From a virus (Duplodnaviria; Caudoviricetes), in the IMG/VR virus record IMGVR_UViG_3300015608_002119, positions 32,001-96,000 of that record: a DNA stretch of 64,000 bases. The stretch is one strand, 5' to 3'. Numbering within the stretch: position 1 is the stretch's first letter; each line of letters begins with the position of its first letter. Below the pieces are notes generated by a model. The model was given only the letters and a program-made list of their open reading frames with translations, was not told where the DNA came from and did no database searches. Both the position numbers and the translations under genes were made by a program. Shown here one piece after another: positions 1 to 64,000 of the stretch.

Positions 1-311
1 GGCGCGAAGAGGAGGCAATTCAGCGTGACATGGAAGCGCGCAAGAAGTCTGGTTTCTTGGCGGAAACGGCCGTTACGACAAAACTGGTCAATTCCATCAT
101 CTCGGTTGACGGCAGAACGGAGAAGGGCTACATCACCCAGTTCTGTCAGTTGATGCCAGCGGCAGACTCGCTGCTTCTTCGAAAGACGATTGACAATTCA
201 GAGCCGGGTGTTCGCCTTGTGACAAACTTCGCGTGTAACTCATGTGAGCATGAGGAGGTGATGCCGATACAGCTCGGCGTCGAGTTTCTTTGGCCTAACC
301 TCGGCCGATAG
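1..311 (+). CDS. T4 gp26-like baseplate hub/tail assembly chaperone (5'-truncated by window edge)
   Basis: Frame open from window start. C-terminal CxxC (CNSC) followed by '...LGVEFLWP', typical of gp26-like proteins. Lies upstream of the tape measure gene. Confidence 0.75.
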   Translation, partial: REEEAIQRDMEARKKSGFLAETAVTTKLVNSIISVDGRTEKGYITQFCQLMPAADSLLLRKTIDNSEPGVRLVTNFACNSCEHEEVMPIQLGVEFLWPNLGR

Positions 312-564
312 AGAGAAGGTATTACTTGAGCCATTCTTCCTGCTTGGATACTATTTCGGCATGGACTGGCAGACATTCTACAGTTTCCCTTTGTCATACC
401 GCCGCTGGCTGTTGAAGAGAGTGGAGACCGAGATTGAGAAGGCTTCTGGCTCCAACAACATCCAGACAAAAGGCGCTCATCACAACACACCAGAAGCCAG
501 GTCGCTGACCGGTAAGTTCAGAAAAGTCGGCGCAAACGTCGGTGCACACCAGCGGTTTACCTGA
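286..564 (+). CDS. gp51-like tail/baseplate assembly segment, probably expressed as a +1 frameshift extension of the upstream gene (track start 361)
   Basis: Frame is open upstream of ATG361 and reads FFGLTSADREKVLLEPFFLLGYYFGMDWQTFYSFPLSYRRWLLKR, overlapping the upstream ORF at TTTCTTTGG. Confidence 0.6.
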   Translation, partial: FFGLTSADREKVLLEPFFLLGYYFGMDWQTFYSFPLSYRRWLLKRVETEIEKASGSNNIQTKGAHHNTPEARSLTGKFRKVGANVGAHQRFT

Positions 565-614
565 CAATTGCCTTGTGACCACCAACCATAACACACAGAG
601 AGAAGCAATCATCG

Positions 615-932
615 ATGAGCTACGGCAGATATACGATTGGCATACCAGGAGTTGGTGAGTTGTTTGAGTTTGATGCGGCGCGTTCGCGACAGCTTGCACC
701 ATATCTCTCGTTGGTGTTGAGCCGCCCTCTTGTCACAAATCCGTTGTCAAACCCGCTGATGCAAGCCGTCAAAGGTGCTAGGTTTGCAGTGGTCGTTGTC
801 AGACGCTATGACACGGGTGGCTCGCTACTAAGATCTGTCGAGTATTCAGATGCCATCATTCAGAACGTGATCGATGGACCCGATTTGATTGTTGAATTTC
901 GCTACGTCTCAGCGAAAGAGGTCGGAACATGA
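615..932 (+). CDS. hypothetical protein
   Basis: 105-aa ORF with A/C-rich leader and ATGA overlap with thymidine kinase. Confidence 0.6.
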   Translation: MSYGRYTIGIPGVGELFEFDAARSRQLAPYLSLVLSRPLVTNPLSNPLMQAVKGARFAVVVVRRYDTGGSLLRSVEYSDAIIQNVIDGPDLIVEFRYVSAKEVGT

Positions 933-1561
933 CGAGCGATGCAGCATCGTTCTTACCGGTGGACATGCGTAACACGGGCAAGTTGACCGTGTATTGCGGG
1001 CCGATGTTCGCTGGCAAGAGCAGCTCCTTGATTGCGGAGCTGGAACTTGCTTGTGAAGATGGCAAACGAGTCCTGGTCATAAAACCCAAGATTGACAACC
1101 GCTACAGCAACGATGACATTATCTCACATGACGGAGTATCACTCAAAGATGTTACCGGGCATGATGTGTTGGTGCTCGACGTCGATGCGTGTGTTAAACT
1201 TGAAGACCTTGAGGATGTCGACCTACTTCTGATTGAAGAAGCACACTTCTTCACCACCTTGCATGAACAGATCAAAGCCTATATGCTCATGGGTGTTGAT
1301 ATAGTGGCTGTGGGCCTTGACATGGACAGCGACGGCGAGCCGTTCGGCATCATGCCGCATCTATTGAGTATGGCAAACAACATATACAAACTCACTGGCT
1401 TGTGTGCTGTGTGCCAGCAAGAAGCCACCATGACGTTCCGTAAGCTGGTTGCTAGATCAATGAGTCAGGTGTTGGTTGGCGGATCCGAAACTTACGAGCC
1501 GCGATGTTTTGCGCACTGGGTTCTTGGCAACGAGGAAAAGCATCACTGGTACAACGCCTAG
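929..1561 (+). CDS. tdk: thymidine kinase (TK1 type)
   Basis: GPMFAGKS Walker A, KPKIDNRY, IEEAHFF Walker B variant, VGLDMD..GEPF, zinc ligands CAVC ... YEPRC..H. Confidence 0.95.
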   Translation: MTSDAASFLPVDMRNTGKLTVYCGPMFAGKSSSLIAELELACEDGKRVLVIKPKIDNRYSNDDIISHDGVSLKDVTGHDVLVLDVDACVKLEDLEDVDLLLIEEAHFFTTLHEQIKAYMLMGVDIVAVGLDMDSDGEPFGIMPHLLSMANNIYKLTGLCAVCQQEATMTFRKLVARSMSQVLVGGSETYEPRCFAHWVLGNEEKHHWYNA

Positions 1562-1569
1562 GCGTTGGG

Positions 1570-1944
1570 TCACTCGTCTTGTGCTGACGCCTTGTTGTTG
1601 GCGCCCTTCTTCCCACCAGACTTAGTCCCACCACCAGCGGCAACGCCAATCAAGCTATCCACCTTTGTCTCGATCGCGTCCAGCTTAGCGACACTCGCTG
1701 CCGCCGTGCCAGAAGCCAATGCCGCATCAGCGGCCCTTAGTTTCTCATCGGCCGAACGGAGGCGCCGGTCTGCCTCTTTAAGCTCGTCGATGACATCTTC
1801 CAACTTGCTGATTTTTGTGCTCATCGCCGCAATGCTTTTCAAGATGTCAACGCCGTTTATTGTTACCGATGGCATTTGCACTTCCAGTGCATCCTGGCCG
1901 TTTGACTCCGCGACAACACCGCTTCTGTTGATTACGACTTTCAT
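1570..1944 (-). CDS. hypothetical coiled-coil protein
   Basis: 124-aa ORF with heptad-rich middle and GGGAG Shine-Dalgarno-like sequence upstream on the minus strand. Confidence 0.7.
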   Translation of the reverse strand: MKVVINRSGVVAESNGQDALEVQMPSVTINGVDILKSIAAMSTKISKLEDVIDELKEADRRLRSADEKLRAADAALASGTAAASVAKLDAIETKVDSLIGVAAGGGTKSGGKKGANNKASAQDE

Positions 1945-1997
1945 GTGTTATATCTCCCTATCTTTCGTAGTGTTGATGATTGGTTGGTACACAGCTT

Positions 1998-2174
1998 TCA
2001 GTAGCCAAGTTGTCTTTCAAGTTCTGTCACACGAGTTTGAAGTGCGGCGATCAAAGCTGCTAGCCGTTCAAACTCTGTCTTGACGTTGACGGACTGAATA
2101 ACGACCGGCACTTCGTAAGTAACATCCCTTACTCGCTCAGCAGTAACAACAACGCTCTGTGGACTGTAGCTCAT
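1998..2174 (-). CDS. small coiled-coil protein, 58 aa (below ORF-track cutoff)
   Basis: Manual translation MSYSPQSVVVTAERVRDVTYEVPVVIQSVNVKTEFERLAALIAALQTRVTELERQLGY*. Fills the gap between two minus-strand genes. Confidence 0.65.
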   Translation of the reverse strand: MSYSPQSVVVTAERVRDVTYEVPVVIQSVNVKTEFERLAALIAALQTRVTELERQLGY

Positions 2175-2184
2175 AATATCTTCA

Positions 2185-2559
2185 TCAGAGTGGCCATTTT
2201 ACACCAAACCTAGCGTAAAAGTTACTGGCGTCAACGTTTTTAAGATCCATGGCGCGTATAACTGAGTCCACGGTGGCACCTGGGCGTCGAATCTCGTCCT
2301 GAAATCTCTTCGATGACTGCACAGCTCTGCTTAGCAACTCGATGTCGTGCGGGCTTCCTGACACCTTGAACGGCGACCGTTTGCCGGTCATCATATTAGC
2401 GATCAGGCTTGCGAAGAACAGCTTGCCGATCGTTGTTAGCTTATAGTTCCCGCCAGCAAGCGCCAGTGGACTCGGCGCTCTTGGAATTTGCAAGAACTCA
2501 TTGAGGAGTTTATCAGCCATGGCGTCAATGTCGTCATCGCTGTTGCGGTCTGAAGCCAT
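2185..2559 (-). CDS. hypothetical protein, probably late/virion-associated
   Basis: 124-aa ORF preceded on the minus strand by TACTTA, the putative late promoter. Confidence 0.7.
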   Translation of the reverse strand: MASDRNSDDDIDAMADKLLNEFLQIPRAPSPLALAGGNYKLTTIGKLFFASLIANMMTGKRSPFKVSGSPHDIELLSRAVQSSKRFQDEIRRPGATVDSVIRAMDLKNVDASNFYARFGVKWPL

Positions 2560-2586
2560 GGTTTTTACGACCTTTGCCAGTTTTGA

Positions 2587-2601
2587 TACTTACGGTAAGT
2601 A
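2587..2601. promoter_or_regulatory. palindromic pair of putative late promoters (TACTTAC-G-GTAAGTA)
   Basis: Perfect 7-bp inverted repeat between divergent genes 2559(-) and 2626(+). Each half matches the TAnTTA motif seen before other structural genes. Confidence 0.55.
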
Positions 2602-2625
2602 GGAGCGGCCTAAGCACAGCACGTC

Positions 2626-5600
2626 ATGGCAACAAACACAACGCCCACCGTTGACAACCTGAAGATTGCTCAAGGGTTGGTCCAGGCCATGTCGCAAATG
2701 GCCGACATTCTGGACAAACAGACCGAGTCGCTCAAGACGCAGCTCCAACTGAGCGAAGCCATTAAAAAGGTCCAAGAGCTTACGACGGACGACATCAGAA
2801 ACCGGTCGTTTAACGGCGAAGCACTCAACGAGGCATTGGAAAAGTCGCTCTCCGAATCAGAGTCACTGGCCGAGTCAATGACCAACGTCGGCAAGACCGT
2901 TGAAAAGTCGACTGGACTTGTCAATACGTTCGGTAAGGTCGCCTCAGGCGTGTTTGGTACTGTGGTTGTTACGCTTAGTGAGATGACCAATGGCTTTCGG
3001 GCCGGTTTCAACATATCGAAGAACTTCTTCGGGAACATATGGAGGATGGGGCGCACAGCGGTAGGTGTGCTGGTCGATATTGCCAAGGTCGTCGCTGGCA
3101 TGCCTGGGGCTTTCTTGGAGTTTATGCAGGGCGCTGCTACCGGTGGCGTTGACGCTTATAGAGTCGCCCTGGAGGAGCTAAGAGAGGAGTTCGGTAACCT
3201 AGCCACTGGCACGAGCTTGTCTGTTCGCTCAATGAACGAGTCCATGCGCAACTTCTCTGCCACTGGACTGTCATTTGGTCGCGTGTTCGGCTATGGTCGT
3301 GAAGGTTTGGCCGCGGCGCTCAAGGAGTTCCAGAAGATAGCTACCGAGATGGGACCGATTTTCAATCGGTTCGCGGCAGACTCACGTGGAATGTCACGTG
3401 AAATTGTAGTGCTTGCGAAGGGCGCCAACATAACCGGTGAAGGGTTCCGTGCCATGCAGCTTGCCGCGGATAACGGCGGTGAGAGCATCAGAGTGGCCAT
3501 GAACGGGATGATTCGTGGTTTGGCCATGGCCGAAAGGGAGTTTGGCATCGCTTCCAAGGAGATAGGCAAGGACGTTAACGCCATGCTTAAAGACCTTGGC
3601 TCGTTCGGTGTCATGTCTCGTGACACGATGATCAAAACCAGCGTCTACGCAAGACGTTTGGGCTTATCAATCGAAGCTCTCAAGAAGGTGATGGACAAGT
3701 ACCTCAACTTTGAAGATGCAGCACAGTCCGCTGCTGGTATGGCCGAGGCGTTCAACATGAACATCGACGCCATGAGAATGATGAGGGAGCAAGATCCGAC
3801 GAGACGACTTGACATGCTTCGTCAGGCGTTCTTCCGCACTGGTCGCAACATTGACCAGATGTCCATTGCAGAGCGTCGACACCTTGCAAACCTAAGCGGC
3901 ATGTCCGAAGAGGAAACGAGGATTGCGTTTGCTCAACGCAACAGGGCCTTGTCTGGTGCGCAACTAGACGCTCAGATGCGTCGATCGCAGCGCCAGCAAA
4001 TGACTCAGGTGCAAGCGTTGCAACAGGTAGCAAAATCTATCAAGTTGCTGGTGATGTCTGGCAGCCCGCTGCAAGGCAGCTTCTTCGACATATTCATTCG
4101 TGGTTTCAAACAGGGCATCATGTGGTCGCGTGAGTTCCGCGGAGCAGTCCGCGCCATTCAACAGTCCATGAGGGTGATCTTTATGTCTGGCCGGGAAGTT
4201 GGCCGGATGTTTGCGCACCTGTTCCCTGGATTTAAGGAGTTCTTCGGTGGTGTACGAGACCTGTTCAATCCACGACGGTATCGTGCGCTGATGACGCAGG
4301 TAAAAGCACAGTTCCGGGAGTTCTTCACGTCCTTGTCCGACCCGAACAGACGCGACAGTGCCCTTGGAACTTTCATGCGAAACATGAGAACCAACTTCCT
4401 CAACTACTTCACTCAAGGCTCCCCAGCGGCCAGAAGGACAGCGGAAGGGTTCAAGACGTTCTTCAAGACGATTGGGATCCTTGCAATTCAAGGGGCAAGG
4501 TACTTGCTTGTGCAGCTTAGGGACGGAACAAAGAAGGCCCTTGATGCTGTGAGGGCCGTTCTTCTAAATCCACGTGGGATTAGACAAGGCTTGCGTGAGC
4601 TGTTTGCACCAGGAACAAACGTCGCTGGTACCATGGGCAGCCAGCTCACATCGACGTTCCAGGAAGTGTTCCAATATGCCGCGTCACAACTGGGGCCGGT
4701 TCTAGGGCAGCTGTGGGATACCGTTGTTGGGTTTATATCCGACAGGAGAGTACAGCAAGCACTGGAAGACAAGCTGGGGCCACCTCTCAGAAAGGCCGGT
4801 CAGTTTGTCGGCAAGTATTTCATCGCGGCGATGTTCGGCCCTGCTGTAATCATGGCCGCCGTACGCGGAGCTGGTGCCATGATTGCGACTGCGCTCGGGA
4901 AGGCGCTGTTCCCTGTGGCAAAGAGCACCTTTGCTAGCTTCTCTCTAACATCTACGGCGGTTGCCGCAGTGTTGGCTTCGGTCGTAGCTTTGACGGTTGG
5001 GTTTGACCAGTTCCCAGATAAGACAGCCAAGGCAATGAAGCGAGTCGACGAGGTTGTCGCTAGACTGTCAAACAACATCGGCCTGTACATGGGCAAGGCG
5101 TACAAGGCGATCGTTGATGGTGCAACTGCCGTCGGGTTCTTGGTAGCAGGCTACTTGTTTGATCCGGCCCGCTGGCTGGCTGCGGTCGGTAGGCTTACCG
5201 CTGCCGTTGTCCCGGCCTTGATGTCTATAGGAAGCACTGTTATCACTGGAATTGGCAACCTTGTTGCTGGGTTCTTGGAAGGTGCCGGAATGCAAGAGGC
5301 GGCCAATGACCTACGCGCATCGATCAGGTGGGTGTCTGATGGCGTGCACGAGTTTGTGGGCGACCTTCGTGGCAGCATAACGACAATTCGTACGTCGTGG
5401 GATATTGTACGCGCCGACTTGCTTCGACTTGGTGGATGGTTGAACGATCACAACCCGTTCATGTCCCTCATAAACTCCATGAGGGACGTATGGAACACGG
5501 CCCAGAGGATCTTTGGTCACTCAGTCAACACTGTCGTCGCAGCAGACCTCGCAAAGATTGAACGTCCTGCCCAAAGAGCTCAAGAGACAATTTCGAACGC

Positions 5601-6831
5601 GTTGCAAACCGGGTTCAACAACGCCTCCCAGGCATCTCGAACCGGAACAGACCGGATTGTACGTAACGTCAATGCCGCAACCCAAGCAACCCAGACTCTG
5701 GCCGCGGCGGGACAACAGATGAGAGATGTCCAGGCTGGGAACATCAACAACTCTGGGGCATTGGTTGAGATGTTTGGCCAGATGCGAGAGGTTGTTGCAG
5801 GGCTGGTCACATTCGCAACGGACACGTTCCGCAACATGACACCAAGCCAAGCCGGGGTTGTGCGAACCGGCGTTGAGACAGTGGCGGCGATGCTGAATGC
5901 TGTGAAGACAGTACCGGAGATAGTGGCAGCCGTTGGCAGCGGCCCAAACGTCAATCCGGCCGAGATGGTGAACAGACTTGTTGGTCCAAACGGCCTGCTC
6001 TCATATCTTTTTATCACACAGGGACCAAACGCGCACCAGGAAGCGCGTTGGTTGTTGGACATGTTCAAGGCCGACGGAGTAATAGACCGATTCGTTGCTC
6101 AATTGCCTACGCGGTTTGAGCGAACAATCAACAAAGTAAAGACCTTGTTCGAAACTGTCAAGTCCATGTCTGATGCGGCAACCAGTCTCAGCTCTGCCGC
6201 ACAAACAGGAGCTGGCGGCAATGTATACAACAACGTGATTAGTCCGCTGGTTGGATCTAGCGGCTTGTTGTCGTATCTCTTTGACGAAAGCAAGCATCGT
6301 GAGGCTTCAGACTTCAAGAGCATGTTCAAGTCGGGTGGGCTGATTCAGTCATTTGCCGACTCTATGCCGGACAGCTATAGGCGTGTTACTACGAAGCTGG
6401 CATCGATAGGTGCGATCGTGAGAAGTACCGTTGAGGCTTCCGGAGAGCTGTCGACTGGCAACACCAGGATCAGCTCCATGCTGACTGGTTTGAATCTACA
6501 GTCGGCCATGCAATCGTTCCGCACAAACTTCACAGAACAGATATCGGCGTTCGTTTCTGAGTATAACAGAATATCAATAGAACTTGCCAACCTGAACGTG
6601 CATGCAATCGATGCATCACTAGACCGTGTTGGCGAAGTGTTGGGTGCTGACCGGACCGTAAGGCTGGAGTCTGCTGCGGCTAACGTTACGGTGAACGTGA
6701 ACGTCAAACTTGCAGCGGCAGACATTGAGCAGGCCCTGTTTGAGTATTCCAACTCCCCTCGCGCACGCAACAGGCCCGGAACACTGAGACCAACGTCGTT
6801 CTACCCCAGGACTGAACCAGTAACGCAGTAA
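2626..6831 (+). CDS. tail tape measure protein
   Basis: 1401 aa, helical and Ala/Gly-rich, with hydrophobic segments in the middle. Lies between the tail chaperone and baseplate genes. Confidence 0.85.
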   Translation: MATNTTPTVDNLKIAQGLVQAMSQMADILDKQTESLKTQLQLSEAIKKVQELTTDDIRNRSFNGEALNEALEKSLSESESLAESMTNVGKTVEKSTGLVNTFGKVASGVFGTVVVTLSEMTNGFRAGFNISKNFFGNIWRMGRTAVGVLVDIAKVVAGMPGAFLEFMQGAATGGVDAYRVALEELREEFGNLATGTSLSVRSMNESMRNFSATGLSFGRVFGYGREGLAAALKEFQKIATEMGPIFNRFAADSRGMSREIVVLAKGANITGEGFRAMQLAADNGGESIRVAMNGMIRGLAMAEREFGIASKEIGKDVNAMLKDLGSFGVMSRDTMIKTSVYARRLGLSIEALKKVMDKYLNFEDAAQSAAGMAEAFNMNIDAMRMMREQDPTRRLDMLRQAFFRTGRNIDQMSIAERRHLANLSGMSEEETRIAFAQRNRALSGAQLDAQMRRSQRQQMTQVQALQQVAKSIKLLVMSGSPLQGSFFDIFIRGFKQGIMWSREFRGAVRAIQQSMRVIFMSGREVGRMFAHLFPGFKEFFGGVRDLFNPRRYRALMTQVKAQFREFFTSLSDPNRRDSALGTFMRNMRTNFLNYFTQGSPAARRTAEGFKTFFKTIGILAIQGARYLLVQLRDGTKKALDAVRAVLLNPRGIRQGLRELFAPGTNVAGTMGSQLTSTFQEVFQYAASQLGPVLGQLWDTVVGFISDRRVQQALEDKLGPPLRKAGQFVGKYFIAAMFGPAVIMAAVRGAGAMIATALGKALFPVAKSTFASFSLTSTAVAAVLASVVALTVGFDQFPDKTAKAMKRVDEVVARLSNNIGLYMGKAYKAIVDGATAVGFLVAGYLFDPARWLAAVGRLTAAVVPALMSIGSTVITGIGNLVAGFLEGAGMQEAANDLRASIRWVSDGVHEFVGDLRGSITTIRTSWDIVRADLLRLGGWLNDHNPFMSLINSMRDVWNTAQRIFGHSVNTVVAADLAKIERPAQRAQETISNALQTGFNNASQASRTGTDRIVRNVNAATQATQTLAAAGQQMRDVQAGNINNSGALVEMFGQMREVVAGLVTFATDTFRNMTPSQAGVVRTGVETVAAMLNAVKTVPEIVAAVGSGPNVNPAEMVNRLVGPNGLLSYLFITQGPNAHQEARWLLDMFKADGVIDRFVAQLPTRFERTINKVKTLFETVKSMSDAATSLSSAAQTGAGGNVYNNVISPLVGSSGLLSYLFDESKHREASDFKSMFKSGGLIQSFADSMPDSYRRVTTKLASIGAIVRSTVEASGELSTGNTRISSMLTGLNLQSAMQSFRTNFTEQISAFVSEYNRISIELANLNVHAIDASLDRVGEVLGADRTVRLESAAANVTVNVNVKLAAADIEQALFEYSNSPRARNRPGTLRPTSFYPRTEPVTQ

Positions 6832-6860
6832 ACTAGACCTGAAAGAGTAATAAATCAACA

Positions 6861-7094
6861 ATGACCGATTGCAACCACAGCACCACCAACGGTGATCAGA
6901 ATGAGACTGATAGCAACGCGACAATCTCAGTCAGCGAGGCCGTCCTGCGCTCGTCGGTCATGACCGACATCCTGAGCCATTTATCAGACGAGGATAAGAT
7001 CGCTGCCTCCATGTTTATTGAGAGGCTGCTCGGAGACTTTGACAGCATTCTCACTGCCTATAAGGCAGTCGACACGTCCAACGCCAAACGATAA
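6861..7094 (+). CDS. hypothetical protein
   Basis: 77-aa ORF with A-rich leader, in operon order. Confidence 0.55.
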   Translation: MTDCNHSTTNGDQNETDSNATISVSEAVLRSSVMTDILSHLSDEDKIAASMFIERLLGDFDSILTAYKAVDTSNAKR

Positions 7095-7114
7095 TCGGCT
7101 AGTTAGCTGGTACG

Positions 7115-10100
7115 ATGAGCAGGCCGTCACCAGTTGTTAACCCAGCGTTGCTGACCGACCCAGGTGATTCTAGCTCTGGGCGGCGCTTAACGATATACTT
7201 TCAGAAAGGGCCAGACGTTCCAGTAGCGCCGGAAGTAAATGCCGGAGTCGATGTTGCGGATGCTATCAAGGCTGCTTACGTTGATTATACGGCCACGCAA
7301 GCGGTCGCCGCCAACACAGCCATACCAATTGTTGCCGGTGACGACAGACAGCCCGTATATGTCAGTGCAGAGCCGGATCTGAACACGAGCGGACTAACGA
7401 GCGAGGCAGTAAACGCTGCGCTGGCTCCGGCCACCATGTTCAATCCAAGACGTTTTCAGCTCGTTGGGGTTGGATCTGGTGACAGGGTTAACTTCGGCTC
7501 TAGCAAGAACGAGCTTGGTGTAAACGACCCCGTTAAAAACCAAAAGCTACAAAACATTACGAATTATGTTCGTAATGTTGAGTTGCGGCAAGATAGCGCA
7601 CACTCCAAGATCGTCGACTCCGAAAAACTTGAATCTTCTGGGTATAACGACGCAAACAAGTACCTGCGCAGCTCGGACACAACTGGCCCGGCAGACCAAG
7701 TCGGCAGAACTCTAAGGCTTGGATCGGTTTTCTATAACAAGCTCGGAGCATACGTGTCATCGAGCTACACTGGGCAACCAATCCTAGATGGGTCCACGGT
7801 AAAGGCTGCCAACCTAACCGTAACCGACCTTGAGAACATCGCCATCAACATGATGTTCGATGCAGTTCAGGGTGATGCTGGTTTAGACTTCAAGTATACT
7901 GGCACTTCTTCTGATGACATCGAAGCCGAAGCTAGGATGGCCATACCATCGCCGCAGCGGCTAGGCAAGAAAGTGCCAATGGGCAGGTTCTCAGCGGCCA
8001 GGGAGATCAAGAAGCTATACGGAATTGAAAAACGCTCCGAGTCAAACATCATCGACAGTAGCGATTACCTGGAGTCACACGGTAGCTTCTACAACCAGTT
8101 CTCGCAGTTCGATTCGCTTATACCACTTGGTCAGATTGCCGTGTCCGTCGCGATGGTGCTTGGGTTTAACGCACTGCTTAGCTCCATTGGCGCAATAATT
8201 CGTGCGGCCAGCTCCAACAACCCGGAGGTCATCACATCATTTAACGAGCTGTCGGTGGATGAACGTAGGTCGTTGCTTGGTGTGGTGTCAGTATCAAAGG
8301 CGGCATTTCCCACATCGGAGGTTGGTGGCCTTGATATTCTTACGCAGACTCTAGGAATAACATCTCTGTTCTCGCCAACGCTACACGATTCAGACAGCTG
8401 CTTACTCGTAGGGATTGAGGAGTTCTTTGGCTTTAGTTTTGGCACTGGACTATCTGGTAGAGCTACGCCGCCGTCACAGCAAGCAGCCAGAGGAAGCCTT
8501 AAGGTGTTGACGGAGAGCGGGCGTCTGAACGTCATACTTCGCGAGATCCTTCGCAGTGGCATAAGCATTGTTGAGAGCGCTCAAGCGGACTTCACTGGCG
8601 GCGCGTCATTGGCTGGTATCAGCAACTTGGTTCGCAGAATAAAAAGCACCAAGATGCTTAAGTTCGTCGACCTGTTGATGCAGATTGGTGATCGCATCAA
8701 GATGGAAGACGACCTAAAGACAGATGCTAGTCTGAACGGCAACCCATCATTCAACGTGTCTGCCAGCTCTAATGTGTCATATGTTGATAGCCTACCGGAC
8801 CAGCGCGCATTCTACGCAGCCAAGTCACGGCTGAGTGATGGTAGAATGGCATGGGGAGCATCGACGGCCACGTCGATGCTGTTGCCGGTGGATTCTTTGT
8901 TGATGTCCGGACTAAGCGAGTCAATGGGAGGCGCCCGGATGGGTTACCCATTGCCATCGCGAGCGCAAGACCCAGGCTTTCTGACAAGCAACCAAAGGTC
9001 TGCTGCCATACGAAACGGTAGATTGGATGCTGAGTCCGTTGCAAAGTTTGAACGCGAGCTCGAACAAGACTATATGCCGTTTTACTTTCAGGACTTGCGC
9101 ACCAATGAGATGATTTCATTTCATGCGTTCTTGGAAGATGCCTCAGAAGACTTCAATGTCGATTACAACAGCACTGATGGATATGGGCGTATCGACAAGG
9201 TGCAAATCTATAAAGGCACTACAAGAACGGTAAACGTTTCGTTCAAGATGGTAGCTACAAACGAAGATGACATGGCGGCGATGTGGTATAAGCTGAACCG
9301 TCTGGCCATGTTGATCTATCCACAATGGACAGGTGGCCGTGAAGTCAACGTAGGGGACATCAAGTTCACCCAGCCGTACTCGCAGATTCCAGGTGCTACT
9401 CCAGTTGTCCGCATGCGCCTGGGTGACCTGTTTAAGTCGAACTATAGCAAAATGGCGGTTGCTAGGCTGTTTGGTATATCAACACGCCCAGACTACAACG
9501 TCACGTCCAGGCAGCCAAATCAGCCGCGCACCGCCGGAGCACAGACGGAGAACACCTCACAACCAGCATCACAAGGTAACTCTGGGCAGAACACACTGGC
9601 GTTTCGTGTTGCGGCGTTGCAAGACCCACAAGTGCAGTTCACGTCCAACCAGAGCAACAGTTCGGCCGAGCCAAGGACCATAAATCCAACCGACGTGTTC
9701 ACCGGCCCAGATCCACGTGTTTACTTGAACATTCGGCCGATTGCCAGCCAGCTGCGCAGGTTTAGAGCTGGACCATCGAGGCGACAGATCACTGCAAACA
9801 ACAGCTCTGCGCGTATCCTGGCGAGGTTCGTTGATGTCAGCGCGACATCGAACAAAGCAAACTTTCAATTAATAAGCCTTGTCACGCCTGGACCTAATGG
9901 TAACCAGCGCTCAGAAGTCATAACGGGGCCGTCCGGCGCCGAGCCCACGATCTCATTGTCGTTGAGTGCTGGGTTTCGCGGCATGATCGATGTATCAAAG
10001 ACTGTGAGCGAGATGCAAAGGTCAGATACGTCTGCACAGTCCGAAAGCCAGCGTACAAGCAACGACACGGCAGATGGTACCGTGGGCATCGGCGCCCTCA

Positions 10101-10483
10101 CGCCAGAGATATTCTACGACGATGACAAAAATCCGATCTTAAAGTCGTTCAAGTCGACAGCTGGGCGTGGGCTCGCTGGCGTCGTAACGTCTTTCAAGGT
10201 TGATTATAGCGAGGCAAAGGGAAACTGGGGAACCGACGCAAGTCGTCTAAACAGGGCGCCTATGTTTATGACAGTCCAAGTCGGGCTGGCGGTGATTCAT
10301 GATGCACCGCTCGGTCTTGACGCTAACGGCATGATGCTAGCACCAATTTGGCCCGTGGGCCACTATGCGAACTTCTATGCGCCAACCGGTCGGGACGTAC
10401 GCGAACAGTCACCAAACTATCGCGGCAGCTTGCTATCCAGGTTTGATCCAGAAGTCAATCCATACTTCAATCGGAAGAGGTAG
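7115..10483 (+). CDS. tail tube initiator / baseplate-tube junction protein
   Basis: Tube-like domain YMPFYFQDLRTNEMISFHAFLE..SEDF...Y....GYGRIDKVQIYKGTTRTVNVSF, plus PVVRMRLGDL. Follows the tape measure gene. Confidence 0.7.
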   Translation: MSRPSPVVNPALLTDPGDSSSGRRLTIYFQKGPDVPVAPEVNAGVDVADAIKAAYVDYTATQAVAANTAIPIVAGDDRQPVYVSAEPDLNTSGLTSEAVNAALAPATMFNPRRFQLVGVGSGDRVNFGSSKNELGVNDPVKNQKLQNITNYVRNVELRQDSAHSKIVDSEKLESSGYNDANKYLRSSDTTGPADQVGRTLRLGSVFYNKLGAYVSSSYTGQPILDGSTVKAANLTVTDLENIAINMMFDAVQGDAGLDFKYTGTSSDDIEAEARMAIPSPQRLGKKVPMGRFSAAREIKKLYGIEKRSESNIIDSSDYLESHGSFYNQFSQFDSLIPLGQIAVSVAMVLGFNALLSSIGAIIRAASSNNPEVITSFNELSVDERRSLLGVVSVSKAAFPTSEVGGLDILTQTLGITSLFSPTLHDSDSCLLVGIEEFFGFSFGTGLSGRATPPSQQAARGSLKVLTESGRLNVILREILRSGISIVESAQADFTGGASLAGISNLVRRIKSTKMLKFVDLLMQIGDRIKMEDDLKTDASLNGNPSFNVSASSNVSYVDSLPDQRAFYAAKSRLSDGRMAWGASTATSMLLPVDSLLMSGLSESMGGARMGYPLPSRAQDPGFLTSNQRSAAIRNGRLDAESVAKFERELEQDYMPFYFQDLRTNEMISFHAFLEDASEDFNVDYNSTDGYGRIDKVQIYKGTTRTVNVSFKMVATNEDDMAAMWYKLNRLAMLIYPQWTGGREVNVGDIKFTQPYSQIPGATPVVRMRLGDLFKSNYSKMAVARLFGISTRPDYNVTSRQPNQPRTAGAQTENTSQPASQGNSGQNTLAFRVAALQDPQVQFTSNQSNSSAEPRTINPTDVFTGPDPRVYLNIRPIASQLRRFRAGPSRRQITANNSSARILARFVDVSATSNKANFQLISLVTPGPNGNQRSEVITGPSGAEPTISLSLSAGFRGMIDVSKTVSEMQRSDTSAQSESQRTSNDTADGTVGIGALTPEIFYDDDKNPILKSFKSTAGRGLAGVVTSFKVDYSEAKGNWGTDASRLNRAPMFMTVQVGLAVIHDAPLGLDANGMMLAPIWPVGHYANFYAPTGRDVREQSPNYRGSLLSRFDPEVNPYFNRKR

Positions 10484-10492
10484 TTGTCGACA

Positions 10493-10789
10493 ATGAGCGC
10501 AGTAAGCAGATATACGGTTACTCCTAGAATTGCGTTCGGCAAGCAGTACGGCACCAGCAGCACCATCGCCAACATTCGCAGCGCCATCAAGGAAGGCAAA
10601 ATACAAACCACCACGATCTTTCTGAAAGAGGCGATAAGGCTTGACGTGTTGGCCGGTCAGTATTACAACGATGGTCGCTATGGGTGGCTGATTGCTGCGG
10701 CATCTGAGATAGGCTGGATGCCACAAACGCCGCCAAACACAAGAATTGTGATCCCAGACCTGGAGCAGTCACTGAGGTATCTCGGCTGA
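10493..10789 (+). CDS. gp53/P2 gpX-like LysM-type baseplate wedge protein
   Basis: RLDVLAGQYYNDGRYGWLIAAAS.I......P....IVIP pattern. Confidence 0.8.
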   Translation: MSAVSRYTVTPRIAFGKQYGTSSTIANIRSAIKEGKIQTTTIFLKEAIRLDVLAGQYYNDGRYGWLIAAASEIGWMPQTPPNTRIVIPDLEQSLRYLG

Positions 10790-10796
10790 AATCCTC

Positions 10797-13700
10797 ATGC
10801 TAAGCATCGACAGCAAGCTAACACGCGAACAAAAGTCAGCTCGACTTGGCAGGATCAAGTCCGACTTGGCAAGGTATTTTGGGTTCGCAACACCCGAAAA
10901 CATCGCAGAGGCGTTGGCTTTTGCACAGGCCGTAGGCCAAACGGAGGCAGCCCAAGTACCGCTGACACCGACTACTGCCAACGGCCCTCAAGTTGTTAGG
11001 AGCCGTCTTGGTATACGCGCAGACCCAGAGCTGCAAGATGTGTTTGAGCTGCTGCTGGACTCCGGCGAAGGTTCTCGATTTGCGATTACTGGAGCTGGGT
11101 CGATTTTAGAGCTCTTGGCAGCCAAGGTACGCGATGCTCGCGGTGACCGGAACAAGCTCATAAAGCTGGCAAGGTGTGCCAAGCTGCACTACTGCAACAC
11201 AGTCAGGACCCCGGTGGCGGCATCGGTGGCCGACAGCAGCGCCGCGTTGGGTACGAGAGTCCTGTACGATAACCTGGGAGTGATTGGGTTTGGGAACAGC
11301 GCCGATGAACAAGCGGCCAAGCAGCGGCTGAGCGTGTTTCGGGTAGAACACCCAATGATCGTACCGGGAAACAAGAACGCCGAGCTTTTGACGGTGTTCT
11401 TCAACGCGTTTCCGGCGATTGAACTCACCAGAGCAATACCGGTCCTGAACCTCAAGGTTTACTCGTCACGGCAGGTGTTCCAGAACGGCAAGCTCGGCGC
11501 AATATCGCTGCAAAAGTTCCTTGAGGGCGCCAGGACAGTCTCCCCAGATAATGCTACCGACATGCCAGTGCGCGCAATCGGGTTAGCAAACCAAGTCACA
11601 GCATCCCTGTTCGGTCAAACCGACCAGGAGTTTAGCAGCTACTCACTGACAGGATTAGAGCTGTTCACTGCGCCACAGACGCTCGTTAACCCATCTGCTA
11701 ACAAACAACAAGGAAACTACCTTGCCCCAGTAATTGATCCGTTCAGGCCACTTGCCTCAATCAAGAACTTCGATGTTGAGGTTCGTAGTGCTGTTGGTCT
11801 TATATCAACCAAGACCGCCAAGTTGGAAATGACCCTGCATGACCGCAGCAGACTTGGGGAGTTCGCTGACTTTGTCAAGCCTGATCGGTATGGCAGCTCG
11901 TTTGTTGAAGTAGAGTATGGATGGTCACACCCAGATGGCTTGGATGTTGGCAACCCATATGCTGACCTGCTAAATCTTACGCGTGTCAAGGAGCAATATA
12001 ACATCGTCAACTCGTCCTTCAACTTTGATGAGGTTGGTCAAGTAAACATCACCCTGAACTTGGCTACTCGCGGATCATCCGAGATGACAGAGTTGTCTAT
12101 TACGGGGAACCAGCCGCAGGTTAGAGAATATATTCGTGCCGTCGAGAGACTGAGCCGTGAGATCAACGCGTTGTCCGATCAGGTGTTTGGGACACGGCAG
12201 AGATCAGGCAACAACACCAGTAGTGAATCAAACTCAAACAGCTCGCACCGCAGAGAGATTCGTGGGCAACAAATGCTAACAGCGGCCGGTGATGCAACCA
12301 GCTACCTGATACTGACGCCTGAACTGTTTACGTCATTGGCTCAACTAAGGCGAACGTTAACTCAACGCATCAGCGGCGACAGTTCTCCGGCCGTTAGAAG
12401 ACAGGCGCAGCAGCTTAAGGCACGACTAGATGAGCTTGTAGGCACAAGCAGCAACTCCGTGTCGCCAAACTCCAGAATCGGTATTATTCAAAGCACAATT
12501 AACAACGACGTTAGCACGGCGATATCGATGATCAACCGAGACACGGATGGCCAGCCGTCGTCCGACCCGCTTGCAAGAGACATCTTCTTGCGCGAAATGC
12601 CATCTGTTCCACGTTCGATGCTGTTGGAGGCCAATGGAACACTAAAGCGTCGACAAAGCGGTATACGAAGAGACGCCAGCACAGCAAACGGCCAAGTTGT
12701 TGCCACACCAGCACAGACACGCTCGGCTTCTGGGAGAGTCTCCAGTAGAGGAATAGTATCAGATGGGTCTGTGATATCACTAGGGTCGCTTATCATGGCG
12801 TTGGTTGCGAAGCCGCTTGCTAAAGTGAAAAACGCGGACGGGTTCAAGTTTGATGAGGTGCAAACGTACTTCTACAACTTCAATACCAAAGCTGGCCCGA
12901 TGAGCCATTGCAACATTAGCCAGTTTCCAGTTTACACGGACTTCTTTGCGCGTGAATACTCTCGGCTCAGGCTTGAAAACTCTAGCCGCACTGTCGACTT
13001 GTCAGTAACCGAGTTCGTCTCGTTTATTGCCAGCAGGATGATAGATGACCCAATGAATCCAGCCTATGGAATCAATGGCCTGTACCGGCCATCGACGACT
13101 TCTGATGAGCTGGTGGCGAGAACAAACGGCGACGAGTTCAACAGGAACATGCAGCGTATTATGCGCGCAGCCAACATCGGCCAGTCACCCGACTTTGTGA
13201 TGCCGCAAATCACCCTGGACATCGAGGCCGTCCCACATGCGACCGACGAGACCAAGTCTATTCTGAAGTTGCACATATACGACAAGGCATGCTCGCCAAA
13301 CAACACATTGCGTGAGCTGCTATCACTATCGACCGACAATCTCCTGTCAAACCTGTCTGCATACCCAGGAGATGACCAGTCACGGATAGCACAAGAGGAA
13401 CAGAACAGGGCCGCAGGAGCTACTGGCGTGCCTCGTCATGTCCTGCGTGACAACTGGCGAGAGATACACGCCGCAATAACAGAACACGCTCGCGCCACCG
13501 GGTTGATAGAGGCCGTACAAGGAACCAATGGCTCTCAGTATCGATTTGTTGGCGGTCCAAAGCGGCTCAAAGAACTTGTCATGCAGTATGTGCCGCACAT
13601 CATCTACGGGTGTATGGGATCGACTGTCAAGGCAGCAAACCTGTCGACAATGCAAAACGCGTTGCTTGCCACAATAAACATGCAAAGGAGCCTGAACGGC

Positions 13701-14033
13701 GATCCGGTTGATGCAAACGGCGAGCAGCCCGGTGGAGTTCCGCTGAGCGTGTACCCGGTCGAGCTGTCAGTCACCGCACTCGGTTGTCCGTTTGTCCGAT
13801 ATAGCCAAGAACTGTTCATGGACTTCAACACCAACACGACCGCTGACAACATCTATTACGTCACGGGCCTTAGTCATAAGATTGAGCCTGGAACATTTGA
13901 GACAACAGTCAAGCTCACCGCCACGGACGCGTTCGGCCAATACAGAAACTTGATAGGCCAACTTAACAATGCACAAACAACTCTAAATGCAATTGTTAGT
14001 TCAAACACCAATAACAGAAATCAACAAAACTAA
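10797..14033 (+). CDS. baseplate hub protein (gp27/P2 gpD-like)
   Basis: VEYGWSHP motif. C-terminal LSVTALGCPF.RYSQELFMDF.TNTTADNIYYVTGLSHKIEPGTFETTVKL. Follows the LysM-type gene. Confidence 0.7.
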   Translation: MLSIDSKLTREQKSARLGRIKSDLARYFGFATPENIAEALAFAQAVGQTEAAQVPLTPTTANGPQVVRSRLGIRADPELQDVFELLLDSGEGSRFAITGAGSILELLAAKVRDARGDRNKLIKLARCAKLHYCNTVRTPVAASVADSSAALGTRVLYDNLGVIGFGNSADEQAAKQRLSVFRVEHPMIVPGNKNAELLTVFFNAFPAIELTRAIPVLNLKVYSSRQVFQNGKLGAISLQKFLEGARTVSPDNATDMPVRAIGLANQVTASLFGQTDQEFSSYSLTGLELFTAPQTLVNPSANKQQGNYLAPVIDPFRPLASIKNFDVEVRSAVGLISTKTAKLEMTLHDRSRLGEFADFVKPDRYGSSFVEVEYGWSHPDGLDVGNPYADLLNLTRVKEQYNIVNSSFNFDEVGQVNITLNLATRGSSEMTELSITGNQPQVREYIRAVERLSREINALSDQVFGTRQRSGNNTSSESNSNSSHRREIRGQQMLTAAGDATSYLILTPELFTSLAQLRRTLTQRISGDSSPAVRRQAQQLKARLDELVGTSSNSVSPNSRIGIIQSTINNDVSTAISMINRDTDGQPSSDPLARDIFLREMPSVPRSMLLEANGTLKRRQSGIRRDASTANGQVVATPAQTRSASGRVSSRGIVSDGSVISLGSLIMALVAKPLAKVKNADGFKFDEVQTYFYNFNTKAGPMSHCNISQFPVYTDFFAREYSRLRLENSSRTVDLSVTEFVSFIASRMIDDPMNPAYGINGLYRPSTTSDELVARTNGDEFNRNMQRIMRAANIGQSPDFVMPQITLDIEAVPHATDETKSILKLHIYDKACSPNNTLRELLSLSTDNLLSNLSAYPGDDQSRIAQEEQNRAAGATGVPRHVLRDNWREIHAAITEHARATGLIEAVQGTNGSQYRFVGGPKRLKELVMQYVPHIIYGCMGSTVKAANLSTMQNALLATINMQRSLNGDPVDANGEQPGGVPLSVYPVELSVTALGCPFVRYSQELFMDFNTNTTADNIYYVTGLSHKIEPGTFETTVKLTATDAFGQYRNLIGQLNNAQTTLNAIVSSNTNNRNQQN

Positions 14034-14091
14034 GCCAGACCAACCTGTTCACTTGTCATTGTCGTGCCCCCCGTGCTCAGATTAAGTCACG

Positions 14092-15288
14092 ATGGTCAAC
14101 GACAATGACACCATACGGAAGCTCTACCTCCTACCCGACCCGCCAGCACCCCCTAGATCGTTCCAGAATGCTTTTAAGTCGATCCGGACGGACTTGGTGG
14201 GCTCTCGGGTGCCTTGGCAATTTGCGCTCCCGTATAAGGCGTATAGGAGCTTCTGTGAGGAACAGGAGAAATACCAGACCAATTTCTTGTCCAAGCTCGA
14301 CCTGTCCTACTATCAGAACGTGTACTTGCCGACCGAGGAGCTGTTCTCGTTTCTCAGACCGGCAAGAATAACGAGTGATATGGGCTTGTTCGAGAGGCTG
14401 GCCGAGGAAGACACGGCTGGCCATGTGCTTACGTTCCGCCCAGGGCCAGACGGGTTTACTCGGCACGTGCCGGACTATTCGCGCATCAAGTCTGTAACGG
14501 GCCGACTTACTACGAGCTCGACCGGTCCAAGGATCCTTAATCTACAGAAAGACCATAGAAAGATTCTGGTGTCTCGTTTTCACCAAGATACCGGTTTGGT
14601 GGTCGCTTTGGACTTTAAGTCATTGGAACCAAAGGTACTTTTACATGCTACGGACCAGCTAGTGGAACATAACCAAGAAGAGAGAGGGGAGGGGGAAGAA
14701 AACATCGACATATACCAGTCGTTGCTTGATAGAGTGCTAGAGAACAGGCCAGACTTGCAAACACTGCTCGGTCGAGACAACATGAAGCAGCTCGTTGTGT
14801 CGGAACTTTATGGGGCTGGACTGGCACGTCTCCAGGCGATGTTGCCTAAATCCTTGCCGCCGCGTGACGTTGGTTGGTTGGCTGCGCTGGTAAAGGAGTA
14901 TTTTCGTTCAGATTTGCTGTTGGAGCGTCTGACAAAGGAGTGGGTTAACAACGATTGCAAGTATATTCTGAACGGGTACGGCAGACCGGTGGCCACAGTC
15001 TCCAACAACTTGTTGATCAACCATTATGTTCAAAGCACCGCTGTTGATATTGCAATGATTGGTTTCCTATCAATGGTTAAATACCTTGAGGCAATCGACG
15101 CTTTGGACCGCGTTGTCCCGATTTATCTTGTACACGATGCGATAGTCTTTGATGTCCGAGCCGATTCCTTGCCTTTGGTTTATTCACTGGCTAAGATCGG
15201 CGTTAGCGACATTCCGTCGTTCGCAGGCTCGTCCAAACCTATCACCTCACTGGCACTTAAAGTCGACAGGCTGTTTGCTGGGCCGTAA
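14092..15288 (+). CDS. family A DNA polymerase, polymerase domain only
   Basis: TGRLT, motif A (LDFKSLEPKVL), motif B (R..MK......LYG), NHYVQSTAVD, motif C (VHDAIVFD). Only 398 aa. Confidence 0.85.
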   Translation: MVNDNDTIRKLYLLPDPPAPPRSFQNAFKSIRTDLVGSRVPWQFALPYKAYRSFCEEQEKYQTNFLSKLDLSYYQNVYLPTEELFSFLRPARITSDMGLFERLAEEDTAGHVLTFRPGPDGFTRHVPDYSRIKSVTGRLTTSSTGPRILNLQKDHRKILVSRFHQDTGLVVALDFKSLEPKVLLHATDQLVEHNQEERGEGEENIDIYQSLLDRVLENRPDLQTLLGRDNMKQLVVSELYGAGLARLQAMLPKSLPPRDVGWLAALVKEYFRSDLLLERLTKEWVNNDCKYILNGYGRPVATVSNNLLINHYVQSTAVDIAMIGFLSMVKYLEAIDALDRVVPIYLVHDAIVFDVRADSLPLVYSLAKIGVSDIPSFAGSSKPITSLALKVDRLFAGP

Positions 15289-15319
15289 CAAACAATCACC
15301 GAGAAACAAACAACACACC

Positions 15320-15946
15320 ATGGCACTTTCAGAAGAACAGATCATTCTCAAGAACTTCGAGCAGTTCCGGGCACAGGCAGCCAAGCTAAGCGCCGACAAG
15401 CGCGGCAAGCTGATGGACTTCATCGACGCGGAAGCACAACGAATCATGCTCGCGCCAGCATCCACACGAATCGAATATACGTGTGCATATCCCGGAGGGC
15501 TTGTCGAACACTCGCTGCGTGTACTTCAAAACATGGCCAAGTTGGTTCGCGCATACGGCGTTGACGGACGCATCAGCGTGGAGTCGATCCTCACGTGCGC
15601 TCTACTACATGACATTGGCAAGGTAGGGACTATAGGCAGCAAACCCAAAGACTTCTACGTCCAGAATGATTCCCAGTGGCATCGTGAAAAACTGGGTGTG
15701 ATGTACAACATCAATGAGAAGTTTGGTCATATCCCATCGTCACAAATGTCACTCCACCTACTAGCTTCTATTGGTGTTAAGCTAGACATCGACGAGTGGT
15801 ACGCGATCTCTACGATAGGCTACGATAAAGGTCGGCCTGATCTTGGTACAGCGGGCGAACCGTGGGAAGCTGTCATTCTCCAACAGGCAGTTCGGGCCGC
15901 GTGCATGTTTGGCAGTGGTCGCACCGCAGCTTCCCAGATCGCTTGA
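15320..15946 (+). CDS. HD-domain phosphohydrolase-like protein
   Basis: APAS...AYPGGLVEHSLRV and LLHDIGK. The real start is probably ATG15320 after a C/A-rich leader. Confidence 0.8.
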   Translation: MALSEEQIILKNFEQFRAQAAKLSADKRGKLMDFIDAEAQRIMLAPASTRIEYTCAYPGGLVEHSLRVLQNMAKLVRAYGVDGRISVESILTCALLHDIGKVGTIGSKPKDFYVQNDSQWHREKLGVMYNINEKFGHIPSSQMSLHLLASIGVKLDIDEWYAISTIGYDKGRPDLGTAGEPWEAVILQQAVRAACMFGSGRTAASQIA

Positions 15947-15976
15947 CACCGGAAATAAGGCGCAGTAACCTATTTA
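15943..15976 (+). promoter_or_regulatory. sigma70-type promoter (TTGACA-17-TAACCT) overlapping a late-type TATTTA, upstream of SSB
   Basis: Consensus -35 with a 17-nt spacer. TATTTA at 15971-15976. Confidence 0.6.
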
Positions 15977-16088
15977 TATCTCAAGCGAGCGAGTGACCAC
16001 CGCCGCTTGAAATGCCGTCTACAGCAGCTATAGCTCAACATAACACGGCCAATCACAACAACACAGGTCAAAGGTAAATCACATCATC

Positions 16089-16928
16089 ATGCCAACGTAT
16101 CTCGACGCAATCAAAGCAGCACTCGCAAACAAGTCCGATAAGGGAACAAACAACAACAGTGCCAATGGCACGAAGCTCGCGTACTGGAAGCCGACGCTCG
16201 GCGAGCACGACGTACGGTTTCTTCCACTGAAGACACAGACCGGCGAACCTTTCCTGGAAGTCCTTTACTATGAGGGACTTTCTGAGCGTCGCACCCCGGC
16301 ACCGTACGGGTTCGGCCTTGAAGACCCAATCAAGGAGCAGTTTGAGAAGCTGCGCAAGACCAAGGAAGGCTGGGCGGTTGCCAAGTTCCTCCAGCCCAGG
16401 AAGCGCTTCTATGGCATCGTTATTGTCCGTGGCGACGAGAACAAAGGCCCGCAAGTCTGGGAGTTCGCACAGTCAGTCCGAGACGACATCTACAAGACTC
16501 TTTGTCACAAAGACAACGTCGATGAGGACATGCTCTCGTTCGACGGCGGCTACGACTTCACGTGCTCGGTGACCCCGACAATCGATGAAAAGTCTGGCAA
16601 GGTCAAGATGTACAAGGGCAATGCCTGCAAGACCATCGACCTCAAGGCGCGGAAGAAGCCGACTCCTCTGTCTAAGAACAAGGCAGACGCAGACAAGTGG
16701 ATCGCGGCAATCCCCAACCTTGCCGAGATGTTCAAGCAGCAATGCAAGGAACCAGCCGAGCTCGTTGACATGCTGGAGAACTTCGTTGAGCGGCTGGCCA
16801 GTGGCGGGTCCACAACCGACGACAGCGAGGCTGGCACAGACCATACTGCAAGCCGGTCCGGTCCGGACACCAAGACCGCTACCGAGGCCGGTTTGAACGA
16901 CGCGTTCGCTGGCCTGATCAACGGCTGA
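16089..16928 (+). CDS. single-stranded DNA-binding protein, T4 gp32-like
   Basis: YWKPTLGEHDVRFLP, DPI, P.KRFY..VIVRG.E.KG.QVWEF, GYDF, acidic C-terminal tail. Strong codon bias; upstream of recA. Confidence 0.85.
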   Translation: MPTYLDAIKAALANKSDKGTNNNSANGTKLAYWKPTLGEHDVRFLPLKTQTGEPFLEVLYYEGLSERRTPAPYGFGLEDPIKEQFEKLRKTKEGWAVAKFLQPRKRFYGIVIVRGDENKGPQVWEFAQSVRDDIYKTLCHKDNVDEDMLSFDGGYDFTCSVTPTIDEKSGKVKMYKGNACKTIDLKARKKPTPLSKNKADADKWIAAIPNLAEMFKQQCKEPAELVDMLENFVERLASGGSTTDDSEAGTDHTASRSGPDTKTATEAGLNDAFAGLING

Positions 16929-16959
16929 GCAAACACACACCAACACAACCCAAGCAGGC

Positions 16960-17005
16960 GAAAGGGGAAGAACAAGTTTGGCTGTTCTTCCCCTTTCCTT
17001 TTGTT
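16960..17005 (+). terminator. Rho-independent terminator
   Basis: Perfect 15-bp stem GAAAGGGGAAGAACA/TGTTCTTCCCCTTTC with an 8-nt loop, followed by CTTTTGTT. Confidence 0.85.
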
Positions 17006-17029
17006 CATCATCACTAACAAGTCATCGCG

Positions 17030-17170
17030 GTGAAACACCAACCAATCATACCCGAAGAGGTTTGGGTCGTGTTGTGGATCATGCTTGTCGTGTTAGCATT
17101 GACGATAGGCTTGGCCGCAGCCAAGAACGCGCCGCTGATCTTCATCGAAGTTGGAAGACTTGAGGCTTGA
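17030..17170 (+). CDS. small single-pass membrane protein, 46 aa (not in ORF track)
   Basis: GTG start; MKHQPIIPEEVWVVLWIMLVVLALTIGLAAAKNAPLIFIEVGRLEA*. Confidence 0.5.
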   Translation: MKHQPIIPEEVWVVLWIMLVVLALTIGLAAAKNAPLIFIEVGRLEA

Positions 17171-17195
17171 TTGTCGATAAACTGTAGGCTATCAT
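17167..17195 (+). promoter_or_regulatory. sigma70-type promoter of recA (TTGATT-17-TATCAT)
   Basis: Near-consensus hexamers with a 17-nt spacer. Confidence 0.55.
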
Positions 17196-17250
17196 CGCTT
17201 AAGCGACAAAGAGCACACGCTCTCTTATCGCCGGATGACACAACACAGCC

Positions 17251-18564
17251 ATGGCAAAACCACAACAACCACAAGCACAGTCAAAAGCAACAGCAGTAGT
17301 GACCAACAGCAAGCCTCAAGCTGCGGCGACAAAAAAGCCGGTATATACACACGATGATGCGGGGGAAGACGACTTCGTCAAAGACCTGATCAAGCAAACC
17401 AACAAGGAGTCTGGGTCCCGGATTGCGTTCAACCTGTCCGAAGACGATGCGCCAACAAACGTCAAGCGCTGGATCGGGACTGGTTCGCGGCAGCTCGACT
17501 ACATCATTGCCAACAGGCGTGGTGGTGGCCTGCCAGAAGGCAGGATTATAGAAGTCCAAGGGCCTCCAAGCGTTGGTAAAACGCACTTGGCATACGAAAT
17601 GTGCAAGGCCACCCAGCAACTTGGTGGGATTGTCGTATACGTCGATACGGAAAACGCAACGTCCGTTGACAACCTTCACGGGCTTGGAATTGACATTCGA
17701 CGAAGGTTCATGTTTGTCCAAGAAACGTGCATGGAAGAGATCTTCAAGGTTATAGAGAGCACGATCGAGAAGGCTAGAAACCTTAAGTCAGACATTCCGG
17801 TTCTGATCGTTTGGGACTCTATTGCTGCTAGTGCTCCGAAGGCTGAGATCGAAGGTGATTATGACCAGAACACGATCGGTCTTGCAGCAAGGGTGCTTAG
17901 CAAGGGATTCCGAAAGATTACACACGTAATTGGTGATAAAAACATATGTTTGGTGTTGTTAAATCAACAAAGAACTAAAATAGGTGTGATGTACGGAGAC
18001 CCGCTGACGACTTCCGGGGGCATGGCAATCCCGTATCACGCGTCAGTGAGGCTTAAAATAACTGGCGGTCAGCAACTCAAGAAAACCATTAACGGCAAGG
18101 AAGCCGTAATTGGCATCGAGGTGGAAGTGAAGACCATCAAGAACAAGGTCGCCCGACCATGGAGACAGATTGGTTTTGAGATCCACTTCGGCAAAGGCAT
18201 TTACGAGGACGAGCATGTCCTCACAGAGATTGCCCGTTATTGCCGCGAGTCTAAAGATCCAGTGCTAGCTGGTAAAGACAACAGTCGTCGCGTCTCACTT
18301 GAGACCGGCGCATGGAACACGTTCACCATTGCGGATAACAGCACGGGCGAAGTGATCGAGGAAGTGAAGTTCCGCAAATCTGACTTTGGCTCCGAGGTGT
18401 TGCGTAATCCGAAATACTCCGAGTACGTTGACGCGTTGTTTGATGCGTGCTACATCATGCGCTCGGATACACACGCGACCGTCACCGGGGTCGATACTGA
18501 GTCAGCTACCGAGCTTGAAGCCGCCAGACTGGAGGCCGGTGGCAAGCAGCTCTTGAACGACTGA
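17251..18564 (+). CDS. recA: RecA/UvsX recombinase
   Basis: TGSRQLD, GGLPEGRIIEVQGPPSVGKT, YVDTE, VWDSIAA, NQQRTKIGVMYGDP.TTSGG.A.PYHASVRL, KNKVARP. Confidence 0.95.
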   Translation: MAKPQQPQAQSKATAVVTNSKPQAAATKKPVYTHDDAGEDDFVKDLIKQTNKESGSRIAFNLSEDDAPTNVKRWIGTGSRQLDYIIANRRGGGLPEGRIIEVQGPPSVGKTHLAYEMCKATQQLGGIVVYVDTENATSVDNLHGLGIDIRRRFMFVQETCMEEIFKVIESTIEKARNLKSDIPVLIVWDSIAASAPKAEIEGDYDQNTIGLAARVLSKGFRKITHVIGDKNICLVLLNQQRTKIGVMYGDPLTTSGGMAIPYHASVRLKITGGQQLKKTINGKEAVIGIEVEVKTIKNKVARPWRQIGFEIHFGKGIYEDEHVLTEIARYCRESKDPVLAGKDNSRRVSLETGAWNTFTIADNSTGEVIEEVKFRKSDFGSEVLRNPKYSEYVDALFDACYIMRSDTHATVTGVDTESATELEAARLEAGGKQLLND

Positions 18565-18582
18565 CGCGCTCATTATCGTGGC

Positions 18583-18611
18583 TTGACTTTATCTCGCCAT
18601 TGTGGCATCAT
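18583..18611 (+). promoter_or_regulatory. sigma70-type promoter (TTGACT-17-CATCAT, extended TG)
   Basis: Same TTGACT -35 as the other early promoters. Confidence 0.45.
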
Positions 18612-18635
18612 GCACAATACCACAGGGACAATGTC

Positions 18636-19274
18636 ATGAAAACGCCTCCAACAGCCTTAGCACGTGTTAATAAATCACCACAGCCAATTCTTCACACCGG
18701 CCAGGAACAACCGGCTGTCACAATACCAGACCAGCCACACGTAGGGGCCTGGGCACACGATATTCGCGCTTGTTGTCCTTACCCATCCGAGAACGTACGT
18801 GAGCACGTGTTTGTGTATGGAACGCTGAAAAGCGGCTTCCGTAACAATCACGTGTTCATGCGTGACGATTCTGAGCTTATCTCCCATGCTGCATACACAC
18901 TCAACGCGGCCTATGAGCTTGTTGGGATCGGGTCGTCATATGCGGCGATGCTGACCGGCGGTCAATTTCGGATCAAGGGCGAGCTGTACGCGGTCGGCCC
19001 AGAAACAATGGCACGTATCGACCTTTTGGAAGGCAACGGCGTAATGTATACGCGCGTTCGTGTACCGGTGCTTGTTTTGGCGAACGGCCTCGCACAAGAC
19101 CGGACCGTCGACGCATGGGCATATGTCATGGATCGAGAACTTAGTGAAGGTATGTGCAACGACAAACGGTCTGCAACACACATGCCAGATGGCCCATGCG
19201 TGGTCCGCGTAATTGGCTTGACATCCACCCAGGAGTGGGTTAAGCTGTCTGCTGTCTCTGAGCGCTACCACTGA
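18636..19274 (+). CDS. gamma-glutamylcyclotransferase (AIG2/GGCT-like)
   Basis: VFVYGTLKSG..N, IKGELYAV, IDLLEG...Y.R, AWAY. Confidence 0.85.
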   Translation: MKTPPTALARVNKSPQPILHTGQEQPAVTIPDQPHVGAWAHDIRACCPYPSENVREHVFVYGTLKSGFRNNHVFMRDDSELISHAAYTLNAAYELVGIGSSYAAMLTGGQFRIKGELYAVGPETMARIDLLEGNGVMYTRVRVPVLVLANGLAQDRTVDAWAYVMDRELSEGMCNDKRSATHMPDGPCVVRVIGLTSTQEWVKLSAVSERYH

Positions 19275-19327
19275 CACGGCATAGTTACACACTAGCAAAC
19301 ACCTGGAAACACGAGAGACAAAGTATT

Positions 19328-20620
19328 ATGGGCGACCTTCGTAACAAGATCCGCAGCATGGTTCGTAATGAGTTCGCCCGACGCCTCGTTGGCGAGGCTT
19401 ACGAGCAGCAGAACGCCGATACCGCCGATGCCACCAAGGCGTACCGCGCATCAAACTACGACCTGACGTGGTCCGGCCTCCCGGAAGGCGGTATCGACAA
19501 GAAGAAGCCCGACGCCCCCAGCCCGGAAGCGACGAAGACCGACTTCGTCCGGTGGTTTCTGAAGACGTACGTCAACGCGGCGAACTCCACCCTGAACCTC
19601 ACACCCGAGCAGCGAGACCGGGTCATGGCTGTTCTGGGTCCCGTCAAGGATGACCCGGACCAGTTCGTCGAGATGATCAACAAGGAGCGCGAGCTCGTGT
19701 TCGGCGCGTCGAACTACCGGTCGGATCCTGACCCGGTATACAAGCTGCTCCAGGCATATACTGGCGCCAAGTCGATGATCCCGCGGATTCACGGGTCTTC
19801 TGATGACCTGGACAAGCTCGTTCCGGATGACGGTACAGACGCGGACAAGCGCAAGTACAACGTGGCCAAGGATGGGGAAGAGAAGCAGACTGGCATTCTG
19901 GACATGTTCGCCAGTGACCCGACCGAGTCGGGCACGAAGGAGCGCGTTCGTCAGCGGCTCAACGCGGCCATGGAGCACCTCGGAGGTGAGGACGTTATCC
20001 ATCTTCTGAAGTTCCTCAAGGACCCGAACACGTCCAAGGGAGTTCGCGAAGATGTCCTTAATGACCTGGAGGAGCTTGGCATCGTGATCGGCGAAGCCAT
20101 GGAGCAGTACACGGACCTTTTTGTCCGGGCCATGGTCCCTGCGTTCCGGGGTGTTACCTCGGTTGACGACGATGCTGCCCTCAAGTCGGCATTCGCAAAG
20201 GGCCTCGTAGCCTTCCAGAGCCAGCTGGAGGAGCATGGTGTGGCGAGGATGGGCTCGCAGGAGATCGACGTGTTCAGCGAGGTATTCAACGAGGACGTCG
20301 GCGAAGGCAAGACTGTTCTGGATCTTGTCCTCGCGGCTAGCAAGAACCCCGGAAGTGCTGACGTGTACATGGACGAGATCAAGGCCGCAGCGCTCGACGT
20401 GTTCCGTACGGAGTACGCCGACCGCCAGACCAACTTCAACACCATGGGCGACTTCGTCGATGCGAATGCCGAGGTCAAGCGGCTCAGGCAAGAGGTCTAT
20501 GGCACGGTGGCCCGCCGTGGTCGTCCAGCCGCGTCGCCCGGTGAGATCGGCGGTCCTGCGCCCGCAGCCCCGGCTGCCGACGTTAAGCGGCCTCGTGGGC
20601 GCCCGCCCAAGGCACGCTGA
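19328..20620 (+). CDS. acidic late protein with C-terminal AT-hook motifs (possible head-internal DNA-binding protein)
   Basis: 430 aa with very high GC3. Ends RRGRPAA...KRPRGRPPKAR. Preceded by TAGTTA. Confidence 0.6.
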   Translation: MGDLRNKIRSMVRNEFARRLVGEAYEQQNADTADATKAYRASNYDLTWSGLPEGGIDKKKPDAPSPEATKTDFVRWFLKTYVNAANSTLNLTPEQRDRVMAVLGPVKDDPDQFVEMINKERELVFGASNYRSDPDPVYKLLQAYTGAKSMIPRIHGSSDDLDKLVPDDGTDADKRKYNVAKDGEEKQTGILDMFASDPTESGTKERVRQRLNAAMEHLGGEDVIHLLKFLKDPNTSKGVREDVLNDLEELGIVIGEAMEQYTDLFVRAMVPAFRGVTSVDDDAALKSAFAKGLVAFQSQLEEHGVARMGSQEIDVFSEVFNEDVGEGKTVLDLVLAASKNPGSADVYMDEIKAAALDVFRTEYADRQTNFNTMGDFVDANAEVKRLRQEVYGTVARRGRPAASPGEIGGPAPAAPAADVKRPRGRPPKAR

Positions 20621-20718
20621 CGCCGCAGTACGGTCACATGATACTGCCACCACCTTTCCTCAGTTTTCTCTCCAATCACAACATTATCAACCACCACCAA
20701 ACCACAAATGATGGCACC

Positions 20719-20991
20719 GTGATCCACACAGTCAATGGCAATCGTGGCGGTGAATATGTTGTGTCGCTGAGCTGCGACAACAGTTGTCAAATGGAGCTAG
20801 CATGCGACGTGATGGCCGCTAGTCATGCGTACGGCCTCAGCCTCATTGTCAGGCCGGAGAAATCCAAGCTGGTCGTGCGCGTTGAATATGGCTCTGTTGA
20901 CATGGCAGCCGAGGCCGAGAGCTTGGCACACTGGCTTGTTGCCAAGTACGGCCATGACAAAGGTGGCGGCACCGTCGACGAGGCTAGTTAA
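20719..20991 (+). CDS. hypothetical protein (start uncertain)
   Basis: Part of track ORF 20638-20991; GTG start after a C/A-rich leader. Confidence 0.45.
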   Translation: MIHTVNGNRGGEYVVSLSCDNSCQMELACDVMAASHAYGLSLIVRPEKSKLVVRVEYGSVDMAAEAESLAHWLVAKYGHDKGGGTVDEAS

Positions 20992-21001
20992 CTCCGACAC
21001 C

Positions 21002-21472
21002 ATGAGCACTGCCTCACCAACACTAAAGACAAAGCTACTTGCCGCGGCTCTCCTTCGCGGAGCACGAGTCCTTAAAGAGCAACAGGAGCAGGCGCCAATG
21101 GCGGCACCTCCTGTAACCACCCCAGCGACCCCCGACCAGACAGCGCAACAGCAACCGCCAGAGGCACAACCACAAGCGCCCGCAACCGGCCCTGCTATCG
21201 ATCAGGTTATTGCAAAACTCAATGACATTCGTGCCGGTAAGTCATTTGAGGACCCAAACACGTATGCGAAGCTATCGGCGGTTTACAACGGCATGGCCGA
21301 ACAAACCAAGGCCGTGCTCGACAAGGCGCTCGGAGATGTTGCAATGGCCGTGCAACCGCAGCCACCACCTCAGGCAGCACCGCCCCAGCCACCGCAGCAG
21401 CCACCAGCGCCACCAGCGCCAGCGGCCACACCACAGCAACAACAACAACCAGCGCCCGCAGCGGCGGTGTAA
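21002..21472 (+). CDS. Pro/Gln/Ala-rich hypothetical protein
   Basis: ATG 11 nt after TAGTTA. Core VIAKLNDIRAGKSFEDP flanked by PQ-rich arms. Confidence 0.7.
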   Translation: MSTASPTLKTKLLAAALLRGARVLKEQQEQAPMAAPPVTTPATPDQTAQQQPPEAQPQAPATGPAIDQVIAKLNDIRAGKSFEDPNTYAKLSAVYNGMAEQTKAVLDKALGDVAMAVQPQPPPQAAPPQPPQQPPAPPAPAATPQQQQQPAPAAAV

Positions 21473-21807
21473 TGATCGACCAGCTCGCCATGAACCACCA
21501 GCACCCATCAAACGAAGAAGACAGGCAGCTGCCTGTTCTGCTCAGAGAAGTTCTTGGTTTGGCGGTAGTGAGCGAGTCGCGTACATGGAACTTCCGGCAG
21601 TCGCATCTGAATATGGACTCCAGGGCCAAACCGGTACGAATCGATTCGGCTAGGCATAAGAGGCTGCTCAAACAGACCATCGATCATCTGATGGCGCTCA
21701 AGAACGCATACCCAAACGGGTCGGCCAATCGTCATGTTATATCTCAGGCTTGTACGCGTCTCAAGCGTGTTTTAGCAAGGTTCGAGTCGGTTGGCGAGCT
21801 TGACTGA
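21472..21807 (+). CDS. hypothetical protein
   Basis: TAATG stop/start coupling with the previous gene. Confidence 0.6.
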   Translation: MIDQLAMNHQHPSNEEDRQLPVLLREVLGLAVVSESRTWNFRQSHLNMDSRAKPVRIDSARHKRLLKQTIDHLMALKNAYPNGSANRHVISQACTRLKRVLARFESVGELD

Positions 21808-21828
21808 GCATTAAGCGTAGTATATCGT
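21800..21828 (+). promoter_or_regulatory. sigma70-type promoter (TTGACT-17-TATCGT)
   Basis: Hexamers identical to the promoter at 22905. Confidence 0.55.
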
Positions 21829-21901
21829 GTCCGAATGGCGGTATGAGTGGCGATCGATCGATCGTTGCTGACCGCCAAAACAACGAAAGCACTACACGCA
21901 T

Positions 21902-22243
21902 ATGTCAACACCGAAACAATCTATCAGCCTTACAACAGCCGCGGCGTCATCGATCGGAGCATTGATGGTCCTGTGGATCATTATGGCTCTCATGTTTGGT
22001 GTGCGCGACACCAGCGTTGGTACGCTTGTACAAACAGACGCAGCAGTGGACGTTGCTGCAACAACATTGCTGGCCGATAGCGGCATGCAGACGGTCGACG
22101 CCGCAACCGATACCTCCGAGGTAGAACCAGTAGAGACCTCTGTAACGGTCACAGCCAGGACAGTTTTGTTCTCGGCCGACGTACCACTGGCCGGTGACGA
22201 TGCCGATGATGTACCTCCGGAGGAGCGCGGCTGCTCGCACTGA
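21902..22243 (+). CDS. membrane-anchored hypothetical protein
   Basis: N-terminal hydrophobic helix followed by a Thr/Asp-rich tail. Confidence 0.55.
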   Translation: MSTPKQSISLTTAAASSIGALMVLWIIMALMFGVRDTSVGTLVQTDAAVDVAATTLLADSGMQTVDAATDTSEVEPVETSVTVTARTVLFSADVPLAGDDADDVPPEERGCSH

Positions 22244-22452
22244 TAACAAACAGCAGAAAATTAATCACAATATAACTTTCTCTAATGCCAGTTGGCTTGA
22301 ACCAAGTTGTAAACCAGACAAACATACATCTGCCAAGCAGCTCAGCACACCAGTAGCTGCAAACCATTGCAAACAACAACCATCAATAACAGCTTGGTCA
22401 TGGCACGAGAAGAACATTCAACCACAAAGCCAAGAAAGACCAAGTTAAACCA

Positions 22453-22890
22453 ATGTTTCTGTTTCGTCTGTTCCAAACAATCACGCTGATCATTCTAGGA
22501 CTCTGCCGCGGTCTTACCAGGGATCAAGCAGAGCTGATGGCACACGTTATCAGCGACACATCGATCACACACGAGCAAGCGGCGATGTTGATCACGGTCT
22601 CATATTATGAAACCGGCTTTCGTACCAGCGGCGGTGTGGTGCCGTTTGGTGTGACATCAATACGAAGCGTGTGCCGACCACAAGGCAGTCTGGATGAGTG
22701 TGCTAGCGCGTCTTTGGCCATCTTGAACAGGGCACGACGATGCTCGTCAGACATGGAACGCGTGTTTGGGTTTTACCACACGGGCCGCTGTGTGGCCGAC
22801 GAGTACAGCATACGCCAAGCGTCGACATACCGGCTTGTCGTCCGTACTCTCAACAGTTCTATCCCATCGATCACCGACGGTCTGCTCTGA
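22453..22890 (+). CDS. putative lytic transglycosylase / lysozyme-like protein with signal peptide
   Basis: Hydrophobic N-terminus, LITVSYYETGF (catalytic-Glu-like motif), YHTGRC ... Y C-terminal motif. Confidence 0.5.
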   Translation: MFLFRLFQTITLIILGLCRGLTRDQAELMAHVISDTSITHEQAAMLITVSYYETGFRTSGGVVPFGVTSIRSVCRPQGSLDECASASLAILNRARRCSSDMERVFGFYHTGRCVADEYSIRQASTYRLVVRTLNSSIPSITDGLL

Positions 22891-22904
22891 ATCACGTAAT
22901 CGGC

Positions 22905-22933
22905 TTGACTCCGGCCTGACAGGCTGTTATCGT
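22905..22933 (+). promoter_or_regulatory. sigma70-type promoter of mnmA (TTGACT-17-TATCGT, extended TG)
   Basis: 17-nt spacer; ATG 10 nt after the -10 box. Confidence 0.6.
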
Positions 22934-22943
22934 GGCGCTCACG

Positions 22944-24044
22944 ATGAGCAAGGTGTTGGTTGGAATGTCTGGCGGGGTTGACTCCGCCGTTGCGGCTGCA
23001 ATTCTTAAGAGTGAAGGTCATGAGGTTGTCGGCCTGACCCTCAAGCTGCTCGAATACTCTTGCGACGACAGCCCAGGTTGCTGTACGGCGTCTGATATTA
23101 TCGACGCTACACGTGCATGTGACTCGATCGGCATCGAGCATGTCGTGATATCGCGAAAGGTCGCGTTCAAGTCGCAGGTGATCGACCCGTTTCTAGAGCT
23201 GCACAAGCAAGGCGTATATACGAACCCGTGCGTCACATGCAACACGCACGTAAAGGTTCCGCAGCTTATCGACATCGCAGACCACATGGGGTTTGATTTC
23301 ATTGCGACCGGCCATTATGCGAACCGGTCTGCATGTGGGAATTATATCGTACGTGGAAATGACCGGTCCAAGGACCAGAGCTACTTCCTCTGGGACCTGC
23401 CGCCCTCAGCGATCGGGCGCCTCTTGCTGCCGCTTGGTACCTACACCAAGGCCGAGACACGCAAGCTGGCCAAGAGCTTTGCACTGAAGGTTGCGACCAA
23501 GAAGGACTCTACGGACTTGTGCTTCCTTGAAGGGAAGTCGAAGAGGGAGTTTCTCACAAAGCATGGTGTTGGCACTGAGGCCGGTAACGTCGTTGACTCG
23601 GCTACCGGGGCTGTTCTTGGTACCCATAACGGTTTGGCTAGGTTTTCACCGGGCCAGCGTTACGGTGTCGATACCAAGACCGGCAAGCCGCGGTACGTTC
23701 TAAACGTGCTCCCAAGCTCAAACACCGTCCAACTTGGACCGATCGAAGAGACATTTACGAGTTCGGTTCGGGTACAGGGCCTGCGCATTCGGTGCCCAGA
23801 CCGGTCTCTCAACGGTATGCCACTGACAGCCGTGTGTCGATACTCAAGCAAGCAAAGCCCCGTACCGGTTATCGAAATCAGCGGGGTAACCATGCTAGAG
23901 CTCGATGATGGCGATGACGGTCCTGAGTTTCTTCCGACGGTCATGTTCGACCGGCCAATCAATGGCGTCGCAAACGGACAGTCGATCGTTCTGTACGACG
24001 AGACCGATGGCGCTGTCGTCGGTGGTGGCACGATCGTTGCCTAA
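22944..24044 (+). CDS. mnmA: tRNA-specific 2-thiouridylase MnmA
   Basis: GMSGGVDSAVAA PP-loop, NPCVTCN, ATGHYA, KDQSYFL, PLG..TK, KKDSTDLCF, GQSIVLY...VVGGG. Confidence 0.95.
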   Translation: MSKVLVGMSGGVDSAVAAAILKSEGHEVVGLTLKLLEYSCDDSPGCCTASDIIDATRACDSIGIEHVVISRKVAFKSQVIDPFLELHKQGVYTNPCVTCNTHVKVPQLIDIADHMGFDFIATGHYANRSACGNYIVRGNDRSKDQSYFLWDLPPSAIGRLLLPLGTYTKAETRKLAKSFALKVATKKDSTDLCFLEGKSKREFLTKHGVGTEAGNVVDSATGAVLGTHNGLARFSPGQRYGVDTKTGKPRYVLNVLPSSNTVQLGPIEETFTSSVRVQGLRIRCPDRSLNGMPLTAVCRYSSKQSPVPVIEISGVTMLELDDGDDGPEFLPTVMFDRPINGVANGQSIVLYDETDGAVVGGGTIVA

Positions 24045-24056
24045 CGATTTAATCCC

Positions 24057-24085
24057 TTGACTCTCACAGGACGAGCTGGTAACGT
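24057..24085 (+). promoter_or_regulatory. sigma70-type promoter (TTGACT-17-TAACGT, extended TG), leaderless transcript
   Basis: ATG24093 lies 7 nt after the -10 box. Confidence 0.6.
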
Positions 24086-24092
24086 GCAGGCT

Positions 24093-24347
24093 ATGAGTAG
24101 TGACGCCAGCAGAAAGACCACAACCATCTGTCTGTTTCAGGACATGGTCGTGAAGTGTGGTTATTACCCAGTAGCCATCGAGGGCGTGAAGCCCTCGCTC
24201 TCACTCCAAAGCGTAGAAAGCGGCGATTTTCTGCGATGCCACTTCGACACCGAGAACCCCGGTGATCGCGAGGCCCTGCGAAGGCTTAGCGCCCAGCTGG
24301 CCGAGATTGTTCGCGACATCAACAATACGTACGGCGAGAGGGAGTAG
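24093..24347 (+). CDS. hypothetical protein
   Basis: ATG directly after the promoter. The track's TTG start is the -35 box. Confidence 0.6.
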   Translation: MSSDASRKTTTICLFQDMVVKCGYYPVAIEGVKPSLSLQSVESGDFLRCHFDTENPGDREALRRLSAQLAEIVRDINNTYGERE

Positions 24348-24356
24348 GGTATCACA

Positions 24357-24569
24357 ATGGCTCGTTCTGAACGTTCGCACACGCCTGTCAAGGTCCGGGA
24401 TTGGGTTGCTGTCGCTGCGCACTTTCGCAGCTCGGCTGGCCCGATGCGCCACCGATGCGTCGAGCGCGGCGGTGCAAGGAACGCAATGCCCGGTATGATG
24501 TTCGAGTACCTCGACGAGCTTGATGACATCGATGAGCCAACCGCGGTCGAGCTCACATCCTCTGTCTGA
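24357..24569 (+). CDS. hypothetical protein
   Basis: 70 aa, basic N-half and acidic C-half, in operon order. Confidence 0.55.
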   Translation: MARSERSHTPVKVRDWVAVAAHFRSSAGPMRHRCVERGGARNAMPGMMFEYLDELDDIDEPTAVELTSSV

Positions 24570-24600
24570 TCGCGAACAGAGACAAGAAACAACAGCAACA

Positions 24601-24933
24601 ATGTCAAACAACAACATGTCCAGCAACGGTCCATCGTCCAAGGCGCGCAAGGCGCGCAAGTCACAGTTCAAGCCAGGAATGACTGTCGTGGTAAATGGCA
24701 GTCGCGGCTCTGATCGGATGCTGATGAAGGCCGAAACCCCAGAGTCGCTGGTCGTGCAATTGCTTGCACGGGAAAACAACCCGGACATTACTGACGTTCA
24801 ACAGTTCATGGCCAGAACTGCCGTAGAGGTCAAGTCCGTGGTTGGCGCGGATGTTCTGCCAACTCATTCTGCGGCTTCTTTTGTTGAGGGCCTGTTCAGG
24901 CTATCAATCATCGAAGAGGCAGTGCTCAACTAG
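24601..24933 (+). CDS. hypothetical protein
   Basis: ATG after an A/C-rich leader. Confidence 0.6.
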   Translation: MSNNNMSSNGPSSKARKARKSQFKPGMTVVVNGSRGSDRMLMKAETPESLVVQLLARENNPDITDVQQFMARTAVEVKSVVGADVLPTHSAASFVEGLFRLSIIEEAVLN

Positions 24934-24939
24934 CAAGCA

Positions 24940-25272
24940 ATGGACAACCAGCGCCTTCCGGAAATAAAGGCATGGGTTGAGAGCGACTCAGAGCACCCGG
25001 TCCCAGGCGAACTGGTTGCCGTGGTGATAGACTATGACGCGGAACTGACGGCTCATGGCCCGTTCTTATACATTGCGCGCGTATGCGAACCACCGCCGAT
25101 ATGGGATTACTATGTGTTGCTTGATCAACACGGGCACACACGCAACGTCAACATAGGATTTTGTACCGGGTCGATTCGTGCACATGTTGTGTGCCGCTAC
25201 GAAAACAGGGAACGCGTCCTTGCTGACGGGTTCTTGAAGTCGTACATCGACGCTGCCACTACTGCCAAGTAA
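24940..25272 (+). CDS. hypothetical protein, paralog A
   Basis: KAWVESDSEHPVPGELV, shared with the next gene. Confidence 0.7.
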   Translation: MDNQRLPEIKAWVESDSEHPVPGELVAVVIDYDAELTAHGPFLYIARVCEPPPIWDYYVLLDQHGHTRNVNIGFCTGSIRAHVVCRYENRERVLADGFLKSYIDAATTAK

Positions 25273-25305
25273 CAACAAAGCTCAGTTCAACTCTTCGGTG
25301 CCTCC

Positions 25306-25656
25306 ATGCCATATAAAACCATGAAAGCGTGGGTTGAAGCCGACACGGAGCACCCTGCCCTGGGTGAGATTGTTTCCTTTGTTGTTGTGGCAACTATGCA
25401 GCATCTAGGTGGCGGTACCATGGTTGATATTCCACACGTATGCGAAATGGTTGATGCGTGCTTGTGCATCGAAATAGTCAACAAGCAATCGCCGCACTGG
25501 AGCTATTATGAGCTACTGGGACCCACAGGCGAGACCTATGCAGTAAACATTTTGTCGGACACGATGCCCAGGGTGTTTATCTGCTGGTACGGGAACGCAT
25601 CAAAGGCATTTTCCCTTGACTTCCTGGAACGCAGCGTGATATGGTCTCCGACATGA
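25306..25656 (+). CDS. hypothetical protein, paralog B
   Basis: KAWVEADTEHPALGEIV; W.YY.LL...G.T..VNI conserved with paralog A. Confidence 0.7.
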   Translation: MPYKTMKAWVEADTEHPALGEIVSFVVVATMQHLGGGTMVDIPHVCEMVDACLCIEIVNKQSPHWSYYELLGPTGETYAVNILSDTMPRVFICWYGNASKAFSLDFLERSVIWSPT

Positions 25657-26147
25657 GCGCGTACGTACCAAAGCATCGGAATGACGCGGCATATATGGCC
25701 GCGGACGACATTGTTCGGGCGCCGTTTCATCGACACGTTGACATGGCGCTTGCGTTCGCTCGCTCTCATAAGTTTGACGAGAGCCTCGTGGCGCATGTCG
25801 CTGCCGTGATCATCTCTGGTGGGCGTGTTTTGTCGATCGGCTACAACAGCCGTAGCAATTCTGGCTTGCAGGCGGCGTACAAGACGAACCCGAACTGCAC
25901 GAGTATTCACGCAGAGGTCGACGCGATCCTGAATGTCCGACGGAAGATCAACCTCAGAGGTAGCAGGGTGGTCGTGGTGCGCAAGCTCCTGAATGACAGG
26001 GAGAACAACCCTCTCGTGGCGCTTGCTAGGCCGTGCCCTATGTGTGAGGCGGTCTTGCACAGCTACGGCGTCAAGCGGGCCATGTACACGATCGACAATG
26101 GTGCGTACGGGATCATGCGTGTGACGGATCCCAGGGAAGCCCGCTAG
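25653..26147 (+). CDS. cytidine/deoxycytidylate deaminase family protein
   Basis: HVAAVI...GRVLSIGYN, zinc motifs HAEVDAI and ARPCPMC. Confidence 0.9.
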   Translation: MSAYVPKHRNDAAYMAADDIVRAPFHRHVDMALAFARSHKFDESLVAHVAAVIISGGRVLSIGYNSRSNSGLQAAYKTNPNCTSIHAEVDAILNVRRKINLRGSRVVVVRKLLNDRENNPLVALARPCPMCEAVLHSYGVKRAMYTIDNGAYGIMRVTDPREAR

Positions 26148-26260
26148 GGCCTCCAGGCGCCCGAGCAGCGCCAGCAAATATACCGGCCGTGCCTCCGGGC
26201 AGTCAAAACGTTTCAGGCCCCAAAACGGGCGTATAGGAAGACGAGGAAGATAATAACACC

Positions 26261-26803
26261 ATGAGCAGCAACGGCGACCATCGGCACGAGGACGAGGACG
26301 GCACCATCACAACGACCAAGACGGTCAAGGTTGCAGTGACCGAGCACCCAAGGCACAAGCGCTACCCTAATTCCGGAACACGTGAGTTCATGTGCGCACA
26401 GATGATGTACGTGGCCGGTGGCGGCGACATCAGTGACAGTCCCAGCAACCGTGAGACGGTCGACCGGTTTGCTGGCACGCTCAGGGTTGGTGATGTCATC
26501 GGCATCGGGAACTATACGTACGTCATCGAGGACCGCGGTGGCGATGGGTGCTCTCCACCGGCATATGCAAAGGACGTGGCACTGGTAGCGCGCAGCACCA
26601 AGACCAAGCAGCTAGCCAGCGTGCCGTACAGCGAGGCTGCAACAGCGCTAGCGATCGGATACGCAGAGATCCTATACCGCGGCGGAAAGCCGTACGGGGT
26701 AGAACTGGAGAAGGAAGTCACTGTGAAGATCGTAGATCGACGCCAAGCACAGCCAGAGGCTGACAGCGGCCAGAAGAACCAACAGGAGGATGCGCCGGTA
26801 TGA
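26261..26803 (+). CDS. hypothetical protein
   Basis: 180-aa ORF, ATGA-coupled to the next gene. Confidence 0.65.
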   Translation: MSSNGDHRHEDEDGTITTTKTVKVAVTEHPRHKRYPNSGTREFMCAQMMYVAGGGDISDSPSNRETVDRFAGTLRVGDVIGIGNYTYVIEDRGGDGCSPPAYAKDVALVARSTKTKQLASVPYSEAATALAIGYAEILYRGGKPYGVELEKEVTVKIVDRRQAQPEADSGQKNQQEDAPV

Positions 26804-27330
26804 GCGGGCCAACAGTGATAGACAGTGGCGGCACATCGGATGCGCAGCTCATCAAGAGCCTTCGCAATGATCTTGCTATTGCTCAGACCAGTTTGAACGA
26901 GTACAAGAACGAGAAGTCGTACTACTACAACCAGTATGAACAGTTGAAGCGTAATAACAAGCAAGAGCGTTTCGTACAAAGAATGATCGTTGTTGCCACG
27001 TCGGTCATCGTGTCGTTGTTCGTCGCATTGATTTACGGCAACATCGATCGCCGTGCTGATGCCGAACTGGCGGCGCGGTCGTGGGCGATCGGGTCGCTTG
27101 GGTATCCACGCCAGTCCACAACGGCAGCATGCCGCACTGGCATAATGCGGTATGGCACGCTATGTGTTGTGCGCAGTGGTAATGCGTCAGACGGGCGCGT
27201 GGCATATGTCAACTGTGACGGGTCACGCTGGAACAATGGTGGCTGTTATCCAATACGAGCCCAAATATACTACGGAATTGGCTCTGTCGACGCGCTCGAT
27301 GCACCAGCCTCGACAGCAAACCAGCGCTGA
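26800..27330 (+). CDS. membrane protein (coiled coil, TM helix, small Cys-containing domain)
   Basis: MIVVATSVIVSLFVALIYG TM segment; four Cys in the C-terminal domain. Confidence 0.65.
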   Translation: MSGPTVIDSGGTSDAQLIKSLRNDLAIAQTSLNEYKNEKSYYYNQYEQLKRNNKQERFVQRMIVVATSVIVSLFVALIYGNIDRRADAELAARSWAIGSLGYPRQSTTAACRTGIMRYGTLCVVRSGNASDGRVAYVNCDGSRWNNGGCYPIRAQIYYGIGSVDALDAPASTANQR

Positions 27331-27362
27331 TTAGTGTATCATAACGTCTGCACGTTAAACCA

Positions 27363-28286
27363 ATGCAGACACTACAACAGCCGCGGAGGGAGTTCTACGT
27401 TCCTCCGTCCACCCAAGTCATCTTTGTTCAGGACTTCTTCGCATCCGAGCTGATCGGCGGTGCAGAGCTCACGTCCGACGCAATCATCCAAGCCTGCCCG
27501 TACAGGCTGTTTCAGATGCACAGCCATTCCGTAACGGAGTCGATTGTACTGAAGAACAAAGAGAAAGTGTGGGTGTTTGGCAATCAGGTGGGCGTTGCAC
27601 CATGGCTTCTTGACCTGTTCAGGCAGCATAATATCGAATACTACTTCTTCGAGTACGACTTCAAGCCATGCTTATACAGAAGCACAAAGAAACACGAGCT
27701 TGCCACTGGTCGATGTGACTGTCACCTGTTGCCACACGGCAAGTTCATGAGCGAGTGGATGGTTGGGGCGAGGAAGCTGTTCTGGTGCTCTGATGGCCAG
27801 CGTGACAAGTTCTACGGCCTGTACCCACACCTTAAAGGTCGCACGACCGACTTCACGCAAAGCAGTACGTTCTACCCAGACACGGTTAAACGACTTGGTG
27901 AAATTCGTAAAAGGAGGCAGTCTGGTGAGATTGCCGTGCAGGACCACTGGATCATCCTGAACTCCGACTCATGGATCAAGGGTAGGGACGCAAGTGTTCA
28001 ATACTGCCGAGATCACAGCCTGAAATACAAGCTGGTCGGAGGAGTGTCGAACGACGAGTTTATCATGGAACTCGCCTCCAGTAAAGGCATGGTGTTCTTG
28101 CCACTGGACATTGATGTTGGTAGCAGGACACTGACGGAATGTAAGCTGGTTGGTGCTGAGCCGGTTGTCAATGAGTTCGTGCTGCATGCCAAGGAGGACT
28201 GGTTTAATGGCCGCTCGGCGGAAGATATTGAGGCTTACCTCTTGAACGGTCCTGACAGGTTCTGGCGTCAGGTCAGGTCGCTGTAG
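27363..28286 (+). CDS. glycosyltransferase-like protein (GT-B fold)
   Basis: DFF...LIGGAELT, WIKG, KGMVFLP...D.GSRTLTECKLVG, a GT4-like pattern. Confidence 0.6.
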   Translation: MQTLQQPRREFYVPPSTQVIFVQDFFASELIGGAELTSDAIIQACPYRLFQMHSHSVTESIVLKNKEKVWVFGNQVGVAPWLLDLFRQHNIEYYFFEYDFKPCLYRSTKKHELATGRCDCHLLPHGKFMSEWMVGARKLFWCSDGQRDKFYGLYPHLKGRTTDFTQSSTFYPDTVKRLGEIRKRRQSGEIAVQDHWIILNSDSWIKGRDASVQYCRDHSLKYKLVGGVSNDEFIMELASSKGMVFLPLDIDVGSRTLTECKLVGAEPVVNEFVLHAKEDWFNGRSAEDIEAYLLNGPDRFWRQVRSL

Positions 28287-28636
28287 ATCTGACGGTTCTT
28301 CCTGCCGTAGAAGCGAACCAGCTTGCCTGCCGAACTATTGGCCATATTCTCCCACGGTTGCAGGCCCTCGTCATCGTCTGGAAACTCAACTCCGTCCTCT
28401 AGCTGTTTGCAGTGCGTCAGTTCATGCGCAATGGTGCGCATGATATCCGCCATGGCCCTGTTCTTGACCGCCGCAAAAACCGTTCTGGCCCCGACGTTGA
28501 AATAGCCAGCCGTAGGCATGCCGGTCTGTTTGGCTGCCAGGATAAGGCGCACAGGCCCCTTGATGCCCAACTCCTTGATGCAGTGCTTCGCGAACCGTTC
28601 TACTTCCGCAACGCTGGCTTTGTCTCTGAGGTCCAT
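28268..28636 (-). CDS. zinc metallopeptidase-like protein (HExxH)
   Basis: DIMRTIAHELTHCKQ ... ENMANSSAG. TATTTA upstream on the minus strand. Confidence 0.75.
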   Translation of the reverse strand: MDLRDKASVAEVERFAKHCIKELGIKGPVRLILAAKQTGMPTAGYFNVGARTVFAAVKNRAMADIMRTIAHELTHCKQLEDGVEFPDDDEGLQPWENMANSSAGKLVRFYGRKNRQIYSDLT

Positions 28637-28652
28637 TGCCAGTAAATACTGG

Positions 28653-28681
28653 TTGACTTCAGACTAGGCCAATGCTATAGG
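28653..28681 (+). promoter_or_regulatory. sigma70-type promoter (TTGACT-17-TATAGG, extended TG)
   Basis: Back-to-back with the minus-strand TATTTA at 28643-28648. Confidence 0.5.
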
Positions 28682-28691
28682 TGACAGCACC

Positions 28692-29786
28692 ATGCACTTC
28701 TTCAACTCAAAGGTTACCGGTTACATACCGGAGCGGCTACTCTATGCGGCACGGCCCTTGTCCGTGCATAGGGACTACTGGGAGTCTGACATATTCGCTG
28801 GAGAAGCGGCGAAGGAGACGTTTGACGTACGAGACACGTACGTCGCAGACTTCAACGCCGAGAAGCAACTTGCTTCTGCGCGCTCACGGGCCATGGCCGG
28901 GAGAGAGCCGAACAGCTCGACTGACGAGCAGCAAGTCTACAATGAACCGATCGACGAGGTTAAAATTATCTCTTTGGAGCGCCGCGGTAACGGTGGGCGG
29001 GCGTGGAAGGTACTGATTGACGACACGTACTGCGTCGATCTTCGCGAAGACGTGTTCCTTGATGCCATTCGGAACGGCAATGGAATGGTCAAGGACATGC
29101 TCCGCGGCCCGTTTCGCTGGTGCTACCTTGGCAACAACATGAAGCTTGTGCGTGTTGGCTCGCGACTCTACGAGGCCGCGTTGGATGCGCATGACCGCCG
29201 TAGCAAGCCGAAGATCCTGGCCAGCCAATTGGTTCCTGGCACCATTTATGCCAACTACCGCGGCAACAAACTGCTTTACATGGGCCTAGTCAAGACAAGC
29301 TCATTGCAAGTTGTAGAGCCTGGCTATAACGGTTACTACTGTGGCTATGGCAGCCCCGCCAGAAACACACAGCCTGTTCGTGTCACGATTGACCACAGTA
29401 AGACGGAGGAGTGGTGGGTACAGCTGCGCGACCGGTGCGATATCAAGGAGCTGGTGACCAAGGGCACGTACACGGTCCACGCCCCTTACCAGCACAACCC
29501 AGAGTATTCCTACACTATCTCTCTGGCGTCCGTGTCTGAGTTTGCAAAGCACAAGACCGTACGGTCTGTGGTGGGTACGGTTGACTTTCCGCTTCCGTCG
29601 CTGGAGACCCATCGGAAGAACAGTGCTGTAAGGCAAGATTCCAACCTCATAAACGGGCACACATACGCGAGCTTTATGCTGGCTACGCTGCGTGCTCCAA
29701 CTGATCCGGCACCTGATTTCCAAGCCGTGCTCGACGCAATGTTCGGGCCAAACCACGGTTACAAGATTGTAACCAAAAAGCCCTAA
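28692..29786 (+). CDS. hypothetical protein
   Basis: 364-aa ORF; I do not recognise the family. Confidence 0.7.
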   Translation: MHFFNSKVTGYIPERLLYAARPLSVHRDYWESDIFAGEAAKETFDVRDTYVADFNAEKQLASARSRAMAGREPNSSTDEQQVYNEPIDEVKIISLERRGNGGRAWKVLIDDTYCVDLREDVFLDAIRNGNGMVKDMLRGPFRWCYLGNNMKLVRVGSRLYEAALDAHDRRSKPKILASQLVPGTIYANYRGNKLLYMGLVKTSSLQVVEPGYNGYYCGYGSPARNTQPVRVTIDHSKTEEWWVQLRDRCDIKELVTKGTYTVHAPYQHNPEYSYTISLASVSEFAKHKTVRSVVGTVDFPLPSLETHRKNSAVRQDSNLINGHTYASFMLATLRAPTDPAPDFQAVLDAMFGPNHGYKIVTKKP

Positions 29787-29792
29787 TGATCA

Positions 29793-30371
29793 TTGAATGA
29801 TCATTCAGCAGTAGCCAATGGAACAAGCACTCAAATGATGAACAACAATCATAACAACAAAGCGCGCAGCGACTCCACGGAAAAGACGTGCCAAGCATCA
29901 CGCTGCACACTGTCAAATCTGCGGGCCTGGAAGCATGTTAGTCAGAAACCGTCGCCGGATTACTGGCGCCTGCCATCATGTCCGGTAGCCTCTGTTACAC
30001 CAGAGAAAAGGTCAGCAAGAAAGACAAAACAACAGCAGCAAGCGCCCGTAGAACCACCAGAAGTGCACGTGTCACCGGGGACGCAGTCGCAGGAAAATAA
30101 CAGTGTCCCGGCCACGCAGCACGCCTCACATGTCGGCCAGACCGGTAGTCTTAAAGCAGTTCTGTTGCTAGGCGGTCTGCGCGAGCTGTTTGGTGGCATG
30201 CACGATGACCTTGGAACCGTGTTACAATCTGGTGGTATCTCAGATGAGATGATCGATCAGCTGAAAGATGTTTCTACAGCAATCGGTCTTGTAGTTGAAG
30301 AACTCAACAACTGCCGAGCCCCTTGTTGCGAGCTACATGGCGCCACTGGCGAAAAGTGTAGCTGCGAGTAG
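29793..30371 (+). CDS. hypothetical protein (start uncertain)
   Basis: Low-complexity N-half, helical C-half with a Cys-rich end. Confidence 0.45.
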   Translation: MNDHSAVANGTSTQMMNNNHNNKARSDSTEKTCQASRCTLSNLRAWKHVSQKPSPDYWRLPSCPVASVTPEKRSARKTKQQQQAPVEPPEVHVSPGTQSQENNSVPATQHASHVGQTGSLKAVLLLGGLRELFGGMHDDLGTVLQSGGISDEMIDQLKDVSTAIGLVVEELNNCRAPCCELHGATGEKCSCE

Positions 30372-30374
30372 CAC

Positions 30375-30404
30375 TTGCCATCCCGCCTCATCCTGTGGTA
30401 AGCT
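30375..30404 (+). promoter_or_regulatory. sigma70-type promoter (TTGCCA-18-TAAGCT, extended TG), leaderless
   Basis: ATG30411 is 6 nt after the -10 box; heads the nuclease-glycosylation operon. Confidence 0.5.
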
Positions 30405-30410
30405 AGTGCC

Positions 30411-31415
30411 ATGGGAACAACGACAGCAGTAACACCACCAACCACACCAGTCAGCAACAAGCACCTCAAGGTGCTGACTGACAGTATTGCGGCGTATAGG
30501 CAGCGCCCAACCGGGCCTGCTGCCATGCGCACTGAGCCAACGCTCGATACGCTCCTTCAAGATATTAGTTCGCAGGCTGCGCACGGGCTTGACATGTCGG
30601 CACCGACCGATATCGACTACCTCTCGCTGCGGAAGAACGTCTCTTATTCTGAGATTGCCGCGTGGATGGAGTGCAACTGGCGGCACAAGCTAAAGTACCT
30701 TGATGACATCAAGATGGAGGCGGACGGGCCATCCGAACATACCGAATATGGCCAAGCAATGCACGATGCCTTGGAGGAGTTTCTCAAGACAAGAAAGTTC
30801 CCATTGTGTTCTGCTGTTGTTGCTGCCATGAACGCCATGTTTGACGCGCTCCCGGAGCAGCGTAAACTGACATTCAAGCGGTCAGACTTTATCGACACGA
30901 TCGAGCCCGTGCTGTCTGAGGTTCCGAAGTTCATGGACGAGACCTTTGGGCCTGAGTGGGAATACGTGGCCGCAGAGTTTCCACTCATGGAAGCCATAGA
31001 CAACCACAACCACCAGTTCAAGGGATATATTGACGGTATCATCCGGGCTAGGGGTGGGAAGCACAAGAACAAATGGGTGTATTACATTATCGACTGGAAG
31101 TGCAGCAGTTACTTCTGGCCGATGGCAAAGCGTACGGACCCAAAGAAGACCATGCAGCTGATCTTCTACAAGTATTTCTATGCGCGCAAGCTCGGGATCG
31201 ATCCTGACGATATCAAGTGCGGGTTTGTAATCCTGCGTCGTTCCAAGAAGCCAGGAAACTGTCTGTTTGTGCCAGTGTCAGCTGGGCCAGCAGCAACCAA
31301 GCGCGCCCTTGAGACCATAGACACCATGCTCTCATACATTCAGAAGAAGATGTTCCCAAAGAACAGGGAGTCTTGCAAGTATTGCGTTTACAAGGGAACG
31401 GACCACTGCCCATGA
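30411..31415 (+). CDS. PD-(D/E)XK exonuclease (RecB/AddB/Cas4-like, probable 4Fe-4S)
   Basis: SYSE...WMEC, G..MHDALE, AEF, GYIDGI, IIDWK, QL.FY, CKYC......HC. Confidence 0.85.
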   Translation: MGTTTAVTPPTTPVSNKHLKVLTDSIAAYRQRPTGPAAMRTEPTLDTLLQDISSQAAHGLDMSAPTDIDYLSLRKNVSYSEIAAWMECNWRHKLKYLDDIKMEADGPSEHTEYGQAMHDALEEFLKTRKFPLCSAVVAAMNAMFDALPEQRKLTFKRSDFIDTIEPVLSEVPKFMDETFGPEWEYVAAEFPLMEAIDNHNHQFKGYIDGIIRARGGKHKNKWVYYIIDWKCSSYFWPMAKRTDPKKTMQLIFYKYFYARKLGIDPDDIKCGFVILRRSKKPGNCLFVPVSAGPAATKRALETIDTMLSYIQKKMFPKNRESCKYCVYKGTDHCP

Positions 31416-32194
31416 CTACGATGACAACAGCGCCTCTTACACCACAGAACAATAGCACTGGCGACGATTATCGATTGCTGGTTAAGTTTCCAACGAGAGG
31501 CCGACCAGAGAAGTTCTTCAAGGTGTTCGATCGATACTACCGAGGCTGCGCCGACCGATCCAGGGTTAAGTTTCTCATCACGGTAGATTGTGATGATGAG
31601 TCCATGCGCTCTGAAAGCGTCGTGAAGCAGCTGCGGGCATACGAGAACATAACCGTCTGCTACGGCCACTCCAAATCAAAGATCGAGGCGGTCAATGCCG
31701 ACATGCACGTTGTCTCCCCAGACGAATATGACATCATCCTGTTGGCGTCCGACGACATGGTGCCGGAGGTAAAAGGCTATGACAGACGCATTCGCGAGGA
31801 AATGGCAAAGACTTACCCAGACACCGACGGCGTGCTCTGGTTCTTTGACGGATATCGTCGTGACTTCAACACGCTAAGCATCCTCGGCAGGAAGTATTAC
31901 GAGCGGTTCGGGTACATCTACCATCCGGGCTATAAGTCGTTTTGGTGTGACAACGAGTTCACAGAGGTAGCAAACCGTCTAGGCAAGCAGACATTCATCG
32001 ATCAGGTGATCATTCGACATGTACATCCGGACTGGATATCTGCGCACAAGCCAACGGCCGAGCTTAACAGTCGCCTAGGGCTTGATAGTACAGGTCCGCT
32101 GCATGACGCAACATTCATGAAGAACCTCCCGTACGAGCAGCATGATAGGGCACTATATCAACGACGTCTAAAGGAAGGGTTCAGCAACCCATGA
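31412..32194 (+). CDS. glycosyltransferase family 2 (GT-A)
   Basis: KFPTRGRP, SKIEAVN, LASDDM, FGYIYHPGYKSFWCDNEF, IIRHVH. Confidence 0.8.
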   Translation: MTTMTTAPLTPQNNSTGDDYRLLVKFPTRGRPEKFFKVFDRYYRGCADRSRVKFLITVDCDDESMRSESVVKQLRAYENITVCYGHSKSKIEAVNADMHVVSPDEYDIILLASDDMVPEVKGYDRRIREEMAKTYPDTDGVLWFFDGYRRDFNTLSILGRKYYERFGYIYHPGYKSFWCDNEFTEVANRLGKQTFIDQVIIRHVHPDWISAHKPTAELNSRLGLDSTGPLHDATFMKNLPYEQHDRALYQRRLKEGFSNP

Positions 32195-32880
32195 GTGGTA
32201 AAAAGATCGTGGCATTCTGTGTTTGGGGAACTGACCCGAAGTACACAGTTGGAGCACTAAGGAACGCAGAGCTCATCAAGGACATATACCCTGGCTGGGT
32301 AGCGCGGTTCTATGTCGGCACCAGTGTCTCGCCGGTGCTAGTGCAGAAGCTGTCACAACGCGGCGCGGAGATTGTGCGTATGTCGGAGGTTGGCGACTGG
32401 ACCGGTATGTTTTGGCGGTTCGCGCCAGCCGGTGAGCCTGATGTTGAAATCATGCTCTCACGGGACGTGGACAGCAGGCTCTCAGAAAGGGAGTCGGCCG
32501 CTGTCGCTGAGTGGGTACGATCTGACAAGCAGTTTCATATCATGCGAGACCACCCAGCGCATATGACAGAAATTCTAGGTGGTATGTGGGGAGCTAAGCG
32601 CGGCGCGATCTCAGATATCAACAGCTTGATCATGAAGTTTAGGTCGAACCAACAAAACAACAACTATTGGCAAGTTGATCAGAACTTCTTACGTGACATC
32701 GTGTATCCAAGAATCAAGCATACAGCAATGGTTCATGATGAGTTCTTTTCCAATCACTATAATGACGGCGGCATGCCATTTCCTTGGCCGCGCAAGAACT
32801 ACGAATTCGTTGGGGACGTGTTTGACTCCATGGACCAAAGGCATCCCGACTACTGGAAGGCACTGGTGACACGGCCATGA
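32191..32880 (+). CDS. putative GT-A-fold glycosyltransferase-like protein
   Basis: FCVWG..PKY..GA..N, MFWRF, SRDVDSR (DxD), FHIMRDHP.H, ILGGMWG, DQNFL. Confidence 0.6.
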   Translation: MSGKKIVAFCVWGTDPKYTVGALRNAELIKDIYPGWVARFYVGTSVSPVLVQKLSQRGAEIVRMSEVGDWTGMFWRFAPAGEPDVEIMLSRDVDSRLSERESAAVAEWVRSDKQFHIMRDHPAHMTEILGGMWGAKRGAISDINSLIMKFRSNQQNNNYWQVDQNFLRDIVYPRIKHTAMVHDEFFSNHYNDGGMPFPWPRKNYEFVGDVFDSMDQRHPDYWKALVTRP

Positions 32881-33761
32881 GCTATAAGGTTCTAATGGTA
32901 CAAGAGCGTGGTAGGCACGCAGAAAATGTGATGTTCCGGGAGAGTGAGAACTTCCGTCGCGCCTTTGCGAGACTCGGAGTTGAGAGTGAGGTGTGGGGCC
33001 TTGGCCAGCCAACGTTTGACCGGCCATTTGACGAAGTTGTACGCGACTACGATGTCGTGTTTGTGATCGAGAACTACGACCAGCAAGGCTGGCTGCCAGA
33101 CTTCGCGGCCATCAAAGGCAAGACCAAGGTGTTTTGGAGCATCGATAGCCACTGTGCCCTTGGCAAGCACGTGTTTTTCGCTAAGCGGTCAAAGTTTGAC
33201 ATACACCTGAACTCAACACCCGGCTATCTCAAGAACTTTGAGCCTTTTTCTGGTAAGTGCGTATGGTTTCCTAACGCATATCCGTCAGACCTGATCGACA
33301 AGCGCCCAGACATCACCAAGTCTTATCCTGTTGGGTTTTGTGGTTCGATGATCGGAGACAGGGCCTCGTGGTTGGCTGACGCGGATACCGTCGTGCCTGT
33401 TAAACGTGACGTGTTCGTGCTTGGTGAGAGCATGGTAAAATGCCTGAACACGTATACCGTTGGGCTGAACAAGTCGATTGGTGACGATATCAACTATCGA
33501 GTGTTTGAGACGCTCGGCGCAGGCACGGCACTGCTAACAAATCATGTCCCAGGAATTGAACAGCTGTTCGAGTGCGACGGTCATCACCTGTTGACATACC
33601 AGGGGAATGACGACATGAAACGCAAGCTCAGGTACCTCCTCGATCACCCGGACACATGTAGAGAGATGGCCGGTGCTGGGTACAAGCACGTGCGCGAGCA
33701 TCACACGTATGACACCAGAGCCAGGGAATTGCTATTGATACTCAATGGAGAGATAAGATGA
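32877..33761 (+). CDS. glycosyltransferase (CgeB/GT1_2-like)
   Basis: WSIDSH, VGFCGS, DINYRVFETLGAG..LLT, AGY.HV..HHTY..RA. Confidence 0.85.
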   Translation: MSYKVLMVQERGRHAENVMFRESENFRRAFARLGVESEVWGLGQPTFDRPFDEVVRDYDVVFVIENYDQQGWLPDFAAIKGKTKVFWSIDSHCALGKHVFFAKRSKFDIHLNSTPGYLKNFEPFSGKCVWFPNAYPSDLIDKRPDITKSYPVGFCGSMIGDRASWLADADTVVPVKRDVFVLGESMVKCLNTYTVGLNKSIGDDINYRVFETLGAGTALLTNHVPGIEQLFECDGHHLLTYQGNDDMKRKLRYLLDHPDTCREMAGAGYKHVREHHTYDTRARELLLILNGEIR

Positions 33762-34612
33762 AGACGTGCCGCAACCTTAGCCAAACAATACTCACGCATC
33801 CAATCGAAGCGCCCAGGTCTGGGATAGTCACGCCGCAGTCCAAGATCTTCACGATGGGCTCATGTTTTGCGTATGAGATCTATTGTCACTTGCGCGACAA
33901 GGGATACAACGTGTTGACGCGGCAACTGTCCGACATCGAACCGGAACTCTTGTGGTACAACACGTACACCATGCGATATGAGTTCGAGAAGGTCGTTGGT
34001 AAGTTCACTCAAGAAAAGAGTGACTACTGGAGCACACACCGCGGATTTCAAGATCCGTACAGGCGGTTCGTGTTTGGCTCTACTGTATCAGAACTATTTC
34101 GGAAGACGCGCGAACTTGACAGGATCATCCACGAAGGCATAACGAGTGCGGATATCGTGGTGCTTACACTTGGACTGACAGAGGTGTTCTTTCAGAACAC
34201 CAACCATAACGCCATCTGTGCAACGCCTGGGTATGGGTCTGGTGGCGGGCATGACACGTACGTCAGGTTCACCGAGTATGGTGAGAACTTTGACAACGTC
34301 GACAGGATTATTCACTTGATCAAGGATATCAACCCGAAGGCAAAAGTCATTATCACTGTGTCTCCTGTGCCGCTTGGCAGCACGTATAGCAACAGCGATC
34401 ATGCCGTTGCCAACACGGAGTCAAAGAGCATACTCAGGGCCGTCGCAGGGGCAATTGTTCGTAAGCATAGCGACATGTGCTACTACTTTCACAGTTATGA
34501 GTTGGCCAACTCATATGACCGGTCCAAGGTCTTTATTGACGATGCGCGGCACGTGAACCGGTCGTTTGTGGCATATATCATGCACGAGTTTGAAAAGCAG
34601 TTTGTTGTATGA
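33758..34612 (+). CDS. GSCFA-domain protein (SGNH-like)
   Basis: Literal GSCFA motif, LTLGLTEV, IITVSPVPL, AN..SKSILRAVA, YF.SYE, D.RHV. Confidence 0.9.
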   Translation: MKTCRNLSQTILTHPIEAPRSGIVTPQSKIFTMGSCFAYEIYCHLRDKGYNVLTRQLSDIEPELLWYNTYTMRYEFEKVVGKFTQEKSDYWSTHRGFQDPYRRFVFGSTVSELFRKTRELDRIIHEGITSADIVVLTLGLTEVFFQNTNHNAICATPGYGSGGGHDTYVRFTEYGENFDNVDRIIHLIKDINPKAKVIITVSPVPLGSTYSNSDHAVANTESKSILRAVAGAIVRKHSDMCYYFHSYELANSYDRSKVFIDDARHVNRSFVAYIMHEFEKQFVV

Positions 34613-35310
34613 GCGTAACAAAAGCAAGTCCGCGACGTGTCCTGGTGATATCACCACACACGGACGATGAGCTGTTTGGCTTGGGTGGCACACTGCTGAA
34701 GTTGAAAGCAACAGCGCCAGACACGTCAATCAAGCTGGTTGTGATGTCGTGCAGCACACGATATCTAAGCCATCTTGGTCGCGACATCACGGCCGAGGAG
34801 CAGTGGGGCGAGTTCTCTGAGTGTGCCAAGCACCTTTCAACGGAGCCGCCGGGTCGCTATATGCTAGACAGCAGGCTTGAGCTTGAACCGTGCTATCGAA
34901 TCGTCAGGTGGTTAGACGAGCTGGTGCAAGATTTTAAACCAACGACGGTGTTCATTCCAGAGCCATCGTACCATCAGGAACACCAACTGGTATACCGGTC
35001 GTGTATTGCGGCATGCAGGCCAACGTTCGGTGAGAAGAGTATTCAGGACGTGTACTTGTATGAAATCCCAACGAGCTGCTGGTCCGGTCCGGACGGGATC
35101 TTCAAGCCAAACGTCTATGTTGACATCGCAACGACCATCGATGAGAAGGTTCGCTTGTTCAAGGAAACATACCGGTTGCAATACACAACCGACAAGCGAA
35201 ACAAGCTCGGCGAGAACGGAATCGTGTCGCACGCACAATATCGCGGCACAGAGGCGGGTCAATTGTATGCCGAATCATTCATGCTGATTCGTTCAACCGG
35301 AGTCCTATGA
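34609..35310 (+). CDS. PIG-L/LmbE family N-acetyl sugar deacetylase
   Basis: SPHTDDELFGLGG, HQEH, YEIP, PNVYVDI, RG......YAESF. Confidence 0.9.
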   Translation: MSVTKASPRRVLVISPHTDDELFGLGGTLLKLKATAPDTSIKLVVMSCSTRYLSHLGRDITAEEQWGEFSECAKHLSTEPPGRYMLDSRLELEPCYRIVRWLDELVQDFKPTTVFIPEPSYHQEHQLVYRSCIAACRPTFGEKSIQDVYLYEIPTSCWSGPDGIFKPNVYVDIATTIDEKVRLFKETYRLQYTTDKRNKLGENGIVSHAQYRGTEAGQLYAESFMLIRSTGVL

Positions 35311-36101
35311 GTTACGGAATAGACAGGATTGTTATCAGCACAGACGACTCACATTTCAGGGAGTTTGCGCATATTGTCAGCGTCGCGTGGCGCAAGGTGT
35401 TTCCGGGCGTCAAGCTCACACTTGCGTACGTTACATCAACAGCAGCACATAGGCGTAAGTTTGAGCGCGACTATGATGACGTAATGGTATTCAACCCAAT
35501 CAATGGAGTACCGGATGCCAACATGGCAAAGATAGCACGTCGTTACGCATGCACACGATACGGCAATGAGGTGTGCATGATAGAGGACATTGACACCGCA
35601 CCACTTAACAGGGATTATCACGCCAGGATCGTTTCTCAGCGAGTGCCCGGAACGCTTGGGATGGTTGGCTTGGAAGTATATGCCGGTACTCCTCATAGCG
35701 GCAAGGCACCTTCCAGCTACACGTGTGGCGAGTCGTACGTTTGGGAACGAGCAATCAACCCGAACGGCTTGGAGTTTGAGGATTGGGCGAGATCATTTAT
35801 CGGCAAACGGGTATTCGATCACAAGGAAGATATCTCGGCGCCCGCTTACCAGTTCTCCGACGAGTCACTGATGCGTGCGATTTTGTCGGAGTCCAAGTTC
35901 ACCAACATCACTCACATCAATCGCGACGCCGATCCCAGAACCGACTGGATTGACCGTAGCTGGTGGGATGTTGACGTTGCGAAACTAAAGCGAAACGAAT
36001 ACTACGTCGTCAACTTCATGCGACCGTTGGATCTTAGGAGGGCACATGACGTGCTCGATCACATTGAGAACCACATGACCTTTGAGGACCACCCAGCATG
36101 A
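35307..36101 (+). CDS. putative glycosyltransferase-like protein
   Basis: AKIARRY, CMIEDID..PL (DxD), SDE, IDRS.W. Embedded in the glycan operon. Confidence 0.55.
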   Translation: MSYGIDRIVISTDDSHFREFAHIVSVAWRKVFPGVKLTLAYVTSTAAHRRKFERDYDDVMVFNPINGVPDANMAKIARRYACTRYGNEVCMIEDIDTAPLNRDYHARIVSQRVPGTLGMVGLEVYAGTPHSGKAPSSYTCGESYVWERAINPNGLEFEDWARSFIGKRVFDHKEDISAPAYQFSDESLMRAILSESKFTNITHINRDADPRTDWIDRSWWDVDVAKLKRNEYYVVNFMRPLDLRRAHDVLDHIENHMTFEDHPA

Positions 36102-36661
36102 CAACTGTTGTTACCATACACCAACCCAGCTTCTTACCATGGATGCCATTCTTCGACAAGGTTCGCAGTGCAGACATGTACGTGGTCTTGTCTGAGTGCC
36201 AATACGAGAAGAACGGCTACCAGAACCGGTTCTTTTATCGCGGCAAGTGGCATACACTGAGCGTCAACAAGGGTATGGAACCAATCAAAAACAAGAGGTA
36301 CGTTAATCCGTACAACGACTGGGAAAAGATCAAGCTAAATCTACCAGACAAGGCGCACGTCTTGTCACAGTTTGATGATCTGATAAGTGACAATCTGCTA
36401 TTGACGAACATGGCGGTCATCAAACGTTGTCTCAGACTGCTAAACATCAACACGGCCGTAGTGTTGGATCCGGTGACAGCACTGACCGGCACTGACAGGC
36501 TGGTTGACATATGCCGGTACTATGGCGCCGATGTCTACTTGTCTGGCCCGAGCGGCAAGAGCTACATGGACACCGCACTGTTCGATCGTGCGGGTATTGC
36601 CGTCCGGTACTGTGATAGCTCTGACAGCTCCTCGCCGCACGTGCTCGACGTGCTCGGCTGA
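36098..36661 (+). CDS. WbqC-family protein
   Basis: IHQPSFLPWMPFFDK...D, QNR, TDRLVDIC...GADVYLSGPSGKSY. Confidence 0.9.
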   Translation: MTTVVTIHQPSFLPWMPFFDKVRSADMYVVLSECQYEKNGYQNRFFYRGKWHTLSVNKGMEPIKNKRYVNPYNDWEKIKLNLPDKAHVLSQFDDLISDNLLLTNMAVIKRCLRLLNINTAVVLDPVTALTGTDRLVDICRYYGADVYLSGPSGKSYMDTALFDRAGIAVRYCDSSDSSSPHVLDVLG

Positions 36662-36696
36662 CCGTCTCACAACTCCCCCGCCAAGCCACCCAATAA

Positions 36697-36775
36697 CCCG
36701 TCCTGTGCCCGATCTTTTCCAGGACGGGTTCCTGGCCGTCCGAACCATTTGGACGCCCAGGACGGGCGTATAGGA
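36697..36775 (+). other. tandem GC-rich hairpins ending in the GGCGTATAGG motif
   Basis: CCCGTCCTG...CAGGACGGG and CCTGG.CGTCCGA...TTGGACG.CCAGG inverted repeats after the WbqC stop. Confidence 0.45.
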
Positions 36776-36782
36776 GCTTGCG

Positions 36783-36965
36783 CCAAACCTAAAAATACAA
36801 CAATCATATCCGACGGTACAAGACTGCGGAACCGAGACATTACGCCTGAACGGTTACACTGTTATGGTGGTGTGGGATGACGACCTCAAACACCACAAAG
36901 AGCTCGTAGTACAAAAACTGAAAGAATTTCTCGGAGAAAACAGTGTATCCACAAAAAAAGCATAA
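36783..36965 (+). pseudogene. remnant C-terminus of a Vsr/DUF559-like (homing) endonuclease
   Basis: ETLRLNGYTVMVVWDDDLKHHKELVVQKLKEFL* with no intact N-terminus. An adjacent frame gives KYNNHIRRYKTAE. AT-rich. Confidence 0.6.
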
Positions 36966-38524
36966 GATACTGATGCTCGGTGATCATCCGTTGACGTAAT
37001 AGCGGATACAAAATTGGGTGAATTGCTGGAAAGTCCTTAGAGCTGGTTGGCCACAGCAGAGTTAGAAATGGCATATGCGACGGCTTAAAAACAATCAGAT
37101 TGGATAATCAGCAGCCAAGTCCCTGTTCAGAAATGATGGGAACGGTTCAACGACTACGGTTAGCCTAAAGCCAAATGGCCATGGCGATGATCCGACAGCG
37201 CCCAACACGATATTATCGTGATGATATAGTCTATTCCTGACAGAAATGTCACGGTAGAAAAGTGTGTACTTCTGGTGTCGGAGTGCAAAGCAGATTTCTA
37301 ATTCAAGGGTTAATTGATACTGGAAAATACACATTTAGGTGCCTTGGTGGCGCGGTAAAGCATCCAAACTACGACCCGATCGCCGTCAACCCGGACTTCA
37401 TTATCAAGCCTGTTGATGGGTTCGGCAACCACGAAGTTGTTCGGAACATCCTCGTTAATGAGAGGCCCGACGCCGTGCTCTTGTTCACAGACCCGAGACA
37501 GTTCACGTGGCTTTGGGAAATCGAAGATGAGGTGCATCAGTTCTGCCCTATCACGTACTGGCACGTTTGGGACAACGACCCTTATCCGGAGTTCAATGGC
37601 GTGTGGTACCGGTCAACGGACCTTATCAACTGCCTATCTCACAAGACGTACGAGCTCGTGCAGCCACATTTCCCCGAGAAGACCGGATATGTGCCACATG
37701 CGTTCCCTGAGAATGTTTACTTTCGTATGCCTGCCGCACAAGTCGATGAGCTCAGGCACCTCAACTTCAAGGAGCGGTCAGACTGGTTTGTTGGGTTGTG
37801 GGTTAACCGAAACGCGACCCGCAAGATGCCTAACGACGTTCTGAACGCTTGGAAGAAGTTCCTTGATGATTTGGAGGCCAAGCATGGTCATCGCAAGGCT
37901 ATGCTGATCATGCACACGGACCCCGTTGATTCTGAGGGGCCGAACCTGTTTGCGACGGTTGACATGCTCGGGATCAACGAACACGTGATGTTCTCAAACC
38001 AGAAGGTTGAGTTCCACGACATGAACGCCCTTTACAACTGCGTTGATTTTGTGGTGAACGTCAGCAAGGCAGAAGGGTTCGGTCTCGCCGCCCTCTCTGC
38101 GCTGATGGTTGGCAAGCCTCTCATTGGCCTTAAAACCGGTGGGATGACACGGCAGCTCGTTGACTACAGGGATGGCACGGAGCATGGTGTTGCGATTGAG
38201 CCTGCGGCCAGGACACTGGTTGGCAGCCAGATGGTTCCTTACATCTACGATGACCACGTGAACTATCTTGATGTTGCCGATGCTTATATGAAGCTATACG
38301 AAAGCAACCTGTCTCCGCAATGGCGTGAAGACATTGCTGCGAAGAACATCGCGTACGCACAGCACGAGTTCAACTACGGCAAGATGATCGAAGATTGGGA
38401 TCGTAGCCTCGGCGAAACAATTGACAAATTCAAAAAGCAAAAGGCCACAGGCAAGAGCAAGTGGACATGCGAACCGCTACAGCCTAGCCTTGGCAAGCGT
38501 GTAAATGTTGGAGCAGCTAAGTGA
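36943..38524 (+). CDS. glycosyltransferase family 4, spliced: exon 1 36943-36991, exon 2 37263-38524 (436 aa)
   Basis: GGAG SD plus GTG start. Joined N-terminus MYPQKKHKILMLGDHPL-CTSGVGVQ restores the GT-B first strand and Gly loop. Also NRNATRK and AEGFGLA. Confidence 0.85.
36992..37262 (+). ncRNA. group I self-splicing intron (subgroup IA-like, 271 nt, no ORF)
   Basis: P AATTGCTGGAAA 37021, Q AATCAGCAG 37106, R GTTCAACGACTA 37145, S GATATAGTCT 37223. P1 ATCCGT/GCGGAT with U-G at the splice site; P3 TTGGGTG/CGCCCAA; P8; P9 with GAAA loop; terminal G. Confidence 0.92.
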
Positions 38525-39741
38525 TGAGTAACGGTAAGTCAGTAGTTCTTAGAGGCCCGGCGCTCTCGGTAAGTGGTTATGGCACGCACTGTCGGCAGAT
38601 CGCCAAGTGGCTGTTACGCGATGCCGCTGAGCGTTATGGCCTGGACGTGACAGTTCAGCCGCTGCCATGGGGGACAACGCACTTTCTACTCGACCCAGAC
38701 CTTGAGGATGGCCTTATCGGACAGATTCTACAGGCGTCAGGCAATCAAAAGCCGTTCTATGATGTTAGCGTCCAAGTGCAACTTCCTAACGAATGGGACG
38801 CGTTTCTTGCGGGCTTTAACATCGGTGTTACCGCAGGCGTAGAGACAGAGACGTGCAACCCGGCGTGGATTACTGCGATCAACAACATGGACTTGGTGGT
38901 TGTTCCGTCTGAGTTCACAAAGCAAACCTTCATAAACACCGGAAACGTCAAGACGCCGATCGTTGTTATTCCGGAGTCGTTTCCGGAGGCATACGAGACA
39001 GCTACACCAGATGCGCTTGAAGGGCTAGATCGAGTCGAGACCGCGTTTAACTTCCTGATTGTTGGTCAACTTACCGGCAACGGCGTTGAGAACGACAGGA
39101 AGAACATCCCATACACCATGAAGTGGCTAGCTGAGACCTTCGCTGGTAACAAAGACGTTGGGGTCATCATCAAGACAAACTCTGGCGCCAACACGGAACT
39201 GGATAAGCAACACGTGCGGTCAGTGTTTGCGAAGCTCGTATCGGAGGTGCAGGGGCTTGACACAGGCGCCCGTGGGCCTACGTTCTATCTCTTGCATGGC
39301 CATATGACCGATGCAGAGATGCTCGGCCTTTACAAGCACCCGAAGGTCAAAGCGCTTGTTGCTCTTACGCACGGTGAAGGGTATGGCCTTCCGATCCTTG
39401 AGGCGTCTGCGTGTGGACTGCCGGTGATTGCTACAAACTGGTCCGGCCACCTTGATTTCTTGCGGCATGGCAAGTTCTTGAGCGTTGATAAAACCATCGG
39501 CGAAGTTCATCCGAGCCGTGTTGATGGGCAGATCTTCATGCAAGGCGCCAAGTGGGCATATCCGATCGAACAAGACGCCAAAAGGCGACTCAAGAAGTTC
39601 TACGAGGCTCCCGTGACTCCGGCGCAATGGGCGAAGGACCTCTCCAGGGCCGTGCGGCAGAAGTATTCGTTCGCCACCATATGTGACATCTACAACGACA
39701 AGCTGGGTGTGCACCTAACATCATCATCAGCGCCAACATAA
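38521..39741 (+). CDS. glycosyltransferase family 4 (GT-B)
   Basis: GPALSVSGYGTHCR, VVVPSEF, DRKNI, HGEGYGLPILEASACGLPVIATNWSGHLDFL. Confidence 0.9.
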   Translation: MMSNGKSVVLRGPALSVSGYGTHCRQIAKWLLRDAAERYGLDVTVQPLPWGTTHFLLDPDLEDGLIGQILQASGNQKPFYDVSVQVQLPNEWDAFLAGFNIGVTAGVETETCNPAWITAINNMDLVVVPSEFTKQTFINTGNVKTPIVVIPESFPEAYETATPDALEGLDRVETAFNFLIVGQLTGNGVENDRKNIPYTMKWLAETFAGNKDVGVIIKTNSGANTELDKQHVRSVFAKLVSEVQGLDTGARGPTFYLLHGHMTDAEMLGLYKHPKVKALVALTHGEGYGLPILEASACGLPVIATNWSGHLDFLRHGKFLSVDKTIGEVHPSRVDGQIFMQGAKWAYPIEQDAKRRLKKFYEAPVTPAQWAKDLSRAVRQKYSFATICDIYNDKLGVHLTSSSAPT

Positions 39742-39757
39742 AGAAAACAGGTCCATA

Positions 39758-40111
39758 ATGCTCGTTGCCGCCCTGCTCGTCATCTGCCTTTGCTTGGCTT
39801 CGGCATTGGTGTTCGTGTCGTATCACGCCATCAAGTGGGCCAAGATCATTTTCATGCTTGAGGATGATCTATCAGAAGCGATTGAAGTGCATGAACGAAC
39901 AATCGCCGTGCTTGATAAGATCACAAAGACGCAGATGTTCTTCGATAGCCCAGAAGTCAAAGTGGTTGTCGACGAGGCGTTGAGCGACGTACGTGATTGC
40001 CGCACGGCAACGCAGCGGCTCGTAAAGACGTTCACCGACCGAAGCAAGCAGCGTTACGTCAGAACAGAAAAAGACACCGGTCGTGGCAATACTGATAACA
40101 GTGACGACTGA
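39758..40111 (+). CDS. membrane-anchored coiled-coil protein
   Basis: N-terminal TM helix followed by heptads. Confidence 0.65.
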   Translation: MLVAALLVICLCLASALVFVSYHAIKWAKIIFMLEDDLSEAIEVHERTIAVLDKITKTQMFFDSPEVKVVVDEALSDVRDCRTATQRLVKTFTDRSKQRYVRTEKDTGRGNTDNSDD

Positions 40112-40154
40112 CTTGATCATCGATAGTCACAGATAGAAAGAACCAAACAACATC

Positions 40155-40925
40155 ATGTTCATGCGAGGCAAGAAAAAGGTCATCAAGCGCAAGCCACGTG
40201 GAGGAGCTGCCCCGCAGGACTTCTACTTCAATGCTGGTACGCAAGAAGCCATTGTGCAATATAAGCTGGAACAAGATCCGAAGAAGCGCAACGCGATCTA
40301 CGTAACAAGAATTCTCCCGGCATTCAACAAACTGGTTGAAAATCTGATCAACGTTTACGGGTTTCATGTCCAATACGAGAACAAGCTGGACCTGATGAAC
40401 GAGTGCGTTGAGTTCCTGTATGGAACGGTAACGAAGTATGACCCAACCAGAGGAACAAAGGCGTTTAGCTACTTCAACGTGATTGCCAAGCACTGGCTTA
40501 TCATCAAGAGCAAGCAGAGTGTAAAGCAGCAGCACATTCTATGCTCACTAGATGACACAGACAGGTTCACTGCACATGACCTGGAGACAATAGAGAACTA
40601 CAGCGTTGCACCATCACCTGAGGATGTTCTGCTAAACGAGCACGAGAAAGCCAGACTAAAAGCCATTATCGGTCGGGTTGGGGACATGCTGGCGACTGAC
40701 AACGAGCGCGTTTGTTATGACGGGATCAGCACGTTGTTCGCTACCGCAGAGGAGCTTGATTTCCTCAACAAGCGCGCCGTGATGATTTACCTGCGCGAAA
40801 TGACATCGCTGCATCCCAAGATGATGTCGACAGTCCTTAGCACACTGAGAAAGTATTATGTGATAGCTAAAGAGGAGTACGACCTCGGAGACGCGACAGC
40901 TAACAGCAATGAGCCAACCCAATAA
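40155..40925 (+). CDS. late-transcription sigma factor, T4 gp55-like
   Basis: YFN..TQEAIVQY, PAFNKLVENLI, KYDP.RGTKAFSYF.VIAK (sigma region-2-like). Confidence 0.75.
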   Translation: MFMRGKKKVIKRKPRGGAAPQDFYFNAGTQEAIVQYKLEQDPKKRNAIYVTRILPAFNKLVENLINVYGFHVQYENKLDLMNECVEFLYGTVTKYDPTRGTKAFSYFNVIAKHWLIIKSKQSVKQQHILCSLDDTDRFTAHDLETIENYSVAPSPEDVLLNEHEKARLKAIIGRVGDMLATDNERVCYDGISTLFATAEELDFLNKRAVMIYLREMTSLHPKMMSTVLSTLRKYYVIAKEEYDLGDATANSNEPTQ

Positions 40926-41433
40926 CACCAACGCATACGGCATCAACAACAGCAATCCGATGAACGTAAAGGTGCCAGCGCTCCCAACGTTCGACGTTGC
41001 CATGGGCGTCGCCAACAGCATGATCGATGCCGGTGGCAGCGACGATGGAGAGGTGTTGGTGCCACCTTCTAGAAAGCTCGTCCAAACCACCAATTCAGAC
41101 TTGCAGATGTTTGTCGACCTGCTCGACTCGCTCACGGACGTTGACGATAGGCTTAAACTGCTTTGGAAGCAGATCTACAACAACGCACTGGTCGATCGTC
41201 AAAACGCATACGTCATGTGGCTTGATCTATTCCAGGCAGTGGCTGGTAATGCCGAACAGCACGTGATTCATGGTGATCATATTGCCAAGTATATGGAGCG
41301 GATGGAGAAAGCCAACACGCAAATCCTCAAGCTGGCCGAACTGGTCTACAAGGCCAAGGAGAAGAGTAGTGACGACGGCGTGCCAACCGGCAACGCACTG
41401 TTTGATGCGCTTGAGAAAAGAAAACGCGGCTAG
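40909..41433 (+). CDS. hypothetical helical protein
   Basis: 174 aa, between the sigma factor and spike genes. Confidence 0.65.
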   Translation: MSQPNNTNAYGINNSNPMNVKVPALPTFDVAMGVANSMIDAGGSDDGEVLVPPSRKLVQTTNSDLQMFVDLLDSLTDVDDRLKLLWKQIYNNALVDRQNAYVMWLDLFQAVAGNAEQHVIHGDHIAKYMERMEKANTQILKLAELVYKAKEKSSDDGVPTGNALFDALEKRKRG

Positions 41434-41455
41434 CTAACAGCCGGGCTTTACCGCT

Positions 41456-43234
41456 ATGTCACCGCCAAACAGAGAAAACATCAACGCCAATCGGGTTCTG
41501 ACCGGCGGGTCCGATCCGGGCGAACTTAACCACTCCAGGATCGAGCTAGCCAATCAGTCGGCAGGTACTGCACCAACAATATATCGTGCGGTTGTCGAAG
41601 AGGTAATCTATGACCCGAGGCGTTTAACACCGCAAGATAAAGACCGCATCAGAGCTGCCGTCGCAAACGCAACAGCTGTCGAACAGATAGCCGCCAACAG
41701 TGTCGTTGCCATCATGGTATCTGAAGGAGTAAGCAACGCCATTCAAACAAGGCTGCTGCTGGCCCCGTTTTTTCAGTCACACTTGATGTTGCCGGTTCAA
41801 GCGGGCGAACAAGTCTCCGTGGTATTTGACGACTTCCAGAAGTTCGGGTTTCTTGGTGGTAGATGGATCACTAGGCAACCAGACGGGTATCAGGTAGAGG
41901 ACGCCAACTTTACACACGGGGATAGGAGATTCACCCTTGATGCTAGCAGCGACATAGCCAGAACAAGTGAGCGGGGCAGTAATAGCAGTCAGAGAGTAAT
42001 CCCCGGCTTCCCAAATGGCGGAGACACGCTGGCAACGCGTACGCTGCCTGCCAACGGCAACGAGAACCCTTACAATGCGATATATGCAGCTTCCAGTGCA
42101 TCGATGATGCACTCCTATGAGGCTGTGCCAAGGTGGACAAAACGTCCACAAGAGCTAGTGTTGCAAGGAATGAATAATTCCTTGATTGTTCTCGGCCAAG
42201 ACCGGTCCGGGCCAGCGTCCGGCTCATTGACTGATGAGCATCGATATGCCGGTGCTGTTGATGTTGTGGTGGGTAGGTCGCGCTTCTTGCCAGAGCCGTG
42301 GTACGATGCCGTCACCGACCAGACTGCCACAGCGCCGTTAACAGCAATCAACTCTCGTGGACTTGTTGAGACTGACAAGTCTCCAGCATCAAACCGCAGA
42401 AGAGAGAGATTGCGCGAAGGCGATCCGGACTTTGCTAGAGACGCCGGGCGTCTGTACTTGTCGATGAAGACAAAAGGCGACGAGAACTTTGGCATCAACA
42501 AGACCGCCAGAGGTTCTACGGCGCAGGCAATGCTTCCTGGTTTTGGTACAAACTATTCGCCGCTAGCCATTTCACCAGCCGCAGCAACGGTTTCGAGCAG
42601 TGAGAACGTTGGGTCAAGCTATGCTGCACTAAAAGCCGATCATGTAAGAGTAATTGCAAGACGGTCTGTCCCTGGCGATATGGGTCCTGTGATCAGCGGG
42701 TCAATCATGCTGATCAAGGAAGGAACTGTGCGCACACCGCACAATCCGCTGGCACAGGCCGGGCCTGGGGATCATCAGGCGTTCTTTTATATGTCACCGG
42801 AGGGCCGCGTCCAGCTAGACGGTTTGCAGATCTTCTTTGGTGGGGCGGCACTCAGGGAGGAAGGAAACAACCCGGCGCCAGATCTCCCTGGTGATGCAAC
42901 CGGATCGGATGCTGACAGCCTTTCTGTGGGCTCTGATAATCGATTTGCTGGCGTTGAGCCATGGATACGCTGGTCTGAGTTCAAGAAGGTGGTCGAGGGC
43001 CTACAGAGGCAGATAAACGACCTGCACGACGCATATTCTGGACTTGTCGATGACATTGAAGCCGCCTCTGTTGGAAGCAGCTGCACGCCATTTGGACCTG
43101 ATACCGCATGGCAGCCACTTGCCACATCAAGCAGACTGAAGCGCACAACGCTCGATCGCGCTATAAGGCAACACCGGTCAAACACCAACAGTGCCGTGTA
43201 CCGTTCTCGTAGTGCCAAGCTATTTGGTCAATAA
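41456..43234 (+). CDS. baseplate central spike, gp5/VgrG-like
   Basis: LPVQAGEQVSVV (OB fold), LVLQGMNNSLIVLG, beta-repeat C-terminal half. Upstream of gp25. Confidence 0.6.
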   Translation: MSPPNRENINANRVLTGGSDPGELNHSRIELANQSAGTAPTIYRAVVEEVIYDPRRLTPQDKDRIRAAVANATAVEQIAANSVVAIMVSEGVSNAIQTRLLLAPFFQSHLMLPVQAGEQVSVVFDDFQKFGFLGGRWITRQPDGYQVEDANFTHGDRRFTLDASSDIARTSERGSNSSQRVIPGFPNGGDTLATRTLPANGNENPYNAIYAASSASMMHSYEAVPRWTKRPQELVLQGMNNSLIVLGQDRSGPASGSLTDEHRYAGAVDVVVGRSRFLPEPWYDAVTDQTATAPLTAINSRGLVETDKSPASNRRRERLREGDPDFARDAGRLYLSMKTKGDENFGINKTARGSTAQAMLPGFGTNYSPLAISPAAATVSSSENVGSSYAALKADHVRVIARRSVPGDMGPVISGSIMLIKEGTVRTPHNPLAQAGPGDHQAFFYMSPEGRVQLDGLQIFFGGAALREEGNNPAPDLPGDATGSDADSLSVGSDNRFAGVEPWIRWSEFKKVVEGLQRQINDLHDAYSGLVDDIEAASVGSSCTPFGPDTAWQPLATSSRLKRTTLDRAIRQHRSNTNSAVYRSRSAKLFGQ

Positions 43235-43956
43235 TGGCAACACCATCTGACACAGGACAGGCCCAGAGAGAGGCGGCAAGCACGTCTACCAGACTCGCAG
43301 CAGAGGCACGTGACCAAGCCAACGCATCGGCAAACTCCGCACAGGTCCAAGCGTTACAGGCTGCCGTCAGTTCGTTACCGGCCCCAGTGAACATCGCGGC
43401 CAACGGGCTTTCAACTGTGATCTATGCAGTGATCAGAGCCAAACCGTTACCAACATCAAGTACAAACCCGGCCTCAGACCCAGCCAAGGTGTTTGCCCTT
43501 GGGATGGCTTACGCTGTGCTGTCAACGGTATGGTGTTTCATTAAAAGCATACTGAACCCACTGCCATTCATCGGTTCATTCTTCCCCTTGTGTGAACCCG
43601 ACAACAACCAACAAATAACACGAGCTCTTGCAGCAACTCGCGATGGTGACCAGCAGTCGTCATCTGGTGCTGTATCGGGCGTTGCCACAAACGTGCCAAC
43701 CGCCGAGCCAGATCAACAAGGCAGAGGAATGACGTTTACCGAGTTCCTGGCTACCATAAGTGCCACTGGCGCACCATCGACGGCCGGTGCCATGCCACCA
43801 TCCAGTTCTCAAGCTGGCACCATACTGTTGACAATGACGGGCAGTGACGCGCCGGTACAATCGGCCGTTCAGCCAACAGGCACTGCAAACACAGTACGGC
43901 AGCAACAGCAAGACCCGGCCAACAGTGATGCGCTTCGCCGCATGTTTGGCATCTAG
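43234..43956 (+). CDS. hypothetical baseplate-associated protein
   Basis: TAATG-coupled to the spike gene; central hydrophobic segment. Confidence 0.55.
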   Translation: MATPSDTGQAQREAASTSTRLAAEARDQANASANSAQVQALQAAVSSLPAPVNIAANGLSTVIYAVIRAKPLPTSSTNPASDPAKVFALGMAYAVLSTVWCFIKSILNPLPFIGSFFPLCEPDNNQQITRALAATRDGDQQSSSGAVSGVATNVPTAEPDQQGRGMTFTEFLATISATGAPSTAGAMPPSSSQAGTILLTMTGSDAPVQSAVQPTGTANTVRQQQQDPANSDALRRMFGI

Positions 43957-43968
43957 TATTTAGACAAC

Positions 43969-44445
43969 ATGCGCAGCTTCAAGAGCGTTGGGTTGACTGG
44001 TACACAAGTCAACGACGCCGTAACAGCGACAGAAACAACAAGACTTGCCATCGGAATTGTCACGCCACTTAGCGAGGGACGTGATGATGAGGGCATTCTG
44101 GCGATGAGCTATGATGTCGGCCAGCAGCTCAAAAACAACTTTCGCGACCTGCTGATGACAAACTGGGGCGAGCGTGTATGCATGTACGATTATGGCGCCA
44201 ATCTTCAGCCGCTGGTCACGGAGTACGAGAACGGCCGTGAGCTGTTTGAGCAGGAGGCAATTGCCAGAATATCTGCGGCCGTTCAGAAGTATATGCCATA
44301 CGTCGAGCTCGATGACTTTGACAGTGAGAAGGTAGAGTCGGAGTCTGGTTTTGGGCTTGGCGTAGTGGCCGTGCGCATCAGCTATAGCATACCAAGAGCG
44401 AAGGTAGCTAAATCCTGGATCGAGCTTCGATTTTCTCTGTCATGA
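43969..44445 (+). CDS. baseplate wedge / sheath initiator, gp25-like
   Basis: QLKNNFRDLLMTNWGERV...DYGANL, AVQKYMPYV. Confidence 0.9.
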   Translation: MRSFKSVGLTGTQVNDAVTATETTRLAIGIVTPLSEGRDDEGILAMSYDVGQQLKNNFRDLLMTNWGERVCMYDYGANLQPLVTEYENGRELFEQEAIARISAAVQKYMPYVELDDFDSEKVESESGFGLGVVAVRISYSIPRAKVAKSWIELRFSLS

Positions 44446-44474
44446 CCTGATTTGATACCTACAATCACAGGGCC

Positions 44475-46346
44475 ATGCCAATCGATACACGCCAATCAGC
44501 GTTACGTCCAGCGCGTAACTTAAAGTACGTCAACAAGGACTTCGACTCGTTCAGAGCCGACCTGGAAGAGTACGCCAGGACATTCTTTCCAAACAAGATC
44601 CAAGACTTTTCAAGCAATGGGTTTGGCGGTCTGCTCATCGAACTAGCCAGCTACATTGGGGACGTGCAGTCTTATTATCTCGATCACCAGTTCGGGGAGC
44701 TAAACGCCGAGACCGCCGTTGAGCCCGGCAACGTTGAGAAGTTGCTCAGGGAAGCAGGTGTGCAGATCGTTGGCGCAGCCCCGGCAGTGGTATATGAGAC
44801 GTTTTACGTCAGGATTCCAGCAGATCAAGCGAACAACCTGACGTTTGATCGTACCGCGCTACCGATCATCAAGGCCGGTACCAGCGTGAACTCAAATGGG
44901 GGTGTGCAGTTCCAGCTGGTTGACGATATAGATTTTACCACCACCAAGTCCGACGGCACGCCAGCATCCAACATCTCGTATGTTGTAGGTGATGTCGATG
45001 CGTCCGGTAATCCGATTGACTACGTCTTTAGCGCCAACGGCGCATGTATTTCCAGCATAACCACCACAGAGTCATTTACCGTGGATGGCTTTGAGTCTTT
45101 CAAGAGATATACACTTGAGAACACAGACGTAACTGACATCATTTCGGTTACCGACTCTAACGGCAACACCTACTATGAGGTAGAGTTTCTAACTCAGGAC
45201 ACCGTGTTCAAATCACGGCGTAACGCCGTATCCATGGCAGACTCACCATCAGACCAGCCGTACGTCGAGTCTGCCCTTGAGATTGTACCAGCGCCGTACC
45301 GGTTCTACAGAACGACCAGCCTCGATACTAGGCTTACAACTCTCACGTTCGGCGGCGGTAACGGCAGTGTAATGGATGACGATCTCGTGCCGGACCCGAG
45401 CGAGGCCGCTTTGCCGCTATATGGCAAGACTAACTTTTCACGGTTCTCGATCGATCCAAACAACCTACTGCGAACCAGTACGCTTGGGGCTATAGCCCCT
45501 GATGTGACAATCACTGTGACGTATCGGTCGGGCGGCGGAAGAAGCCACAACATCGCGGCAGGCAGTACGTCCGATATAGGCACACTGATAATGGAGTTTC
45601 CCAACAATCCTTCAGCTTCGGTCGCATCTGGTGTCAGGCTGTCGGCCGACGCGAACAACGACAAGCCAGCTTCGGGCGGCGATGATCCGCCAACGCTCGA
45701 CGAGCTCAAGTTGCAGATACCATCGGCACGAAACGCTCAGGCCAGGATCGTTAGCAAACCAGACGTCCTTGCAAGAATATATTCGCTGCCGTCAAACTTC
45801 GGGCGTGTGTACAGGGCCAGCATACACGACAATCCCAACAACAAGAACGCCGCGCTCTTGTATATCCTTTGCAGGAATGCCAACGGCGAACTGACACTAG
45901 CACCCGACCTGTTGAAAAAGAACCTTGCAACGTACCTGAACACGTATCGAATGATCTCGGACGCGATTGATATCCTGGACGGTCGAATCATCAACATTCA
46001 AATCAACTATGACATTACGATCGATCCAACATTCAACAGGCAACTAGTGCTGCAAAACGTTCAGGCAAAGTTGATTGAATACTTCAACACAAACAACTTC
46101 CAAATGGACCAACCGCTTCTGCTGGATGATGTGCGTAACATCATCTACAACAACCAAGGCGTGATTGCGGTAAGAGGCATTAACGTATCGAACGTGACTG
46201 GCGACATAGGAGACCGGTCATACAGCAACGTACGGTATGACGTGGCCACAAACCTGATCAACAGCTCGATTCTTATTCCACCGGCCGGTGGAATGTTTGA
46301 GCTCAAGTATAAGTATTCGGATATCATCGGCAGAGCCAACGGCTAG
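44475..46346 (+). CDS. baseplate wedge subunit, gp6/J-like
   Basis: KYVNKDFDSFRADL..YA..FFP...QDFS, IELASYIGDV.SYYLD.Q, FGGG, ASGGDD, AQARIVS..D. Confidence 0.9.
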   Translation: MPIDTRQSALRPARNLKYVNKDFDSFRADLEEYARTFFPNKIQDFSSNGFGGLLIELASYIGDVQSYYLDHQFGELNAETAVEPGNVEKLLREAGVQIVGAAPAVVYETFYVRIPADQANNLTFDRTALPIIKAGTSVNSNGGVQFQLVDDIDFTTTKSDGTPASNISYVVGDVDASGNPIDYVFSANGACISSITTTESFTVDGFESFKRYTLENTDVTDIISVTDSNGNTYYEVEFLTQDTVFKSRRNAVSMADSPSDQPYVESALEIVPAPYRFYRTTSLDTRLTTLTFGGGNGSVMDDDLVPDPSEAALPLYGKTNFSRFSIDPNNLLRTSTLGAIAPDVTITVTYRSGGGRSHNIAAGSTSDIGTLIMEFPNNPSASVASGVRLSADANNDKPASGGDDPPTLDELKLQIPSARNAQARIVSKPDVLARIYSLPSNFGRVYRASIHDNPNNKNAALLYILCRNANGELTLAPDLLKKNLATYLNTYRMISDAIDILDGRIINIQINYDITIDPTFNRQLVLQNVQAKLIEYFNTNNFQMDQPLLLDDVRNIIYNNQGVIAVRGINVSNVTGDIGDRSYSNVRYDVATNLINSSILIPPAGGMFELKYKYSDIIGRANG

Positions 46347-46358
46347 TAAGGCACACCA

Positions 46359-47942
46359 ATGTTCAGGATTATCAGGGCAGATAAAGACACATACATCTGC
46401 AACAAGATCATCAGCAGCACACGTCCAACGTTTTCAAGGTCGACCGACGCGAACGTAGGTCAGGCTGCCACGCTCGACCTGTATAAGCTGTACAATGAAA
46501 CCACGGTACCTTCCGGTTCGTCTGGTATAGAGTTAAGCCGAGGTTTGGTACGCTTTGACCTCTCGCCGCTTCGTGCATTGACTGGTTCAATCCTGAACTA
46601 CGCTAGCAGCAGCTTTAAGTGCTATCTCCAGTTGAAGGACGTGTACGGAGGCCAGACGGTTCCCTCTAATTTCACTCTGGCGGTGCATCCGCTAAACAAG
46701 GCATTCTCAGAAGGACGTGGCACAGACGTAATCGGGTACAGAGACCTGGACGCCGTCAACTGGATAACGTCATCGATTGACAATGGAACTGTTACGGCCT
46801 GGACCAGTGGCGGGTGTGGTTATGGTGCTAGCTCGGACGACGTTAATGCCGATTATCTGACCTTCTTCTCCTCCTCTCTTGGTTATGTTCCACTGACCAC
46901 CTCGCAGTCGTTTGCTAGAGGTGATGAAGACTTGTATGTGGACGTAACCACGGCAGTTTCTGCAACGTTGGCCGGATTGATCCCAGACTATGGGTTCAGA
47001 ATTGCATTCTCAGGCTCGCAAGAAACTGATTCTGTTACGCGGTTTGTGAAGAGGTTCAGCACAGCACAATCTCAAAACACCAATCGTCACCCAGCTCTTG
47101 TTGTCAAGTATGACAATTCAGTGTTTGACAATCAAGCCGAGTGTTATTTTGATTATCCAAACAGAATCGGCACATATCACAGCATGTTCGGGCAAGCCAG
47201 TAATTTCGTGTCTGGCGCCTTCCCGGTCACCGGGTCCGGATCGATCATGCTTGAGTTGGCCGCTAGTCAGAGCGCATACGTGCTGGTGACAACTTACAGC
47301 CTCAGTCATTCCGCGTCAATCAGCTATATGTCGGCCAGCTGGGTTTACTTTTCCCAGTCCTTTACCGGTTCACAGCTATTTGTCGGCGGAATTGGCCAGA
47401 CCGGGTCGTATTATGCGGACGTATACCTCCCGAGGCTCACCAGCGGCTTATCTGGGGCCTTGAACAGTTCGGGCGAGGGAATGTTCGTCCCAACGTGGAA
47501 GTCGCCGGAAGGGGCCGTTATATTCGACGTAGGGCCATCTATTACGTTTCGACCCCAAGCCGGTTCCAGGTCGTCGATCCCATCGTCGCGCAACCTTGTC
47601 GTCAACATCACCAACCTTAAGGGCTCATACATCACAACTGAAGCGCCAAGACTTAGGGTTTTGGCGGTGGATTATGACACGACGCTTAACTCTTTCTACA
47701 TGCCATACCAAGCAAAACCACGTATATTCCGTGATGCGTTCTGGCGTCTTGTAGACCCATACACCAAGGACGTGCTAATACCGTTCGACGACAGTGCGAC
47801 GCGTCTATCATCCGATGGTGACGGCATGTATTTTGATATGTGGATGTCGGATGTGCCGATAAACAGGCCATACGAGTTGCAGTTGATGATTGACGGCTGG
47901 CTTGTCGAAAACCATGGGTTTGTATTTAGAGTCGTAACGTAG
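46359..47942 (+). CDS. virion structural (baseplate-associated) protein
   Basis: ADKDTYI, SRGLVRFD, P.LVVKYD, TRLSSDGDGMYF. Rich in SGS/TGS/SAS. Confidence 0.65.
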   Translation: MFRIIRADKDTYICNKIISSTRPTFSRSTDANVGQAATLDLYKLYNETTVPSGSSGIELSRGLVRFDLSPLRALTGSILNYASSSFKCYLQLKDVYGGQTVPSNFTLAVHPLNKAFSEGRGTDVIGYRDLDAVNWITSSIDNGTVTAWTSGGCGYGASSDDVNADYLTFFSSSLGYVPLTTSQSFARGDEDLYVDVTTAVSATLAGLIPDYGFRIAFSGSQETDSVTRFVKRFSTAQSQNTNRHPALVVKYDNSVFDNQAECYFDYPNRIGTYHSMFGQASNFVSGAFPVTGSGSIMLELAASQSAYVLVTTYSLSHSASISYMSASWVYFSQSFTGSQLFVGGIGQTGSYYADVYLPRLTSGLSGALNSSGEGMFVPTWKSPEGAVIFDVGPSITFRPQAGSRSSIPSSRNLVVNITNLKGSYITTEAPRLRVLAVDYDTTLNSFYMPYQAKPRIFRDAFWRLVDPYTKDVLIPFDDSATRLSSDGDGMYFDMWMSDVPINRPYELQLMIDGWLVENHGFVFRVVT

Positions 47943-47954
47943 CGCACATACAAC

Positions 47955-50900
47955 ATGCCAACAACACTGTCACCGAGCGAGCGACTTCTTAGGCTAAGAC
48001 CGGGGACATTCAGCCCGTCGGTGGTGCGTGGGTTGACAAGGCCAGACGGCGGGCTTGCTTCTGTCAATGCTGAAAACGGCCAACTTGTAACCACAACAGC
48101 AATCGGCGAGACCGGGTCTTACCGGTACGATACCGGGTATGGCGTCAAGTCAACACAACAGCTTAACGTTGATTGGTCGGACTTCACCAACCACGTGTTC
48201 TTCAACTCCGCACAGGTGAAGGTAAACGCGGCGTTCAACAAGATCATTGACCGGTACCCATTCGATGGAACATCGAAGGAAACGGAGCTGTTCTTTGATG
48301 GTTTGACCGGTTTTGAGCGCTATGTGTACGACAGTCTACCGAAGAACAAGGGGTACTTGTTCTTCTCTGGGTCTAACACCGGCGATCCTGTGACATACGG
48401 CACGTGGGTTACGGTCAAGGATATAGCCGGTACGTCATTCCCCTTGTTGACAAAGCAGCCGGATGGTGCAAACCGCCTGGATCCGCTGAGCAGCTCTGTG
48501 ACATTTCAGATGCAGCTTTGGTTGCCGTCCGGCTCAAACAGCAACCAGATCGTGTTTCAGAAGATGTCGACCATTGCTGCCGGTGAGCAGCACGGCATTG
48601 GTTGTTTTGTTAGCAGTAGCGCCGTAAGCACTGCCCCGGTCAGCTTCTATGTGGTGTCTGGTTCGGTCAACGTGCTGTCCGTATCGGTCGATGTCAACAA
48701 GGGATCTTGGACACCGGTAGCATTCGTTTGGGACAGGACGACTGGTGAGCTGCGCTCATATGTCAGCGGCGCGTTGTTCTCGTCTAGTAGTAACAAGGCA
48801 ACGCTTGGCAATCTCAACTTTGCTACGGCAAGTATGCTCATCGGCACAGGCAGCAACATATCTGTGCCTCTGTTTACTCCACAGACAACGTTCAGCGGTG
48901 CCATCGACGAGTTTCGCTACTATAAGTCGGTTGTTACGACGGGCAGCATGGTCAGCTACCAGAGCTCGTCGATCTATGCAGACCCGAGCGGGTCCTTGGC
49001 CTTGTACTTCAAGTTCAATGAGCCATCCGGATCATCTACCAACCTAGTGATTGATAGCTCAGGCAACGGCATGCATGGCACACTTAACAGCTATGCCGCC
49101 GACACACTGCTTGTTCGTAATGTCAGCACGGGCTCGCTGCCGATCGGGTCTGACCCGATGGCGTATGAAGATATACGCAAGTGTCCTGTCCTGTTCCCAG
49201 ACCATGTTGACGTACAAGCGTTGCGTACGTCGCTGCTGAGTGATGCATCGAGCTATGACTCAGACAATCCAAATCACATCATCAAGCTGATACCAAAACA
49301 GTTCTTGTTGTATGGGCAACAGCAGAACGCGTTCTCTACGGAGGAAGGGCAGCTGCATGATTTGACGTACGGGTCCGAGCCTGGGTCTGTGGCGCTCGGC
49401 AACACACAAACACTGTTGTCGCTGCTGTATATGTGGGCGTCGTTCTTCGACGAAATGAAGATCTATCTCGATGCGTTCTCAACCCTGAGACATGTTGATT
49501 ACGACAACTACGATACAGTCCCTGACGTATTCCTAAAGGAACTTGCAGACTTCTACGGGCTTGAGTTGCCGCCATTGTTTGTTGGCTCTACGGTTGAGCA
49601 GTTCATAAATGGCAACAACATTACGCCATCGATCGTCAACTCGGAGAACACGCTACAGTACCTACAAAACCAGATATGGCGACGCATCCTGATCAACGCC
49701 AACGACATTCTCAAAAGCAAGGGCACTTTGCACTCCATAAAAGCGCTCTTACGTGCTGTTGGCATTGACGGTGACAACATATTCAGGTTCAAGGAGCACG
49801 GCGGTCCTGTGCAAAGGTCGCTTACTGCGTTACGCGAATCACGCAACGAGGTTGGCGCAATGCTCAACCTCAGTGGCGGCGGCTGTTTTCAGACACCTTC
49901 GTTGTCTGGCAGTCGAGTCGAGCCTGGAGTACCGTTGCCAAGCGGCTCCTTCGTTACGAGCTCTGCAACTGGCCGCAACGCCGGAACAACATATGCGTCA
50001 GACGGCTTGTACACGAGCGGATCATGGACAATTGAAGGGATATGGGTGTTCCCATCGTCAGGCTCGTATGTTGCGTCACAGTCGCTGGTAAGGTTACAAA
50101 GCTCTGGTAGCAGTGGTCATCACATTCTCGCCAACCTGTTTGCTGTATCAGGTTCCGGGCTTTACCTGTATGCGCAGCCAAACAGCTCATCAGTCGTAAC
50201 AGCCCTGACAATGTCACTCACTGGCGCTAATGTGTTTGACGGTCAAGCATGGAATGTTTCTTTTGGTAGAGAACGCGGCGACGACTTCGTCGGCCAGCAC
50301 TCAAGCTCCTACTTTCTCAGGGCTGCGCGTAACAGCTTTGGCGACGTGGTCGAGCAATACGTCACCAGTTCACTATTCAACGACAACTACAACGGCGACA
50401 ACATGCTTCAGCGGGTGGATAGCGACAGCAACGCGTCAGGTTGCTTCGTCGCTGTTGGCTCATCAAGCCTGTCCTTTGCGCTTAACGATAGGTTTGCTGA
50501 TCTTCAGTCCACACAAACACTGCAAGGAAGAGTCGCACAGATACGGTTCTGGTCAAAGGCGCTCACAATCGCGGAATGGAAGGAACATGTTAGAGACTTT
50601 AAGTCGCTTGGAGTAGAGAACCCTCTGAGCAACTTCAACTTCTCAACGAACAGCTCCGGGTCGTTTGAGCGATTGCGGCTTGACATATCCACAGACCAGC
50701 CAGTCACCGCCCCAGACTCCTCTGGGATCATCCGACTGTTCGACTTCTCTCAAAATGCGCTTCATGGGTCTGGTACTGGTTTTCCAGTAACCTCATCTGT
50801 GATTGTGCCGCAGCGATTCTACTACTCGTTTATCTCACCAAAATTCGATGAGTTCACGACAAACAACAAGGTACGCGTGCGCAGCTTCCAAGACCTCGAT

Positions 50901-51404
50901 GCAGTCATCAATGATGAGGCGGCGTATGCCATAGAAGCCCCGGCGTACGAGATAACCCAGGAGCAAACACCACAAGATGATGCTATGTTCAGCATTGACT
51001 TCAGCGCAGTTGACGCTGTCAACCAGGACATGGCTGGGATGTTTGCGTCCCTGAACATACTAAATGACATTCTCGGTGCGCCAAACATGATGTTTTCCGG
51101 TGATTACCCAGACCTTACGAGCCTGCGAAACATATACTTCAACCGACTTGTTAGCAGCCTGAACCTAAGAAACTGCTTCGCGTTCTACAAGTGGTTCAAC
51201 ACTAACATCGGAAAGCTGATAGCCCAACTAATTCCGCGCAAGACTGTCTATAGGGGCACAAACTACGTGATTGAATCACACATGCTCGAACGGCCAAAGG
51301 TCGAATACCATTTCGAAGACATGTACATTGGTAACAGCAACCGTAACGTGCAGAAGCCAAGCATTACCATACAACAACTGACCGGCAAACTCAGAAAGTA
51401 TTAG
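47955..51404 (+). CDS. baseplate wedge gp7-like protein with LamG/ConA-like domains
   Basis: FSGAIDEFRYY and LYFKFNE (LamG); IWRRILIN...ILKSKGTLHSIKALL (gp7/P2 gpI-like); VIESHMLERPK. Confidence 0.75.
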   Translation: MPTTLSPSERLLRLRPGTFSPSVVRGLTRPDGGLASVNAENGQLVTTTAIGETGSYRYDTGYGVKSTQQLNVDWSDFTNHVFFNSAQVKVNAAFNKIIDRYPFDGTSKETELFFDGLTGFERYVYDSLPKNKGYLFFSGSNTGDPVTYGTWVTVKDIAGTSFPLLTKQPDGANRLDPLSSSVTFQMQLWLPSGSNSNQIVFQKMSTIAAGEQHGIGCFVSSSAVSTAPVSFYVVSGSVNVLSVSVDVNKGSWTPVAFVWDRTTGELRSYVSGALFSSSSNKATLGNLNFATASMLIGTGSNISVPLFTPQTTFSGAIDEFRYYKSVVTTGSMVSYQSSSIYADPSGSLALYFKFNEPSGSSTNLVIDSSGNGMHGTLNSYAADTLLVRNVSTGSLPIGSDPMAYEDIRKCPVLFPDHVDVQALRTSLLSDASSYDSDNPNHIIKLIPKQFLLYGQQQNAFSTEEGQLHDLTYGSEPGSVALGNTQTLLSLLYMWASFFDEMKIYLDAFSTLRHVDYDNYDTVPDVFLKELADFYGLELPPLFVGSTVEQFINGNNITPSIVNSENTLQYLQNQIWRRILINANDILKSKGTLHSIKALLRAVGIDGDNIFRFKEHGGPVQRSLTALRESRNEVGAMLNLSGGGCFQTPSLSGSRVEPGVPLPSGSFVTSSATGRNAGTTYASDGLYTSGSWTIEGIWVFPSSGSYVASQSLVRLQSSGSSGHHILANLFAVSGSGLYLYAQPNSSSVVTALTMSLTGANVFDGQAWNVSFGRERGDDFVGQHSSSYFLRAARNSFGDVVEQYVTSSLFNDNYNGDNMLQRVDSDSNASGCFVAVGSSSLSFALNDRFADLQSTQTLQGRVAQIRFWSKALTIAEWKEHVRDFKSLGVENPLSNFNFSTNSSGSFERLRLDISTDQPVTAPDSSGIIRLFDFSQNALHGSGTGFPVTSSVIVPQRFYYSFISPKFDEFTTNNKVRVRSFQDLDAVINDEAAYAIEAPAYEITQEQTPQDDAMFSIDFSAVDAVNQDMAGMFASLNILNDILGAPNMMFSGDYPDLTSLRNIYFNRLVSSLNLRNCFAFYKWFNTNIGKLIAQLIPRKTVYRGTNYVIESHMLERPKVEYHFEDMYIGNSNRNVQKPSITIQQLTGKLRKY

Positions 51405-51415
51405 AAAGCATCACC

Positions 51416-54124
51416 ATGCCGCTATGGATCATTCCGAGTTCCGCGTCGTTTCAACCATTCTTTGATGATGGGGATTCGCATTATGGCGTCGTGTTCAATC
51501 TGGATGTCAGCGCATCCGGGGGCATTGACACAACACCGATCGACAACTTTCGCGAGGGTGTTGGGCTGCGTCGAATGGCCGACGTGCTCAAGTCTAATCA
51601 ACCAAAGACGAGAGTTGGTGGCAGCGGGCAAGGTTTTCCAGTTCATGCAAATAGCACACTGCGGCATGACATAGAGCTCTATGGCTCAATCAACCAGGGT
51701 GTCGGGTTCGTAGAGGCTACCGGCGACACGGCGTTCAATGATCAGATCAAAGGCGTTGACGGTTCAACACCGAGCGGGTCTGTTAGGTCAAGTCGGATTG
51801 TCGACTACATGCATGACAGCACGGAGGTTATTGCGGGCCGTTTAACTGAAACGGCCGTCTACCCGATCTATATGAACAATGGCCCCGGCATGACCGAAGT
51901 GTCGGTCATCGAACCGTTGCCGCTAACCAACAGAACACCATTTGTCGAAAACCCGGCCGCTAACAGAAGGGGAGCGAACGGCGCATACGAACAAGGTGAA
52001 GTAGAGTTCGATCATGGCACACCTGTCATTAGCAGGTTCAAGCAGTTTGATCCAAACACGGTACGGTACAGACCATTCCTAGAATACGGCGCTTCGTTCA
52101 TTCTTGTCACTTCAAGCAACAACAGCAGTGTGATAGGTGTCGTTGAACAGGCACCTTCCGATATTCCGGACCCGTTCCAATATGCCAGACAAGTGCCATG
52201 GTTTGACGAGACACGCGGCAAGTTCCAGCTGCGCACAATATCAACCGGTGCCTTGGCTCTACTGTCGGTAAGCGTTACACCGGCCAGTCATAGCAGTCCA
52301 TTGCCATATTACGCACTTGGATATGACATGGCCGACTCGGAGCTGCAAAGACGGGATGGACGTGCTGCTCCTGCCGGGTGGTCGTTTCCGGGTTCGAGTG
52401 AAGTAGCCAGATACGGCACCGACTCAGTTGCATATGGTGGCCTAAAACAAGAACAGACGAACACGTCACGGCTGCGAGGTCTAACACCATGGGTCCGTAG
52501 CAAGCACAAGTCAAACGTTACCGGGAGCTACCCGTCCATATGGCGCACAGCTAGTGACAACAGAACTGGCAAAAGCCAACTGTCGCTGTTCCGTGACCGC
52601 AGATCGACTAAGTTTGGTGTACAGACAACCGACGTCGTTTATCCGCTAGCAATGACAGCGGAGGCAATCTCTGCAAGTCTTGACGGTCCAACAATTACTG
52701 CGTGCGGTCAAGGAATACAGACCACCGGGTCGATGAACCACACAACGGTTGAAGGTCTTTTGGACCTGTCATATGATACCAACCAGCGACTGTTGCCGTT
52801 CGCTGATATGCAGAACCCGGAGTCGGCCGCTGGGAAAGCCAACAACGTTGAGTTTTTTGCAACTGGCAGCTTGCCACAAAATGCCGGTGAAGGTTTCGCA
52901 CAACCATTATGGAGCAAGACAAAGCTGGTCATTGATCTGAGCCCAGCGACGGTGCATTCGATGAGCCTCGTTAAAAGCAGCAGCGCGGCAAACAGAAGTC
53001 ATCCAATGGCCTACTGGAATCCCGTGCGCAAGCAATATGACGGGATCGGTAGCGGCAACGGCATTGACAGCTATGATGGCACGCTGAGCGGGTTGCAATC
53101 GTTCCTTGGCGAGCAAACATTCGGGTTTGCTGCATCGATGGACAACGGTGGCCTGCCAAGCGGGTTCTCTGCGGGCGTGTTCAATCTTTATGGCCGGGAG
53201 TTTTCGGACGCGGGATTCCCATTCCATCCAAAGTTCATGCCGACATCATCCCAGCTAATCGATGTTGGTCGTCTGATCTCCGAACCGTTCTTACTTGAAA
53301 AGATCGTGTTGGAGATAAGTGGCGGCTTGAGTCTAGGCCCAAACTTCGGCTCATCCAACACAGCAGTTTGGACGTTCTTCCTGCTGAACATACGGCCGTG
53401 CGTGAGCGGTGTGTTATCGCCGTCACAAACGGTCTCATATGTTACAGCTGCGGCAAGCAATTATTCCACTTTCACCAGCACAACAAACCTGGGTACTTCA
53501 GTTCTGGATGTCGTTGATTATATGCAGGTGGCAGTCAGCTCTGCATCTGACACGAGAGGTTATCTGCAAAGAGAATCAGCTCCTATTGCACCATGGGCAG
53601 GTATTGAGACCGGTGCCACAAGAAGCATTCAGTTGTCATTGTCGTCTTCGGTCAAGGCACAGATACCGTATGGTGGATCGGTCGCCACAGTGTTCTCTGG
53701 GTCTACAGTCGACTCAAAATGGTTCATGCCGCATCTCGCGTATGCCGGTAGAAATGGTGGCGTACAACGATCCAATGGGCGAGACTGGATAAACTCGAAT
53801 GAAAATCCGCTGGTTGCCGGAACGGCGTCTTACAGTCTTGGTGTTGGGCCGGGCATATCCGTCGGCATTAACAGCCAATACAACAAGACCAATCCGTATC
53901 TGCTTATGCCAACAGACCGCCTTGTGTTTGGGTTACAGCTGCCGTGGGACATCGACAACATAAACATAACAAACACGTTTGAATTTGCGACAGCCGGTAT
54001 TAACAGGCTGATCCTGTATGGCTCAACAATGCGGTTCAATGAAGACACTGGCCAACTTGAAGAGTCGCACGACGGCACACTGAACCAGTTACTTACTTCA
54101 GAGTCAATACACGAGGTATTCTGA
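51416..54124 (+). CDS. large virion structural protein
   Basis: 902 aa, Ser/Gly/Thr-rich, in the structural operon. Confidence 0.65.
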   Translation: MPLWIIPSSASFQPFFDDGDSHYGVVFNLDVSASGGIDTTPIDNFREGVGLRRMADVLKSNQPKTRVGGSGQGFPVHANSTLRHDIELYGSINQGVGFVEATGDTAFNDQIKGVDGSTPSGSVRSSRIVDYMHDSTEVIAGRLTETAVYPIYMNNGPGMTEVSVIEPLPLTNRTPFVENPAANRRGANGAYEQGEVEFDHGTPVISRFKQFDPNTVRYRPFLEYGASFILVTSSNNSSVIGVVEQAPSDIPDPFQYARQVPWFDETRGKFQLRTISTGALALLSVSVTPASHSSPLPYYALGYDMADSELQRRDGRAAPAGWSFPGSSEVARYGTDSVAYGGLKQEQTNTSRLRGLTPWVRSKHKSNVTGSYPSIWRTASDNRTGKSQLSLFRDRRSTKFGVQTTDVVYPLAMTAEAISASLDGPTITACGQGIQTTGSMNHTTVEGLLDLSYDTNQRLLPFADMQNPESAAGKANNVEFFATGSLPQNAGEGFAQPLWSKTKLVIDLSPATVHSMSLVKSSSAANRSHPMAYWNPVRKQYDGIGSGNGIDSYDGTLSGLQSFLGEQTFGFAASMDNGGLPSGFSAGVFNLYGREFSDAGFPFHPKFMPTSSQLIDVGRLISEPFLLEKIVLEISGGLSLGPNFGSSNTAVWTFFLLNIRPCVSGVLSPSQTVSYVTAAASNYSTFTSTTNLGTSVLDVVDYMQVAVSSASDTRGYLQRESAPIAPWAGIETGATRSIQLSLSSSVKAQIPYGGSVATVFSGSTVDSKWFMPHLAYAGRNGGVQRSNGRDWINSNENPLVAGTASYSLGVGPGISVGINSQYNKTNPYLLMPTDRLVFGLQLPWDIDNINITNTFEFATAGINRLILYGSTMRFNEDTGQLEESHDGTLNQLLTSESIHEVF

Positions 54125-54128
54125 CATC

Positions 54129-55310
54129 ATGCCCAAGTTCGACGTTGAACCAGCCGCATCGTATTACGGCGCATACTCAGATATCATTGTCGTTGGCGAC
54201 AGTAAGCCGACAGTTGGTGTTGCCAGCTGGGACCGTGTAGTTTCAGGATCTTCAGTGTCTGGCTCGAACGCCTGGAGAGTCGAAACACTCTATTCTGAGT
54301 ATGTGTTTGGAAGAGAAAACACGTTTCGACAATCTGGTGAGCCGCGACTGTTGCGACTAGCCAGCGTCAGATCCACATATGTTGACTCGATACCACCAGA
54401 TCCGATAAGGCTTCACACGACCGGCGCATCTAACTGCTCGGGTTCTATGTGTCAAACCAATGGTACCGGCTTGATCGGCAACATCAACACGACACTCTAC
54501 CAGATGATTGTCTTTTCACGCGTTGGCTACGTGACAGAAAGCGCATCAAACCAACGCGTGTCCAACGTCGACTGGGCAACCTCTTTCCCGTTCGAGAAGA
54601 AATACCAAGGAATCACGCAGGACGATTACAAGCTCTGTTTTTTCCGACCAAAGCAGAGCGGGACAGATCAACTTACATGGCTAGCCGGTGCACCCGAACC
54701 GGCTACACCAAACGCATATTATGTGATTTATGTTACGAATGCCACTAGCCAGCCGGACAGCAGTAAGACCTATGAGATATATGCTGAACGTACCGGTAAC
54801 GATGCGTTGGGATTTCTGACAGACGTTGGAACAATGAACAGTGATACCGCGTCAAAGCTGCTAACCAACAAGGCGGTCTTCGGCATTAACCCAAGAGGGA
54901 TATCTAGCACGACCGCAACGCTTGATGGCGATACGTTATCTTTTCTGACCGGGGCTTTGATCGACGGCTGGAAGTATGGTCTGTTGAATGGTATACCAAC
55001 CAACACTTCGGCGGTATACAGGCAAAACCACTACGGACAACCAAGGGACTTGTTAGAGGGCCGATTATACAGCAAGACAACGTCCGACGCTGGGCCATTC
55101 GGTGTCAATGGCGGTATCAGGTTTATATCGGGCAGTGCCTTGTCCGGCGAGAGCAACAACTATCTGACCGCTTCGATCTATGCTACCGGTGATGTCGGCG
55201 TGGCATCTGCTGTCAATCCGTACGGATCCGGCCTGTTTGACAAGGAGTGCCGGTCAACTCAGCCATGGCATGATGACGATCCACGTGTAACAATCAGGCC
55301 AAGCCTGTAA
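54129..55310 (+). CDS. virion structural protein
   Basis: GWKYGL.N.......AVYR..HYGQ.RDLLEGR, in the structural operon. Confidence 0.65.
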   Translation: MPKFDVEPAASYYGAYSDIIVVGDSKPTVGVASWDRVVSGSSVSGSNAWRVETLYSEYVFGRENTFRQSGEPRLLRLASVRSTYVDSIPPDPIRLHTTGASNCSGSMCQTNGTGLIGNINTTLYQMIVFSRVGYVTESASNQRVSNVDWATSFPFEKKYQGITQDDYKLCFFRPKQSGTDQLTWLAGAPEPATPNAYYVIYVTNATSQPDSSKTYEIYAERTGNDALGFLTDVGTMNSDTASKLLTNKAVFGINPRGISSTTATLDGDTLSFLTGALIDGWKYGLLNGIPTNTSAVYRQNHYGQPRDLLEGRLYSKTTSDAGPFGVNGGIRFISGSALSGESNNYLTASIYATGDVGVASAVNPYGSGLFDKECRSTQPWHDDDPRVTIRPSL

Positions 55311-55333
55311 CAGAAAGGCGACAACACACAACC

Positions 55334-56416
55334 ATGGGCCTGTTAGACAACACGAGGATATTTGACACGATCCTGACCGATGAAGGCCGACGACAGCTTG
55401 GGTCTGGCAAGTTCCGGCCAATGTTCTACTCGTTCAGCGATGCCGGAGCTGTATATTCGCCTTCAGATATCAACGCGACTGGTTCGTCACCGGTTGAGGG
55501 TATAGCGACCACACTAACATTTGAGGTTTTTCCGCTGCCGCAAGATCAAGTAGCATACGAGGCGGATGACAGTGGTGGGCTGGTGGCCTTTGGCAACAAC
55601 AACTACTTCACGAGCCCAGCCGGTGAGTCCGTAAGGGTTATATCTGGTAAGCTGGTTTCCGGATGGGAGCTTGGTACGCCTACCGTCCTTTCGGCCTCTG
55701 CGCAGTTCGCTTCAGTGGCAGAAAGTGTCCTGTCCGGTACGGTAGACAACTTCAGAAGGCTTAGCATCCTCAAAAGTCCCGATCTCCTGTACAGCAACCG
55801 TGATGAGTTCAGACTGAGCATCACTGGCGCGATCAACTTTAGGGTGACAAACGACACGGTGTTACCTGGAGGGGTTACAGCCGGTGTGTTGGAGTCTTCG
55901 GAGGATATGTTTTCAGACAGAAGACTTAGCCACGTTGACAACTTCAGCTTCTTGCCGCCGATTAATCGCATCAACCCAGGCGACACTGCCACGTCGACAA
56001 TTGGCAACTATGCCGCTGCGATTAATGGTAACCGCCAAATAATCACACTCGACGACCTACGCACGGAGTTCGCTAACCCGACGATGCGACAGCCTGGGCA
56101 GTCAAACGACATGACAGGGCGATTGCAGCGCGAAACGGTCAGGTTCTCTGAGACCTCAATCACCAACCGGCTCATGGGACAAGTGTTTGAATTGGCCGGT
56201 AATCAGATTACAAAGCTAGATGTAATTGATTACGGCGTGTTTACCATTCGTCGATCTGATCCTCCTTTGTTCCCAGAAGCAATACCAGCGCCACTCAATC
56301 CGGATATTGTTACAGCAACTGGCAGAGTGCAAGTATACTTCGTAGGAAAGGTCTACAGAGACGCCATGAGCGTACAGAAGTTCATTAACGTCGCAACCCT
56401 GGTTTTTCAGGATTGA
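55334..56416 (+). CDS. virion structural protein
   Basis: N-terminal MGLLD..RIFDTILTDEGRRQL..G.F....YSFSD, a motif I associate with large-myovirus baseplate-region proteins. Confidence 0.7.
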   Translation: MGLLDNTRIFDTILTDEGRRQLGSGKFRPMFYSFSDAGAVYSPSDINATGSSPVEGIATTLTFEVFPLPQDQVAYEADDSGGLVAFGNNNYFTSPAGESVRVISGKLVSGWELGTPTVLSASAQFASVAESVLSGTVDNFRRLSILKSPDLLYSNRDEFRLSITGAINFRVTNDTVLPGGVTAGVLESSEDMFSDRRLSHVDNFSFLPPINRINPGDTATSTIGNYAAAINGNRQIITLDDLRTEFANPTMRQPGQSNDMTGRLQRETVRFSETSITNRLMGQVFELAGNQITKLDVIDYGVFTIRRSDPPLFPEAIPAPLNPDIVTATGRVQVYFVGKVYRDAMSVQKFINVATLVFQD

Positions 56417-56428
56417 TACGTATTCCAC

Positions 56429-58861
56429 ATGGAGACATCATGTGTTGGGATCGGCGATGGATTCGCAGAATGCCTCTATCTCAGTGATGACGGCACAGTT
56501 GCCGATTACCGGTTCACGTACACAATCACCAAGTCAAAATTGTCGGACAGTGCCGCTGCTACAATTGACATCACCCTATCAGAAGTGAACGTCAAAGTGG
56601 CAACAAGCAGCCACTCCATATTCGGACAACAACAGCGACTAGCAGTTTCTTTCTCATTGGCAAACATCGACGCGTCCGATGTGATCGCCAGAATCCGGAC
56701 ACGACCATCGGTGTTACGCGAACAGGTAGCGGCCGTGCGCCAATCGTATTTTGCCACAAAGAGACTTGCAATACCAGAACTGTTGACTGGTTTCAACTCT
56801 GTTGTTGGTTATGAGCTGATCACATCGACGAACGTAAAGCCCGGATATCGCAACACAGTGGCAATGGCAACCGCCGCGCCAAGCAATTTGCGTGTCAGCG
56901 ATGACAGAACGGTCCAGCAGCTATCAAAGAAGCTACTGTTTGAGTCTGGTGTGGATGTTGGTTCACGACTGTCTCAACCGGCATATGGCAAACCAACACT
57001 TAACCAGCAGGCAAACGCAGCTGTGCCAAGCGGTCAGCGGTATGAGCAGCACAATGAGTTGTCCGATGTTCAAAACCGGCTGATGATCGCGGCAACCGGC
57101 AATCCAACACCCATCAACGGCGCTCCGAGCTACTTTGCATACCGGTATGCCGACAGGGACATGGTAACTGTATACACGGACCTATCGCAAATAAGAGTCC
57201 CATCCGGGCTAACACCATCAGGGTTCTACGTTACGATCACCATTAAGACAGCCGATGGCATACTAATACAAGAGCTAACGAAGCACGTCGATCATAGCGC
57301 TTGCGTTCGTAGTCTTAGAGCAACCACACAAGCACCAATGATCGTTGCAACAAGGCTTGGTGATGAAACCGGCAAGGTTCAGCTGACAATCAAACAAACC
57401 GATCAGTACGCGTCGGACGTAAAAATATACAAACAAACCTACCGAAGCTCCGACTCCGCACCAACACAGGTGTACGTGACATCGCTGGCGGTTCGGCCAA
57501 ACGCCGTTGCCTCTTTGGTGTTTGACGAGCCGGAGACGTTAATACCTGGGACGGTGGTGCTATACAAGGCTGTGGCTGGTAGCGAGTTGAAGTTCGGTTC
57601 GTCGGCCGTTGCACCGGCCGGGAAGGCATCCGACATACGTGCGGACCGGTCAACAATCATTGCTACTATTGTCGCAGGCGGTGTTCGCTTGAGCATAGCC
57701 AACATACCAACTGGTGTGGCCACGGTGGAACTGTATCGACAACGTAACGGCGATATTGAGCGTTCGCTCATGCAGCGGTTTCTTGTGAATGGAATGGGCG
57801 GGTCCGTAGCGCATGTTGATACGTCCGTAGAAGCCGAGTCAACATATCACTACACGATCGCGATGACTGATATGCTTGGAAACGACGTACCGACATATGC
57901 TGAGGAGTTGTTGGTATACAGGCCGCCGACCGCCGCGGCGTATGCCACTGTAACCGTAGGCGCCAGCACGGTTACAGCCGATACGGACCCAGCGACCGGC
58001 AAGCCTCGTTATGACGTTGTGTTTGATGTCGGTTACCTGAAAAGTGAAACCGCCGAAGATGTCACAAGGAAGTTGCTCAAAAACCAACAGCTAATCGAAT
58101 ACTACGGTGCCGATATCAGTCGCCAGAACTTAAGCCAGCTCCTTGTGACGCGCGTTGTAATGAAGAACCTGTTGACCGGTGACTATAGTGACCTTGGATT
58201 TATTGACCAGTCGACCGGCTTCATACAGTCAAAAACACGCATTGGGCACATCACCGAGCCAGCTCCTTACCGGTACGAACTGACGACGTACGTACGCGAT
58301 CCGGCGACACTACTTTCGCGTGTTGTGCTTACCGGTTCATCGACACCAAGGCCGGGCACCGGCACAACACAGGGAACGCTGACAACGGCATACACATATA
58401 CGCCAGCAATCAGCTCAAATCCGTTCGCTTTGTCGACCGGTACGCTGGCAAAGAAAAGCGGCGCCGAATACGAAAGCATGACCGGTGTTTCTGAAATGAG
58501 TCTCGGTTCCATTGTTGATGTCCAGTACGTGGCAGTGGATGTTACACAGCCAAAGCCAACCATTCAAGGCTTGAGAGCATATCGAAGCAGCCGCACCGCT
58601 ATTACACTGAACTGGTCTGTGAACGGTCAGCAGGATCAAATCGGTCACTTTGTAATTGTCAGGCAGGACAAGAGCACCGGCGCTGTCGACCACTTGGGAA
58701 CTACCAACGGAATCGAGCCAACAAACAACTACGCATTCGTTGATAAACTCAGGGCCACGGATCCTGGCCGTTACGTGTACTATGTCACACCACAGCTCAC
58801 GGACTACTCGGTTGGATCTTCATATGCCAGCAATGAGGTAGAGGTGTCGGTAGAACAATGA
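56429..58861 (+). CDS. structural protein with Ig/FN3-like domains
   Basis: HVDTSVEAESTYHYTI, ITLNWSV, FVDKL...PGRYVYYVTP. Confidence 0.65.
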   Translation: METSCVGIGDGFAECLYLSDDGTVADYRFTYTITKSKLSDSAAATIDITLSEVNVKVATSSHSIFGQQQRLAVSFSLANIDASDVIARIRTRPSVLREQVAAVRQSYFATKRLAIPELLTGFNSVVGYELITSTNVKPGYRNTVAMATAAPSNLRVSDDRTVQQLSKKLLFESGVDVGSRLSQPAYGKPTLNQQANAAVPSGQRYEQHNELSDVQNRLMIAATGNPTPINGAPSYFAYRYADRDMVTVYTDLSQIRVPSGLTPSGFYVTITIKTADGILIQELTKHVDHSACVRSLRATTQAPMIVATRLGDETGKVQLTIKQTDQYASDVKIYKQTYRSSDSAPTQVYVTSLAVRPNAVASLVFDEPETLIPGTVVLYKAVAGSELKFGSSAVAPAGKASDIRADRSTIIATIVAGGVRLSIANIPTGVATVELYRQRNGDIERSLMQRFLVNGMGGSVAHVDTSVEAESTYHYTIAMTDMLGNDVPTYAEELLVYRPPTAAAYATVTVGASTVTADTDPATGKPRYDVVFDVGYLKSETAEDVTRKLLKNQQLIEYYGADISRQNLSQLLVTRVVMKNLLTGDYSDLGFIDQSTGFIQSKTRIGHITEPAPYRYELTTYVRDPATLLSRVVLTGSSTPRPGTGTTQGTLTTAYTYTPAISSNPFALSTGTLAKKSGAEYESMTGVSEMSLGSIVDVQYVAVDVTQPKPTIQGLRAYRSSRTAITLNWSVNGQQDQIGHFVIVRQDKSTGAVDHLGTTNGIEPTNNYAFVDKLRATDPGRYVYYVTPQLTDYSVGSSYASNEVEVSVEQ

Positions 58862-61800
58862 GCGCGACAAGAAACAACCTGCCGGTATCGCTCGGCGGTA
58901 TCAGCATACAGCCGGTCGCGACACCGCTATTGGCACCACTCACAGCGCCACGTGACGATGGCGCGCCCATGCTTATGGGACTAGGTACGGCACCGCAGGC
59001 GCCTAGACAGGTTACGCAGGCTGGCGCCGACGTGCAATCAACTTCGGTCCCATTGTCACAGCAAGTCACTTTGACAAACCTGAATGTTCCAAGCCTGTCG
59101 TCTCCCACGGTACCGATGGTCAGGCTATCACCAGCTCAGGCGCTACAGGGTGCAGTTTTTGCACCACCGATGGCGCCTTCATCAGTGACAATAAGCTCGC
59201 GGCCCAACCCAGTCGCGAGGCTAACGGCCGCCGACTTGAATGAAGATACGCTATCACTGGCAACCAGCAACGTTCAGAACGGCTCAGTAACGCTGGCGCC
59301 TGGGGCTTTCCGGCCGGAGCTGGTCATGACGATGCCGTTTCAACCATCTTATGATGGCTTGCATCAACCAACAGAGTTTGGCAGGTACCTAAACGACCTC
59401 TACCAGAACAGCATACTTCGCGACAGCCTGCGCAAGTACCTCATTGCCAATCGATATGACGCGCTAGCGCAGACCCTGGCCGCGATATCCAGCCGGGTGA
59501 GCAGTGATATCACATACGCCAATGAGACCATAGCTCAACTTGATCAAGCTATCAGTAGGCGCGGCGAACTGCTCAATGCCCTGAATGTGAAAGTCGTTGT
59601 TGGTGACGGGTACAACGTTAGGACTCCATATGTCAACCTACGCGAACTTGTTACAACAAGGATGCTGTTCTCTGACCGATCATATAGTTTGTTCTCTGAC
59701 ACCAAACTGATCTACCAGCTCTTGTTTGATATGAGCTCGGTTCTGAACGTGTGTTCGTTTGGGCTGGTATCTGGATTTACAGATCATGATCGTACGGCGA
59801 TAACAAACAACCCAAACACCAACAGCCAGCTGGCGGCACAAGATGCCATCACGTTAGACTTGAGCTACGGTAGCGGGCTAAGGTTTGAGCCATCTCTCTT
59901 GCGCGCCAAATACATGACCGACAGTGCAGTTGTGGGGTCTGTTGTGGCCAGCTTGCCGGGTGCCGCCGCTGACAAGATACAGTTGATCACATGGTTCCTA
60001 TCCAAAGAGCTGCGCGTGTCAAAAGGTCTCGGCAAATACCTTCCAGATGGCGCGGCATTGTTTGGGTTCGGTAACCGCGGTAACCCATTTGACAATGTTA
60101 TAGGCGCTGTTCCAACCGACATCTTTACTCAACCTTCTGGCCAAAACAGCTTAGCTGGCTTGTTTTACTTGAGAAACGCAGGCGCTCAATCATCAAACGC
60201 CGCCGTCATATTGCCGTACGAAAGCAGAGCAGTTGTCGGCGACAACGAGACCACGTATGTTCCGGGAAGTGCGTACTTCGGCGACGCTTTGCTGCGCGGT
60301 GACTACGGCACATTTTCCAACTACAAGGAACTATTCTCGACACGCATATCTGCGGCGAGGTCAGTGTTTGACCGGTTACTGCTCAAACAACACAGCTACG
60401 ATCAGACGTCTGCGGCAATTACCCCAGCCAGCATGATTAAATCCGCCGCTGGCATGTTTGGCGAAGCCATGTCATACATCAGAGCCATCAACGGAAACGG
60501 GCTCTCAACGTTGTTGTTTGCTCTTTATCGCATCGCTGCCAGCCAACCAGCCATGAAGTTCGAGCTGTTCAAGCTGTTGCTGCTGGTCATTCTATATGAT
60601 TCAAGGCCAACGGTTACAAGCACCGTTCCGAATGTCGACAATTTCCGACGGCTCCTCTTCGACGAGCTCTCCAGTAATCCAATACAGGGCTTCGCTGCGC
60701 CGGTCACAGAGGATACCCTGCCGGACCTTTTGCTGTCACAGATAAGCGTCGTAGTGGCCTTGGCGGGGCAAAACTTGCCAATGGCTAGTGGTCGGGGACA
60801 TGTTACCGACTTGTTTGCCAACACGCCCACATCACCAATCGGCAAGGAGACCGGCGATGTGAGCCCAGCAAACAACAGCATGCACGTGCCGTTTGTAATA
60901 GCGCAGGATTTGCATGTTGCGCTGAGGTCTCCTGGGCAAAACCTGTTCAAGTGCGTTGACATGTTCGCACGTGCCATGTTTGCTGCGTGCGGCAACGGTG
61001 ACGTACAGTACCACCTGATATCAAACAGCTCTGTTACAAGATACAACGGCGTTACAATCACCGGCACGCTGTTGCTTGTCAATGAGATGTTTGCCGCCAT
61101 GGCCGACATGTTCACCGCACAATCAGTTTCATTCTTCCTGGATGGGAACTCGATTGTCGCTCAGTTCAACTCGTCCGCGCTATCAGAGGCACAAGCTGAT
61201 ATTGGGCAGTTTGTTGGTTCAAATGCCACCGCAGGATCACTGTTGCCGTTGGTTGCAAAGGTAGACGGCGAGGAGTTGTTCATTGACAACGGCCTCGTGC
61301 TGTTGGAACGGCTAAATCAATCGCTCAATAACGTCACTTCCCCAACACCAAACGAACGTGACGCTCTCGCGACGCTTGGGCCTTACACCGGCAACGTGAC
61401 GGTCTCGTATATTCGGAGTGCAAAGTCTGTTCTGCGGTCGTACGTTGACAGACTGGCCAGATACAACCCGTCCGGCAAGCCCGGCTTGAACTTTTATCTG
61501 CCGAGTGGCAAGGCAATATCAGATAACACGTTCATAGCTTTGCAAACGCTGCTCAAGTCGACCGGGTTTCTCGGCAGCGCACTTCATGAATTGCTGCCAA
61601 ACAGCCAGCTATTGACGATTGGAGTCCCGGCCGGGTTTGTGGACTCGATCCTGTCATCCGGCGTAAGGAAGGCTGACACGGCTGCTGGACTGTTGTTGCA
61701 GGGTGAGCCTAGCGATATAGTTCGCTTGAAGGTATACAGAACAGACAAGAACAACGAGCGGCTGATATTCAAGCCGGTATCGTTCATGTTTGACACGTCG

Positions 61801-62523
61801 CTGTTTGCGTATGGGTTTGATGGATACGGTTCTGAACAGCTAGCCGAACTGCCGACCACAACAGACGCACTGCTTGATGTCTTCAGGTTTTACGACTTTG
61901 ACGAGGACATGCCATACACAAGTGCCGTTCCACAGACCTTGTCTACCCTGGCAAACGCGGACGGCTATTACAGCTCTACACCGGCCAGGAAACGGCTAGC
62001 TGGTGAGGTGGTTAAAAACCTCATGCTCAGCCACCTGATTGGGGCGTATGTCAACATGGCAACCGGGATGTCGCTGGACGAGGAAACGTTCATCTCGTAC
62101 GACCCAACTGAGATCCGACGGTTCTCAGACTCTGTTACTGCACTCGCCTCCAACGGCCAGAACATCGATAGCGCCGCGGCCACTGCAAAGTTGATGGTGC
62201 CAGAATACGCTGGCCTGCTTTCGGCGTTTGCGACGAATCGAGTGGACGTGAAGATGATGCTCACGCTCTGCAACGATATCCGCAGCACCGTGTTCAGACG
62301 TAAAGATTTCGATCGAACGTTCTCGGTCATCGTAGCACGCAACCGGTTCCCGGTCGACATCGAGTCTATGAACCAAACCAACGCTGGCCGGGAAGAACTT
62401 GTAAGGCTTTGGCGAGCTGGTTCTACGATCACCGCGGAAGACGGCGAGGTGTATGTTGTGTCCGATAACACCTTGGTCATGGACCAATACTTTGTCAACA
62501 TTGAGGCATTGGCTGGTATATGA
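58858..62523 (+). CDS. large hypothetical (probably structural) protein
   Basis: 1221 aa, ATGA-coupled at both ends, Pro-rich N-terminus. Confidence 0.65.
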   Translation: MSATRNNLPVSLGGISIQPVATPLLAPLTAPRDDGAPMLMGLGTAPQAPRQVTQAGADVQSTSVPLSQQVTLTNLNVPSLSSPTVPMVRLSPAQALQGAVFAPPMAPSSVTISSRPNPVARLTAADLNEDTLSLATSNVQNGSVTLAPGAFRPELVMTMPFQPSYDGLHQPTEFGRYLNDLYQNSILRDSLRKYLIANRYDALAQTLAAISSRVSSDITYANETIAQLDQAISRRGELLNALNVKVVVGDGYNVRTPYVNLRELVTTRMLFSDRSYSLFSDTKLIYQLLFDMSSVLNVCSFGLVSGFTDHDRTAITNNPNTNSQLAAQDAITLDLSYGSGLRFEPSLLRAKYMTDSAVVGSVVASLPGAAADKIQLITWFLSKELRVSKGLGKYLPDGAALFGFGNRGNPFDNVIGAVPTDIFTQPSGQNSLAGLFYLRNAGAQSSNAAVILPYESRAVVGDNETTYVPGSAYFGDALLRGDYGTFSNYKELFSTRISAARSVFDRLLLKQHSYDQTSAAITPASMIKSAAGMFGEAMSYIRAINGNGLSTLLFALYRIAASQPAMKFELFKLLLLVILYDSRPTVTSTVPNVDNFRRLLFDELSSNPIQGFAAPVTEDTLPDLLLSQISVVVALAGQNLPMASGRGHVTDLFANTPTSPIGKETGDVSPANNSMHVPFVIAQDLHVALRSPGQNLFKCVDMFARAMFAACGNGDVQYHLISNSSVTRYNGVTITGTLLLVNEMFAAMADMFTAQSVSFFLDGNSIVAQFNSSALSEAQADIGQFVGSNATAGSLLPLVAKVDGEELFIDNGLVLLERLNQSLNNVTSPTPNERDALATLGPYTGNVTVSYIRSAKSVLRSYVDRLARYNPSGKPGLNFYLPSGKAISDNTFIALQTLLKSTGFLGSALHELLPNSQLLTIGVPAGFVDSILSSGVRKADTAAGLLLQGEPSDIVRLKVYRTDKNNERLIFKPVSFMFDTSLFAYGFDGYGSEQLAELPTTTDALLDVFRFYDFDEDMPYTSAVPQTLSTLANADGYYSSTPARKRLAGEVVKNLMLSHLIGAYVNMATGMSLDEETFISYDPTEIRRFSDSVTALASNGQNIDSAAATAKLMVPEYAGLLSAFATNRVDVKMMLTLCNDIRSTVFRRKDFDRTFSVIVARNRFPVDIESMNQTNAGREELVRLWRAGSTITAEDGEVYVVSDNTLVMDQYFVNIEALAGI

Positions 62524-64000
62524 CAACGCAACAAGACTCACCTCAAAACACCGTCGCTGGCGTATCCCTTCCATCAATACCGGTGGCAGTGCTCGACACA
62601 CGTGAAGTTCAGTCGTTCACTTCAACGTTTGTGTATGCTTTCTTTGCGCCCGATGAGCTTGTGACTGAGCCGCAAATCATTGCTCAATCACCGGTTGACT
62701 CTGTGCGGTTTGCACGCAACGTTCCGCGCTATGTCAAACTGGCGTGGGTTCCTGTGAGAGTCAACTCGGAAGGTACCGTGCAACAAGATCTGGTCGATAT
62801 CTCTTTAGAGCAGAATGCCAGCCGTATTGTTTCTGAAGACGACATCAGGTCGCGATTCTACACAACATACAATCAACAAGAGAACGCGTTTGTGGCGCAG
62901 ACACAAGCCTATCTTGACAGGCTGTATCGCCAACTTGGGTACGACTCAACAAACGCCAGCATGAGCGATGTGATCAGGGCGATTCATGAATCGACACCCG
63001 AGATGCTCAGCCAGGAGTTCCTAAATCGTTACCTGTCATACTCAAACAGCGAACTGACGGCAACCGGAACAATGCCGGTTGCGCCGGTCTACAACACAGA
63101 AAACGTTGTGGTGCATGTCCCGGTTTTGAATGGTCGGTATGGCACCTTGATGCATGACAAACTGGTAAACGACTCACTGACTGACATATCAAGCGACATG
63201 TCAAGCATGACAGCAGACGGCCTATCGACACAAATGGCTGTGCGGCAGTACATGGCAAGGTTCAATGCAAACCAGTACAACGTTGACCTCGGAAGCCCAA
63301 TAAAGTCTGTCGTTGATAACGAGTCAACGGACGTTCAGCCGCGGTATCACTCTACCGGGTATGTAATCGAACGGTTTAGAATAACAGGAGACGGTGGCCG
63401 GGTAGAACGGAAAGTATTCTTTGTAGAAGATCCTACCGTGGCCAACCTGATCGATACCAGTGTTCGATACGCACAGACGTACATGTACTCGATCAGGTCG
63501 GTCACAGCACTCAAGATCAGCAGAACCGATACGTTGACAGCGAACAACACCAGGGAAACATACCTGATATCCAGTGGACCAGTGACCACATACGTCACTT
63601 GTGTCGACAAAGTGCCACCAGAACCGCCGACGGACTTCTTTGTTCGTTGGGATTATGGGCTTAACAAGCCGGTTCTAACTTGGAGTTTCCCGGTTGACAG
63701 CCGCAGGCACGTCAAGTATTTCCAGGTGTTCAGGCGCAAGAACGTTGGATCGACGCGACCGGCACAATTGCCGTTTGAGTTGGTTCGCATGTATGACTTC
63801 AATGACCTGTCTTCGGCAGACGGAGTGATATATGCAACAGTCAAAGATCCACGAACAAACAGGCCGTTGTCTTTCGGGTTTTTGCAGAACGGCGAGAACC
63901 TGATTAACTCGGCAACCGTCATAAACATCCTGAACCAAACCGGTCAAAACCAGTCGACAGCCACGTGTTATGTTGATGATGACTTCAACAAGGAAGACTA
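62520..64000 (+). CDS. FN3-like structural protein, 3'-truncated by window edge (absent from ORF track)
   Basis: ATGA overlap; MTTQQDSPQNTVAGVSLPSIPV... and later DKVPPEPPTDFFVRWDY...LTWSFP......KYFQVFRR. Confidence 0.7.
   Translation, partial: MTTQQDSPQNTVAGVSLPSIPVAVLDTREVQSFTSTFVYAFFAPDELVTEPQIIAQSPVDSVRFARNVPRYVKLAWVPVRVNSEGTVQQDLVDISLEQNASRIVSEDDIRSRFYTTYNQQENAFVAQTQAYLDRLYRQLGYDSTNASMSDVIRAIHESTPEMLSQEFLNRYLSYSNSELTATGTMPVAPVYNTENVVVHVPVLNGRYGTLMHDKLVNDSLTDISSDMSSMTADGLSTQMAVRQYMARFNANQYNVDLGSPIKSVVDNESTDVQPRYHSTGYVIERFRITGDGGRVERKVFFVEDPTVANLIDTSVRYAQTYMYSIRSVTALKISRTDTLTANNTRETYLISSGPVTTYVTCVDKVPPEPPTDFFVRWDYGLNKPVLTWSFPVDSRRHVKYFQVFRRKNVGSTRPAQLPFELVRMYDFNDLSSADGVIYATVKDPRTNRPLSFGFLQNGENLINSATVINILNQTGQNQSTATCYVDDDFNKED

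Follow-up and report, generated by a model that had tools for sequence, protein, structure and literature searches.

A probable 3′ remnant of a Vsr-like homing endonuclease gene beside an ORF-less group I intron in a phage glycosyltransferase gene

In the 64,000-nt stretch of virus DNA analysed here (the window), positions 36834-36965 very probably represent the 3′ stump of a free-standing homing endonuclease gene, which was formerly partnered with the ORF-less group I intron of the adjoining glycosyltransferase (GT) gene. An earlier note on this DNA had proposed the fossil of such an endonuclease-intron partnership, of the kind called collaborative homing, and the proposal is supported both by the family similarity of the remnant and by the genes that relatives carry at the same site. 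The window comes from an IMG/VR virus record of 163 kb, whose estimated completeness of 44% suggests a jumbo phage.

The remnant and the gene it overlaps

The remnant is contained in a stop-to-stop open frame on the + strand (36774-36965; 63 codons and a TAA at 36963-36965), which reads ...ETLRLNGYTVMVVWDDDLKHHKELVVQKLKEFLGENSVSTKKA and has the C-terminal run ...GYTVMVVWDDDLKHHKELVVQKLKEFLGENSVSTKKA in front of its stop codon. Recognisable homology to the endonuclease family is found at 36834-36953 (frame residues 21-60); these residues correspond to the C-terminal ~40 residues of the family and span the last β-strand, with the pattern GYxVxxVW, and the terminal helix of the Vsr-like endonucleases. 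In all, about the last 40-43 of ~290 codons are recognisable, and the 20 codons before them (36774-36833) are open with no detectable homology to the family. When a 48-member family profile (A2) was compared with the complete 163-kb phage record, this region was the sole match (E 5.3e-7, 29.2 bits, profile positions 261-300 of 304), and an HMM built from six complete ORFs found in relatives matched the window frame with an E-value of 4.6e-5 (positions 257-291 of 293). Pfam DUF559 gave 13.3 bits (E 0.076, cut-off 20.6), with its positions 75-108 of 109 aligned so that the end of the profile coincides with the end of the fragment. The remnant is short (~40 residues, 29 bits) and ~30% identical at most to the tail of any relative. 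With the 63-aa fragment, a short query of low information, a phmmer search of 1.84 billion representatives recovered, apart from the window's own 33-aa ORF, nothing but long, multi-stretch, repeat-like proteins, and searches of the phage's 163-kb record with the fragment, with Pfam DUF559 and with the family profile found no endonuclease paralogues.

The position of the remnant matches that of the intact genes in relatives in exact synteny, and this, together with the family profile score, confirms that an endonuclease fragment is present here. The earlier note had taken this fragment to be frameshifted, which we could not reproduce: no frameshift was found, and the family profile detected no piece of the endonuclease in the other two frames of 36600-36970, so that the gene is 5′-truncated rather than frameshifted. 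The positions that correspond to the family's catalytic Asp, Glu and His map upstream of the start of the remnant and are deleted in the window, and in the alignment to the family profile the remnant keeps at most a doubtful equivalent of D251. Since it is devoid of D207, E218 and H225, it cannot be an active enzyme, and the window copy is, judged by its sequence, a dead remnant of a Vsr-like family member and not a working one. The first usable start codon in the frame, an ATG at 36864, has no Shine-Dalgarno (SD) sequence, so that the frame probably does not give rise to a separate protein.

As the earlier note had stated, the 3′ end of the fragment overlaps the start of the GT gene and supplies its SD. 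The GGAG in question (36933-36936, + strand) lies in the Leu-Gly-Glu codons of the remnant's tail, 6 nt before the predicted GTG start at 36943, which itself is 23 nt inside the frame of the remnant; no other start codon precedes the conserved KKHKIL motif. This GTG is aligned with the ATG of two relatives (loci L005 and L003); where the window reads ..AAAGAATTTCTCGGAGAAAACAGTG, L005 reads ..AAAGAATTTCTAGGGAAAGAGAATG, and the start codons coincide. Further, the SD falls in the homologous KE(K/F)(I/L) tail codons in L002, L003, L084, L005 and L073. Exon 1 (36943-36991, + strand) comprises 16 codons and one nucleotide (VYPQKKHKILMLGDHP + T). Its last base, U36991, is the U of the U.G pair in P1, and the stop codon of the remnant, ending at 36965, is located 26 nt before the 5′ splice site.

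The group I intron itself (36992-37262, + strand; 271 nt) matches Rfam RF00028 with 93.9 bits and ends in a terminal G at 37262; its boundaries were set by comparison with intron-less alleles of the same glycosyltransferase. In P1, the intron guide GCGGAU (37002-37007) pairs with AUCCGU of the exon, and the pairing covaries across relatives (CCGU/GCGG, CCAU/GUGG and, in L124, CAAU/GUUG). No + strand ORF of at least 30 aa is present within 36992-37262, in agreement with the earlier description of the intron as ORF-less. Exon 2 (37263-38524, + strand) encodes a GT4-type glycosyltransferase. The ligated exon RNA would be expected to read ..CAUCCGU followed directly by UGUGUACU..., and the predicted spliced product, in which ..KILMLGDHPL continues across the junction into CTSGVGV.., has the same layout as intron-less alleles such as the uninterrupted L011. 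The intron explains the N-terminally truncated look of the GT. For the annotation this means that the GT starts at a predicted GTG inside an apparent pseudogene, and that the 190-nt open frame upstream of the GT should not be called a gene.

On the upstream side, a WbqC-like gene (36098-36661) ends before a GC-rich spacer (36662-36773, + strand; 62-65% GC), which separates it from the remnant and contains two tandem stable hairpins. The spacer marks the upstream edge of a block of lower GC content that holds the remnant, exon 1 and the intron. Over 36775-37370, which includes the first ~100 nt of exon 2, the GC content is 42-47%, compared to 50-58% in the body of the GT and 58-65% just upstream of the remnant, values that fit an import of this block from a lower-GC phage. 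The hairpins (36696-36762) are formed by ACCCGTCCTG...CAGGACGGGT and then by TCCTGGCCGTCC...GGACGCCCAGGA, and the pair has a minimum free energy of -44.5 kcal/mol (z -3.6 against shuffles). They were not called by the terminator scan because no T-run follows them; at the edge of a foreign block, they may be a T-less terminator or an RNA-processing site. A scan of 36400-37400 for promoter and terminator consensus sequences found nothing. Among the relatives compared, WbqC is located beside the GT in the window only, and upstream synteny therefore cannot date the insertion. A blastn search of 36000-38600 against cultured phages matched the intron core alone (in PhiPA3 and in Vibrio and Providencia phages). 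In exon 2 of the window no co-conversion tract was detectable, the identity near the junction being equal for intron-plus and intron-less relatives.

The endonuclease family

The proteins encoded by the intact genes of relatives consist of N-terminal Cys-rich modules, a NUMOD3 motif and a C-terminal Vsr-like domain. The Cys-rich modules are zinc-ribbon-like, with weak zinc-finger and treble-clef hints in the Pfam scan. NUMOD3 was matched in L042 with 25.1 bits (cut-off 20.4) and more weakly in L002; the module is absent from the window. For the C-terminal domain, we obtained consistent sub-threshold matches to MTES_1575, DUF559 and Vsr, those to MTES_1575 scoring 19-30.5 bits (cut-off 38.2). 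In the precomputed Pfam list, PF18741 and PF04480 are assigned to many homologues and PF07460 to some, and the JGI name for the homologues is 'very short patch repair endonuclease'.

A single-sequence search of the PDB with the L055 protein gave no match, and a family profile was needed to detect structural homologues. The 48-member profile A2 matched E. coli Vsr (1ODG, 1VSR, 1CW0) with an E-value of 1.6e-4 over profile positions 211-294, as well as the DUF559-like protein 3HRL (E 0.003) and I-Bth0305I (3R3P, E 0.015). The similarity to Vsr and DUF559 that the earlier note had put forward is therefore present: the remnant fits the C-terminus of a family whose profile matches Vsr, 3HRL and 3R3P. 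The remnant being too short to fold, the fold was checked on the relative L055, whose AlphaFold model has a pLDDT of 91.3. In Foldseek, this model matched 1CW0 and 1VSR with a probability of 1.0 and target TM-scores of 0.57-0.58, 3R3P with a target TM-score of 0.76 (rmsd 3.0) and 3HRL with one of 0.75. The best Foldseek E-values of the L055 model were to Toxoplasma mitoribosomal proteins, with low TM-scores; these proteins may carry RAP/FASTK-type domains, which are themselves Vsr-like (compare PMC11879112).

Residues D207, E218, G221, W224, H225, D251 and W269 are invariant in all 48 family members, and the family's invariant residues align with D51, H69 and D97 of Vsr, the residues that define the EDxHD composite motif (PMC3239194). 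Based on the profile matches, the predicted fold and the invariant residues, the endonuclease family is Vsr-like/EDxHD. In cultured phages, tblastn searches with an intact enzyme yielded only distant matches to the nuclease domain, for example in Aeromonas phages, whose DNA polymerase gene is split by a 'putative VSR endonuclease'.

The site in relatives

Relatives were collected with GT exon 2 as query, which gave 80 loci in a scan of IMG/VR and 80 more in a metagenome scan. In the IMG/VR set, tblastn searches with the fragment matched at the same relative position, ~350 nt before exon 2, in 8 loci, and complete ORFs of 286-307 aa were found at the position of the remnant. Among loci for which upstream DNA is available, 15 distinct ones have the same intron at the same site. 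These include relatives that carry an endonuclease here, as the earlier note had envisaged: eight have an intact gene just upstream of exon 1 (L002 with two tandem copies, L003, L004, L037, L054, L055, L090, L124), in one the gene is frameshifted at an A-run (L073), and two more (L005, L084) have a deletion stump, as does the window. In the remaining three loci (L089, L107, L110), the intron is present and the endonuclease absent. The intact genes of the 8 distinct relatives (~290-360 aa) adjoin the same intron at the same insertion site; they end 8-59 nt inside, or ~20 nt before, the start of GT exon 1, and the distance from the end of the endonuclease gene to the intron insertion site is 26-100 nt.

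The stump of L005 corresponds to a 654-bp deletion relative to L073, and that of L084 to an internal deletion by which an N-terminal Cys motif became fused with the final 36 codons. Among relatives with upstream DNA, L084 (same GT as L017, ~77% GT identity) is the nearest, and its stump is independent of that in the window. The metagenome scan yielded no closer relative with an intact gene, with nothing above 77% GT identity, and L017/L084 are too distant (~77%) for the end points of the window's deletion to be reconstructed from relatives.

The endonuclease is strongly linked to the presence of the intron: a gene or stump occurs in 12 of 15 intron-bearing loci, as against a gene in 1 of 81 distinct intron-less loci, counts to which loci contribute that are not phylogenetically independent. 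None of the 80 distinct intron-less loci having at least 1.2 kb of upstream DNA contains a Vsr-like gene. The sole intron-less locus with the gene, L042, has a flank shorter than 1.2 kb.

Two intron-less loci show features of their own. In L042 (2-535; GT identical to that of L040), the endonuclease lies beside an intron-less GT with unusual synonymous codons in the target region (..CCAAGCGGGGTTGGT..), and these codons might confer self-immunity without the intron. In L118 (449-1186), a 246-aa ORF with repeated NUMOD-like motifs and no Vsr-like domain is located ~1.3 kb upstream of an intron-less GT and may be another kind of homing endonuclease that uses this hot spot.

On the GT tree (a quick search, with supports given as SH-aLRT values), the element has a patchy distribution. 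L037 is nested among the intron-less L028, L034 and L035, L073/L005 are sister to the intron-less L011, and L054 is sister to L053. L037 and L028 differ by a single 1251-nt block, comprising leader, endonuclease, exon 1 copy and intron, between flanks that are 86-91% identical; likewise, L073 has a 1250-nt block in place of 122 nt in L011. Between lineages, the introns are 71-79% identical in nucleotides and the endonucleases 35-43% in amino acids. Both are thus old, so that repeated loss fits the patchiness about as well as repeated gain.

The order of elements in the relatives' cassette is a conserved leader, ACTCC(C/T)ACTCC(A/G)C, followed by the endonuclease, a complete short exon 1 and the intron. 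Of the 10 loci that have a gene or stump, 9 have the GT start within the last 8-59 nt of the endonuclease frame and the SD in codons of its tail. Several loci additionally retain, upstream of the endonuclease, a spare and truncated version of the 5′ end of the resident GT, which ends at -17 (L037/L055), -10 (L090) or about 0 to +6 (L002/L003/L004) relative to the intron insertion site. Such a clustering of three junctions at the insertion site would be the expected, albeit indirect, trace of a break at this place followed by imperfect repair. The intron-only locus L107 (2109-2225) has a mosaic exon 1, in which a native-type SD, ATG and first codons are followed by a cassette-type 3′ half, the 5′ half resembling the upstream copy of other loci and the 3′ half the downstream one. 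It looks like a recombinant between two exon-1 copies from which the endonuclease was cleanly excised, making recombination between the copies one apparent route to endonuclease loss. Upstream of the window's remnant, a search for such a truncated exon 1 ('copy A') gave a best local match with a score equal to that of shuffled sequence; the window has no spare copy, and its endonuclease was lost through a different deletion. The candidate KPKNTTIISDGT, in the third frame of the window, was considered as a spare exon 1 copy and judged to be a chance match (~39% DNA identity).

Further variants of the arrangement were seen in individual loci. L002 has tandem family genes (1977-2717 and 2761-3660) upstream of one intron, as does L083, and the first of the two L002 genes lacks the middle segment (profile positions 86-136). 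In L124 (1138-2223), the endonuclease reading frame stays open across the N-terminal GT codons, in phase with them, as far as the 5′ splice site; its product may be fused or internally initiated. The spare exon 1 copy of L003 (2627-2719) and L002 (1900-1950) retains its own SD, ATG and CATCCATT; the latter could pair with the intron guide with one A.C mismatch. In these loci the spare copy might serve as a second 5′ splice site, and the endonuclease would then formally be encoded by an intron.

Homing, decay and related systems

The arrangement in the relatives suggests how the remnant may have arisen. In a mixed infection, the enzyme would cut an intron-less GT allele at or near the intron insertion site, and repair off the carrier genome would copy the endonuclease, the short exon 1 and the intron as a single block; cut site and specificity in this subfamily are inferred. 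The carrier would be immune since the intron splits the target, and the GT would still be made since the intron splices out. With no empty targets left, the endonuclease gene would be free to decay. In the window, a deletion took away the DNA-binding part together with the catalytic Asp, Glu and His and left an enzymatically dead stump. Its tail probably survived since a deletion of the tail would also have taken the GT start (GGAG 36933-36936, GTG 36943). The intron would have been kept, the GT needing it to be spliced out, and it would still shield the site from intact relatives.

Many free-standing phage endonucleases home on their own account, and the endonuclease and the intron could accordingly be independent residents of the locus, with the endonuclease homing alone to the GT 5′ end or the intergenic region, the intron moving otherwise, and the tight linkage (~50 nt) reflecting hitch-hiking. 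The endonuclease beside the intron-less GT of L042 and the solitary introns of L089, L107 and L110 point in this direction. However, independence is difficult to reconcile with the occurrence of a gene or stump in 12/15 intron-bearing but only 1/81 intron-less loci, with the one block holding both elements by which filled L037 differs from empty L028, and with three different left junctions that all fall within 17 nt of the intron insertion site; L107, moreover, resembles an exon-1-copy recombinant that lost its endonuclease secondarily. We consider independent residence improbable. Still less credible is that ordinary intergenic DNA resembles the family by chance. The weak score of Pfam DUF559 alone (E 0.076) and the outcome of the phmmer search, which besides the own ORF gave only multi-stretch, repeat-like proteins, would be compatible with it, but the family profile score for the genome (E 5.3e-7), the exact synteny and the end-to-end alignment of the C-terminus effectively refute it.

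The fragment could also be more than a relic and still encode a small protein with a function, either of 33 aa (from ATG 36864) or longer (by way of an unusual start), such as a regulator or a leader peptide translationally coupled to the GT. Its frame is indeed open over 63 codons and ends 23 nt inside the GT; yet no SD precedes 36864, neither the catalytic nor the DNA-binding part is left, and the stumps of L005 and L084 differ in length and end points, which makes this very unlikely. Conversely, the stump could be DNA that has merely not been deleted, with no selection on the ~110 nt tail, only its last ~30 nt (SD and start) mattering, and the overlap of the frames an inherited accident. 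Only about the last 30 nt of the tail have an identifiable role, and nothing functional is predicted in 36774-36930, where no promoter-like site was found either. The intron-only alleles manage without the tail, which is thus dispensable where another 5′ end is available, and there are only three stumps, whose deletion end points precede the GT start by 64, about 109 and about 200 nt. Against this, the deletions in the window, L005 and L084, which are independent of each other, all took the 5′ and catalytic parts and left at least the last 22 codons in place, and in most lineages the SD is embedded in conserved codons of the tail. Where a genome has no spare exon copy, a deletion extending into the tail would eliminate the GT start, which fits the idea that the tail is retained because it contains the ribosome-binding site of the GT. 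Given the three stumps and the position of SD and start within the tail, we find retention for this reason plausible, and undeleted DNA a possible but less probable explanation.

A wider reading of the stump, on which we are evenly divided, is that it represents the end stage of a composite cassette, which is undescribed in the literature we searched. This cassette would consist of the leader, a zinc-ribbon/NUMOD3/Vsr-like endonuclease, a replacement exon 1 whose SD and start are embedded in the tail of the endonuclease, and an ORF-less group I intron; the upstream exon copy would serve as the left homology arm and the entire block would home like one intron-borne endonuclease. If this is true, the relatives show each step of the cycle at one site: the empty site, the endonuclease only (L042), the full cassette, the frameshift (L073), the stumps (window, L005, L084) and the intron only, reached through recombination of the two exon copies (L107). 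By analogy with the systems discussed below, the arrangement would work like collaborative homing, which is of a known kind, and the exon-carrying cassette with its full decay series would be the newer aspect, for and against which the chances are about even.

In cyanophage S-PM2, a free-standing endonuclease, F-CphI, is associated with an ORF-less group I intron in psbA (Zeng, Bonocora and Shub 2009, as summarised in PMC6083498 and PMC3984707). As far as these summaries describe it, the F-CphI/psbA system resembles the present one in that a free-standing endonuclease gene adjoins a gene with an ORF-less group I intron, and also in what we propose here, namely a cut at the insertion site of intron-less alleles, protection of the carrier by the intron and joint movement. 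In contrast to F-CphI, which by the same accounts has an Endo VII motif, the nuclease here is Vsr-like/EDxHD. In comparison to the psbA locus as summarised there, the endonuclease gene here is located upstream, overlaps the start of exon 1 and lies 26-100 nt from the insertion site, many relatives hold a spare truncated exon 1, and the enzyme gene of the window is dead.

A second parallel is phage T4, where mobE promotes trans-homing of the defunct I-TevIII nrdB intron (PMC2790892). There, as proposed here, a free-standing endonuclease mobilises a neighbouring intron that is unable to move alone, and in both cases an endonuclease has decayed in a phage. In T4, however, it is the intron-encoded enzyme that decayed while the free-standing one, an HNH endonuclease, is alive, whereas here the free-standing one decayed; and unlike the nrdB intron, the intron described here never shows an ORF.

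With respect to the nuclease, the closest comparison is to I-Bth0305I (3R3P), the prototype of the EDxHD (Vsr-like) homing endonucleases, which cuts next to its intron insertion site (PMC3239194). Free-standing members of the EDxHD group have already been mentioned in the same study (PMC3239194). The present family shares with I-Bth0305I the C-terminal Vsr-like domain, the Asp/His/Asp set, N-terminal NUMOD-type modules and a phage host. I-Bth0305I, however, is encoded within an intron (in P5) and has NUMOD2/HTH, whereas the present family is free-standing, with zinc-ribbon-like modules and NUMOD3, and in sequence it is closer to Vsr (E 1.6e-4) than to 3R3P (E 0.015). Proteins that combine CapR-like repeats with an EDxHD/Vsr-like nuclease have been described as a 'large unrecognized outgroup' of homing endonucleases in phage group I/II introns, a related group with zinc modules (PMC12350094). 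Like these, the present proteins have modular N-terminal DNA-binding repeats followed by a Vsr-like nuclease of ~100 aa and occur in large phages, but they are free-standing instead of intron-encoded. A Pfam scan of the present proteins gave no match to CapR, DUF4379 or DUF723, but only the zinc-finger-like, treble-clef and NUMOD3 hints.

T4 MobA and the bypass insert of gene 60 reportedly form one mobile cassette, as Bonocora et al. are said to have found in 2011. In that case, too, a free-standing endonuclease would travel together with an insertion that does no harm and interrupts the enzyme's own target in the adjacent gene; the protective insert is said to be a translational bypass element there, not a self-splicing intron.

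Collaborative homing has been proposed as the way in which mobile introns arise from ORF-less introns and free-standing endonucleases, and it has very few natural examples (S-PM2 psbA/F-CphI and T4 mobE/nrdB). The locus described here would add a case with a different nuclease family, the Vsr-like/EDxHD endonucleases. Further, its relatives provide a natural series at one insertion site, leading from the empty site through the full cassette and the decayed stump to the intron alone, which makes the cycle of gain, decay and loss of homing elements directly testable.

What the first reader, a model, noticed from the sequence alone, without database searches (positions are those of the whole stretch)
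36992..37262. Hidden group IA intron splitting a glycosyltransferase gene
Seen: complete P/Q/R/S core; P1 with the U-G splice pair; P3; extra sequence between P7 and P3' (IA-type); P8; P9 with GAAA loop; terminal G. Removing 36992-37262 gives CAT CCG T|TG TGT ACT TCT GGT = H-P-L-C-T-S-G and restores the GT-B N-terminus. Unspliced exon 1 hits TAA two codons later. Established: phage group I introns mostly sit in nucleotide-metabolism, replication and some structural or lysis genes. Inference: a glycosyltransferase host is unusual and implies this GT is conserved and important enough to be a homing target; its expression depends on splicing.
Basis: partly seen in the sequence, partly recalled or inferred. 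Interest (0 to 1): 0.85.

Follow-up and report, generated by a model that had tools for sequence, protein, structure and literature searches.

The report
Self-splicing intron in phage glycosyltransferase gene
A 271-base self-splicing (group I) intron really does split a sugar-transferase gene of an uncultured jumbo phage. It is the worn-down remainder of a mobile cassette that, in related phages, also carries a DNA-cutting "homing" enzyme gene and a spare copy of the gene's first exon.

Summary
Rfam's group I intron model hits at 93.9 bits (cut-off 50). Twelve further copies sit at the same codon in related phage contigs. On the 11 copies aligned, 97.6% of pair positions are paired and 41 of 82 pairs show compensatory changes, including the P1 guide pairing at the 5' splice site.

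Intron-less homologues read ...KKHKILMLSDHPLCTSGVG.... This fixes the splice sites at U36991 and G37262 and excludes G37253. The spliced product is a 436-aa GT4-type glycosyltransferase, which public gene calls truncate to "MCTSGVG...".

The intron has no ORF. Every related locus with the intron also has, directly upstream of exon 1, a 276-307 aa zinc-finger plus Vsr-fold endonuclease gene or its remains (fold Z 11.4-11.9 to Vsr and I-Bth0305I). The window keeps only its last 63 codons, which now supply the GT ribosome-binding site.

The intron is scattered on the GT tree (at least 8 gains or losses). It can be 97% identical between GT genes that are 74% identical.

In L041, one 1,251-nt block (endonuclease gene, replacement exon 1, intron) replaces 19 nt spanning the insertion site and leaves an orphaned stub of the old exon 1.

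Verdict: a new member of a known kind, of moderate interest. The scan has not seen this intron on other DNA.

The parts
36774..36965 (+). Remnant (last 63 codons plus the TAA stop) of a free-standing zinc-finger/Vsr-fold homing-endonuclease gene. It has no start codon and no catalytic block, and it overlaps the GT start.
   Evidence: tblastn finds homologues at the same position in L002/3, L006, L009, L041, L059 and L077. The family profile A2 hits window 36834-36938 at E 1.5e-5, covering profile positions 255-289 of 291. Pfam DUF559 is only sub-threshold (E 0.076).
36933..36936 (+). GGAG ribosome-binding site for the GT, lying inside the endonuclease remnant, six nucleotides before the GTG start.
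   Evidence: Read directly from the sequence.
36943..36991 (+). GT exon 1: GTG start, 16 codons (VYPQKKHKILMLGDHP) plus the first base of the split Leu codon.
   Evidence: Translation. It matches ..PQKKHKILMLSDHP.. of intron-less homologues.
36986..37007 (+). P1 hairpin: the exon strand AUCCGU (+U36992) pairs with the internal guide sequence GCGGAU (37002-37007). The U36991.G37002 wobble marks the 5' splice site.
   Evidence: Column pair 9/29 is G-C in 6 copies and A-U in 4-5 copies, so exon CCG pairs with guide GCGG and exon CCA pairs with guide GUGG.
36992..37262 (+). Group I intron: 271 nt, no ORF, no P2, IA-type, 45% GC against 52.7% for the window.
   Evidence: Rfam 93.9 bits. Covariation on 11 copies. 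Boundaries from intron-less homologues.
37014..37205 (+). P3 (37014-20 / 37199-205), enclosing P4 (37024-29 / 37108-13), P5 with extensions P5a-d (37034-37104) and P6/6a/6b (37114-37146).
   Evidence: P3 has 2 compensatory pairs, the P5 extensions and P6a/b have many, and P4 is invariant.
37152..37231 (+). P7 pseudoknot, GACUA (37152-56) with UAGUC (37227-31). This is the helix that holds the guanosine-binding site in group I introns.
   Evidence: Invariant in all copies (helix 12). It lies within the R and S core elements aligned by Rfam.
37157..37194 (+). Extra arm between P7 and P3' (P7.1 plus P7.1a type). This is the IA-type hallmark.
   Evidence: helices 13 and 14: 12 pairs, 5 of them compensatory, 99-100% paired.
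37206..37220 (+). P8 hairpin.
   Evidence: helix 15: 4 of 6 pairs are compensatory.
37235..37254 (+). P9 hairpin with a GAAA tetraloop (37243-46).
   Evidence: helix 16: all 8 pairs are compensatory.
37262..37262 (+). Terminal guanosine (omega-G), the last intron base.
   Evidence: In all 12 full copies a G directly precedes T[G/A] of the split Leu codon.
37263..38524 (+). GT exon 2 (TG of the Leu codon, then CTSGVGVQ..., stop TGA 38522-24). With exon 1 it encodes a 436-aa GT4/GT-B glycosyltransferase.
   Evidence: Pfam Glycos_transf_1 at 33.6 bits and Glyco_trans_1_4 at 34.1 bits, both above cut-off. There are 5,166 homologues.

Best explanation
Window 36992-37262 is an ORF-less, IA-type group I intron in codon 17 (Leu) of a GT4-family glycosyltransferase gene of an uncultured jumbo phage.

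How it works, by the established group I mechanism:
1. The guide sequence GCGGAU (37002-07) pairs with the last six exon-1 bases (P1).
2. A free guanosine bound in P7 attacks after U36991.
3. The freed exon-1 3'-OH then attacks after the terminal G37262, helped by a short P10 pairing (exon-2 UGU with AUA 36999-37001).
4. This joins CCG-T to TG-TGT and yields mRNA for a 436-aa enzyme. Without splicing, translation stops after 18 codons.

Origin: the intron arrived by homing, as part of a mobile cassette made of three parts. These are a free-standing zinc-finger/Vsr-fold homing-endonuclease gene, a replacement exon 1 with its own start codon, and the intron. In intact relatives the endonuclease most likely cuts intron-less GT alleles at or near the insertion site. 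Repair then copies the cassette, and the intron keeps the gene functional and disrupts the target.

In this window the endonuclease gene has decayed to its last 63 codons. These survive because they carry the GT's ribosome-binding site. The intron here is therefore stranded and is kept only by the need to splice.

Shown: the intron, its structure, its boundaries, its patchy and laterally transferred distribution, the linked endonuclease gene and its fold, and the block insertion.
Inferred: splicing activity, the endonuclease's target, and the homing pathway.
For: Intron identity and structure:
- Rfam RF00028 at 93.9 bits against a cut-off of 50.
- It is the only group I intron in the 163-kb record.
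- 12 further copies lie at the same codon in related loci.
- Of 82 pairs in 16 helices, 97.6% of cells are paired, 41 pairs are compensatory, 0 of 500 shuffles reach this, and slid controls give 32-42%.

Splice sites:
- P1 covaries with the exon (G-C to A-U).
- Omega-G is conserved in every copy.
- P10 covaries with exon 2: U-A/G.U/U-A in the window, U-A/G-C/U-A in L002, U-A/A-U/U-A in L006, and six pairs in L041 (read).
- Intron-less homologues read ..KKHKILMLSDHPLCTSGVG...
- The spliced ORF is 436 aa.

Selection for splicing: exon 1 is intact in all 12 loci where it is held, and the window's own copy pairs in every helix apart from one C.C in P9.

Mobility:
- At least 8-9 gains or losses are needed on the GT tree.
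- Introns are 97% identical in GT genes that are 74% identical (L005/L007), and 95% against 80% (L041/L059).

Endonuclease:
- A gene or remnant lies directly upstream of exon 1 in all 12 intron-bearing loci with upstream sequence, and in only 1 (L046) of at least 52 uninterrupted loci.
- Residues 174-294 match Vsr 1cw0 (Z 11.9), 3hrl (Z 11.6) and I-Bth0305I 3r3p (Z 11.4, 96 of 97 residues aligned).
- PF18741 and DUF559 hits recur across members.

Cassette:
- L041:1744-2994 replaces L032:2985-3003, which spans the insertion site.
- The old exon-1 stub is 95% identical to the recipient-type L032.
- The new exon 1 is 93% identical to L059's and 71% to L032's.

The concept of a free-standing endonuclease working together with an ORF-less intron is described in PMC3984707.
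Against: - There is no RNA evidence.
- No endonuclease activity or target has been measured.
- The Pfam hits of the endonuclease are all below the curated cut-offs.
- One locus (L046) has the endonuclease gene next to an uninterrupted GT. The enzyme therefore either does not cut that allele or does not target this site.
- The co-conversion signal next to the intron is weak: 7 mismatches in the first 60 nt of exon 2 against 1-2 in the next windows, with other peaks further on.
- The exon-1 stub was seen in only three lineages (L041, L059, L007/8), not in the window, and not within 260 nt upstream of the endonuclease gene or remnant in L002, L005, L006, L009, L058 or L077.
- The record is about 44% complete, so an intact endonuclease copy elsewhere in this phage cannot be excluded.
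Confidence: 0.85

Rival explanations
1. The intron is real but is a dead relic. It no longer splices, and the GT is either a pseudogene or is translated from GTG 37262 as a 420-aa protein that lacks the first beta-strand, as public gene callers annotate it.
For: Gene callers start the protein at MCTSGVG in at least 11 database clusters. The endonuclease partner has decayed in the window. No RNA data exist.
Against: The window's copy keeps every core helix. Across copies the helices are maintained by compensatory changes, which requires selection on the RNA. Exon 1, with a start codon and the conserved KILxLxDHP peptide, is intact in all 12 loci where it is held. Exon 2 is an uninterrupted 420-codon frame. 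Uninterrupted homologues carry the exon-1 segment (52 loci confirmed; N-termini).
Confidence: 0.07
2. The 3' splice site is G37253, where Rfam's alignment ends. This would insert Cys-Arg-Lys-Val between HP and CTSG.
For: The Rfam model ends at 37253. The join is also in frame.
Against: No homologue carries the four extra residues. The aligned G that directly precedes T[G/A] is conserved in all copies, while the spacer after P9 varies in length and sequence. P10 forms only with the exon starting at 37263; an exon starting GUAG gives no pairing with A37001/U37000 (read).
Confidence: 0.02
3. The upstream endonuclease gene is only a neighbour that hitch-hikes. It targets some other site, or none, and the intron spreads by general recombination between co-infecting phages or by reverse splicing.
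For: L046 has the gene beside an uninterrupted GT. The target was not measured. Physical linkage alone would produce co-occurrence. Other free-standing endonuclease genes also sit in this gene cluster (GIY-YIG in L004).
Against: The association is 12 of 12 against 1 of at least 52, across at least 5 separate GT lineages. The segment replaced in L041 spans the intron insertion site. The endonuclease gene, replacement exon 1 and intron share one history that differs from that of the stub and exon 2 (89%, 93% and 95% against 73% and 80%).
Confidence: 0.15

Closest known systems
Collaborative homing systems: the ORF-less psbA intron with the free-standing F-CphI of cyanophage S-PM2, and the Aeh1 nrdA/mobE system (reviewed in PMC3984707; F-CphI in PMC6083498)
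   Same: An ORF-less phage group I intron sits in a conserved coding site, with a free-standing homing-endonuclease gene next to the interrupted gene. The intron insertion site is the presumed target, so the two move together.
   Different: The endonuclease here has a zinc-finger plus Vsr/EDxHD-type fold, not the Endo VII-like or HNH type. It lies upstream, only about 50-75 nt from the insertion site. In relatives the cassette carries its own replacement exon 1 and leaves a stub of the old one. The host gene is a glycosyltransferase. In the window the endonuclease is decayed. The target is not measured here.
Phage T4 td, nrdB and nrdD(sunY) introns (subgroup IA2), and other phage IA introns
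   Same: A phage protein-coding host gene, a P/Q/R/S core, extra pairing between P7 and P3', self-splicing expected, and insertion in a highly conserved motif.
   Different: The T4 introns carry, or once carried, their endonuclease ORF inside the intron. Here the intron is 271 nt with no ORF and no P2, and the extra element is one long arm (P7.1/P7.1a-like). From memory this resembles IA3 more than IA2. The sub-subgroup was not tested.
PhiPA3 / phiKZ-type intron in the virion RNA polymerase gene with endonuclease gp210 (PMC11620839)
   Same: It is among the closest cultured-phage matches to the intron core by DNA (75% over 136 nt). It is in a jumbo phage, and the endonuclease gene lies directly 5' of the ribozyme core.
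   Different: The host gene differs (RNA polymerase beta), and the endonuclease gene is annotated between the gene halves. A role in competition between phages was shown there, whereas nothing functional is known here.
I-Bth0305I, the EDxHD-family homing endonuclease of the recA intron of Bacillus phage 0305phi8-36 (PDB 3r3p)
   Same: The catalytic domain fold matches (Z 11.4, rmsd 2.4 A, 96 of 97 residues aligned), and both are phage homing endonucleases associated with a group I intron.
   Different: I-Bth0305I is intron-encoded. This family is free-standing, has N-terminal Cys-rich modules, shares about 15% identity, and its conserved block is D..E-x-x-G-x-Y-W-H-x-N-P rather than EDxHD.
Group I introns of huge gut 'Jug' phages (PMC12880540)
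   Same: Jumbo phages in which many genes are split by short ORF-less group I introns with stand-alone endonuclease genes nearby. Gene calls are fragmented in the same way.
   Different: That paper names terL, nrdD and DNA polymerase, and its main text does not mention glycosyltransferases. The window's record has only one intron in 163 kb.
Homing endonuclease genes that bring a replacement gene end (fungal mitochondrial atp6/cox cases, from memory; scan notes e1-5355035 and e1-5375127 on other phage GT genes)
   Same: A selfish endonuclease gene inserts into a coding gene and carries a foreign copy of the displaced gene end, leaving the old end as a relic.
   Different: Here it is the 5' end that is replaced, and an ORF-less intron lies between the replacement exon and the rest of the gene. 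The endonucleases in the scan notes are not sequence look-alikes of this one.

Membership tests
Group I catalytic intron (Rfam RF00028) | Covariance-model score above the curated gathering threshold | tested here: met
   93.9 bits against 50, E 7e-23, full model 1-253. Homologous copies in L002, L003 and L005 score 87-92 bits.
Group I catalytic intron (Rfam RF00028) | Conserved core helices P3-P9, including the P3/P7 pseudoknot, supported by covariation | tested here: met
   16 helices, 97.6% paired, 41 of 82 pairs compensatory, 0 of 500 shuffles, slid controls 32-42%. P4 and P7 are invariant and so are uninformative.
Group I catalytic intron (Rfam RF00028) | 5' splice site after a U that forms a U.G wobble with an internal guide sequence (P1) | tested here: met
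   U36991.G37002. The neighbouring pair switches from G-C to A-U together with the exon's synonymous codon.
Group I catalytic intron (Rfam RF00028) | Terminal guanosine at the 3' splice site | tested here: met
   G37262. A G is conserved at the aligned position in all copies, and the junction restores the homologues' sequence.
Group I catalytic intron (Rfam RF00028) | Guanosine-dependent self-splicing activity | not testable with these tools
Subgroup IA | Extra paired element(s) between P7 and P3' (P7.1/P7.2 or P7.1/P7.1a) | tested here: met
   37157-37194 forms a 12 + 3 bp arm with 5 compensatory pairs (helices 13 and 14).
Subgroup IA | Assignment to IA1, IA2 or IA3 with subgroup-specific models | not tested
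   Rfam has a single model. The subgroup models of Selles Vidal et al. 2025 (cited in PMC12880540) are not available here.
Vsr / EDxHD-type (PD-(D/E)xK-like) homing endonuclease | Vsr-like catalytic fold | tested here: met
   Met for the full-length relative L007: pLDDT 82; Z 11.9 to 1cw0, 11.6 to 3hrl and 11.4 to 3r3p over residues 174-294. Pfam PF18741 and DUF559 are below their cut-offs.
Vsr / EDxHD-type (PD-(D/E)xK-like) homing endonuclease | Intact catalytic block in the window's own copy | tested here: not met
   Only profile positions 255-289 of 291 survive. The D..E..GxYWH block is absent and there is no start codon. It is a remnant.
Collaborative homing (free-standing endonuclease plus ORF-less intron) | The intron lacks an ORF, and a free-standing endonuclease gene adjoins the interrupted gene | tested here: met
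   The intron is 271 nt with no + strand ORF. The endonuclease gene or a remnant lies upstream in all 12 intron-bearing loci with upstream sequence.
Collaborative homing (free-standing endonuclease plus ORF-less intron) | The endonuclease cleaves the intron-less allele at or near the intron insertion site, and the intron protects | not testable with these tools
   Indirect evidence only: the 19 nt replaced in L032 relative to L041 span the insertion site.
GT4 / GT-B glycosyltransferase (Pfam Glycos_transf_1) | C-terminal Glycos_transf_1 domain above the curated cut-off | tested here: met
   PF00534 at 33.6 bits (cut-off 26.4) and PF13692 at 34.1 bits (cut-off 27). The same holds for intron-less homologues. 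No Pfam model matched the N-terminal domain. The sugar and the acceptor are unknown.

The most novel reading that the evidence does not exclude
In the relatives, the unit [endonuclease gene + replacement exon 1 + ORF-less intron], flanked on the left by a stub of the recipient's own exon 1, is a self-contained homing cassette. The stub acts as the left homology arm and exon 2 as the right arm. The endonuclease, although outside the spliced intron, is therefore copied together with the intron into any phage that has the GT gene, whatever lies upstream.

This would be a previously undescribed solution, and a natural intermediate between free-standing endonucleases and intron-encoded ones. The window would show its end state, after the endonuclease has decayed.
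Probability: 0.45. Interest if true: 0.6.

Novelty: new member of a known kind. Interest (0 to 1): 0.45.

Why it matters
1. Annotation. This widespread jumbo-phage glycosyltransferase is mis-called in public databases as a 404-420 aa protein starting 'MCTSGVG', in at least 11 protein clusters. The true product needs a 16-residue exon 1.

2. Host-gene range. It extends phage group I introns to a glycan-building enzyme. The insertion sits in the enzyme's most conserved N-terminal motif, which marks that motif as functionally critical.

3. Mobile-element evolution. The related loci give a natural series for studying how endonucleases and ORF-less introns co-operate and decay. The series runs from an intact cassette with an exon-1 stub, through a frameshifted endonuclease and a 34-63 codon remnant, to an endonuclease without the intron.

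4. Enzyme family. The endonuclease family is small (25 clusters), has a Vsr fold and modular zinc fingers, and probably recognises a defined site of about 20 bp. This is the kind of enzyme that interests work on sequence-specific nucleases and on competition between co-infecting phages (compare PMC11620839).

Tried and rejected
- G37253 as the 3' splice site: rejected.
- RNAalifold's helix between columns 1-3 and 270-272: rejected as spurious, because the 3' strand is P7'.
- A 'large intron' reading, in which the 5' splice site lies at the end of the upstream stub and the endonuclease gene is inside the intron: rejected. The guide sequence covaries with the adjacent exon 1, L007's stub would give an A.C mismatch, and the L041 and L059 stubs lack the P1 strand altogether.
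- Apparent P5a mismatches in the window and L058 rows: an alignment register artefact. CUGGUUG (37043-49) pairs fully with CAAUCAG (37092-98) (and direct reading).
- An exon-1 stub in the window: none found in 36662-36800.
- An intact endonuclease copy elsewhere in the record: none in the 163 kb held. The record is about 44% complete.
- phmmer of the endonuclease against PDB sequences: only chance-level hits (E 0.17).
- Foldseek on the whole multi-domain model: no hit at E <= 0.001. The VIA second look on the same candidates gave the clear Vsr-fold matches.
- blastn and tblastn against cultured phages: no close GT relative (31% identity at most), and only intron-core matches.
- Co-conversion tract test: weak and not decisive.
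- Earlier scan notes: none match the endonuclease by sequence. By GT sequence, only glycan-island notes and a re-read of this same stretch came up.
Full report
**1. What is there**

The window lies in a 163,485-bp IMG/VR phage record estimated at about 44% complete, so it is probably a jumbo phage. The region sits between tail and baseplate genes in a cluster of sugar-modifying genes. These include a WbqC-like gene at 36098-36661 and two GT4-type glycosyltransferase genes at 37262-38524 and 38521-39741.

Rfam's group I intron model matches 36937-37253 on the + strand at 93.9 bits (cut-off 50, E 7e-23). It is the only Rfam hit in the window and the only group I intron in the record.

**2. Boundaries**

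Exon 1 starts at GTG 36943, six bases after a GGAG, and reads VYPQKKHKILMLGDHP plus one base. Read without splicing, it continues TTG ACG TAA.

The 120 best homologues of the exon-2 protein share 58-99% identity with it. Those that are uninterrupted read ...PQKKHKILMLSDHPLCTSGVGVQ.... Joining U36991 to U37263 gives exactly this sequence, as a 436-aa product. Joining at G37253, where Rfam's alignment stops, would insert CRKV, which no homologue has.

At least 11 database clusters start at 'MCTSGVG/MCVSGVG'. The three I fetched (L002, L003, L005) each have a group I intron directly upstream, at 87-92 bits.

**3. A family of introns at one codon**

Among 80 related viral loci and 4 assembly loci, 13 carry the intron at the same Leu codon. 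These are the window, L002/3, L005-L009, L021 (cut by its contig end), L041, L058, L059 and L077. The introns are 271-286 nt long.

At least 52 loci are uninterrupted. An nhmmer profile of the intron found no copy anywhere else in these loci.

**4. Structure**

An alignment of 11 copies (A1) gives a consensus with P1, P3, P4, P5 with a branched extension, P6/6a/6b, one long arm between P7 and P3', P8 and P9. I replaced one spurious helix with the P7 pseudoknot. The counts on the resulting structure are:
- 82 pairs in 16 helices.
- 97.6% of cells paired.
- 41 pairs changed on both sides.
- 0 of 500 shuffles as high.
- 32-42% paired when partners are slid by 1-3 columns.

P1 covaries with the exon. 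Copies whose exon ends AUCCGU have the guide GCGGAU, and copies ending AUCCAU have GUGGAU.

Every copy ends in G directly before T[G/A].

Read, the first exon-2 bases pair with the bases just 5' of the guide (P10), and this pairing also covaries. It is three pairs in the window, L002 and L006, with the middle pair G.U, G-C and A-U respectively. It is six pairs in L041, whose exon 2 starts UAGCUC. An exon starting at 37254 would form no such pairing.

The window's own copy pairs in all helices. The P5a mismatches are a register artefact, and one C.C remains in P9.

There is no P2. The arm between P7 and P3' is the IA hallmark. Its single-arm form resembles what I recall as IA3, but I could not test the sub-subgroup.

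**5. Mobility**

On a tree of the GT proteins, the 12 intron-bearing rows need at least 8-9 gains or losses (quick IQ-TREE; the careful search did not finish). Examples:
- L041 is nested among near-identical intron-less alleles.
- L006 is sister to the intron-less L004.
- L058 is sister to L057.

Intron identity is decoupled from host-gene identity: 97% against 74% for L005/L007, and 95% against 80% for L041/L059. The intron is 45% GC in a 52.7% GC window.

**6. The partner endonuclease**

The 280-nt gap before the GT start contains a 63-codon frame ending ...GYTVMVVWDDDLKHHKELVVQKLKEFLGENSVSTKKA*. Its homologues lie at the same place in other intron-bearing loci.

There they belong to a 276-307 aa gene. 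Its state varies:
- Intact in L006 (two tandem copies), L007, L008, L041, L058 and L059.
- Frameshifted in L002, L003 and L077.
- A stub in L005, L009 and the window.

All 12 intron-bearing loci with upstream sequence have the gene or its remains. Of the uninterrupted loci, only L046 does.

The family is small, at 25 clusters, some of which JGI names 'very short patch repair endonuclease'. It has Cys-rich N-terminal modules and an invariant D..E-x-x-G-x-Y-W-H-x-N-P ... W-x-x-D ... W-E block.

An AlphaFold model (pLDDT 82) matches the following over residues 174-294:
- Vsr (1cw0): Z 11.9.
- A DUF559 protein (3hrl): Z 11.6, rmsd 1.5 A.
- The I-Bth0305I homing-endonuclease catalytic domain (3r3p): Z 11.4, 96 of 97 residues aligned.

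Pfam hits (PF18741, DUF559, NUMOD3, zf-FCS) recur but, apart from zf-FCS in L058, fall below their cut-offs.

The family profile confirms that the window's remnant is homologous (E 1.5e-5). It covers only profile positions 255-289 of 291. No intact copy exists in the 163 kb held.

**7. The cassette**

L041 differs from its intron-less sister L032 by one block. L041:1744-2994 (1,251 nt) replaces L032:2985-3003 (19 nt), and that replaced segment spans the insertion site.

The block holds the endonuclease gene, a complete exon 1 with its own ATG, and the intron. Upstream of it the recipient's own exon 1 survives as a stub, MSEENTFLTPFNFKKKYKVIT*. L059 and L007/8 have such stubs too, and L007's reaches the insertion site.

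The identities separate two histories:
- The L041 stub is 95% identical to L032's native 5' end, and only 73% to L059's stub.
- The replacement exon 1 is 93% identical between L041 and L059, and 71% to L032.
- Between L041 and L059, the endonuclease genes are 89% identical, the introns 95%, and exon 2 80%.

So the cassette has its own history, and the stub has the host's.

I infer that the stub serves as the left homology arm in double-strand-break repair. Free-standing endonucleases co-operating with ORF-less introns ('collaborative homing') are described in the literature (PMC3984707). The replacement-exon layout has analogues in fungal mitochondria (from memory) and in two unverified scan notes on other phage GT genes.

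**8. Comparison and novelty**

The nearest cultured-phage relatives of the intron core are 73-77% identical over about 110-136 nt. Three of them were looked up, and they lie in a major capsid gene, a DNA polymerase gene and the phiKZ-type RNA polymerase gene.

No paper was found reporting a group I intron in a phage glycosyltransferase. However, huge phages are now known to carry many such introns: about 18.5 per genome in Jug phages, with splicing confirmed by RNA reads for 37 of 76 predicted introns (PMC12880540).

The window therefore holds a new member of a known kind. The cassette layout seen in its relatives is the more novel part.

**9. Limits**

- Splicing, endonuclease activity and the endonuclease's target are all inferred.
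- The tree is a quick search.
- Some 'intron-less' rows lack their N-terminus (L020, L054, L084).
- The stub was found in three lineages only.

Noticed in passing
L004:1403-2212: An intron-less sister allele (L004, sister of the intron-bearing L006) has a 269-aa GIY-YIG endonuclease gene inserted between the two GT genes (Pfam E 2.9e-8). This is a second, unrelated free-standing homing-endonuclease type in the same gene pair.
   Followed up: partly
L006:998-1708 and L006:1773-2660: Two tandem copies of the Vsr-fold endonuclease gene lie upstream of one intron-bearing GT. The second is 68% identical to L007's and the first 47%.
   Followed up: no
L046:2-529 with the GT motif (Lys codon of KVLML) at L046:603: This is the only locus where the endonuclease gene sits next to an uninterrupted GT. 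Its site reads GAC CAC CCA TTA GCC CCA AGC. It may be a resistant allele, a case of intron loss, or an endonuclease that arrived alone.
   Followed up: partly
Proteins P0001, P0006, P0010, P0012-P0017, P0019, P0023: Public gene calls of this GT start at 'MCTSGVG/MCVSGVG', the G of the intron end plus TG. This is a systematic truncation caused by the unrecognised intron. One is labelled as from a Spirochaetes MAG, though it looks like phage DNA.
   Followed up: partly
window 36696-36729: A 10-bp inverted repeat (ACCCGTCCTG ... CAGGACGGGT) lies just after the WbqC-like gene, in a GC-rich stretch that precedes the AT-richer remnant and intron. No T-run follows it. It may mark the end of the upstream operon or the edge of the old cassette.
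   Followed up: no
PP395634.1 (Microcystis phage Mel-JY01) 83486-84908, hit H6: The distant GT homologue (31% identity) matches in two pieces and is annotated as two 'putative glycosyltransferases'. It is possibly another split GT.
   Followed up: no
window 36945-36950 and 37004-37009: GUAUCC, just after the GT start codon, is complementary to GGAUAC, which overlaps the internal guide sequence. An alternative pairing could link translation initiation and P1 formation. This was not tested, and conservation was not checked.
   Followed up: no
L002:344-1267, L005:82-2067, window 35307-36661: The genes upstream of the GT differ between relatives: UDP-glucose dehydrogenase, methyltransferases, or WbqC. 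The GT pair is thus a conserved core in a variable glycan island, which fits a cassette that must home independently of upstream context.
   Followed up: no
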